From an uncultured archaeon (GTDB lineage Archaea > Asgardarchaeota > Jordiarchaeia > Jordiarchaeales > Jordiarchaeaceae), in contig CAZECW010000060.1 of the NCBI GenBank assembly GCA_964510585.1, positions 1 to 32,000 of the forward strand: a stretch of DNA of 32,000 nucleotides, given 5' to 3'. A program made the translations under genes and the position numbers. This document shows positions 1 through 32,000 of this stretch, piece after piece. Within the stretch, counting starts at the first letter, position 1, and the number at the start of each line of letters is the position of its first letter. Under the pieces are notes generated by a model. That model did not search any database, had not been told where the DNA came from, and saw only the letters and a program-made list of their open reading frames with translations.

Positions 1-62
1 ATGGTCAGTAAAACATAAATGGGTAGAATGAGAATAACAGTTTGGAGTGTTGCCTCTATCAT
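1..62 (-). CDS. Possible 5' end of a membrane protein running off the left edge (MIEATLQTVILILPIYVLLT...)
   Basis: Manual translation. ATG at 62-60 on the minus strand, a weak AGTGA RBS-like motif 4-5 nt upstream, and 20 mostly hydrophobic codons open to the window edge. Confidence 0.3.
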   Translation of the reverse strand, partial: MIEATLQTVILILPIYVLLT

Positions 63-102
63 TTTTATCACTATTATTACTTACGATGAAGCAACACTCC
101 AA
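42..102. repeat. Perfect 12-bp inverted repeat (TTGGAGTGTTGC ... GCAACACTCCAA), 37-nt spacer
   Basis: Arms at 42-53 and 91-102 are exact reverse complements. On the minus-strand RNA the stem extends about 6 bp further with one bulge. Confidence 0.75.
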
Positions 103-391
103 CCTTTCGGTTAAAATTGCACAAAAGACTTTTTACGCCCAAACAATTTTATGGCTAAAATTTTTAAAAATGAGTGTAAGTAGAAGGCCCACTTTTGAAA
201 AGGGAGTAGACTCCTAATTTTAAATATTTACATGAGGTACAAACTTTCCAAGTTAAAACTAACCAGAGAAATTAGGAAAAATTCACACGGCCAAATAACA
301 AAATATACACATCTCACCTCGCATTTGAATGTCTGAATCAAAAAAATTATAATTGTAAAAATGCTAGATATAAACAAACATAGAGAGGTAA

Positions 392-643
392 GTGCAGGTG
401 CAGGGAGCCAATTCCGACAGATTTATAATAACCGAGGTCAAGGTGATAGGTACTTGGGATTGGACTAGGAGTGCAAAGTGTATCGTGTGTAATTTAAAAG
501 TGAAAGAGGAAGAAAGGGTAGTTTATTGTCCTTTTTGCGGGCTCCCAGCACATCGCGACCATCTTTTGGAGTGGTTGAAGATAAAGGGCTTCTGCCCTAA
601 TTGTGGAAAACCACTAAACATTAGAGAAGTTAGAAAATGGTGA
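392..643 (+). CDS. Small RING-finger protein (putative E3 ligase) of the ubiquitin cluster
   Basis: Eight Zn ligands in the pattern C-x2-C-x12-C-x2-C-x4-H-x2-H-x10-C-x2-C with RING Trp (EWLK). GAGGT RBS before GTG 392/398. Lies 7 nt upstream of ubiquitin. Confidence 0.85.
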   Translation: MQVQGANSDRFIITEVKVIGTWDWTRSAKCIVCNLKVKEEERVVYCPFCGLPAHRDHLLEWLKIKGFCPNCGKPLNIREVRKW

Positions 644-650
644 GAACGTA

Positions 651-884
651 ATGATAGTGAAGATAGTTTCTGCAATTGGTGGCGAAGTTTTAGAGTTTGA
701 TGTAAGTGAAGACACCGAAATAGAGACTCTAAAGTCTCAGGTAGCTAAGAAAAAAAGAGTTCCCGCTTCCACTCTAATCTTAGTATATAGAGGGCAACAA
801 CTTGAAGATGGTACAACATTAGGGAAAGCCGGCGTCCAACCCTATGACAAACTATACCTAGTTACACGCACAGAGGGAGGGTAA
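651..884 (+). CDS. Eukaryote-like ubiquitin homologue, encoded with mature C-terminal diglycine
   Basis: 77 aa. LILVYRGQQLEDGTTL matches ubiquitin QRLIFAGKQLEDGRTL. Ends LVTRTEGG-stop. Confidence 0.93.
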   Translation: MIVKIVSAIGGEVLEFDVSEDTEIETLKSQVAKKKRVPASTLILVYRGQQLEDGTTLGKAGVQPYDKLYLVTRTEGG

Positions 885-900
885 CCCACAAAAAAGCCTC

Positions 901-912
901 AAAGTTTATAAA
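901..912 (+). promoter_or_regulatory. Candidate archaeal BRE/TATA element (AAAGTTTATAAA) between ubiquitin and E2
   Basis: Matches the purine-rich BRE + TTTATAAA consensus in a 170-nt AT-rich gap. Function inferred only. Confidence 0.4.
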
Positions 913-1057
913 GTCGCTACTTTTAACACACTAGACCGTGTTTGCATCTCCCAAATATATTTTTAAACTTACAATCCAAAATAGATACTGTATAAGTTAA
1001 CTCCTCCCTTGGGAGATAATATCTGCTTAAAAAGGCAAGTGTACCGGTGGGATCAAG

Positions 1058-1516
1058 ATACTATCAGATGAGGAATATGAGTCAAGACTAGTACAAGAAG
1101 CTAAAATAATGGAAGAAGAGGAACCATCCTTTCATCCAGTTGATGGCGACCTAAGAAGGTGGGCTGGATTTATTATAGGCACGGGAATATACGATGGAGG
1201 AGTATTTGAGATAGAGATAATACTTCCCAGAAAATTCCCCTACGAACCTCCAAAAGTAATTTGGAAAACGAACATTTGGCATCCCAACATATTTCAAAAA
1301 AATGTGTGTGTAAATATTCTTGGCAAGGACTGGCTACCCACTATGAGTATGGCAGGCGTTGTGGAGACTTTAAGGAATCTTCTTAATTATCCAAATCCTA
1401 ACTCTCCCCTCAATACGGAAGCAGCCAGACAAATGAATAGGAATCTAGAAGAATTCAGTAAGACCGCAAAAGAATACGTTAAAAAGTATGCTACTTGGGA
1501 CCGTCTCAAAAAGTAA
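1058..1516 (+). CDS. Ubiquitin-conjugating enzyme E2 (UBC fold); true start probably upstream of the tracked ATG 1109
   Basis: YDGGVFEIEIILPRKFPYEPPKV, WHPNI...VC (HPN motif and catalytic Cys), PNPNSPLN. The frame is open from 1031 and encodes helix 1 (ILSDEEYESRLVQEAKI) before ATG 1109. Start at ATA 1058 is inferred. Confidence 0.9.
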   Translation: MLSDEEYESRLVQEAKIMEEEEPSFHPVDGDLRRWAGFIIGTGIYDGGVFEIEIILPRKFPYEPPKVIWKTNIWHPNIFQKNVCVNILGKDWLPTMSMAGVVETLRNLLNYPNPNSPLNTEAARQMNRNLEEFSKTAKEYVKKYATWDRLKK

Positions 1517-1559
1517 TCCTTTTTTACCGCCGTACCTTACTTTTTGTGAGGAATCAACC

Positions 1560-2552
1560 TTGGAAAAAGTTGAAGGTAGGTATCATCGACAGGAAATACT
1601 TGAAGGGTGGGATCAGGGGAAAATACAGCAATCCACAGTACTCATAGCAGGAGTTGGCGCATTAGGTTCGATGGTCGCAGTTTTCCTATCATTAATGGGT
1701 ATAGGAAAATTAATACTGATAGATATGGATACAATTGAATTATCTAATCTCAATCGCCAGCTTTTATTTACTGAAAAAGATATTGGTGAATTTAAAGCCA
1801 GAATAGCCGCACAAAAACTTAGAGAGATTAATCCGAATATCCACATTGTAGATCTGAGTAAAAATTTGACCGAAGTCCCCCGTAAATACTTCGAGGAGAG
1901 TGACGTAATTGTAGACGGACTTGATACCTTCGAGGCTAGACGCTGGCTGAACTCATTATGTGTTGGTTTAAAAAAACCTCTAGTGCACGGGGGGATGTAT
2001 GGATGGTACGGCAACGTTCAGGTCATAATACCCTACAGGACCCCCTGCCTTGAATGTCAGCCTCTTCTCCCGCGTGAAAGATTCCAAAAATCGTGTACAC
2101 CCCCGGGAAGGAAGAGGGAAAATGTTGAACCTCCAAAGTTTCCCGGAGTTTCAACAATTAGCGCTGTCCTCAGTGGCATTCAAGCGCAAGAAACCATCAA
2201 AGTATTGCTGGATTTACCGACGCTAATTGACAATTACCTATTCTATGATGGATTAAGCCAAAGCTTCACCACAATCAAACTCGAAAGGAACCCTAAATGC
2301 ATCATCTGTAGTGACGAATACAGACTTGAAGGAATAGAATATGCAATTGACAAAAAAGAAACTATTCGAGAACTGAAAAACCGCCTTACAGCGACTCTAG
2401 GGTTAGTTGCTCCTATTAGGGTTATCCACAAAACAAGGTTTGTTGAAGACGATACAAAAATTGAAGATATGGACCTTGCCTCGGGAGATCTACTTTTCGT
2501 ATATGACAAATCTCTAGGAAAACCTCTGAAACTGAGAGCCAAAATATCATAG
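1560..2552 (+). CDS. Ubiquitin-activating enzyme E1 (ThiF/MoeB adenylation domain plus C-terminal ubiquitin-fold domain)
   Basis: RYHRQ, GVGALG, DMDTIELSNLNRQ, Zn pairs CLEC and CIIC, candidate catalytic Cys (QKSCT), and a ~75-aa beta-grasp-like tail. TTG 1560 follows a GTGAGG RBS and is preferred over ATG 1488, which overlaps E2. Confidence 0.9.
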   Translation: MEKVEGRYHRQEILEGWDQGKIQQSTVLIAGVGALGSMVAVFLSLMGIGKLILIDMDTIELSNLNRQLLFTEKDIGEFKARIAAQKLREINPNIHIVDLSKNLTEVPRKYFEESDVIVDGLDTFEARRWLNSLCVGLKKPLVHGGMYGWYGNVQVIIPYRTPCLECQPLLPRERFQKSCTPPGRKRENVEPPKFPGVSTISAVLSGIQAQETIKVLLDLPTLIDNYLFYDGLSQSFTTIKLERNPKCIICSDEYRLEGIEYAIDKKETIRELKNRLTATLGLVAPIRVIHKTRFVEDDTKIEDMDLASGDLLFVYDKSLGKPLKLRAKIS

Positions 2553-2678
2553 TTTTCGATTGAACCGAAAAACAAATCGTAACTTGAATTTATGGAGAAT
2601 AAAGATTGATCCTTATTTAAAGTTAAAACCTTGAAATGTTAAAAAAAGAGAAAAGTTAATTGGGATTTTAGGTTTTAT

Positions 2679-2831
2679 CTAAATTTTGATATGAACTTCA
2701 TCTGTTTGTTTCGCCTTTTTCTGGGCACACCGCACACACAAGTGTTCACAGTTGGTATCATCAACTGAGAGAATCAGCTGGTAGCTATAACCACACTCAG
2801 GACAGCGTACTGTCTTTAACTTGTAAGGCAA
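2679..2831 (-). CDS. Small Zn-ribbon (CPxCG-type) protein, 50 aa, absent from the ORF track
   Basis: Manual translation: MPYKLKTVRCPECGYSYQLILSVDDTNCEHLCVRCAQKKAKQTDEVHIKI*. GGAGGG RBS 6 nt before TTG 2831. Motifs CPECG and CxxC. Confidence 0.75.
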   Translation of the reverse strand: MPYKLKTVRCPECGYSYQLILSVDDTNCEHLCVRCAQKKAKQTDEVHIKI

Positions 2832-3093
2832 CGACAACCCTCCGAAGTGACTAGGACAATAAGACTGTAATTAATGGATATATAAAAATAGGTAATACAA
2901 AAGTAGATATACTTAACTCCTCCAAAACGTGGACGTGGAGATGGTTGCCGGTTCTTTGGCGCGTCTGACGCATTAATGTTAAATAGATATTTTCTTAAAA
3001 ATTATTTTAATATAATCATTTTTCATCTACATAATAAGTGTAGGTACGCTTATTAATATTTTTTGGAAATTAGTTTAGTTGGAGAGAAAAAGG

Positions 3094-4764
3094 ATGGTAA
3101 AATACATCTTTGTGACAGGCGGAGTTATGAGTGGAGTTGGAAAAGGGGTTACCACAGCCTCTATTGGCAAACTGTTTCAATTCAGAGGTTACGATGTAGA
3201 GGCCATTAAGATCGACCCCTACCTCAATGTTGACCCCGGAACTCTTAACCCCATTGAACATGGTGAAGTTTACATCACTGAGGAGGTTTGGGAGTTTAAA
3301 CCAGTAGAGGGATTCAGCCTAAAAATATCAGAAATAGATCAGGATTTTGGGAGTTATGAACGCTTTCTTGGAAAAAACATGTCTCCTGAACAGAATATCA
3401 CTTCAGGACAGGTTTATTTATCAGTCATACTCAAGGAGAGGGAGGGAGAGTTTTTGGGGCACACCACCCAGATTATACCTCACATAACAGACGAAATAAA
3501 GAAAAGGATAAGGCAAGTAAGCTTGAGAAAAAAGCCAGACATCCTAATTACTGAAGTGGGTGGGACTGTTGGTGACATTGAGGCCATGCCTTTTCTGGAA
3601 GCAATACGCCAATTTAGGTTAGAGGAAAAGAAGGAGGATACCATCCTAATTCATGTTACTTATGTTCCCTATCTGGATACCGTCCAGCAACAGAAATCAA
3701 AACCCTCACAACACAGCGTTAGAACACTTCAGGGAATGGGTCTACAGCCTGACGTTTTAGTTGCTAGAGCAAAAAAACCGCTCACAAAGGACGTTTTACA
3801 GAAACTTAGCCTCTTTTCGAATCTGCCTCCTGAAGCTGTGATCTCAAACCCGGATATAGATGTCATTTATGAGTTGCCACTATTCTTTGAACAACAAAAG
3901 CTTGGTGATTACCTGTGTAAAATCTCGAATTTACCAATTAAAAAGCCTCAATTAGACGAATGGCGCAACATTGTAAACCTTTATAAAAACGCTAAAGAAG
4001 TTGTTCGCATCGCCGTTCCGGGAAAGTATACCCAAATAGTAGACAGCTATATTAGTATTCAGGAAGCGTTAAGACATGCTTCCGCATGTAGTGGAGCCAA
4101 ACTCGAGCTACAATGGATTGACACTGAACCAATAGAAAATGATCCCAAGGCGGTAGAAATTCTGGGAAAATTTGACGGTATTCTCCTCACGCCCGGATTC
4201 GGCTCTAGAGGAACTGAAGGCATGATTCTAGCAGCAGAATACGCAATTAGGGAAGGAATGCCCTACCTAGGAATTTGTTTCGGTTGCCAGCTTCTTTTTG
4301 TAGCCTTCTGTAGAAGTGTATTGGGACTAGAGGGAGCAAATAGCACTGAAATTGACCCTAATACACCCTACCCTGTTGTCGATTTACTTCCTGAACAGAG
4401 GGCAATTAAAACAAAGGGTGGAACAATGAGGCTAGGCGGCCACAAAGTTATTTTGGTGGAAAATACAAGGCTGAAAGAAGCGTATAATAAAACTGAGGTT
4501 ATTGAAAGGTTCAGACACAGATACCACATTATGCCACAGTATGCCGACATGGCTAAAGATGCGGGGCTAATAGTATCAGCCACAGACGAAACTGGAAAAA
4601 TAATTAATGCAATTGAGTTAAATAAAGATTTTCTGATTATGGGCGTCCAGTTTCACCCTGAATTCAAAAGCAGACCGAATCTTCCAAGTCCAGTTTACCT
4701 TGCCTTCATAAAAGAGGCTTTAAGGTACCAAAAACTCAAAAAATCAGGCACAAAGCGCTCTTAA
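3094..4764 (+). CDS. pyrG: CTP synthase
   Basis: KYIFVTGGVMSGVGKG, DPYLNVDPGT, GGTVGDIE, and glutaminase triad motifs GICFG and QFHPE. ATG 3094 preferred over TTG 3079. Confidence 0.97.
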   Translation: MVKYIFVTGGVMSGVGKGVTTASIGKLFQFRGYDVEAIKIDPYLNVDPGTLNPIEHGEVYITEEVWEFKPVEGFSLKISEIDQDFGSYERFLGKNMSPEQNITSGQVYLSVILKEREGEFLGHTTQIIPHITDEIKKRIRQVSLRKKPDILITEVGGTVGDIEAMPFLEAIRQFRLEEKKEDTILIHVTYVPYLDTVQQQKSKPSQHSVRTLQGMGLQPDVLVARAKKPLTKDVLQKLSLFSNLPPEAVISNPDIDVIYELPLFFEQQKLGDYLCKISNLPIKKPQLDEWRNIVNLYKNAKEVVRIAVPGKYTQIVDSYISIQEALRHASACSGAKLELQWIDTEPIENDPKAVEILGKFDGILLTPGFGSRGTEGMILAAEYAIREGMPYLGICFGCQLLFVAFCRSVLGLEGANSTEIDPNTPYPVVDLLPEQRAIKTKGGTMRLGGHKVILVENTRLKEAYNKTEVIERFRHRYHIMPQYADMAKDAGLIVSATDETGKIINAIELNKDFLIMGVQFHPEFKSRPNLPSPVYLAFIKEALRYQKLKKSGTKRS

Positions 4765-4891
4765 CACTTTTTGAGAGAGGGCACCTTGGGACAAAGCTCC
4801 TCAGAAACGAATTGGAACTCAACTGGAAATAAGTCTATAACTTGAGAAAATAAGAAATTAGGACGAAAATATTAATCAATTTCCCCCAAAA

Positions 4892-5157
4892 ATGGGGAAT
4901 ATTAAAAATGTGGTTATCTGAGATACTTCTGCAGCGAAGGTTATGAAGGAAAGTGCTCTCAATATCTTGATGGTTTAACGCTAATCCATAAATATTGCTA
5001 TATATCTGATTTCTCTACTTGTAAAAATCCCACACCTTCTTTGGGGCTTTGGGAAACCTTTTTTAGAGTTCCAGTTAAAGTTTGCATACTCGGTGATTGG
5101 AGTGGACAAAGCATTAGAGGAGATTTTGATTACAGGGCTCCGCACCAAAATAGGTAA
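4892..5157 (+). pseudogene. Frame-disrupted Cys-rich small ORF directly upstream of the radical SAM gene
   Basis: 4906-5157 is an 83-codon open frame with 6 Cys and no early start codon. One extra A in the A5 run (4904-4908) would join it to ATG 4892. Confidence 0.3.
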
Positions 5158-6223
5158 AATAGAGTCCAATGGTCATAATTATGATAAAATACCAGTTGTT
5201 AGTTTAAAAATCACCAATGAGTGTAGCCTGAAATGTTTACATTGTAGCTCTGATTCGGGACTTCCACTCCATAATGAATTAACTTTAAGAGAAATCCAAA
5301 ATCTTATAGACGGGCTGGCGAAAATCGGAGTAAAAAGAATAACCCTATCTGGAGGGGAGCCAACCATTAGGAAAGACTTTTGGGAAATTTTACGTTACTT
5401 GAACGATGCCGGAATCCAAGTAAGCCTTTTTACCAATGGCATTCTTCTTGATAGAAACTTTGTGAAAAGGTTAAGCGATTTTGGTGTAAGTGGAGTAAGA
5501 ATTAGTATTGATGGAGGAGTGGCTAAGACCCACGACGAAATACGCGGCGTTAAGGGATCATTCTCCAAAGCAATGAAGGCAGTGAAACTCTGCCAGGAAT
5601 CCGAATTAATGGTTCTAATAGTTAGTGTAATCATGAAAAAAAACATCTCGGAAATAAGAAAAATTATTCAACTAGCAGAAAAAAACCGGGTGCCAGCCTA
5701 CTTCAGAAGATTCCACCCAGTAGGAAGAGGACTCAAAAATATAGATTTAATGCCCTCCACCGAAGAGTTGAAATCCGCCACCTCCATAATTACAGAATAC
5801 TACGGCGAAGAATTGATAAGAGAAATGATAAAATATTTGAAACTTGTGGGCGGCTGGTGCTATATTGGGGATAGGATGTGCATTGAACCTGATGGGAACG
5901 TCGCACTTTGTCCCAGCCTGCCCCTAATTATGGGGAATATAAGAGAGAGTAGCATAAATGAGGTGTGGAACAGGATAAAGAATTCGGAATTGTGTGATAT
6001 GATTCGTAAAAGAAATATAGCGGGAAAATGTGGTAGCTGCCCCCACATTAAAATATGTGGAGGGGGGTGCCGGGCAGATGCCTATGGGCTAACAGGAGAC
6101 ATATTATCAGAGGATCCCTTATGCTGGAATCATCCTAGTGAGGCTTCTATCCCGATTCTGAACGCCTTAATTATGGCTTCTGCAGCCTTTTACGAAGCCT
6201 CCTATATAGACCTGAAAAGGTAA
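5102..6223 (+). CDS. Radical SAM protein with SPASM domain (PqqE/NirJ/AhbC-D-like)
   Basis: CSLKCLHC (CX3CX2C), SGGEP, SIDGG, SPASM cysteines GWC...ALCP...CGSCPHIKICGGGCRA...DPLC. GGTGA RBS 5 nt before GTG 5102. Confidence 0.9.
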   Translation: MDKALEEILITGLRTKIGKIESNGHNYDKIPVVSLKITNECSLKCLHCSSDSGLPLHNELTLREIQNLIDGLAKIGVKRITLSGGEPTIRKDFWEILRYLNDAGIQVSLFTNGILLDRNFVKRLSDFGVSGVRISIDGGVAKTHDEIRGVKGSFSKAMKAVKLCQESELMVLIVSVIMKKNISEIRKIIQLAEKNRVPAYFRRFHPVGRGLKNIDLMPSTEELKSATSIITEYYGEELIREMIKYLKLVGGWCYIGDRMCIEPDGNVALCPSLPLIMGNIRESSINEVWNRIKNSELCDMIRKRNIAGKCGSCPHIKICGGGCRADAYGLTGDILSEDPLCWNHPSEASIPILNALIMASAAFYEASYIDLKR

Positions 6224-6228
6224 GGGGA

Positions 6229-7557
6229 TTAGTGCAGTTCTACGTACTCGTAGGCCTCTAGCTTTGATTCAAAACAGTAATGTACTTTTTGGAAATCTTT
6301 TCTAAATTCTGCCACTTCCAAACTGATTTTCTTAGGATCCTCCTTATCTATAACAACTCTTTTAATAAAATCAGCCACAACTTGCATTTCACTTTCCTTC
6401 ATTCCCAGCCTTGTAATTTCACTGGTTCCCAACCGAATACCTCCTGGGTTGAGATAATTTCTCCCTTCACTGATATCCCAGGGTAGCAGGTTTCTATTTA
6501 GTATTATGCCCGCCTTCTCAAGCCGTTCTTCTATGTCCCGTCCAAGTCCAATCTTATTTTTAAAGTTTGTAATGTCCACCAGTAGGGTATGAGACTCAGT
6601 AAAACCCTTAGCTTCCCCTAATACTTTGAAGCCTCTTTCATACAGGGCTTGTCCCAAAGCTTTAGAATTCTTGATTATTTGTCCAGCATACTCTTTACCA
6701 AACTTTTTAAATTCTGCCAATGCTATAGCTAATCCTGCAACATTATGTAAATGGTGGTTACTGGTCAGCCCAGGAAAGGTCGCTTGTTTTATTCTTTCTC
6801 CTAGCTCCTTTTTAGCAAGAACCATGCCGTGCTGTGGTCCGGGTAAAGTTTTATGGGTGCTCATCTGCACTGTATCAGCACCTTCTCTCAGGGGGTCTTG
6901 GAAGTATCCCCCGGCTATTAGCCCCGCCACATGAGCTGCATCATAAGCAACCTTCGCTCCAACCTCCCTTCCAACCTCACCCAGCTCTTTAACAGGGTGG
7001 GGGAACAAGAAAACCGAGGCGCCAAATAGTAGAAGTTTTGGCTTCACTTCACGTATTCTCTTCGCTGACTCATCAATATCCAAGTTCAGCTCTTTTCTGT
7101 CGAAAACAAAATATTCGACATTCAAACCATGAACCGCACCAGCCGTGCCACCCAAGAAACTACCAGATTTTGTGTATTCTGGGCCGTGGCTGATGTGACC
7201 TCCTGAGGGGATGGGCATAGCCATCATTGTGTCACCAGGCTTCGTTAGCGCGGTGTATGCTATTAGGTTGGCAACAACACCGGAGGTGGCCCTCACATCT
7301 GCAAAATCCGCTTTAAAAAGATCCTTCGCTAAGTCTATGCATATTAGTTCAACTTCGTCTATAAATTTGCAGCCTGCGTAGACTCTTTCTCCTGGCCATC
7401 CCTCAGCGTATCGGTGACCAAAATCGCTGATAATTGCTTCTCGAACAGCGGGGCTTACAATGTTTTCGCTTGCAATTAGGGGTAAGCATCTTTTAAACCA
7501 TTCGTGATGTGCCTTCATGGCGTTTCTTACAGCTTTGAAAGACTCTTCTGGATCCAA
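6229..7557 (-). CDS. glyA: Serine hydroxymethyltransferase, archaeal type
   Basis: LIASEN, YAEG, RVYAGC, YDAAHVAGLIAGG, STHKTLPGPQ (PLP lysine), GIRLGT. Confidence 0.96.
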   Translation of the reverse strand: MDPEESFKAVRNAMKAHHEWFKRCLPLIASENIVSPAVREAIISDFGHRYAEGWPGERVYAGCKFIDEVELICIDLAKDLFKADFADVRATSGVVANLIAYTALTKPGDTMMAMPIPSGGHISHGPEYTKSGSFLGGTAGAVHGLNVEYFVFDRKELNLDIDESAKRIREVKPKLLLFGASVFLFPHPVKELGEVGREVGAKVAYDAAHVAGLIAGGYFQDPLREGADTVQMSTHKTLPGPQHGMVLAKKELGERIKQATFPGLTSNHHLHNVAGLAIALAEFKKFGKEYAGQIIKNSKALGQALYERGFKVLGEAKGFTESHTLLVDITNFKNKIGLGRDIEERLEKAGIILNRNLLPWDISEGRNYLNPGGIRLGTSEITRLGMKESEMQVVADFIKRVVIDKEDPKKISLEVAEFRKDFQKVHYCFESKLEAYEYVELH

Positions 7558-7928
7558 AAAATCATCCTCTTCAGAGTTAATGAAGATAATTCTTTTTTAG
7601 AACAATCTTTGTCCAGATTATTATAAAGTAATGTGTTTGATTGAGAAAATTAAGTGTATTCTCTTTTAAACTTACTCTTTAAACAGCGCACTACGGATTT
7701 ACTCCTTTCTAGAACCGAAACGTATTAGTTTATTAATAAGATATTCTGGAAAACAAAAAGAAATATTTTAAAGATAATCAAGTTACAAGTTTAACTAGCT
7801 CAAAAAAGTAATGAGTAACGATAAATATCTTCAAAATAGTGTATTGGAGAAGGAAGTGGCGCCACACTTGGAGTTTTAAGCTCTTGAAGTGGCAATGTTT
7901 CTCTACGAGAAATTGGGGGTTGGAGAAG

Positions 7929-8687
7929 ATGTTCACATGTTTTTTAGTTGGAACCGCAGGAAGTGGTAAATCCACTCTTACCCAAGCATACGCTAATTGG
8001 TTGACTCGAAACCAGTTCAACGTGGCCCTGGTAAATTTGGATCCCGGTGTGCGCCGTTTACCATATGCGCCCGACGTAGACATTAGGGACTATGTAAGTT
8101 TAGAGGAAGTTATGGACAAATATGATCTTGGCCCAAATGGGGGGTTAATTGCCAGTATCGATATGATGGCGAACTACATTAGTGAGTTTAAGGAGGAAAT
8201 TGAGGAATTAAAGCCGACGTATGTTTTGGCAGACACCCCAGGTCAACTTGAACTCTTCGCGTTCCGCAGTACTGGCCCCCTGGTTACCACGGCAATCAGT
8301 GGTGAGAGTAGCTGTTTGGTATTCCTAATGGATCCCTTACTAAGTCGCTCTCCTACAGGTTTTGTGAGTATGATACTCCTGAGTGCGTCAGTGGAGTACC
8401 GCTTCAATTTACCCCAAATTAATGTTCTATCCAAAGCAGACACTCTAACTGAAGATGAAATAGAAAGAATAGTAGAGTGGGTGGAAGACCCGCAAACTCT
8501 GCTAAATGCCATAGATCAGGAAGCGACTGGTATGCGTAGAGAGATAAGCATAAATCTTGGAGAAATTTTCGCTAATGCGGGCTTTCTGAGGGAGATAATA
8601 CCACTCTCATCATTGACCTTCCAAGGATTAGATAACCTATACGCTGTAGTTGAGAGAATCTACACCGACCGTGAGGGATTCATATAA
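7929..8687 (+). CDS. GPN-loop GTPase
   Basis: GTAGSGKST, NLDPG, GPNGGL, DTPGQLE, SKAD. Conserved region begins at ATG 7929; the track's upstream GTG extension is not conserved-looking. Confidence 0.93.
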   Translation: MFTCFLVGTAGSGKSTLTQAYANWLTRNQFNVALVNLDPGVRRLPYAPDVDIRDYVSLEEVMDKYDLGPNGGLIASIDMMANYISEFKEEIEELKPTYVLADTPGQLELFAFRSTGPLVTTAISGESSCLVFLMDPLLSRSPTGFVSMILLSASVEYRFNLPQINVLSKADTLTEDEIERIVEWVEDPQTLLNAIDQEATGMRREISINLGEIFANAGFLREIIPLSSLTFQGLDNLYAVVERIYTDREGFI

Positions 8688-8910
8688 AACAATTGCAAAC
8701 TCCCGAAAAAGTACTTGGCAAAATTTTAATATACCTCAAATGAATTGAGAAGCTAAAACAAAACCATCAAAAAATTGGATGCGTATCCAAAGTTTTTATA
8801 TTTCATTCGAGTCTCTGTTTACCCAAAAAGATAATAAAGATAATAATAAGAAATTCATTTTGATATATAATTTGAGCATGTATGTATTATTATGGCGTGA
8901 GGTGTAAGAA

Positions 8911-9615
8911 ATGTCCAATAATGTGGATCAAATCATCCAGAAGGCTCTAAGCGAAAATCGAACACTTTTACTAGAACCTGAGGCCAAAGAGGTAGTAAAG
9001 GCATACGGCATACCAGTAACTAGATATAAAGTGGCAAAAAGCCTTGAGGAAGCCGTCAAATACGCGGAGGAAATTAAATACCCTGTAGTTATGAAAATCG
9101 TATCAAGGGACGTGGTGCACAAAAGCGATGCAGGTGGTGTAAAAGTCAACCTCAAAAACGCTGAAGAGGTGAAAAAAGCCTATAGAGAAATAGAAGAAAA
9201 TGTCAAAAAAGCGGTGGGCAATTATAGATTCGAAGGTATGATCATCCAGGAATTCGCCCCCGAAGGAAGAGAAGTCATCGTAGGAATGACCAAAGATCCA
9301 CAATTCGGGCCCGCCCTCATGTTTGGGCTTGGAGGTATCTTCGTCGAAGTTTTGAAAGATGTCAGCTTTAGGGTAGCCCCAATTACGAGGTATGACGCAG
9401 AAGAAATGATACGTGAAATTAAGGGATTTCCTATTCTGCAGGGTGTTAGAGGCCAGAAGCCAGTAGATATGGAAGCAATTATTAATATACTATTGAATGT
9501 TTCCAAGCTAGTTATGGAACATCCAGAGATTGAGGAACTGGATCTCAACCCTATAATTGCTTATCCTGATGGCGTTAAAACCGTTGATGCCCGTATTATT
9601 CTCTCTAAACAGTAG
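8911..9615 (+). CDS. acdB: ADP-forming acetyl-CoA synthetase beta subunit (ATP-grasp)
   Basis: LLEPEAKEVVKAYGIP, HKSDAGGVKVNL, DPQFGPALMFGLGGIFVEVLKDV, ELDLNP. GAGGTG RBS. Confidence 0.92.
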   Translation: MSNNVDQIIQKALSENRTLLLEPEAKEVVKAYGIPVTRYKVAKSLEEAVKYAEEIKYPVVMKIVSRDVVHKSDAGGVKVNLKNAEEVKKAYREIEENVKKAVGNYRFEGMIIQEFAPEGREVIVGMTKDPQFGPALMFGLGGIFVEVLKDVSFRVAPITRYDAEEMIREIKGFPILQGVRGQKPVDMEAIINILLNVSKLVMEHPEIEELDLNPIIAYPDGVKTVDARIILSKQ

Positions 9616-9627
9616 GGGGGAATCAAG

Positions 9628-9849
9628 ATTAGCATAAAGGCTACCGAAATCCGTGGCAAGCAAGTTTACACACATATTGGAAAGTTTGTGGGAACAGTGA
9701 CGGACTTGGAATTGGACTTCGCGGTGGGTGGAGCCTCTGGACTGCAGGTTAAACTCAAAAAACCAGTGGAGAACAAAGACATAATCTTTATTCCCTTCTC
9801 ATGGATAAAGGCAATCGGGGATATCATTCTTATTAAGAAGCCAGATTAA
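9628..9849 (+). CDS. PRC-barrel protein (CdpB-like), absent from the ORF track; no canonical start codon before the conserved N-terminus
   Basis: Manual translation: (I)SIKATEIRGKQVYTHIGKFVGTVTDLELDFAVGGASGLQVKLKKPVENKDIIFIPFSWIKAIGDIILIKKPD*. GKxVYTxxGxxVGxVxD and IPxxWIxAIGDIILI are PRC-barrel hallmarks. First NTG is only at 9688. Confidence 0.85.
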   Translation: MSIKATEIRGKQVYTHIGKFVGTVTDLELDFAVGGASGLQVKLKKPVENKDIIFIPFSWIKAIGDIILIKKPD

Positions 9850-10044
9850 CCCAGAGATTATATCAAAACCACACTGTTAAACAGAACATGAAAAAATATT
9901 TGGTAAGGGTTAGCTGAGCATATGCAAGTTTGTGGGGCTCCACTCTAACTGCCTTATTGATGGTGAAAGTTTGAATGAGGGATGCCCGTCTGAGCAAAAT
10001 TATTTGTTAACTCAATAAGTTACTATTAAAATTCGGCTTAAATG

Positions 10045-10060
10045 CAAACTCTAGAGTTTG
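10045..10060. promoter_or_regulatory. Perfect 16-bp palindrome CAAACTCTAGAGTTTG, candidate operator upstream of the chaperonin gene
   Basis: Self-complementary sequence seen directly in the 9850-10245 intergenic region. Operator role is inferred. Confidence 0.5.
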
Positions 10061-10245
10061 TAAAGATTGGACAAAAACGAAATAACTGTAATATTTTGTA
10101 GTTTAATACCAAGAGTTTATCTTGAATCTATTTATATTTAAGTCATAAACTAGATTATTTCTCCCTGTTTGAAGGGATGCCTGTTTCTTGGTTTAAGTGA
10201 TAAAAGTTTAAATTTTGTTTTATAACTGGATTATTGGAATTAAAA

Positions 10246-11877
10246 ATGGTGTCCTTTTGGGAGAAGTGGCAAGCATTGAGTAAGGGTAAGGATAAGGTGC
10301 AGGAAAAGCTTGTTGAGTTGGCGGGAAGCTTGAAGGGTATTGATGCAATTAGGAACTGTGTTTATGCGGTGGCTGCAGTTGCAGACATTTTGAGAACTTC
10401 TCTTGGCCCTAATGGGATGCGGAAGCTCATCATTGATAGGTACGATAACTATGTGGTTTCTAATGATGGGGTGACGATTCTTAGGGATTTGGATATTCAG
10501 CATCCTATGGGTGAAATGCTAGTTAATATGGGTAAGACTCATGTTCGCACTCAGGGTGATGGAGGTAAGATTACTGTTATTCTAGCGGGGGAATTAGTTA
10601 AAAGGGGATTAAAGCTTGTTGAAGAGGGATTACATCCATCTGTTGTTATTTCAGGATACTATTGTGCTTGCGAAAGCTTGGTGAATATGATAGATGAGCT
10701 GAGTGTTGATGTGGACGGGGATAAGGCTCTGCTTAGATCCGTAGCTAGCACCTCTCTCTCCGGGAAGTTTTCGGAGAGAGCAACAAGGCGTCTATCAGAT
10801 ATTGCCGTAGAGGCGGTCACCACCATTGCGGAGGGGGGTAGGTTAATGGAGGTTAAGGATAGGGTTCAGTTTGTGAAGAGGGAGGGAGGAGGGATAAGCG
10901 ATACCGAGTTGATTCATGGTGTGATTATCTCTAAGGATATTCTGAGTCCTAAAATGCCCAGAAGGGTTGAAGAGGCTAAAATAGCCCTTTTAAGTGAGAA
11001 ACTCTACTTGGAGAAGCCGGCTGATAGAAGTGTGGAGCTTCAGATAAACTCTCCTGAGGATTTGGAGGGTTACCTTGAGGAAGAAAGGAGGTTTGGGGAA
11101 AGAAAGTTTTCTTATATTAAGAGAAGTGGAGCGAATGTTGTTGTTACAGAGAAGGGGATAAATAAGGTCATTGAGCAAAGTTTGGCTAAGAATAATATTT
11201 TGGGAATAAGGCGGGCGAAGCCTGAGGAATTTAAGCTTTTGAGTGAGGCATGTGGAGCTAAGATTTGCTCTCGGGTGGAGGATCTCCGCGAGGAAGATTT
11301 GGGTTATGCCGAGGTGGTGGAAGAGAGGAGAATAGGGCGGGAGAAATATGTTTTGTTTTCTGGTTGTAGAGGCCCGAAGGCAGTTGCGGTGCTAGTTAGG
11401 GGTGGTTCCTGGTTTGTTTGCGAGGAAGTTGAGAGGCTTTTGAGGAATGCTATGGTTGCGGTTTCTGTGGCTATGATGCACAAAAAGGTTGTGGGGGGTG
11501 GCGGCGCCATAGAAATAGAAATGGCGAAACGTGTTAGAAAAATTGCTTACTCGGTTGAGGGAAAAAGACAGTTGGCAATGCTCGAATTTGCTTCGGCTCT
11601 TGAAATGATTCCGCGTATTCTAGCCTCAAATGCAGGTATGGATGAGGTTAGCACATTGTTAGAATTACGTTCAAAGCATAGCGGTTCTCTTAACTGGTTG
11701 GGTATAGATTTTGAGAACAAAAAATTGAGAGACATGATGGAATACGGGGTCTTGGAGCCCAGTTATGCAAAGATTAGGTCGCTGAAGAGTGCTACAGAGT
11801 TCGCCTCATCTGTTTTGAGAGTTGATGGAATGTATATAAGTAAGATGGGACTAGAGAAGAGAGACCAGGCGAAGTGA
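10246..11877 (+). CDS. Group II chaperonin (thermosome/CCT family) paralogue with degenerate ATPase motifs
   Basis: LRTSLGPNGMRK, SNDGVTIL, IQHP, GGGAIE, IPRILASNAG, KSATEFA and a helical-protrusion region. GDGTTT appears as GDGGKI. Start ATG 10246 or TTG 10234. Confidence 0.92.
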   Translation: MVSFWEKWQALSKGKDKVQEKLVELAGSLKGIDAIRNCVYAVAAVADILRTSLGPNGMRKLIIDRYDNYVVSNDGVTILRDLDIQHPMGEMLVNMGKTHVRTQGDGGKITVILAGELVKRGLKLVEEGLHPSVVISGYYCACESLVNMIDELSVDVDGDKALLRSVASTSLSGKFSERATRRLSDIAVEAVTTIAEGGRLMEVKDRVQFVKREGGGISDTELIHGVIISKDILSPKMPRRVEEAKIALLSEKLYLEKPADRSVELQINSPEDLEGYLEEERRFGERKFSYIKRSGANVVVTEKGINKVIEQSLAKNNILGIRRAKPEEFKLLSEACGAKICSRVEDLREEDLGYAEVVEERRIGREKYVLFSGCRGPKAVAVLVRGGSWFVCEEVERLLRNAMVAVSVAMMHKKVVGGGGAIEIEMAKRVRKIAYSVEGKRQLAMLEFASALEMIPRILASNAGMDEVSTLLELRSKHSGSLNWLGIDFENKKLRDMMEYGVLEPSYAKIRSLKSATEFASSVLRVDGMYISKMGLEKRDQAK

Positions 11878-11932
11878 AGACCACTCTAAAGGGTTTAAGT
11901 TTAGATGACTGAAAAAAAGGGTTTTATTTGCA

Positions 11933-13360
11933 TTATTTGATAATTTTCCATATTGTGCCGTCTTTGGAGTCTTCTAGAAGAATCCCTGCTTCTTTTAGTT
12001 TATCACGTATATAATCCGCTTTCTCCCAATTTTTCTCTTTTCTAAACTTGTTTCTCAGATCGATTAAGATTTCCACCAACTTTGCCACGGTTTCTAGATC
12101 GGCCCCCACTTTTTCCTGCTGAAACAGCCCCAAAATTTCTCCAAATTCCTGGTATACCCGCAAGGCTTTTTCTAAAGCTTTCCTACTTAATTTGCTATCA
12201 GTCGGCAGAGAGTTTACGATTCGGCTTAGTTCAAATATGGCAGGCATTGCTTCCCTCGTGTTAAAATCGTCGTCCATAGCTTCCATAAATTTTTGTTTAG
12301 ATTTCTCCACATATTCTAGAAATTCACTCTCCTCGGAGGTAGATTCTTTTAATTCTCCCCGGCTTTGGTCGCTAATGAGAGTTTTTAGCTTGTTAATCGC
12401 GTTATAAATTTTTTGAAGGGATTGTTTCGCTTCCTCCAGATGCTGATCGCTGTAATCGATTTGGCTGCGGTAATGCGTATTCAATAGGAAGAACCTTAAT
12501 GTTTCGGGGTCGTATTTCTCCAAGACTTCCCTGATTGTGAAAAAGTTCCCCAGAGATTTAGACATCTTTTCCTGATTTATGGTAACGAAACCGTTGTGTA
12601 TCCAATACTTTACAAACGGCTTTCCGGTGCGCGACTCTGCTTGGGCAATTTCACACTCATGGTGAGGAAAGATTAAATCCATACCCCCACCGTGAATATC
12701 TATTTCTGGACCGAGATACTTAATCGCCATAGTGGAGCACTCAATATGCCACCCTGGCCTTCCTTTTCCCCAGGGACTTTCCCAGAAAATTTCACCTTTC
12801 TTAGCCTTTTTCCAGAGGGCGAAATCTCTTGGATCTCTCTTGTTTTCGTCCACCTCCACTCTCGCACCGGCTAAGATGCCATCCATGGATTGATGTGACA
12901 GTTTACCATAGTCCTTTGCTTTTGACACGCTGAAATAGACGTTTCCATCCGCTTCGTAGGCGTACCCCCTTTTTATAAGTTCATCAATGAACTCGATTAT
13001 TTCGGGGATGTGTTCTGTAACCTTTGGGTGTATATTAGCCCTTCTAACGTTTAGCCTGTCCATGTCTTCAAAGTAGGCTTGAGTGAACCTCCTAGATAGG
13101 AGGAGAGGATTTTCACCCAATTCGTTTGCTCTTTTTATAATCTTGTCGTCAACATCTGTAATATTTTGAACATAAATGACCGTGTATCCTTTATATTCCA
13201 GGTACCTCCTTATCACATCGAAGGCTACGTAGGAACGGGCGTGTCCAATATGACTGTAATCATAAACGGTTGGTCCACAAACATACATTCCTACCCTATT
13301 TCCATGAATTGGAACAAAATCTTCCTTTTCCCTGGTGAGTGTGTTATATACTTTAAGCAA
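11933..13360 (-). CDS. cysS: Cysteinyl-tRNA synthetase
   Basis: YVCGPTVYD, HIGH, NITDVDDKII, GRPGWHIEC, DIHGGGMDLIFPHHE, KMSKS. Confidence 0.97.
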   Translation of the reverse strand: MLKVYNTLTREKEDFVPIHGNRVGMYVCGPTVYDYSHIGHARSYVAFDVIRRYLEYKGYTVIYVQNITDVDDKIIKRANELGENPLLLSRRFTQAYFEDMDRLNVRRANIHPKVTEHIPEIIEFIDELIKRGYAYEADGNVYFSVSKAKDYGKLSHQSMDGILAGARVEVDENKRDPRDFALWKKAKKGEIFWESPWGKGRPGWHIECSTMAIKYLGPEIDIHGGGMDLIFPHHECEIAQAESRTGKPFVKYWIHNGFVTINQEKMSKSLGNFFTIREVLEKYDPETLRFFLLNTHYRSQIDYSDQHLEEAKQSLQKIYNAINKLKTLISDQSRGELKESTSEESEFLEYVEKSKQKFMEAMDDDFNTREAMPAIFELSRIVNSLPTDSKLSRKALEKALRVYQEFGEILGLFQQEKVGADLETVAKLVEILIDLRNKFRKEKNWEKADYIRDKLKEAGILLEDSKDGTIWKIIK

Positions 13361-13544
13361 GCCTTTACCCCTCTAAAACAATTTTTTGGGATATTTGAGC
13401 TTTTGTTTCGTGAAGGTTGCAGCCACAGTAAGAATGAGTTTAAAGACCGGCTGAGGAAACATTTTAAACTGTCCTTTTTATTTCTATTTCATAATTTCAG
13501 AAATAAACCTACTAAATAGTAAATTTTATAATTATTAATTGGCG

Positions 13545-14261
13545 CTAAATGCAATCTAACAGGAATTCGCTCAAATCCTTAGTTTTTATCCTGGAACCAT
13601 AGGAATTTGCGGCGTCATTTAGATTGCGGGTGCAAAATGGACAAGCGGTTATTATTAAGTCTACCCCTAACTGCTCTGCATCTCTGAGCCTCTCTCTTCC
13701 CAGTTTTATGGCTGTTTCTGGAAAGGCTGCCTTTACACCACCTCCAGCTCCACAACAACGGCTTCCTTCTCTGCTGCGTTTCATTTCCACGAGTTGCACA
13801 TTTTTTATGGATTTAATTATATTGCGTGGGGGGTCATAAATTCCTAGTCCCCGTCCCAGATGGCATGGGTCATGGTAGGTTACCTTTATGGGGTATTTGT
13901 GTGAAAGATTTAGATTATTTTTCTTAATTATCCCATCAAGATATTCGGTGAGGTGGAGGGTTTTAATTTGAAAATCTAAGTGCTCAGGGTACACTTTTCT
14001 AAAGGTTTTTGCACATCCAGCACACTCAGTTATTAGGGTTTCTATTCCTAAATATGTGAATTGTTTTTTGTTCTTCTCAGCAAGCTTGACTCCTTCGTCT
14101 ATTAGTCCAGTGTTGAAAAGAATTGAGCCGCAGCAGATTTCGTCACCGCCAATAATTTTGAAGTCAACTCCCAATTTCTTTAAAATTTTGACTGTGGAAC
14201 GAGCAATGTTCTGTAATCTGTAGGCAGCTGTGCATCCTGCGTAGTAAGCTAATCCAGTCAT
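13545..14261 (-). CDS. CCG (cysteine-rich) domain protein, C-terminal part of a GlcF/HdrD-like Fe-S oxidoreductase
   Basis: YYAGC, ICCG, TECAGC, YHDPCHLGR, RCCGAGGG, TACPFC. Confidence 0.88.
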   Translation of the reverse strand: MTGLAYYAGCTAAYRLQNIARSTVKILKKLGVDFKIIGGDEICCGSILFNTGLIDEGVKLAEKNKKQFTYLGIETLITECAGCAKTFRKVYPEHLDFQIKTLHLTEYLDGIIKKNNLNLSHKYPIKVTYHDPCHLGRGLGIYDPPRNIIKSIKNVQLVEMKRSREGSRCCGAGGGVKAAFPETAIKLGRERLRDAEQLGVDLIITACPFCTRNLNDAANSYGSRIKTKDLSEFLLDCI

Positions 14262-14665
14262 TTATCTTCATCTCTAAGCCAAGAACCTCTTTTTGCTTTA
14301 AGCTCCCCGTAAGGATTACCTTCCCTAATAATGTTCTCCAGTATTTTTCTGAGAGAATCGGGACTGTAACCCTCACCGGATAATATGCTTCTCATAGCTC
14401 TAACTATATCTGTTATGCGGATACCCGAGGGGCATAGAATGAAACAGTGGTCACAAGTGGTACAACTAAAAATTCTTTCCGCAATGTAATTGGATAATTC
14501 CAATTTTTTTTCTAAAAATCCACGGGCAATTTGAATTCTTCCCCTAGCAGCATTTGAAGCCCAACCATAATTTTCGTAGACTGGACACTTCGCAATGCAG
14601 AATCCACACCGCATACAACTGTAAATATCATCTATGTACTCGTATAGTTTCTTTTTGGGGGCCAC
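14258..14665 (-). CDS. 4Fe-4S dicluster protein, N-terminal part of a GlcF/HdrD-like oxidoreductase
   Basis: CMRCGFCIAKCP, ARGR, CTTCDHCFILCPSGI, GNPYG. GAGGTGA RBS. Abuts the glcD-like stop codon. Confidence 0.88.
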   Translation of the reverse strand: MAPKKKLYEYIDDIYSCMRCGFCIAKCPVYENYGWASNAARGRIQIARGFLEKKLELSNYIAERIFSCTTCDHCFILCPSGIRITDIVRAMRSILSGEGYSPDSLRKILENIIREGNPYGELKAKRGSWLRDEDK

Positions 14666-16075
14666 TTAAATCACCTCAGGTTCACCGGTGGAGCCCCAGG
14701 GCTTCCCCTTTCCAGGGTTTAGAATATTGTTGGGATCAAAAATTCGTTTTATTCCCTTCATTAGCGCCATCTCTACTGGGCCGTGCTCCTTTTCCACAAA
14801 GTCCTTCCTTATTAGACCCACGCCATGCTCCCCCGAAATACTTCCTCCCAAATCTAGGGCTACTTCGTTGTAAATGGCGCTTAGACCTTTGAAAAAGGCC
14901 TCTCTTTGCTCAGGGATTCTTTCATCATATAGGAAGGTAGGATGAAGATTCCCATCGCCTGCGTGTCCAAAGGTTGCAATCTGGATTATCTTACCGAATC
15001 TTTCGGGAATTTTCTGTATTCTTTTTAAAGCCTCAGGAATCTTTGATATGGGAACTGTCATATCTTCCATAGTTGTCGTTACAGCGCACCTAGCCAGTGC
15101 AGCATATGCGGATTTTCTTGCCACCCAAAGAGAAGCTCTCTCCTTTTCATCTTCTGCCATTTTCCAGTATTTGGGATTCATCTCCTCCACGGCCTTAAAG
15201 ATTATTTTCAGTTCCTTTTCAGCCGCGGATTCCACGCCATCAGTCTCTATAAGAAGCATTGCCTCACAGTCCATAATGTCCAAGCCGGCATATTCTGCAG
15301 AGGTTCTAACGGTGAGCCTATCCAAGAACTCCATGGCACATGGAACCACACCAGCTCCTCGAGCCTTTACTATAGCTTTACCAGCTTTGTCTAAATCGTC
15401 AAATAGGAACATAGCCGTCCTATAGGCCTCTGGTAATGGTTGAACCCTCATTCCAATCTTGGTGAAGACTGCCAATGTTCCTTCAGAGCCAGATAATAGT
15501 TTTGTTAGGTCATAGCCGGAAACTGATTTTAGAGTTTTCGACCCTGTGTGAATTACTTCGCCATTCGGAAGAACCGCCTCCAGCCACATTATCCAATCTT
15601 TGGTTTTACCGTACTTTATAGCTCTGTTGCCAGCGGAATTATTTGCTACCATTCCACCCAGAGTTGCGGCTGAGCTGCTTGCTGGGTCCGGCGGAAAGAA
15701 GTAACCATATTTTTGTAAGAACTCGTTTAAATCGTCACATATTACCCCAGGTTCTAGTACCACCTGTAAATTTTCCTGATCAAAACTTAGAATTCGGTTC
15801 ATGCGAGTAAGGTCAAGCACAATTCCGCCCTTAACTGGCAGCGGCGAGCCCGCAGCACTTGTACCTGAGCCCCTCGGATAAACAGGTACATGATTCAAGT
15901 TAGCTAATTTTAAAACTCTTGAAACCTCGTCAGTACTCAGTGGTCTAACTATGACCTCCGCAAAGTGTTGAAAAGGTGTAGAGTCACGAGAGTAGCAGTA
16001 GATTTCCGCTGGGTCAGTGTTAACATTGTCTGCGCCGACAATATCCACCAATTGGCGTACTATACTAGATGTCAT
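14666..16075 (-). CDS. glcD: FAD-linked 2-hydroxyacid oxidoreductase (GlcD / D-lactate dehydrogenase family)
   Basis: PRGSGTS, FPPDPAS, TLGGMVANNSAG, GSEGTL, GHAGDGNLH, SGEHGVG, FDPNNILNPGK. Substrate cannot be determined from sequence. Confidence 0.88.
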   Translation of the reverse strand: MTSSIVRQLVDIVGADNVNTDPAEIYCYSRDSTPFQHFAEVIVRPLSTDEVSRVLKLANLNHVPVYPRGSGTSAAGSPLPVKGGIVLDLTRMNRILSFDQENLQVVLEPGVICDDLNEFLQKYGYFFPPDPASSSAATLGGMVANNSAGNRAIKYGKTKDWIMWLEAVLPNGEVIHTGSKTLKSVSGYDLTKLLSGSEGTLAVFTKIGMRVQPLPEAYRTAMFLFDDLDKAGKAIVKARGAGVVPCAMEFLDRLTVRTSAEYAGLDIMDCEAMLLIETDGVESAAEKELKIIFKAVEEMNPKYWKMAEDEKERASLWVARKSAYAALARCAVTTTMEDMTVPISKIPEALKRIQKIPERFGKIIQIATFGHAGDGNLHPTFLYDERIPEQREAFFKGLSAIYNEVALDLGGSISGEHGVGLIRKDFVEKEHGPVEMALMKGIKRIFDPNNILNPGKGKPWGSTGEPEVI

Positions 16076-16083
16076 AAATTCAC

Positions 16084-17259
16084 CTATTCTTGGAAAACTT
16101 CCATAGCAGCCACTACGCCTTCGCCGGGTTTCACTGGAAAACCTTCCTTTCTGAGTATCCTATCCAAGGCTTCTAATACTAGAATCACGTTTCTCTCACA
16201 GGCATTTATTCCCATTAGTCCTATTCTCCATATTTTTCCTTTAAGCTCTCCCAATCCTCCCCCTATCTCTACGTTGAAAACATTTAGAAGAGCCTTTCTC
16301 ACGTTTATGTCAGAGACTCCCTCGGGAATTTTTACTGCTGTCAGAGAAGGTAGATTGTTTTCGGTGGCTAGTGTTTCAAGCCCCATCGCATTTAAACCCT
16401 TTATCAGAGCTTTACTTGCCTTAAGATGTTGAGCCCACCTCTTCTCCAAGCCATCTTCGTAAATTATTCGCAACGCTTCTCTCAGACCATAAATCATGGA
16501 AATTGGGGCTGTATGATGGTAAAATCTATCAGCCTCCCAGTACTTTTCTATCAAGTTGAGATCGAAATACCAGCTCTGGATTTTCCCCTCACGATCCCTA
16601 ATGAATTCAACCACCCTCTCGTTAAGAGTAATGGGAGATAATCCGGGAGGACAATTTAGACATTTTTGAGTCCCACTATAACTTATATCTACACCATAAT
16701 CGTCAATTTTTAGTTCAACGCCTCCCAAAGATGTTACGGTATCCACTAGGAGAAGTGCGTCATACTTTTTCGCTAAATTGGAAATCTCTTTTAGGGGCTG
16801 TACAACACCAGTTGATGTTTCGGCGTGCACCAAAGCCACAACCCTAGCATTAGAATTCGCTAAAGCTTTTTCCACACTCTCTGCACTTATAGCTCTACCC
16901 CAAGCTTCCTTAACTTCGACGGGTGTACCCCCACACCTTTTAACTATCTCACTCATCCTCTGACCAAAAAAGCCGTTTACCCCTACAACAACTTCATCCC
17001 CTTTGCCCACCAAGTTCACTAGACATGTTTCCATCCCCGCGCTACCTGTGCCGGAAATTGGTATAGTAAGCCTGTTCTTTGTTTTAAAAGCGTATCTCAA
17101 CAGTTCCATTACCTCATCCATAATTTCAAGAAAGTAGGGATCTAAATGACCCACCAAAGGCATAGACATAGCCTTCAGCACTCTAGGGTCAACATTACTG
17201 GGCCCGGGTCCTAGTAGAATTCGTTGGGGGGGAGCCAACTCCCTATACTTCTTTTCCAT
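16084..17259 (-). CDS. Alanine-glyoxylate / serine-pyruvate aminotransferase (class V PLP)
   Basis: LLGPGPSNV, GHLDP, SGTGSAGME, HAETSTG, SGTQKCL (PLP lysine), YHHTAP, WRIGLMG. Confidence 0.92.
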   Translation of the reverse strand: MEKKYRELAPPQRILLGPGPSNVDPRVLKAMSMPLVGHLDPYFLEIMDEVMELLRYAFKTKNRLTIPISGTGSAGMETCLVNLVGKGDEVVVGVNGFFGQRMSEIVKRCGGTPVEVKEAWGRAISAESVEKALANSNARVVALVHAETSTGVVQPLKEISNLAKKYDALLLVDTVTSLGGVELKIDDYGVDISYSGTQKCLNCPPGLSPITLNERVVEFIRDREGKIQSWYFDLNLIEKYWEADRFYHHTAPISMIYGLREALRIIYEDGLEKRWAQHLKASKALIKGLNAMGLETLATENNLPSLTAVKIPEGVSDINVRKALLNVFNVEIGGGLGELKGKIWRIGLMGINACERNVILVLEALDRILRKEGFPVKPGEGVVAAMEVFQE

Positions 17260-17365
17260 AAAAGTCAACCTTCCATCTCAAACTTGTTTTTACATAAAGC
17301 AATTTAGTTGATTAACGTGTCGGTCGAATTAACAGAATCGAAAAAAGAAGTTTTCTTATCAAAGG

Positions 17366-18184
17366 CTATTTTCCAAATCTTCTTTCTCTCATTTGGTAGG
17401 TTCTTAAAGCCCTCCAAAAGTCAATTTTTCTCATAGCTGGCCAGTAAACATCACAAAAATACAGCTCAGAGTAGGCGGATTGCCATAGTAGAAAACCCGA
17501 TAGTCTCTCCTCACCAGAAGTGCGTATAATAAGGGAGGGATCAGGAATCCCCGCTGTGTAAAGGTGTTTTTCAATCAATTGTTCATCAATGTCCTTGACA
17601 TCGATTTTTCCAGCCTTAACTTCCTCGGCGATTTTCCGGATAGCATCAACTATTTCTGCGCGGCCACCGTACCCAATAGCTATGTTAAGCAAGTACTGAT
17701 CATAATCCTTTGTCGCCTCTTCAGCTCTCCTAATAGCTTCTTGTACTCTGGGGGGCAAAAGATTTATTCTACCTATCGCTTTAATCCTTACCTTGTACTT
17801 GTGTATTCTTGCCTCCTTTAGGATTTGTTCAAATTTTTCCTCAGCAAGACGCATAATCTCATCCACTTCCCTGCGGGAACGCTGAAAATTCTCCGTAGAG
17901 AAAGCGTAGAGTGTAACAACTTTGATTTTAGACTCCCAGCACCATTCTAAAAAGTCCCTTACCTTCTCTGCACCATATTTGTGTCCAACCCATACATCCC
18001 AACCATGTTGCCTTGCGAATCTCCTATTACCGTCTAGAATAACCCCCAAGTGTTGTGGCATGTTCCCATCTTTGATTTGGCGCCACAGAATCTTCTCATA
18101 TACATTAGAGAGAATTCCCCGAACTTTATCAATGAGCGATAAAGGTAAGCGGGATACCGGAATATACCTTAACAGACGTTGCAT
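17366..18184 (-). CDS. uppS: cis-prenyltransferase (undecaprenyl/polyprenyl diphosphate synthase)
   Basis: HLGVILDGNRRFAR, YAFSTENFQRS, YGGRAEI, IRTSGEERLSGFLLWQ, C-terminal RRFGK. ATG 18184 follows GGGTG. Confidence 0.95.
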   Translation of the reverse strand: MQRLLRYIPVSRLPLSLIDKVRGILSNVYEKILWRQIKDGNMPQHLGVILDGNRRFARQHGWDVWVGHKYGAEKVRDFLEWCWESKIKVVTLYAFSTENFQRSRREVDEIMRLAEEKFEQILKEARIHKYKVRIKAIGRINLLPPRVQEAIRRAEEATKDYDQYLLNIAIGYGGRAEIVDAIRKIAEEVKAGKIDVKDIDEQLIEKHLYTAGIPDPSLIIRTSGEERLSGFLLWQSAYSELYFCDVYWPAMRKIDFWRALRTYQMRERRFGK

Positions 18185-18331
18185 TAAAAACACCCTAAAT
18201 GACCCTAATTGTCACTTCCTCAGAACCATGGCAAACCTACAACGCAAGCGTTCTGGATGAACAAGAAATTTTTACAACAACATAATTGAGTTTATATTAA
18301 AATTCATGAAGAGATAATAAATCTTTTTGGG

Positions 18332-18613
18332 TTGAGGAAACAAACGAAAAATCGAACCCACCAATTAGGCATTAGCCTTCCCTTCGAGTTGCAAGATAAA
18401 TTCCATAAATTTAATCTAGTTGGTTTAACTAAAAAGCACCTAACTGGCTTGGTTCTGACAACGACACCACTAAAAGTAGCAAAGGGGGGTCAGTTTCCCC
18501 ATACAAATAGGGGAAATGGTGAGGTAATAGAAGGCAATGGAACTTATCGAGAATGGTCAAAAATTAATATTTTTGACCTGTATAAGGTCGCTAATATTTT
18601 TCCGCGGAATTAA
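18332..18613 (+). CDS. Doubtful hypothetical protein
   Basis: 93-codon ORF filling the uppS-peptidase gap. No RBS. Faint ribbon-helix-helix-like segment LGISLPFELQDKF. Confidence 0.2.
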   Translation: MRKQTKNRTHQLGISLPFELQDKFHKFNLVGLTKKHLTGLVLTTTPLKVAKGGQFPHTNRGNGEVIEGNGTYREWSKINIFDLYKVANIFPRN

Positions 18614-19674
18614 TGTAGAGATCGGGGGCTGCTTGTTAGTAGTTCGTATCCTTTCTTACGGACTAAAATCATGTCCTCTATCCTGCATCCCCCAAAATCT
18701 GGGAGGTACACTCCAGGCTCGGCTGTAAAAACCATTCCCGCATCTATAACGTCTGTGCTGCTGGAACTAATAGACGGATGTTCATGTACTTCGATTCCGA
18801 TTCCGTGACCAAAACTATGGATAAAAAAGTCGCCATAGCCCTCCCTTTTTATTAGCTCGCGAGCCGCTTTATCAATCTCATTACACTTTACGCCGGGACG
18901 AATAATCCCTATTGCCTTCTGCTGGGCGCTTAAAACCGTTTGAAAAAGTTTTTCCTGCTCCGAATTCGGGGAGCCAACTGTACACGTCCTAGTTATATCT
19001 GAACAATAATTTTTGTAACGAACCCCTAAATCAATTACCACCAAATCGCCTTTTACCAGTTTCCTACCACTAGTCGAGGCGTGTGGAAAAGCGGACCTGT
19101 AACCTGAAGCCACTATTGTTTCGAAGGAGGTCCCACATGACCCCCTCTTCCTCATAACATATTCTGCTTCCGCAGCCACATCATACTCCCTAACACCGGG
19201 AGCTATGGTTTCTATAGCCTTTTTCATACCCTCATCAGCGATTTTTGCCGCTTTCCGAATTTTTTCAATCTCACTCCTAGATTTAATGGATCTAATTTTC
19301 TTTATGATGTTGGAGGCAGGAATAAAATTTAGAGCCTCACTACTTTTTTCCAGTCTCTCTTTAACACTCACCGTTAAAAAATCCTCCTCAAAGCCCAATT
19401 TTTTAATTTTCAAATCTTTTTGGAGCTTTGAAAAACATTTATCAAAATCTTCCTGGCTTTTAGCCTCAATAATGGAAAAACCCTTCAACTCGTTTTTCGC
19501 AGCCCAAAGATCCAGCGGGGAAACTACAGCTAGAGGAACACCATCCCTAGGTATAATTAGGTACATAAATGAACTGGAAAAAAAGTTTGAGAAATAGAAA
19601 ATGTTCTCTGGCTTGAACAAAATCACCGCATCAACCTCTCCAAGCATATCCCACAACTTCTTTAACATGTCCAC
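18610..19674 (-). CDS. pepQ: Xaa-Pro dipeptidase/aminopeptidase (M24B)
   Basis: IRSIKSRSEIEKIRKAA, FETIVASG..SAFPH, DLG..Y.SDITRT, HSFGHGIGIEVHE, EPGVY, RIED. Confidence 0.93.
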   Translation of the reverse strand: MDMLKKLWDMLGEVDAVILFKPENIFYFSNFFSSSFMYLIIPRDGVPLAVVSPLDLWAAKNELKGFSIIEAKSQEDFDKCFSKLQKDLKIKKLGFEEDFLTVSVKERLEKSSEALNFIPASNIIKKIRSIKSRSEIEKIRKAAKIADEGMKKAIETIAPGVREYDVAAEAEYVMRKRGSCGTSFETIVASGYRSAFPHASTSGRKLVKGDLVVIDLGVRYKNYCSDITRTCTVGSPNSEQEKLFQTVLSAQQKAIGIIRPGVKCNEIDKAARELIKREGYGDFFIHSFGHGIGIEVHEHPSISSSSTDVIDAGMVFTAEPGVYLPDFGGCRIEDMILVRKKGYELLTSSPRSLH

Positions 19675-19766
19675 ATGTCTTCCTCCGCTACACCTTTAAA
19701 CAGTTACATAAAAATTTTATTAACACCCACATTAATGTTAATGCTAATTCTAAACCAGGTGATTTA

Positions 19767-20318
19767 ATGAATGTTATTGCTGTAGGCTCAGAAAACCCAG
19801 TTAAAATCGCAGCAGTTAAAAATGTAATGCAAAAACTACTGGGGAAAGTGAAAATCTGCGGCGTCAAAGTTCCAAGCGGAACACCACCTCAACCCTTGGG
19901 ACTCAAACAAACCCTAGAAGGCGCACTTAACAGAGCCCAAAACGCTCTAGCCAAAGTAGATGGTGCCATTCTCGGCGTAGGCATCGAAGCAGGATTAATA
20001 GACATCTGGCTGAACGGCGAGCTACATTACCTCGACTTCCAGTACTGCGCAATTTTAGACAAAGAAGGAAGAAAAACATTCGGGGCCGGCCCAGGGTTCG
20101 AATACCCCCCAATTGTTAATCAGAAGGTTATAAAACAAAATTTTGAAGTAGGAGAGGTAATGGAAGAGATAACAGGCATTAAAAACCTGGGCGAAAAAAT
20201 GGGCGCCATAGGCTACCTATCCCACGGACTAATTGACCGAACCAAACTAACAGAACTCTCAGTCATAATGGCCATGCTACCCAGAATAAACACAGAACTA
20301 TACTCGAAAGAGCCATAA
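19767..20318 (+). CDS. yjjX: Non-canonical purine NTP phosphatase (inosine/xanthosine triphosphatase, YjjX family)
   Basis: VGSENPVKI, VPSG..PQP, GALNRA, GVGIEAG, GAIGYLS..LIDR. GGTGA RBS. Confidence 0.9.
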   Translation: MNVIAVGSENPVKIAAVKNVMQKLLGKVKICGVKVPSGTPPQPLGLKQTLEGALNRAQNALAKVDGAILGVGIEAGLIDIWLNGELHYLDFQYCAILDKEGRKTFGAGPGFEYPPIVNQKVIKQNFEVGEVMEEITGIKNLGEKMGAIGYLSHGLIDRTKLTELSVIMAMLPRINTELYSKEP

Positions 20319-20774
20319 CCACTACCACATAATAAAACACTTCCAAAGCACTAAAACAAAGACCTCGAAGTTCTCAGTGTTCTCCTTATAGCGTTGAGCT
20401 TGCAAGAGTAATATGCCCGAGCGGCCGAGACTAAGTTTCCAGCTTACCAATTTTCGTCGACTTTTTAAACCCTAAGAGGATTGACCCCTAATAACACACC
20501 TTTAAGACGAAAGAAACACTCGGGCACAAAGCAATCTGAATTGACACAACCCAAATAAGGAAAAATAATGCAAATTGTTAACTTCATCAAGTCCACTACA
20601 GTTACATACTAAAGACAATACTAGATTAATACAATTGCTACTTGTACAATTCAAACTTGACGATTATGGTAAAAAGTAGGTATAAAACCAAACCAGTTCA
20701 AAATCGACAGGGTGATAGTCTTTTTAGAGGCAAAAAATTCGAGATTTTAATTAACCAATAGAAAATTTGGAAAA

Positions 20775-21140
20775 CTATATTAGTTCAGCTATCTTTTGAG
20801 CAGACCTACGCATATCCAAAAAAATCAAACCCAACTTAACATCCTTCTTAGCACTTACAGTCAATACGGCATTAGGACCTGCACCCATCACAAAAATGTA
20901 CCCCTCATTTCCACGTATGAAAACCTGCTCCAATTCTCCCTTACCAAGTTCTTGGGCAGCCCGCTCACCAAGGCTTAGCATAGCAGCAGTCATTGCTGCT
21001 ACACGTGTTTCATCAACATTAGCAGGCAGCGCCGAGGCTATGGGAAGCCCCTCAACACTCACTATCGCTGCCGCCTCAATTTCAGGCACCGACGCTTCCA
21101 AGTCCTTTAGTATTTCTTCCAGATTTTCGCTCTTAGACAT
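20775..21140 (-). CDS. Roadblock/LC7 (MglB-like) protein
   Basis: IEAAAIVSVEGLPIASAL, RVAAMTAAMLSLGER, LEQVFIRG..GY, LGLIFLDMRR. ATG 21140. Confidence 0.92.
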   Translation of the reverse strand: MSKSENLEEILKDLEASVPEIEAAAIVSVEGLPIASALPANVDETRVAAMTAAMLSLGERAAQELGKGELEQVFIRGNEGYIFVMGAGPNAVLTVSAKKDVKLGLIFLDMRRSAQKIAELI

Positions 21141-21254
21141 TACCCACTTCACCAATGCCCTGTTTAAGCATACCTACTCTTAAGATAAAGACTTAAACTT
21201 ATATTTTTTCCTCTACTCTCTGACCAGCAAGAAAATAAAGGTTAAGAGCTATTT

Positions 21255-21848
21255 TTAAGCGGATTTGGGCATTAACTCTTGTTTATAAAGCCTCTTCAAG
21301 AGAACTTCTCTGGAAAGCGCCTGGAACGCCCGCTTTACACCTAGTCCCTTAATCGCAATAGACTCATACACAGGCAACGAATCAGCTTTAAGAGCCTCAA
21401 CGAGGACATTTTTCTCCAACGCATCCGGCAAATCACGCTTGTTAAGTAAAATCAGTAAAGGTATCTCGCTGCCAAGCTGGTCTCCGAGAAGTCCCTTCAG
21501 TTCCTCTAAGCTCTCTAAATTCGCCTGCAACTGATCCCTTGAAGAGTCCGCTACAAAAATGAGCCCATCAGCACCTTGAAGCACGATTTTCCTCTGATGC
21601 CTATGGCGCTTCTGGCCTGCCACTGTGTACACATCGAAAATAACTTTGCCCGTTGCTGATATTGGGGTATAGTCAAAGTACAGCGTTCTGCCTGTGGGAT
21701 CCTCAACAGAAGTAAAACCACCTTTGTCTAGACCAGTTACCTCATCATAAATCCACCTAAGACAGGTAGTCTTCCCAGATAGGGATGGACCCCAAAAAAC
21801 TATTTTGAAATGTATTCTACCTTGAGCATCTTTTTTCAAAGGCAGCAC
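21255..21848 (-). CDS. mglA: MglA-like small GTPase
   Basis: KIVFWGPSLSGKTT (G1), GRTLYFD (intrinsic Arg plus switch I Thr), YTVAGQ (MglA-type G3), GADGLIFVADS, NKRD (G4). Confidence 0.9.
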   Translation of the reverse strand: MLPLKKDAQGRIHFKIVFWGPSLSGKTTCLRWIYDEVTGLDKGGFTSVEDPTGRTLYFDYTPISATGKVIFDVYTVAGQKRHRHQRKIVLQGADGLIFVADSSRDQLQANLESLEELKGLLGDQLGSEIPLLILLNKRDLPDALEKNVLVEALKADSLPVYESIAIKGLGVKRAFQALSREVLLKRLYKQELMPKSA

Positions 21849-21884
21849 ACGTCCTATTCAATTTTAATAAGGAAAGGATTCAAG

Positions 21885-22352
21885 CTACACCTTTTCAAGC
21901 TCGCTAAGGGCGGCCTTAAGTTCCTCGTCGCCAGCTCCACCTTCAGACGCAGGCACAACCGGCTTCTCAGCAAGAAACTCGTCGAGAACACTCTTAAGTT
22001 GAGTCGATGCCTTCTTCATAACCAAGCGAATCATACCAATATTAACATCAGAATCAGTTATAACACAGAGAACACCCTTACCGCAACTTGCGGCAAAGAT
22101 TTTCCCATTATCAAACTCTGAAGTTACAATGTTCAACTCACCAATATCCAAGTTCTTACCCTGCTCTTCTGAAGCACAGTAAACTGCACTAGCAATAGCT
22201 CCAATGCCGTCTATATCCACAGGGTAATAACTGAATTTTGATACGTGGGCTATGGTTAGTCCTGTTCTGTCTACCAAAATCACTTTTTTTATCCCGCTTT
22301 CCGCCTTGATGACATCGCTCAAAATTTTATCAAAGGCTTTTATATCCATCAA
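21885..22352 (-). CDS. Roadblock/LC7 (MglB-like) protein with C-terminal linker plus amphipathic helix
   Basis: IKKVILVDRTGLTIA, GAIASAVYCASE, VNIGMIRLVMKK, then tail PVVPASEGGAG-DEELKAALSELEKV. Immediately upstream of the GTPase. Start TTG 22352 or ATG 22349. Confidence 0.88.
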   Translation of the reverse strand: MMDIKAFDKILSDVIKAESGIKKVILVDRTGLTIAHVSKFSYYPVDIDGIGAIASAVYCASEEQGKNLDIGELNIVTSEFDNGKIFAASCGKGVLCVITDSDVNIGMIRLVMKKASTQLKSVLDEFLAEKPVVPASEGGAGDEELKAALSELEKV

Positions 22353-22510
22353 TTTTTAACAATCCCCGTTTAGTTTTTGTTAATGGGTTTCTAATATAAT
22401 CTCCTTTTTCCTGTATTATATTTGGTTTTCGGTTTTTATAGGGTTTCTTTAGGATAAACAGTTAATATTTTGGAACTATTTTGGATTTTTTATGGTGTTT
22501 GGTTTTTGGT

Positions 22511-22828
22511 TTATTTGCTTTGCGGCAGTTGTTCAGTATTTTTGGATCTGAGTACTATTAGTACGTATTCTTCTTCGGGGGCTATATGTAGTTCGCTTTC
22601 TCCCGCATCTAGTGTTAGGAAGTTCAGTGTACCTTCACCGAGTTCTTGAATGACTTTTGAAGCTTTCCCAACCAGTGATGTTACTTGGGCAGATATTATT
22701 TCGGTCTTTTCGGTTGAGAGGGTTGAACTTATGGGCAGTCCTTCGGTGTTTGTAACGATAACGCCCTTAACGCCTGGATGTTTTTGTAGCTGTTGTAGAG
22801 TTTTCTGGAAGTACTTTGAGGTAATCAT
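22511..22828 (-). CDS. Roadblock protein resembling dynein light chain roadblock (DYNLRB)
   Basis: TLQQLQKHPGVKGVIVTNTEGLPISSTL ... LNFL ... IAPEEEYVLIV. GAGGTG RBS 6 nt before ATG 22828. Confidence 0.88.
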   Translation of the reverse strand: MITSKYFQKTLQQLQKHPGVKGVIVTNTEGLPISSTLSTEKTEIISAQVTSLVGKASKVIQELGEGTLNFLTLDAGESELHIAPEEEYVLIVLRSKNTEQLPQSK

Positions 22829-22868
22829 TGTGTACACCTCATCCTATATTATAAAATATACATTTGTC

Positions 22869-22882
22869 TTTTAAAAACCTTT
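22869..22882 (-). promoter_or_regulatory. Candidate BRE/TATA (GAAAGGTTTTAAAA) for the leftward roadblock gene
   Basis: Consensus-like archaeal promoter about 40 nt upstream of ATG 22828. Confidence 0.5.
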
Positions 22883-23166
22883 CAGTAAATGGGGAATGGT
22901 AGAAATTCTTTGATGAGTTGATGTTTTTAGTTGTTTTCTTCTTTTTGAATGGTTAATTTGTTCTGTGGGAGGGTTTTAATTTGTGTAGAAGTAGCAATTT
23001 TTGATAGTTCTGCGAAATATCAGTTAGTTATTTTTTTATTAAAAAAATTTAAATTTTAGAAAGAAAATAGAACTCTTAAATCAAAATCATTATCTTTTGG
23101 GTTTGGAAGGCTAAGAGTTATAGCCAATAATTGCGCTAATAGTTATATAGTTGAAGTGGTGATTTC

Positions 23167-23520
23167 ATGAGTCAATCTAAAGCTGAGAAGATTTTGGCAG
23201 ATCTCATGGACAAGATTCCGGAAATCGAAGGAATATTGCTTCTGGATACGAATGGGAATGTGAGTGTTGGAAAAACAATAACGCAGATGAACCATTCAGA
23301 AATAGCTAAGAATGCTGCGGTGATGATTGCCTCCGCCAGAGAGTTGAACAAGTCAATTAATAAGGGTGGTGCAAACGCAACCTACATTGAGGGTGATGAT
23401 GGCTACGCGGTAACGGCAAATACAAAGAATGCTATATTGCTGGCAATAATTGGTAAGGATGCTGCTCCCTCTCTGGGGTTGATAATTAGAGATCTTAAGA
23501 TAGCCCTATCAAAAATCTAA
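23167..23520 (+). CDS. Divergent roadblock/LC7 protein
   Basis: IPEIEGILLLDTNGNV, YIEGDDGY, SLGLIIRDLKIAL. GGTGA RBS. Confidence 0.82.
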   Translation: MSQSKAEKILADLMDKIPEIEGILLLDTNGNVSVGKTITQMNHSEIAKNAAVMIASARELNKSINKGGANATYIEGDDGYAVTANTKNAILLAIIGKDAAPSLGLIIRDLKIALSKI

Positions 23521-24038
23521 ATTTGGACATGGTTATTTTTGAATTCAATTTTCTTCCCCCTTCATATTTAAAAGGATGGCAAGCGACTTAACAATTTTTT
23601 ATAAAATAATTTGGATTCGCTCAAAACTTGTAATAAAAAGGATTATCAGGGATTTATTAAAGGAGGAAAATTGTACTCACTATCTACAGTTACTGGTTCA
23701 AAGAAATCTTTATGTTGCATTTGAGGGACTGAGATTTAAACATGCAGTAAGGAGTCATTTAACTCGTTGAGATTCTTTTGAGAAATATTCCAGAGAATAT
23801 AAATAAATAAAAACTTGTTTCACTTAATACGTCCTGAGAGGCGTAGAAATTTCCTTCGAAAAGCGGCCTTGAATTGGGTCTATTTTAAAAACCGGGAATC
23901 AAGTGTTGCAATGAACATAAATATTATTAGTTTGTGCGGAAAAGGTTTTAGGTGCTAGCTAATTGGATGGTGTTGTTTTCTGCGATATGGAGTTTAGTGT
24001 GTTGCGGCAAAGAAATTCTTTGAAGGCGGGGTGATGGC

Positions 24039-27000
24039 TTGGTTTACATCAAAAAGGTTGTTGTCAGGGGCTTCAAGTCTTTTGGGAAGAAGAAGCTGAC
24101 ACTCCGCCTGTCTAAGGGATTCTCAGTAATAGTTGGACCGAATGGGAGTGGAAAAAGCAATTTGCTGGATGCGATTCGTTTTGGACTTGGAGTTCTGAGT
24201 GCAAAGTCACTGAGAGTTAGTACCTTTTCGGATTTGGTTTTTACTCCCAGTAAAGAGGCTAAAACCTCTCCTGCCAAGTATGCCAGTGTAAGCTTATATT
24301 TTGACAATTCGGATAGGAGAATCCCTCTAGATACCAATACGGTAATTATTGACCGGCAGGTTGACCGGACGGGTAAGGGCATATATAAGCTGAATGGAAA
24401 AATCGTTTCCAGGACAGAAATAGTTGACCTTCTGGAAATAGCAGGAATAAGTCCTAGTGGATATAATGTGGTTCCTCAAGGCGAAATATTTGAGCTTATT
24501 CAGATGGGATCACTTGAAAGAAGGAAACTCTTCGAAAACATTGCAGGAATAGCGTCTTATGATGAGAAGAAGGAGAAGGCAGAAAAGGAGTTGGAGGTGG
24601 CGGAACAGAATCTTAGAGAAAACTTTGCACAGGTGAGTGAAGTAAGAAAAGTAGTGGAAAGGTTGGGAAGGGAGAGGGAAGCTGCCCGCAGATACCAGCA
24701 AATCACCGACGAAATAAAGTCTGCCCGTGCAAAACTTGTTTTTCACCAACTCTTAACCTCCGAGGCAGAATTATCAGACATCTTAAAGAGAATAGAGAGT
24801 AACAATGAGCAACTGAATAGTTTAAAAGAGAAAGAAAAGATACTAAGGGAAAAATTAGACGCAGCCACAGCGAGATTAGAGGAAATAGATAAGAGTATCG
24901 TGGAGGATGTGGGAACTAGGATTGGAGAGCTGCAATTCGAGCTTAGTGAGAAGAAGGCGATGTATTCTGAGAAAGAATTGGTTTTAAATTACAAGCAGGA
25001 GGAGTTTAGGAAGAGTTTGGATAGGCTAAACAGCCTAAAACAAGAAATAGAAGATATTGAGACCAAAATTAAAGAAGAAACGGTAAATATTGGGGAGCTA
25101 GAAAATCAAGAGGCAGAATTAGAGAAGCAGATTAAAACGAAAAAAGACATTCTTGAAGAGATAAATGAGCGGATAACAACTAGTGACTCTAAGTTTTCAA
25201 AATTGGGAACCAGAATTAAAGAAATTCATGATGAAATGGAAAAATACAGGTCTAAGATTGTTTCTCTTAAAACTGCTCAAGAGGCCTTCAAGAAGGACAT
25301 CGAGTATATTTCGGCATCTATTAACTCGAGGAGAGCGGTAATAGAAGAAATTAAAAAAGCACTACAAAAGGCCGAGATGGAAAGAAGCCAATTTGAGGAG
25401 ATAATTGATAAATCTAGAAAAGATTTGGAAGCGTTTAATAATCAGGCGGAAGAACTGCAAAAGGAACAGGATGTTATTCGCCGACAGATGGAGGAGACCG
25501 AGAAGTTAATTTTAAATGTTAGAGACGAAGTGGTGACAATTAAGGCCATAAATGAGGAGAGGAAAAGACTTCTCAGGGGACAGTCTGCTGTAAGAGAAAT
25601 TCTGAAACTTCGAGACCAGAAAAAAATTGAGGGAATTTATGGAACAATTTCTGAACTTGGAAAAACAGATCTGAAATATGCTCTGGCACTTGAGGTTTCC
25701 GCAGGTAATCGCGCCAATTACATAGTTGTTGATAATGATGAGGTAGCCGCCAAATGTATTAATTTTCTCAAAAATGGCAGAATAGGAAGAGCCTCCTTTT
25801 TACCCCTAAACAAAATTCAGAGAACCGATTTCAAAATCACCAAGGGGGACGGGGTAATAGGCTCAGCGATTGACCTTATGGTTTTTGATGAGAAGTTCAG
25901 AGCCGCATTCGAATATGTTTTCGGAAATGTGGTAATAGTCAAGGACTTAAACACCGCCAGAAAATTGGACCTTCCAGAGATAAGGAAGGTTACCATCGAG
26001 GGCGACATCGTCGAGCCCAGAGGACTGATGAGCGGCGGTTACTATACTGGAAGAGCTAGCCTAACCTTTACGGAAACAGAAAAACTACCCCAATTGGAAG
26101 AACAGCTAAGCGGACTTAACGCGATTCGGCTGGAACTTCGAGAGAAACTCGACAAAGTATCGAAAGCATACTTTGAGATGCGAAACAAGATAGAGGAAGA
26201 AGAACACCATCTTGGAAAATATTCCGCCAACTTTGAGCACCTACTAGAACAAATAAAAGAAAAAAACGTGGAAGTAGCTAAAATCGAATCGGAGATAAAG
26301 AAACAACAAAAACTAATTGAAGAAAGACAGAAACAGTACAACACAGTATCCCAAGAAATAGAGAAAATAGAGGAAAAAATTAAAACCCTATCTGAGGAGA
26401 ACCAGGAGCTTAACAGGATAATCGAAGAGTCAGGTGTTTCTGACCTATATGCTCAGTCAAGAAGCATGGAGACTGAGATTGCCAGCCTGAAAGAAAAATT
26501 AAGCACTGTTAGAGTAAAAATTGCCCAGTCGAAAACCAAGATGAATGAATACCTAACGCCAAGAAGGGAAGAAATAAAGAATTTGGTTAAAGAGTTGGAG
26601 AAAGAAGTCGCGAGAATCTCCAAGGAGAGAGATGAAATCCAAAGCGTAATTCAGCCCTTATACCAAGAAGTATCAAAACTGGAAGAGGAGAAAAGGACGC
26701 TTGAGGAAAATGTTTCAAAACTGAGAAAAGAAGAGGCGAAACTCAAACAGGAGACATCAGTTTTAAGAAATGAGTTGGAGGTAACTATTAGAAAGGCTAA
26801 CTCCATAGAACTCGAATTGGGCAGGTTAATGGTGGAAAAAGAGCATTTAGAAAAGAGTATTCAAGAGCTCAGAACTGAAGCCAAAGAATTCATGGACTTC
26901 AAACCCAAAGAAATCTCAAAAGTCAACGTTGCCGAGCTAAGGGAACTAATAAGAAGAAAGGAAGCGGAGAAAAAGAGCCTGGAGCCAGTCAACATGCTAG

Positions 27001-27593
27001 CCATCCAACTCTATGAGCAGGAAAGAGCCAGATATGAAGAAATACTGAGAAAAAGAGAAGAGCTGATAAAAGAGAGAGAAAGCATCATGGAATTTATAAG
27101 AGAAGTGGAGAGGGATAAGAGAAGAAGTTTCCTCGCGACATTTTACAGCATTGAGCGTAACTTCAAAAAAATATTTTCACGGCTTTCTCCAGGCGGAGAA
27201 GGAAGATTCATACTCGAAAACCAAGCAGATCCATTCTTGGGAGGAGTTGATATCGAAGCCCGTCCCTCGGGAAAAGATGTGAAAAGAATTGAAGCTATGT
27301 CAGGAGGCGAAAAATCCCTAACAGCAATTGCGCTAATATTCGCCATACAGCAGTATCAGCCAGCACCCTTTTACTTAATGGATGAAATAGACGCCTTTCT
27401 TGACGATGATAATGCAAACAGAGTAGCGGAATTACTTAAGGAGTACTCAAAAGAGTCCCAGTTAATACTAGTATCCCTTCGCGATATTACCATAGCTAAA
27501 GCAGACAGGGTATTTGGTGTAATGTGTCGTGAAGGAGTTTCAGACGTCGTTTCTCTAAGCATGGAAGAGGAGGAAAGGGAAGAAGATGACTGA
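24039..27593 (+). CDS. smc: Chromosome segregation protein SMC
   Basis: GFKSF, Walker A GPNGSGKSN, VVPQG, two long coiled coils around a hinge (GIYGTISELG...GRASFLPL), signature MSGGEKS, Walker B LMDEIDAFLD. Confidence 0.97.
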   Translation: MVYIKKVVVRGFKSFGKKKLTLRLSKGFSVIVGPNGSGKSNLLDAIRFGLGVLSAKSLRVSTFSDLVFTPSKEAKTSPAKYASVSLYFDNSDRRIPLDTNTVIIDRQVDRTGKGIYKLNGKIVSRTEIVDLLEIAGISPSGYNVVPQGEIFELIQMGSLERRKLFENIAGIASYDEKKEKAEKELEVAEQNLRENFAQVSEVRKVVERLGREREAARRYQQITDEIKSARAKLVFHQLLTSEAELSDILKRIESNNEQLNSLKEKEKILREKLDAATARLEEIDKSIVEDVGTRIGELQFELSEKKAMYSEKELVLNYKQEEFRKSLDRLNSLKQEIEDIETKIKEETVNIGELENQEAELEKQIKTKKDILEEINERITTSDSKFSKLGTRIKEIHDEMEKYRSKIVSLKTAQEAFKKDIEYISASINSRRAVIEEIKKALQKAEMERSQFEEIIDKSRKDLEAFNNQAEELQKEQDVIRRQMEETEKLILNVRDEVVTIKAINEERKRLLRGQSAVREILKLRDQKKIEGIYGTISELGKTDLKYALALEVSAGNRANYIVVDNDEVAAKCINFLKNGRIGRASFLPLNKIQRTDFKITKGDGVIGSAIDLMVFDEKFRAAFEYVFGNVVIVKDLNTARKLDLPEIRKVTIEGDIVEPRGLMSGGYYTGRASLTFTETEKLPQLEEQLSGLNAIRLELREKLDKVSKAYFEMRNKIEEEEHHLGKYSANFEHLLEQIKEKNVEVAKIESEIKKQQKLIEERQKQYNTVSQEIEKIEEKIKTLSEENQELNRIIEESGVSDLYAQSRSMETEIASLKEKLSTVRVKIAQSKTKMNEYLTPRREEIKNLVKELEKEVARISKERDEIQSVIQPLYQEVSKLEEEKRTLEENVSKLRKEEAKLKQETSVLRNELEVTIRKANSIELELGRLMVEKEHLEKSIQELRTEAKEFMDFKPKEISKVNVAELRELIRRKEAEKKSLEPVNMLAIQLYEQERARYEEILRKREELIKERESIMEFIREVERDKRRSFLATFYSIERNFKKIFSRLSPGGEGRFILENQADPFLGGVDIEARPSGKDVKRIEAMSGGEKSLTAIALIFAIQQYQPAPFYLMDEIDAFLDDDNANRVAELLKEYSKESQLILVSLRDITIAKADRVFGVMCREGVSDVVSLSMEEEEREEDD

Positions 27594-28266
27594 ACAAACG
27601 CAAGAGGAGCCCTTCTGGATACATCCACCGTGGTCACTTCTAGTAGACACCACCCAAACAGCTGCGGATCCCTGGGAGATTAACGTTAGCAGAATACTAT
27701 TGAGCTTTTTAGAAAAAATGCGTGAAAAAGAAATGGTTAACTATAAAGTTTCTGGAAAGGCCCTACTGACAGCATCAATTATTCACAGGATAAAATCTGA
27801 ACTGCTTTTGAAACTGGGACAGGAAAAGGAGGAGAAGGAGGAAAAAGAGGAGGATTTAGATCTCAATTTACCACCAATCCCTATGCCTTATAGGTTGATA
27901 AATAGGAAAGTTAGCCTCGAGGAACTATTAGTAGCTTTGGAGAGAGTTCTACTTAGCGAAGAAACAAAAAAGGTTATTCAGAAACCTTTAAAGGAAGAAA
28001 TTACACCAGAACCATTCGTTTTTGAGCCTTCAAAGTTCAACATTGAAGAATACATAGAACAAATTTATGGAAAAATTATTTGCGGCGAGAAGGAGATAAC
28101 CAAATTTTCAGAGCTGGTTAACAAAAGAAACCCCATTGAAGTCGTTAGAAATCTTTTAGGTATTCTCATACTATATCTCAGACGGAAAATACACATCTGG
28201 CAAGAAAGACAGTTCGGAGAGATCTACATAATGGATGTGGAAAAATGGCAAAGGATGCTAAAATGA
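27586..28266 (+). CDS. scpA: Kleisin ScpA
   Basis: DPWEINVSRILLSFLEKM, SGKALLTASII, C-terminal winged-helix region with IWQERQFGEIYI. Overlaps the smc stop by 8 nt. Confidence 0.9.
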   Translation: MTEQTQEEPFWIHPPWSLLVDTTQTAADPWEINVSRILLSFLEKMREKEMVNYKVSGKALLTASIIHRIKSELLLKLGQEKEEKEEKEEDLDLNLPPIPMPYRLINRKVSLEELLVALERVLLSEETKKVIQKPLKEEITPEPFVFEPSKFNIEEYIEQIYGKIICGEKEITKFSELVNKRNPIEVVRNLLGILILYLRRKIHIWQERQFGEIYIMDVEKWQRMLK

Positions 28267-28820
28267 TTATTGAGGCTGCATTATACGCTGCTGGTAGACC
28301 TCTTTCAATTGAGCAAATTGCAGAGATTGCAAAAATTGATGATTTGGAATACGTGGACGAGCTGGTGGGACAGCTCATACGGGAATATGAGGAGAGAAAC
28401 AGCGCATTGGAAATAGTTGCACTGCCTGGCAGTAAGTACGTATTGCAGCTCAAGCCCAGCTACTCTAACAAAATAAGTAATGTGGCTTCGCGTGGATTAT
28501 TATCCTTAGGCGAACTAAAAACTCTTGCCTATATCGCTCTGAAGCAACCAATAGAGCAATCTAAAGTGGCAAAAGCTCGAGGCTCACACAGCTATAAACA
28601 CATTAAAAAGCTGGAAGAGTTAGGATTTTTAAAATTTGAACGAGCTGGCAGAACCAAAATTTTCCAAACCACAGAAATGTTTGCAGACTATTTCGGATTC
28701 GACCACGAACCTAGGAGACTGAAACAGCAATTAAGATGGAGAATAAGGAAGGAGGGCATCCAGACCCGATTAGACGCCCAACCAGAAGCCACCCAAGAAC
28801 CTGAAGAATTTGAATCATAA
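28245..28820 (+). CDS. scpB: ScpB (kite, tandem winged helix)
   Basis: IIEAALYAAGRPLS, LKTLAYIALKQPI, RG, TTEMFADYFG. Start ATG 28245, or ATG 28263 which forms an ATGA overlap with the scpA stop. Confidence 0.93.
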   Translation: MAKDAKMIIEAALYAAGRPLSIEQIAEIAKIDDLEYVDELVGQLIREYEERNSALEIVALPGSKYVLQLKPSYSNKISNVASRGLLSLGELKTLAYIALKQPIEQSKVAKARGSHSYKHIKKLEELGFLKFERAGRTKIFQTTEMFADYFGFDHEPRRLKQQLRWRIRKEGIQTRLDAQPEATQEPEEFES

Positions 28821-28829
28821 TATTTTTAT

Positions 28830-29849
28830 TCAGCAGACACGAGGAATCGGCTCTCCATACGGCGTTTCAATTATTCTTTTACCCCCAACAGAAGTGTTCA
28901 TAATTACCCGCCCCGGCTTATCGTTTCTCGCCTCTCCTATTATATTCGCATTTTTACCATACTTCGTTTTTCTTATAACTTTTAAAGCCTCCTCTGCCAA
29001 GTCGCCGTCAATGGCGATAACGGCTTTGCCCTCACATGTTACCTCTAGAGGGTCTATTCCCAACATTTCTGAAGCAGCGATAACTTCGCTACGTATGGGC
29101 AAGTCTTCTTCATTAATATAGATTGCAGTTTTGGATTTGCTGGCAAAATCATTCAGTGCAGAGGCTAAACCACCCCTAGTGGGATCCTTCATTGCAGTCA
29201 CACCGCCCACACTAAGAACCTTCTCGATGACACTCCAGATTGGGGCCACATCAGATTGGAGCTCCGTGGCAAAACTTATTCCTTCTCTGGCAGCTAGTAG
29301 CGCTATTCCATGGTCGCCGATTGTCCCCGTTATTATAATTTTGTTTCCTGGCTTGACTCCAGAGTCTAGAACTATTTTACCGCGTTCCACTATTCCTATT
29401 CCTGTGGTGGCTGCAATAATCTTGTCAATCTGACCGTGAGGCATAACTTTGGTATCTCCAGAAATTATTGGGACGCCCGCTTCTTCGCAAGTATCATCCA
29501 TCGATTTTAGGATACGCGTCAAATCATCGATGAGAAAACCCTCCTCAATTATCAACGCACAGGTAATAGCTACGGGTCTGGCTCCCATAACTGCAATATC
29601 ATTAATGGTGCCAGATATTGATAGTCTCCCTAAGTCCCCACCTGGGAAAAAAATGGGATTTACGGTGTGTCCATCCGTAGAAACCACTATATCTATATCT
29701 CCAAGAGGGATACTTCCCCCATCATCTAACTCGTCCAAGCCTACGCCGCCATATACCTTGTGTCTTGTGAGAGAGGGAAGTATAGTTTCCTTTATTAGGC
29801 GGCTCATAGCCGTGCCGCCTGCTCCCATAGCCAGATCAATGCGACTCAT
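28830..29849 (-). CDS. hypE: Hydrogenase maturation protein HypE (carbamoyl dehydratase)
   Basis: GAGG, TDGHTVNPIFFPGGDLGRL, NDIAVMGA, GDTKV, KDPTRGGL, C-terminal PRVC. Confidence 0.95.
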   Translation of the reverse strand: MSRIDLAMGAGGTAMSRLIKETILPSLTRHKVYGGVGLDELDDGGSIPLGDIDIVVSTDGHTVNPIFFPGGDLGRLSISGTINDIAVMGARPVAITCALIIEEGFLIDDLTRILKSMDDTCEEAGVPIISGDTKVMPHGQIDKIIAATTGIGIVERGKIVLDSGVKPGNKIIITGTIGDHGIALLAAREGISFATELQSDVAPIWSVIEKVLSVGGVTAMKDPTRGGLASALNDFASKSKTAIYINEEDLPIRSEVIAASEMLGIDPLEVTCEGKAVIAIDGDLAEEALKVIRKTKYGKNANIIGEARNDKPGRVIMNTSVGGKRIIETPYGEPIPRVC

Positions 29850-29966
29850 ATAGACCGCCTTAACGTTCCAGTAGTCTGGAAAAGCTTATATTAATTGCCA
29901 TAAAACTCTTGGATAGAAAAGGTTAATAATAAAACTTCACAAAACGGTTCATAACTTGGTGATTAT

Positions 29967-30350
29967 ATGGTTAACTGGAGAGCAAGATCCAAACGTAAGC
30001 CCACCGGAGGAAGACTAAAGGCGTTCAGCAAAAAGAAGAAAAGAGACCTTGGAGGAGAAGAAGCAAGACCCCAACTGGGCCCAGAGAAAAAGAAAATTAT
30101 TAGAGCTAGAGGTAACAACAGAAAAATCAAGTTGGCCTTCAGCGAATACGCAAATGTAACCAACCCAAAAACTGGGAAGACCAAAAAAGTAAAAATACTT
30201 AATGTGGAAGAAAACCCAGCTAACATAGATTTCTCAAGAAGAGGAGTGATAACACGCGGGGCAATAATTGATACAGAGTTGGGAAAAGCAAGAGTGACAA
30301 GCAGACCAGGACAGGTAGGAGTGATTAACGCGGTTCTAATTAAATCCTAA
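29967..30350 (+). CDS. rps8e: 30S ribosomal protein S8e
   Basis: [53 protein letters not shown]. Confidence 0.97.
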
Positions 30351-30410
30351 AAGTAGCGCCAGAATTTCTGTTATGATGTTTTTATTCGCTACTCCATAAT
30401 TTTTAACATT

Positions 30411-30812
30411 CTATGGGCTTTCTTCGCTAACTTCTGCCTTAATATTCTTTATATTTAATTCCCTGCCACCTATTATGTCCGTGTTGTTGCTGTTGCACAT
30501 TGGACATCTGGCGGTGAAACCCACCAGCGGAAGAAGGTGTGCCTTTTTTTGGTCTTCCTCTGAAACTGCGTCTCCGGAATACCCACAATCTTGACAGTGA
30601 AGTTTTCCCGGGACAATTTTAATGTTTAATTTAGATTCACTGAGGGGCGTCTTTTCAGCTGCAATCTGAAACAGAAAAAGTAACTGCTCAGGATTAATAA
30701 AGGTGAATTGACCTATCTCAACATTAATTTCTAAAATTTTTCTCACGTTGTTCGCTTCTGCTACTCGGGTCACTGTCTCTACGATGGAAACAGCTGTGGA
30801 TAATTCATGCAA
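30411..30812 (-). CDS. hypA: Hydrogenase maturation nickel metallochaperone HypA
   Basis: TTG 30812 gives the MHE N-terminus. CQDC and CPMC Zn pairs, GRELNIKNI. Confidence 0.93.
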   Translation of the reverse strand: MHELSTAVSIVETVTRVAEANNVRKILEINVEIGQFTFINPEQLLFLFQIAAEKTPLSESKLNIKIVPGKLHCQDCGYSGDAVSEEDQKKAHLLPLVGFTARCPMCNSNNTDIIGGRELNIKNIKAEVSEESP

Positions 30813-30927
30813 GGATAACACCACAGAACCAAGGAATCAGCAAACTTAAAAACATTATCAGGCATATATACGACATAAACCACTTCAAATCGAGATAAAT
30901 CTTCTGACAGTTGCGCAGGTGGCATAG

Positions 30928-31236
30928 ATGAAGAGAAAAGACAAGATAATACTTTATCCAGAGTATTTTGATTCAAGACTAACCAGAGCCAGCGGCCGCA
31001 GAGTGCCTCTAAACATTTCTGTACCAGCGCCCAGTATAGAGGAGCTGGCCCTAATTTCGAAAAGATTGGGTTACGAATTTGAAATAGAACCTCAATCAGC
31101 TCACCCCAGTAACTGGTGGAATAAACGCGGGAGAATTTTGATTAATAAAGATGACCTGAAAAAAAATGAAGTGGTAAAGACCATAGCCAGAATTCTTAGT
31201 AAAGCGAGAAAAAGAAAAAAGGAAAGAACCCAATAG
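30928..31236 (+). CDS. srp19: Signal recognition particle protein SRP19
   Basis: IILYPEYFDSRLTRASGRRVP, P..EEL, HPSNWW..GRI. Confidence 0.93.
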   Translation: MKRKDKIILYPEYFDSRLTRASGRRVPLNISVPAPSIEELALISKRLGYEFEIEPQSAHPSNWWNKRGRILINKDDLKKNEVVKTIARILSKARKRKKERTQ

Positions 31237-31321
31237 AAGTGCCCCTTCCATTCTTTATGTTTTTTGGCAAGTTTATGATCTATTAACTGAAGCCTGTATA
31301 CAGACTCAAGGAGGATAATAA

Positions 31322-31588
31322 TTGAGACGACTTGGAAAACCCCTACACATAACCCCACGTGGCAACGCGATAATACAAGTAAATTTTGCTCCCAGAATTG
31401 GGTCTAAGGTAGTGACTAAAGAAATGAAGGAAGTAGGTCAAGTTTTTGACGTTTTTGGACCTGTAAAATCACCCTACGTATCCGTTAAGCTTAACGTTGA
31501 ACCTAGCTCTGCCGAAAATCTGGTCAACGAGGTCCTATACGAAATCATAAATAGTAAAAAAGAGAAGCGCCCGAAAAAAAGAAAATGA
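31322..31588 (+). CDS. gar1: H/ACA RNP component Gar1/Naf1
   Basis: MRRLG, VG.V.DVFGPVKSPYVSVK. Conserved position after srp19. Confidence 0.9.
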   Translation: MRRLGKPLHITPRGNAIIQVNFAPRIGSKVVTKEMKEVGQVFDVFGPVKSPYVSVKLNVEPSSAENLVNEVLYEIINSKKEKRPKKRK

Positions 31589-31869
31589 ACCATCATTTAA
31601 GGCAACTGGACGATTTAGATGGTGCAACCGAGAAGCAAAAGGAGAGATGAGTAATACCTTTTATTATCTCAAATACAATGGTAGTGCGTTATCAAAGGAT
31701 TGTGAGGAAATCGATCTCTAATTATCACAAACTGGAAAACTCATAAGTCGTTATTTCACCTAGGAAACATATGTTGGAAGGAGCGTAAGGAAAACTGTAA
31801 GTTAATATTTGCTATTTATTCAACTATTTTAGACGCTTAATATTTGGATGGAGACTCTATAAGTTACAT

Positions 31870-32000
31870 TTAAACGTGTCTTAGTGCGGATTTGAGAGCT
31901 TCGATAGATTTTTGCAAGTGTTCCGCAGCCTCATTCAGATGCTCAGCGACCTCACTTGTACCACTCTCTTCAAGTATTCGGGCATACTCTATTATCTTCT
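31870..32000 (-). CDS. 3' end of a helical hypothetical protein entering from the right edge
   Basis: Manual translation ...KIIEYARILEESGTSEVAEHLNEAAEHLQKSIEALKSALRHV*. Amphipathic heptad pattern. Confidence 0.6.
   Translation of the reverse strand, partial: KIIEYARILEESGTSEVAEHLNEAAEHLQKSIEALKSALRHV

Follow-up and report, generated by a model that had tools for sequence, protein, structure and literature searches.

The operon and its RING protein

The window, meaning the whole stretch of 32,000 nucleotides analysed here, covers the opening 32 kb of contig C60 in an Asgard genome of 3.78 Mb that is 96% complete. The best protein matches of the window carry the names Candidatus Freyarchaeota and Jordarchaeaceae, and the host cascade is an Asgard (Freyarchaeia/Jordarchaeia) ubiquitin cascade. 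Four co-oriented genes on the plus strand, starting at base 392, form a RING-Ub-E2-E1 operon with the RING gene in first place. This gene order is retained in relatives. The open reading frame at 392-643 has a GTG start, and its translation gives the same letters that were quoted in an earlier reading of this DNA, referred to below as the initial annotation. From the N-terminus to the first CxxC the protein reads DRFIITEVKVIGTWDWTRSAKC, and its C-terminal lobe reads H-RD-H-LLEWLK-IKGF-CP-N-C. Orthologues with 72-76% identity are named Freyarchaeota/Jordarchaeaceae. The features of the locus, including a gene named X that lies on a second contig, are as follows.

1..391, no strand assigned: divergent promoter region, shared with gene X across an assembly break (relative contig L037)
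392..643, plus strand: predicted small RING finger E3 (srfp), 83 aa (open reading frame, translation, Prok-RING_1 and zf-RING_2 matches)
416..463, plus strand: conserved N-terminal arm, residues 9-24, DRFIITEVKVIGTWDW (orthologue conservation, AlphaFold2)
479..604, plus strand: RING cross-brace core C30-x2-C33-x12-C46-x2-C49-x4-H54-x2-H57-x10-C68-x2-C71 (sequence)
651..884, plus strand: ubiquitin, 77 aa, GG at the C-terminal end (PF00240, 2.3e-15)
1109..1516, plus strand: E2 (UBC fold; UQ_con), 135 aa counted from the first ATG (PF00179, 6.1e-33)
1488..2552, plus strand: E1-like enzyme, ThiF fold (PF00899, 5.8e-64)
residues 283-338 of the E1-like enzyme: weak C-terminal ubiquitin-like domain (weak PF00240 match)
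C168:19717-20172, minus strand: gene X, 151-aa open reading frame plus stop codon (end of contig C168, same genome)

The RING protein was classified using Pfam, profile and structure searches. The best Pfam family is Prok-RING_1, which matches at 32.1 bits (cut-off 29.1) and is followed by zf-RING_2 at 27.0 bits. Prok-RING_1 is also matched by 17/18 family members, the family being the arm-bearing homologues described below. The eight zinc ligands are C30, C33, C46, C49, H54, H57, C68 and C71. A CxxC knuckle supplies ligands 3 and 4, where C-x-H is usual, and Leu51 falls at the ligand-4 position in a HMMER alignment to RNF24. Among PDB sequences the nearest solved relatives of the core in a profile search are RNF24 (7e-8), EL5 and Arkadia/RNF165. 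When the AlphaFold2 model, with a core pLDDT of ~90, was compared with the PDB using Foldseek, generic RING fingers ranked first. RBX1 chains appeared from rank 5, in full-length alignments with a high rmsd, which makes this comparison non-discriminating.

A close functional precedent is the srfp of Caldiarchaeum subterraneum, which is an E3 in vitro and has the same CxxC peculiarity (Hennell James et al. 2017, PMC5654768). The substitutions I30Q, W58A and R69A impair the C. subterraneum protein, and I30 and W58 are E2-contact residues (PMC5654768). I31, W61 and K73 (a basic residue that follows the last ligand) of the protein studied here match I30, W58 and R69 by motif position, as opposed to a computed alignment. 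E3 activity in vitro was also reported for a Helarchaeial homologue in a 2023 preprint (bioRxiv 10.1101/2023.07.25.550441). Judged from its sequence, the gene at 392-643 encodes an srfp-type RING E3 of the Asgard ubiquitin cascade, to which E3 activity is assigned by homology only.

The segment before the first zinc knuckle was then compared among 18 sequences with identity down to 34%. W22 is as invariant as the zinc ligands. R10, F11 and G20 are nearly invariant in the orthologues, and W24 is either W or F. The initial annotation had singled out an RF-x10-WxW element, and this element is indeed conserved, with the latitude that W24 may be Phe and that RF sits one residue nearer WxW in Loki-type orthologues. 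Related RING proteins provided a wider comparison. Using the best 150 representatives of 1.84 billion proteins, 155 RING instances were obtained, and W-x-[WFY] occurs just before the first Cys in 10/155, nearly all of them short proteins. Among named records (Frey-, Jord-, Hermod- and Atabeyarchaeial), 18 loci have a RING beside X, and each of these RINGs has the arm motif. In the AlphaFold2 model residues 1-23 are coil with a pLDDT of 58-74, versus ~90 for the RING core, and a ColabFold model in the preprint likewise presents the N-terminal region as a loop (bioRxiv 10.1101/2023.07.25.550441).

These observations support the view that the arm is a real, constrained feature and that the protein is not a bare generic RING. 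The initial annotation was right on this point, since the arm is conserved, is predicted to be unfolded alone, and is found with one particular neighbour gene. Docking on another protein would fit a segment that is conserved like the zinc ligands, is predicted to be unfolded alone and is tied to X-bearing genomes.

The arm is not new. The preprint describes Asgard gene clusters containing ubiquitin, a RING E3, UEV-Vps23 and the uncharacterised asCOG005522, and reports the N-terminal region of the RING E3 as a conserved 'N-loop' that aids UEV-Vps23 binding (bioRxiv 10.1101/2023.07.25.550441). The same preprint contains no mention of RBX1, cullin or APC11. A literature search for Rbx1 together with Asgard returned a general review only, and a search for a peer-reviewed version of the preprint found none. 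Since the preprint reports the 'N-loop' without RBX1, cullin or APC11, the arm is already described (2023) while its RBX1-like reading is not. The initial annotation asked in effect whether its observation had been reported before, and for the N-terminal region itself this is so.

Protein X and its association with the arm

Gene X is on the opposite strand immediately upstream of the RING gene, in divergent orientation, in 7/7 relative loci inspected. In the host genome the X gene is at the very end of contig C168. A relative contig, L037, is 98% identical and spans the end of C168 together with the window from about base 145. Because L037 bridges both contigs, X and RING are neighbours in the host as well, parted only by the assembly break.

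The X products are mutually homologous and consist of a conserved N-terminal segment followed by a long helix. The consensus of the N-terminal segment is K-V-K-I-Q-I-x2-I-K-T-P-x-G-x-V-P-T-V-x-S-L-K. AlphaFold2 models X as one helix from residue 25 to residue 150, and the N-terminal 24 residues, the most conserved part, as unfolded. Searches of Pfam, the PDB (using the N-domain profile) and the ESM Atlas returned coiled-coil noise only. From its position, its size and the absence of a Pfam match, X is probably asCOG005522, which HHpred likened to the N-terminal coiled coil of Vip3 in the preprint (bioRxiv 10.1101/2023.07.25.550441).

One set of 301 Asgard genomes was scanned for the X N-domain and for the RING arm, the latter with a profile that extends to just past the first CxxC. 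The X N-domain was found in 95 genomes and the RING arm in 48. X is present in 46/48 arm-bearing genomes, a count that, like the other genome counts, overstates the support because related genomes are not independent samples. Of the remaining two, one is a genome of 80% completeness and the other a spurious, partial match of 13 residues, and removal of the latter leaves 47 genuine arm-bearing genomes. RING and X are within 1.7 kb of each other in 39/47, with their N-terminal coding ends 144-551 bp apart in 35/47 and 1.1-1.6 kb apart in 4/47. The two genes are on separate contigs in 7/47, three of which have the RING at a contig edge, and X is absent in 1/47. The arm motif was not found in the X-less families f5, f7, f9, f14 and f23, which comprise 191 genomes. 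Named genome records gave a similar picture, with an arm-bearing RING 264-1727 bp off in 18/20 X loci that have enough upstream flank.

Adjacency is kept in three gene orders, which are divergent, RING followed by X, and X followed by RING. In family f27 (L034) the RING precedes X with a 27 bp gap, and the two genes form a lone pair with no Ub, E1, E2 or ESCRT genes nearby. In family f21 (L035) X precedes the RING with a 38 bp overlap. The sister family f2 differs in that RING and X are unlinked, with 288 kb between them in G006. The co-occurrence of the arm with X is new here. The preprint does not discuss a RING-asCOG005522 pairing.

The link between arm and X runs one way, with X also found without an srfp RING. 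In family f19 X is flanked by an E1-like gene on one side and a ubiquitin-like gene on the other (L067), and in Borrarchaeia a JAB protease is found where the RING would be (bioRxiv 10.1101/2023.07.25.550441). For these reasons the N-terminal segment of X must do more than hold the RING.

The pair has been duplicated. On another contig of the host genome, C157, and in four relatives of the genus (those where it was detected), an AAA ATPase with an X-type N-terminal segment is divergent from a 74-aa RING starting KYITLTKRFVGKWKWNC. Beside this second pair are an M48-peptidase-RING, an E2/UEV-RING fusion and a second E1.

Candidate partners of the arm

We tentatively favour the reading, at a probability of roughly 0.45, that the protein is an srfp E3 whose arm of residues 9-24 is a docking element, most likely for X, a putative binding partner. 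Residues 9-24, with the RF-x10-WxW element, would be an extended hydrophobic arm that is not folded against the RING. Such an arm would tie the catalytic RING to another protein, and X offers the likeliest site. X is predicted to be a single helix of ~125 residues, a coiled-coil former, preceded by a conserved strand-like segment of ~20 residues that is unfolded alone. The N-terminal segments of RING and X might fold together, perhaps as an intermolecular beta-sheet, and X could then be an oligomerising scaffold or adaptor. X would then carry the RING much as a cullin carries RBX1 or APC2 carries APC11, although X is not a cullin. A two-subunit ligase is favoured because the most conserved segment of each protein is predicted to be unfolded alone, and because the two are encoded next to one another in three gene orders and have been duplicated as a pair, a pattern that mutual folding would predict.

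Complex prediction was applied to X (151 aa, alignment A4) and RING (83 aa, alignment A2) as a 1:1 pair in a single run without controls, which gave a score of 0.22 against a mark of 0.32, a value that speaks on neither side of the question of binding. A common neighbourhood may reflect a shared pathway as opposed to contact. Finally, the sole experiment on the arm, the SPR study in the preprint, has the UEV domain as the binder, though a weak one (KD 0.26 mM).

The preprint proposes that the arm is a loop for recognising a substrate, namely the UEV domain of UEV-Vps23, a protein of ESCRT-I (bioRxiv 10.1101/2023.07.25.550441). This proposal has the only direct measurement behind it. Using Helarchaeial proteins, SPR gave the UEV domain a KD of 2.57e-4 M for the full-length E3 and 8.14e-3 M for the E3 without residues 1-19, so that the deletion weakens the KD from 0.26 to 8.1 mM. 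UEV-Vps23 was also ubiquitylated in vitro by its cognate E1/E2/RING (bioRxiv 10.1101/2023.07.25.550441). Gene context is in agreement in Loki-, Hermod- and Atabey-type relatives, where the operon adjoins UEV-Vps23/Vps28/ESCRT-II/Vps4 genes, and both Vps23-core and Vps28 are encoded in the host, on contig C4 and not beside the RING. The affinities, which come from a preprint, are nevertheless sub-millimolar to millimolar, which is about as weak as specific binding gets. In Jordarchaeia, according to the same preprint, UEV-Vps23/ESCRT genes are not clustered with the RING, and in the host lineage the RING is unlinked from UEV-Vps23 yet still beside X. Also difficult for a UEV-directed loop are the solitary RING-X pair of f27, which has neither ESCRT nor Ub genes nearby, and the paralogous arm-bearing RING, which is paired with the X-type AAA ATPase and not with a UEV protein. 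Weighing these points, we felt that recognition of UEV-Vps23 is unlikely to be the role of the arm, though it deserves to be taken seriously. Were it correct, the arm would be a specificity element linking ubiquitylation to ESCRT-I.

RING E3s often dimerise or prime E2~Ub via short segments that flank the finger, as in RNF4, BIRC7 and MDM2/MDMX. With these as precedent, the arm might act on behalf of its own RING, through homodimerisation, priming of E2~Ub or binding to the E2 backside, and both the RBX1 likeness and the X linkage would be incidental. In favour of this, the monomer model shows a hydrophobic arm that is not folded, and 2:1 binding models were fitted in the preprint (bioRxiv 10.1101/2023.07.25.550441). 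Such a role gives no account of the confinement of the arm to X-bearing genomes, nor of its absence from 145/155 related RINGs with nearly the same core, and we consider it improbable.

If the arm docks on X, as we tentatively favour, Asgard archaea had already split catalysis, in the RING, from scaffolding or targeting, in a second subunit. This division between catalysis and scaffold is otherwise thought to be eukaryotic. The RING-X module would also give a testable function for an unannotated family, X, even without RBX1 homology.

RBX1, APC11 and other known systems

The strand of RBX1 and APC11 inserts into a beta-sheet of the partner protein, and its Trp is the pivot for RING rotation. 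The initial annotation compared the arm with this strand and suggested a possible prokaryotic forerunner of cullin-RING/APC ligases that may pair with a cullin-like or other beta-sheet scaffold. The RBX1 string used in that comparison agrees letter for letter with a solved RBX1, the 108-aa chain 1u6g_B, over residues 20-42, and the numbering R21/F22/W33/W35 is therefore correct. R10/F11/W22/W24 do fall onto these four residues without a gap, but the register ends there, with 6 residues from WxW to the first Cys versus 7 in RBX1. As a residue is dropped between WxW and the Cys and RF is closer to WxW in Loki-type proteins, the spacing is not fixed. The C-terminal lobe, which was also matched to RBX1, does share its spacing, but H-x2-[HC]-x3-W-L-x5-C-P-x-C is generic to RING-H2 fingers, and RNF24 and EL5 align better.

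Several results favour homology of the arm with the cullin/APC2-inserting strand. Apart from the RF and WxW residues that are in register, the hydrophobic positions -3, -6 and -9 from the first Trp coincide in the RING protein and RBX1. An anchored PSSM of the arm gave the RBX1 strand a score of 27.4, which is within the range of family members (21.5-38) and above the maximum of 17.6 for 141 other RING N-flanks. Shuffles of the RBX1 strand reached 27.4 in 0.8% of cases (p 0.008). The family profile A2, made from the 18 arm-bearing homologues, was run by HMMER against all PDB sequences. Only with RBX1 and RBX2 did the alignments run through the arm, from positions 5-6 (for RBX2, profile 6-73 onto residues 27-106), whereas alignments with all other RINGs begin at about profile position 22-27, after the arm. 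An arm that is unfolded alone in the model is also what would be expected of an inserted strand.

The same searches limit how far this resemblance can be taken. RBX2 and RBX1 were found by A2 at E=0.06 and 0.16, versus 7e-8 for RNF24. A2 gave 16.0 bits with full-length RBX2 and 15.0 bits with an RBX2 RING-only chain, so the arm adds ~1 bit. A profile of the arm only (A3, 27 positions), run against all of the PDB, returned no RBX1, RBX2 or APC11 at E<=10, its single match being an unrelated LPXTG protein (E 0.56). Whole-genome scans at E<=10 with zf-rbx1 (PF12678) and zf-ANAPC11 (PF12861) did not return the gene at 392-643, and neither family is among the best 25 of 70 Pfam matches of the RING protein. 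Within the family, zf-rbx1 matches 12/18 members below its cut-off, at best with E 0.0029, and zf-ANAPC11 is absent from the 25 Pfam families matched by most of the 18. The zinc-ligand layout differs as well. The RING-H2 pattern C-x-H-x2-H-x2-C and the third-zinc insert of RBX1 are not in the RING protein, which has the CxxC knuckle and 12 residues between its first two knuckles.

A cullin partner was sought at the sequence level. Cullin PF00888 had no match at E<=10 in the host genome, which is 96% complete. The genus has five further genomes, including a closed one, and these gave no match at E<=0.01. Of 301 Asgard genomes sampled across the phylum, 0 had a match above cut-off. Scans with Cullin_Nedd8 (PF10557) and ANAPC2 (PF08672) domains gave noise only. 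The proposed pairing with a cullin-like scaffold was not borne out, as no cullin, APC2 or WH-B was detectable by these searches and the candidate partner X is a coiled coil.

Judged by profile scores and by the layout of its zinc ligands, the protein does not belong to the RBX1/APC11 family, and the kinship put forward in the initial annotation is not established. With the profile tests negative and the anchored PSSM suggestive, we regard the RBX1 resemblance as a genuine motif-level likeness, which may reflect either homology or convergence. That the arm is homologous to the strand of RBX1/APC11, in a forerunner that had a cullin-like scaffold, strikes us as quite improbable in view of the missing profile matches, the ~1 bit from the arm, the differing zinc knuckle, the variable distance from RF to WxW and the lack of a cullin above cut-off in the 301 genomes. 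More improbable still is that the strand by which RBX1/APC11 insert into their scaffold descends from the archaeal arm, which in Asgard archaea would be inserted in the conserved N-terminal segment of X as part of a primordial two-subunit scaffold-plus-RING ligase that existed before cullins and whose scaffold was later exchanged in eukaryotes.

For the origin of the eukaryotic multi-subunit RING ligases, cullin-RING and APC/C, Asgard ubiquitin operons give the best available view of the ancestral state. What this analysis adds is the RING-X module together with a quantified, modest RBX1 likeness.

Four known systems can be compared with the protein and its locus. RING-H2 fingers such as RNF24, EL5-ATL, Arkadia-RNF165 and RNF38 resemble it in the core (E 7e-8 to 1e-4) and in the W-L-x5-CP-x-C lobe. 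They differ in that they do not have the N-terminal arm and are domains within larger proteins.

The C. subterraneum srfp (PF14446, Prok-RING_1) is likewise a small single-domain RING-H2-like finger encoded in an operon with ubiquitin, E2 and E1. Both proteins have an extra Cys where His is usual at ligand 4, and both keep the helix Trp and the Ile that follows the first Cys. Its operon has another gene order, the RING being first here, and the Rpn11/JAB gene is absent from the cluster studied here.

The Asgard 'N-loop' RING E3 cluster of the preprint has the same RING family, the same N-terminal region and a coiled-coil neighbour. In the host genome UEV-Vps23 is on C4, and only the coiled-coil gene is adjacent to the RING. 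In the preprint the role given to the loop is UEV binding, and neither RBX1, nor the Trp pair, nor a RING-asCOG005522 pairing is discussed.

RBX1, RBX2 and APC11 differ from the protein in having Pfam profiles that stay under cut-off, in ligands 3 and 4, which are CxxC here and not CxH, and in a third zinc site that is not present here. Their partners, cullin and APC2, were not detected in the genome or the phylum, and the candidate partner here is a coiled coil. What they share is a small RING subunit of ~80-110 aa, the C-lobe spacing H-x2-[HC]-x10-C-x2-[CD], and, just ahead of the first zinc knuckle, a hydrophobic strand with [RK]-F and W-x-W that is predicted to be unfolded without a partner. 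By analogy, we favour a functional parallel between the putative RING-X pair and RBX1-cullin, which need not mean common descent.

The coiled-coil neighbour X with and without the RING

The coiled-coil neighbour protein X is part of the ubiquitin system even where no RING accompanies it, because in family f19 it is flanked by E1-like and ubiquitin-like genes. The f19 operon (L067:3461-5016, on G066:C1) has the order E1-like gene, X, ubiquitin-like gene. The E1-like gene encodes 255 aa and overlaps X by 32 bp, and the ubiquitin-like gene beside X encodes 103 aa. Neither a RING nor an E2 was found in this operon.

In family f27 (L034:4700-5784, on G291:C8) RING and X form an isolated pair, encoded in the same direction with 27 bp between them. 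The f27 RING (136 aa) has a longer N-terminus, which reads …QIGSWSW…, and X is 215 aa. The pair is flanked by a helicase-like gene (1313 aa) and by genes resembling transcription regulators; ubiquitin, E1 and E2 are all absent around it.

In Frey/Jord relatives several eukaryote-signature-like genes lie upstream of X (L015:1789-7160, L018:2223-7129 and contig C168 of the window's own genome, G000). One encodes an ARPC4-like protein and another an IFT52-GIFT-like protein; a further product, 593 aa long, faintly matches adaptor mu-homology/CLIPPER.

RING-like fingers and a second ubiquitin-type cluster

The whole G000 genome is rich in RING-like fingers: a cut-off of E<=1 gives 18 Prok-RING_1-like matches, and the profile of the window's small RING finger (srfp) matches 5 times at E<=1e-6. 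In some relatives the strong matches to the srfp profile number as many as 18 per genome, and many of these lie in proteins 200-1700 aa long.

G000 also has another ubiquitin-type cluster, adjoined by an SMC-like gene, at C157:35394-40075 (= L029:13395-18076). It contains:

AAA ATPase, 463 aa, with an X-like N-segment
RING, 74 aa, with the N-arm of the window srfp
M48-peptidase-RING fusion, 240 aa
E2/UEV-RING fusion, 293 aa
ThiF-type E1, 383 aa, the second in the genome

The window start and the end of the E1-like gene

Neither window positions 1-145 (~145 bases) nor the final ~100 bases of C168 match L037, the contig from a relative that bridges the two, while the flanks on both sides of this stretch do. 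The mismatch, in the divergent promoter region, appears to reflect either a break in the assembly or a small insertion specific to the strain.

Two features were noted at the other end of the operon:

2334-2501, within the (+) strand E1-like gene, weak ubiquitin-like domain at the C-terminal end of the protein (residues 283-338; PF00240, E 0.0037)
2679-2837, (-) strand, 52-aa zinc-ribbon-like ORF with two CxxC pairs and weak SprT/DUF7560 matches

The 52-aa ORF lies directly downstream of E1, on the opposite strand. A C-terminal UBL has been noted in archaeal E1-like enzymes (PMC5654768), and the weak ubiquitin-like end of the window E1 is reminiscent of it.

Follow-up and report, generated by a model that had tools for sequence, protein, structure and literature searches.

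The roadblock gene and its neighbours

The window (the whole stretch of 32,000 nucleotides that was analysed) contains a short gene for a roadblock protein, RBLC7, which lies in a cluster with three further roadblock genes and a gene for a small GTPase. The order is RB117 (divergent), RBLC7, RB155, MglA and RB126, and smc-scpA-scpB lies on the other side. The features of the locus are listed below.

20775..21140, minus strand: RB126, a generic full roadblock, close by similarity to Thor-RB (7F8M) and to bacterial roadblocks
21255..21848, minus strand: MglA-type small GTPase (T. thermophilus MglA, E 7e-37; Arf-like matches, 1e-10 or weaker)
21885..22349, minus strand: RB155, an MglB-like full roadblock (154 aa) extended by a flexible linker and an additional helix at the C-terminus (from similarity and a model)
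21888..21932, minus strand: predicted acidic amphipathic C-terminal helix of RB155 (residues 140–154), of LxxALxELE type; putative ligand of RBLC7
22511..22828, minus strand: RBLC7, open reading frame of 105 aa with its ATG at 22828 and its stop ending at 22511; a DYNLRB-type short roadblock with one N-terminal helix, five strands and a central helix, without a C-terminal helix
22835..22840, minus strand: SD-like GAGGTG, 6 nt 5' of the RBLC7 ATG (from the sequence only)
23167..23520, plus strand: RB117, the fourth roadblock, divergently transcribed and related by similarity to MK-D1 Roadblock2 (9JQ8)
24039..28820, plus strand: smc-scpA-scpB, often but not always next to the cluster, given for context only

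A scan for promoters and terminators gave no signals above chance.

RBLC7 matched the Pfam family Robl_LC7 (E 4e-18), and its closest relatives (93–96% identity) came from Jordarchaeia/Freyarchaeia genomes, which identifies the window as Asgard archaeal. The AF2 model (pLDDT 89) predicted a helix at residues 4–15, five strands, a helix at residues 39–63 and coil beyond residue 95. That is, the modelled fold ends after strand 5 without a C-terminal helix, and this Jordiarchaeia copy has a disordered tail of 11 residues. The best structural match to the model was the Drosophila Robl–intermediate-chain complex 3L9K (Z 15.2, rmsd 1.5 Å, 92 aligned residues). Other roadblocks were only 1–2 Z behind; thus, the fold alone was not discriminating. 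A sequence search of the PDB returned 7F8F at the top (E 4e-27), then human DYNLRB1 (1Z09; E 3e-14, 56 bits) and then a run of eukaryotic roadblock light chains. LAMTOR5 scored 15 bits in the same search, and other Asgard roadblocks were also far weaker. In Pfam, the LAMTOR5 score of RBLC7 was 25.7 bits, below the family cut-off of 27. RBLC7 gave no match to MglB and has no fourth helix, and thus is not of the MglB type.

Likeness to eukaryotic DYNLRB

The sequence-only reading had described RBLC7 as strikingly close to the eukaryotic dynein light chain roadblock, with about a third of its positions identical to DYNLRB1. Local alignment with the DYNLRB1-type core bore out the estimate: 32 of 89 positions were identical (36%), with a score of 164 against a shuffle maximum of 51, and the three neighbouring roadblocks scored 36–61 against the same core. 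A DYNLRB profile made from 33 eukaryote-type sequences was run against the genome and gave 80.7 bits for RBLC7 and 16.8 bits for the runner-up. The Asgard RBLC7 profile (36 sequences) gave 88 bits for DYNLRB1, 45 for Thor-RB, 22 for LAMTOR2 and 18 for LAMTOR5, and RBLC7 and DYNLRB were reciprocal best profile matches. The best 150 of the 1.84 billion representatives searched were mainly proteins with the DYNLRB motif, together with Asgard-type orthologues; a tree placed 15 ambiguous sequences from these 150 with the Asgard group, with the eukaryotic group or at the base of these.

The closeness was therefore real (81 bits versus 17), but it was family-wide, and other Asgard orthologues were closer to eukaryotes than the copy studied here. 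Mean identity of the Jordiarchaeia copy to 33 eukaryotic sequences was 30%, below the family average and not among the closest, with other Asgard orthologues reaching 37%. Identity to DYNLRB was 22–37% across the RBLC7 family and averaged 12–19% for other roadblocks. We concluded that likeness to DYNLRB is a property of the whole RBLC7 family, not of the Jordiarchaeia copy. The motifs NTEGxPI and APxxxYxLIV, said to be present here and missing from the three neighbours, were confirmed as such, although one neighbour has EGxPI. Exact NTEGxPI occurred in 1 of 36 Asgard orthologues, so its match to DYNLRB is incidental.

Individual residues separate the two groups. DYNLRB has an invariant basic hairpin (R72 in 100% and K/R74 in 94% of sequences), in place of which RBLC7 has T72 and D74, so that the two surfaces are not identical. 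In the central helix, E43, A47 and K/R55 were invariant across 36 Asgard copies, and E43 was not conserved in eukaryotes. Lysine or arginine was found at position 21 in 92% and at position 94 in 97% of Asgard copies, and mostly other residues in eukaryotes. K/R21 and K/R94 would suit an acidic ligand such as the RB155 tail if they flank the groove, their presumed position.

Phylogeny and orthology

A phylogeny had been proposed as a check on this likeness. In three trees of 98 columns, which covered sampled Asgard and bacterial roadblocks without LAMTORs, MglB or non-Asgard archaeal roadblocks, Asgard RBLC7 and eukaryotic DYNLRB formed one clade on a long stem (support 83/98, 95/97 and 98/99). 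Eukaryotic DYNLRB formed a clade of its own (100/99) with no Asgard sequence inside, and RBLC7 fell outside it. AU tests rejected a grouping of DYNLRB with RB126, and did not reject groupings with RB155 (p 0.12) or RB117 (p 0.06); the latter two survived because only 98 columns were available. The placement of eukaryotes as sister to or nested within the Asgard sequences was not distinguished (p 0.38), nor was a Heimdall-type sister (p 0.33). In one tree, eukaryotes joined the Hodarchaeales copies (92/83), but wider sampling of Hodarchaeales dissolved this grouping, and we discarded it as a long-branch effect. One Hodarchaeales locus (L081:5748-6431, assigned from cluster names) had two strongly diverged tandem RBLC7 copies, unlinked from mglA, that may form a heterodimer.

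We concluded that this Asgard gene is very probably orthologous to eukaryotic DYNLRB and to Odin-RBLC7, whose crystal structure is known. Convergence of short roadblocks, transfer from a eukaryote, or contamination could in principle create such likeness, and the short domain, the 98-column trees and the two non-significant AU tests speak for caution. The prospect is a very slim one, and we regard it as largely refuted: the gene is found in 224 of 251 Asgard genomes with conserved archaeal gene order, the separate eukaryotic clade (100/99) holds zero Asgard sequences, and other roadblocks had a mean identity to DYNLRB of 12–19% versus 22–37% in the RBLC7 family.

Odin-RBLC7 and distribution of the family

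7F8F is Odin-RBLC7, OLS18093.1 (Tran et al. 2024, PMC10933270). It was solved by molecular replacement from a DYNLRB model as a homodimer without the C-terminal helix, was found most similar to MglB and DLRB1, and was proposed to offer a helix-binding site for larger complexes (PMC10933270). In the main text of that paper, RBLC7 has neither a phylogeny nor a synteny analysis nor a named partner. The protein encoded at L038:5883-6164, in a single-contig genome of 1.418 Mb, matched the 7F8F sequence, was 55% identical to the Jordiarchaeia RBLC7 and lay in the same gene order; in both L038 and the window, the gene is between RB117 and RB155. By analogy, the RBLC7 studied here should be a homodimer like Odin-RBLC7 and DYNLRB.

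The RBLC7 family was present in 224 of 251 Asgard genomes (84 of 89 of high quality), usually as a single copy, and some JGI records name its members 'dynein light chain roadblock-type'. Family f19 has a 105-aa short roadblock of very divergent sequence (L138:2584-2901), which may be a rapidly evolving RBLC7; the RB155-like genes of f19 were divergent too. A DYNLRB-like roadblock in Asgard archaea is already published, and the gene itself is not a discovery. A literature search outside subscription papers found nothing in main texts on Asgard together with DYNLRB, or on 7F8F.

Conservation of the cluster

We compared gene order at 45 loci chosen across the Asgard phylum. At least one of the four partner genes lay beside RBLC7 in 43 of these loci, and all four did so in 16; RB155, MglA and RB126 were near RBLC7 in 20, and SMC in 13. 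The position beside an MglA module, as first noted from the window, is thus conserved across Asgard. Local arrangements varied. In Loki-type genomes only RB117 still adjoined RBLC7, and in Heimdallarchaeum-type and related families RBLC7 directly adjoined mglA with no RB155 between. The cluster was dispersed in Loki-type genomes, Hodarchaeales and others, with the RBLC7 gene persisting. Genome-wide, RB155 turned up in all families with RBLC7, and all of those examined for RB126 had it as well. Five RBLC7-bearing families, complete genomes included, yielded no RB117, and RB117 is thereby ruled out as a universal partner of RBLC7.

In four families (Odin- and Loki-type), the best MglA grouped with a second paralogue and not with the cluster MglA (tree support 96/89), and these Odin- and Loki-type lineages retained RBLC7, RB155 and RB126 after losing the cluster MglA. 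Retention of RBLC7 with two roadblocks after the loss of MglA points to a roadblock partner, not to the GTPase. The co-occurrence of RBLC7 with RB155 and RB126 rests on few independent losses, and related genomes are not independent. Families f17, f19 and f22 were considered as keepers of MglA that had lost RBLC7, and were set aside: their MglAs grouped with second paralogues, f19 has the divergent short roadblock described above, and the reading is also weakened by genomes that are mostly incomplete.

Several further observations were made at these loci. The roadblock/MglA cluster lay next to smc-scpA-scpB in distant Asgard families (13 of 45 loci). Four Loki-type loci (L048:6118-7017, L049:4516-5415, L070:7498-8439 and L080:4514-5617) had a weakly ScpA-like gene of 299–367 aa near RBLC7, and no smc. 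A close relative had ~1.5 kb of additional DNA between RBLC7 and RB155, perhaps a mobile element (L004:508-1983), and at L053:5286-5956 RB155 appeared as two open reading frames, from a frameshift or an assembly error. A Neisseria gonorrhoeae roadblock (L085:1501-1845; NZ_CP119142.1) was 49% identical to RB126; the record, of 2.17 Mb, is labelled a plasmid and resembles a chromosome. PDB entries 9JQ8 and 9JUE (MK-D1 'Roadblock2' and 'Roadblock3') matched RB117 and the RB126 family, and no associated paper was found by literature search.

Proposed function of RBLC7

The DYNLRB dimer clamps two dynein intermediate chains by means of their amphipathic helices (PMC10886578), and roadblocks of the RBLC7 type take a partner helix at the site of the missing fourth helix (PMC10933270). 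Judging from 7F8F and the DYNLRB–intermediate-chain structures, absence of the C-terminal helix would leave a groove in the RBLC7 homodimer for the amphipathic helix of a partner. We therefore favour RBLC7 as a homodimeric helix-clamp scaffold in the roadblock/MglA module, a reading by analogy that we put at a probability of about one in two. It would be a scaffold subunit of this conserved module and would not itself act as a GAP.

As to what is clamped, the most likely ligand, as a tentative candidate pairing suggested by sequence, is the acidic C-terminal helix of RB155. The RB155 model comprised a complete roadblock domain followed by a variable low-confidence linker and a predicted C-terminal helix (residues 140–153 in the model). 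Behind the variable linker, 28 of 29 RB155 orthologues kept the LxxALxELE-type motif of this tail, among them Heimdall-type copies that are unlinked and copies from lineages that lack the cluster MglA; the motif occurred only once in this proteome. On this proposal, two RB155 tails would be gripped by one RBLC7 dimer, much in the way that DYNLRB holds two intermediate chains. As a counterpoint, RB126 tracks RBLC7 equally well. In Myxococcus, the corresponding helix of MglB acts on MglA (PMC13408092); the RB155 tail might thus act on a GTPase instead, and lineages without the cluster MglA still carry paralogous MglAs. Loki-type RB155 tails (L093, L095, L096) had a different Asp/Leu-rich sequence instead of the conserved helix motif. 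The RB155 tail was shortened in L097, which comes from a genome where RBLC7 was not found. Prediction of a complex in which two RB155 tails (residues 124–154) join an RBLC7 dimer gave a score of 0.02, which we counted neither way, and a degenerate DNA pattern for the tail, too strict to inform, gave zero matches.

It is possible, though on balance doubtful, that DYNLRB began as a clamp for the C-terminal helices of an MglB-like roadblock, within a roadblock/MglA signalling complex common to all Asgard archaea, and that the groove was later taken by the dynein intermediate chain. Eukaryotes would then have moved an RBLC7-type clamp onto dynein. No dynein chain had been expected in archaea, and searches for Dynein_IC2, Dynein_heavy, LC8 and Tctex, run without a positive control, gave no match in the 96% complete genome.

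The same data were weighed against other functions. RBLC7 could be a platform for the GTPase, its dimer binding MglA or another small GTPase by the central-helix face, as MglB does, and acting as a GAP/GEF cofactor in the manner of the second Myxococcus roadblocks. This reading draws on the invariant E43, A47 and K/R55, with E43 not conserved in eukaryotes, on the families in which RBLC7 directly adjoins mglA, and on a reported binding of DYNLRB1 to a Rab GTPase (cited in PMC3747258). We consider it unlikely, as RBLC7 is retained in the Odin- and Loki-type genomes whose best MglA belongs to the paralogous clade (96/89), it is RB155 that resembles MglB within the cluster, and the conserved helix residues could be a mere dimer interface. 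The pre-dynein role in GTPase signalling that had been suggested from the window thus gains from the conserved location in an MglA module and loses from the lineages that keep the gene after losing the cluster MglA.

RBLC7 could also be a subunit of a Ragulator-like hetero-oligomer, paired with another roadblock like LAMTOR4/5 beside a LAMTOR2/3-like pair of RB155 and RB126. Four distinct roadblocks do surround one GTPase, RB126 and RB155 co-occur with RBLC7, RBLC7 and RB155 gave weak Pfam matches to LAMTOR5 (E 1e-5) and MAPKK1_Int (E 1e-7), and the diverged tandem copies of Hodarchaeales could form a heterodimer. Against this, Odin-RBLC7 crystallised as a homodimer (PMC10933270), the DYNLRB score was far above those of LAMTOR5 and LAMTOR2, and the neighbouring GTPase is of the MglA and not the Rag type, which makes the arrangement improbable. 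Yet more improbable, in our judgement, is a role as a general dimerising hub with its main partner (e.g. cytoskeletal or SMC-related) encoded at another place, the cluster being no more than inherited gene order. RBLC7 does persist where the cluster is broken (Loki-type genomes, Hodarchaeales, others), SMC or ScpA-like genes lay near it in about a quarter of loci, and DYNLRB has many partners (PMC3747258); but at least one module gene was adjacent in 43 of 45 loci, the retained gene differing between lineages, and the searches run without a positive control turned up no dynein chain in the genome.

We place RBLC7 in the Asgard RBLC7 group, as a probable helix clamp in the manner of DYNLRB, and do not class it as a dynein light chain, an MglB or a LAMTOR4/5. 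It is kept apart from the dynein light chains because it branches outside the eukaryotic clade, has no basic hairpin and comes from a genome in which no dynein was found. Three elements were not found in the non-subscription literature searched: tree support for DYNLRB orthology, near-universal presence in a conserved GTPase cluster, and a concrete candidate ligand. The value of the finding lies in the orthology support and in a cheap binding test. If the RB155 tail is the ligand, the origin of a dynein subunit could be followed back to a functioning complex in archaea, and the pre-dynein role of dynein's parts would be testable with two small soluble proteins. If the ancestral clamp is also correct, this dynein subunit would have a named and testable pre-dynein partner.

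Comparison with known systems

The nearest known protein is Odin-RBLC7, an orthologue with 55% identity, an equally truncated fold (Z 13.7, rmsd 1.1 Å) and a common neighbourhood. The Odin cluster has no MglA gene, whereas the Jordiarchaeia cluster retains MglA and its RBLC7 copy has the disordered tail. Eukaryotic DYNLRB1/2 (1Z09, 3L9K) share with RBLC7 its architecture, 36% identity, reciprocal best profiles and one clade; RBLC7 differs in lying outside the eukaryotic clade, in lacking the basic beta-hairpin, and in its Asgard-specific E43 and K/R21/94.

The MglA/MglB polarity switch (Thermus 3T12; Myxococcus 6IZW/6H5B) resembles the neighbours of RBLC7, namely an MglA-type GTPase and an MglB-like RB155 with a linker and then a C-terminal helix. 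In contrast, RBLC7 itself had 11–17% structural identity and no fourth helix, and the Asgard cluster has four different roadblocks. LAMTOR4/5 of Ragulator are likewise truncated roadblocks and hold a helix of their partner LAMTOR1, within a GTPase scaffold built from several roadblocks; however, their sequence match was much weaker (18 versus 88 bits), and they form a heterodimer that serves Rag GTPases.
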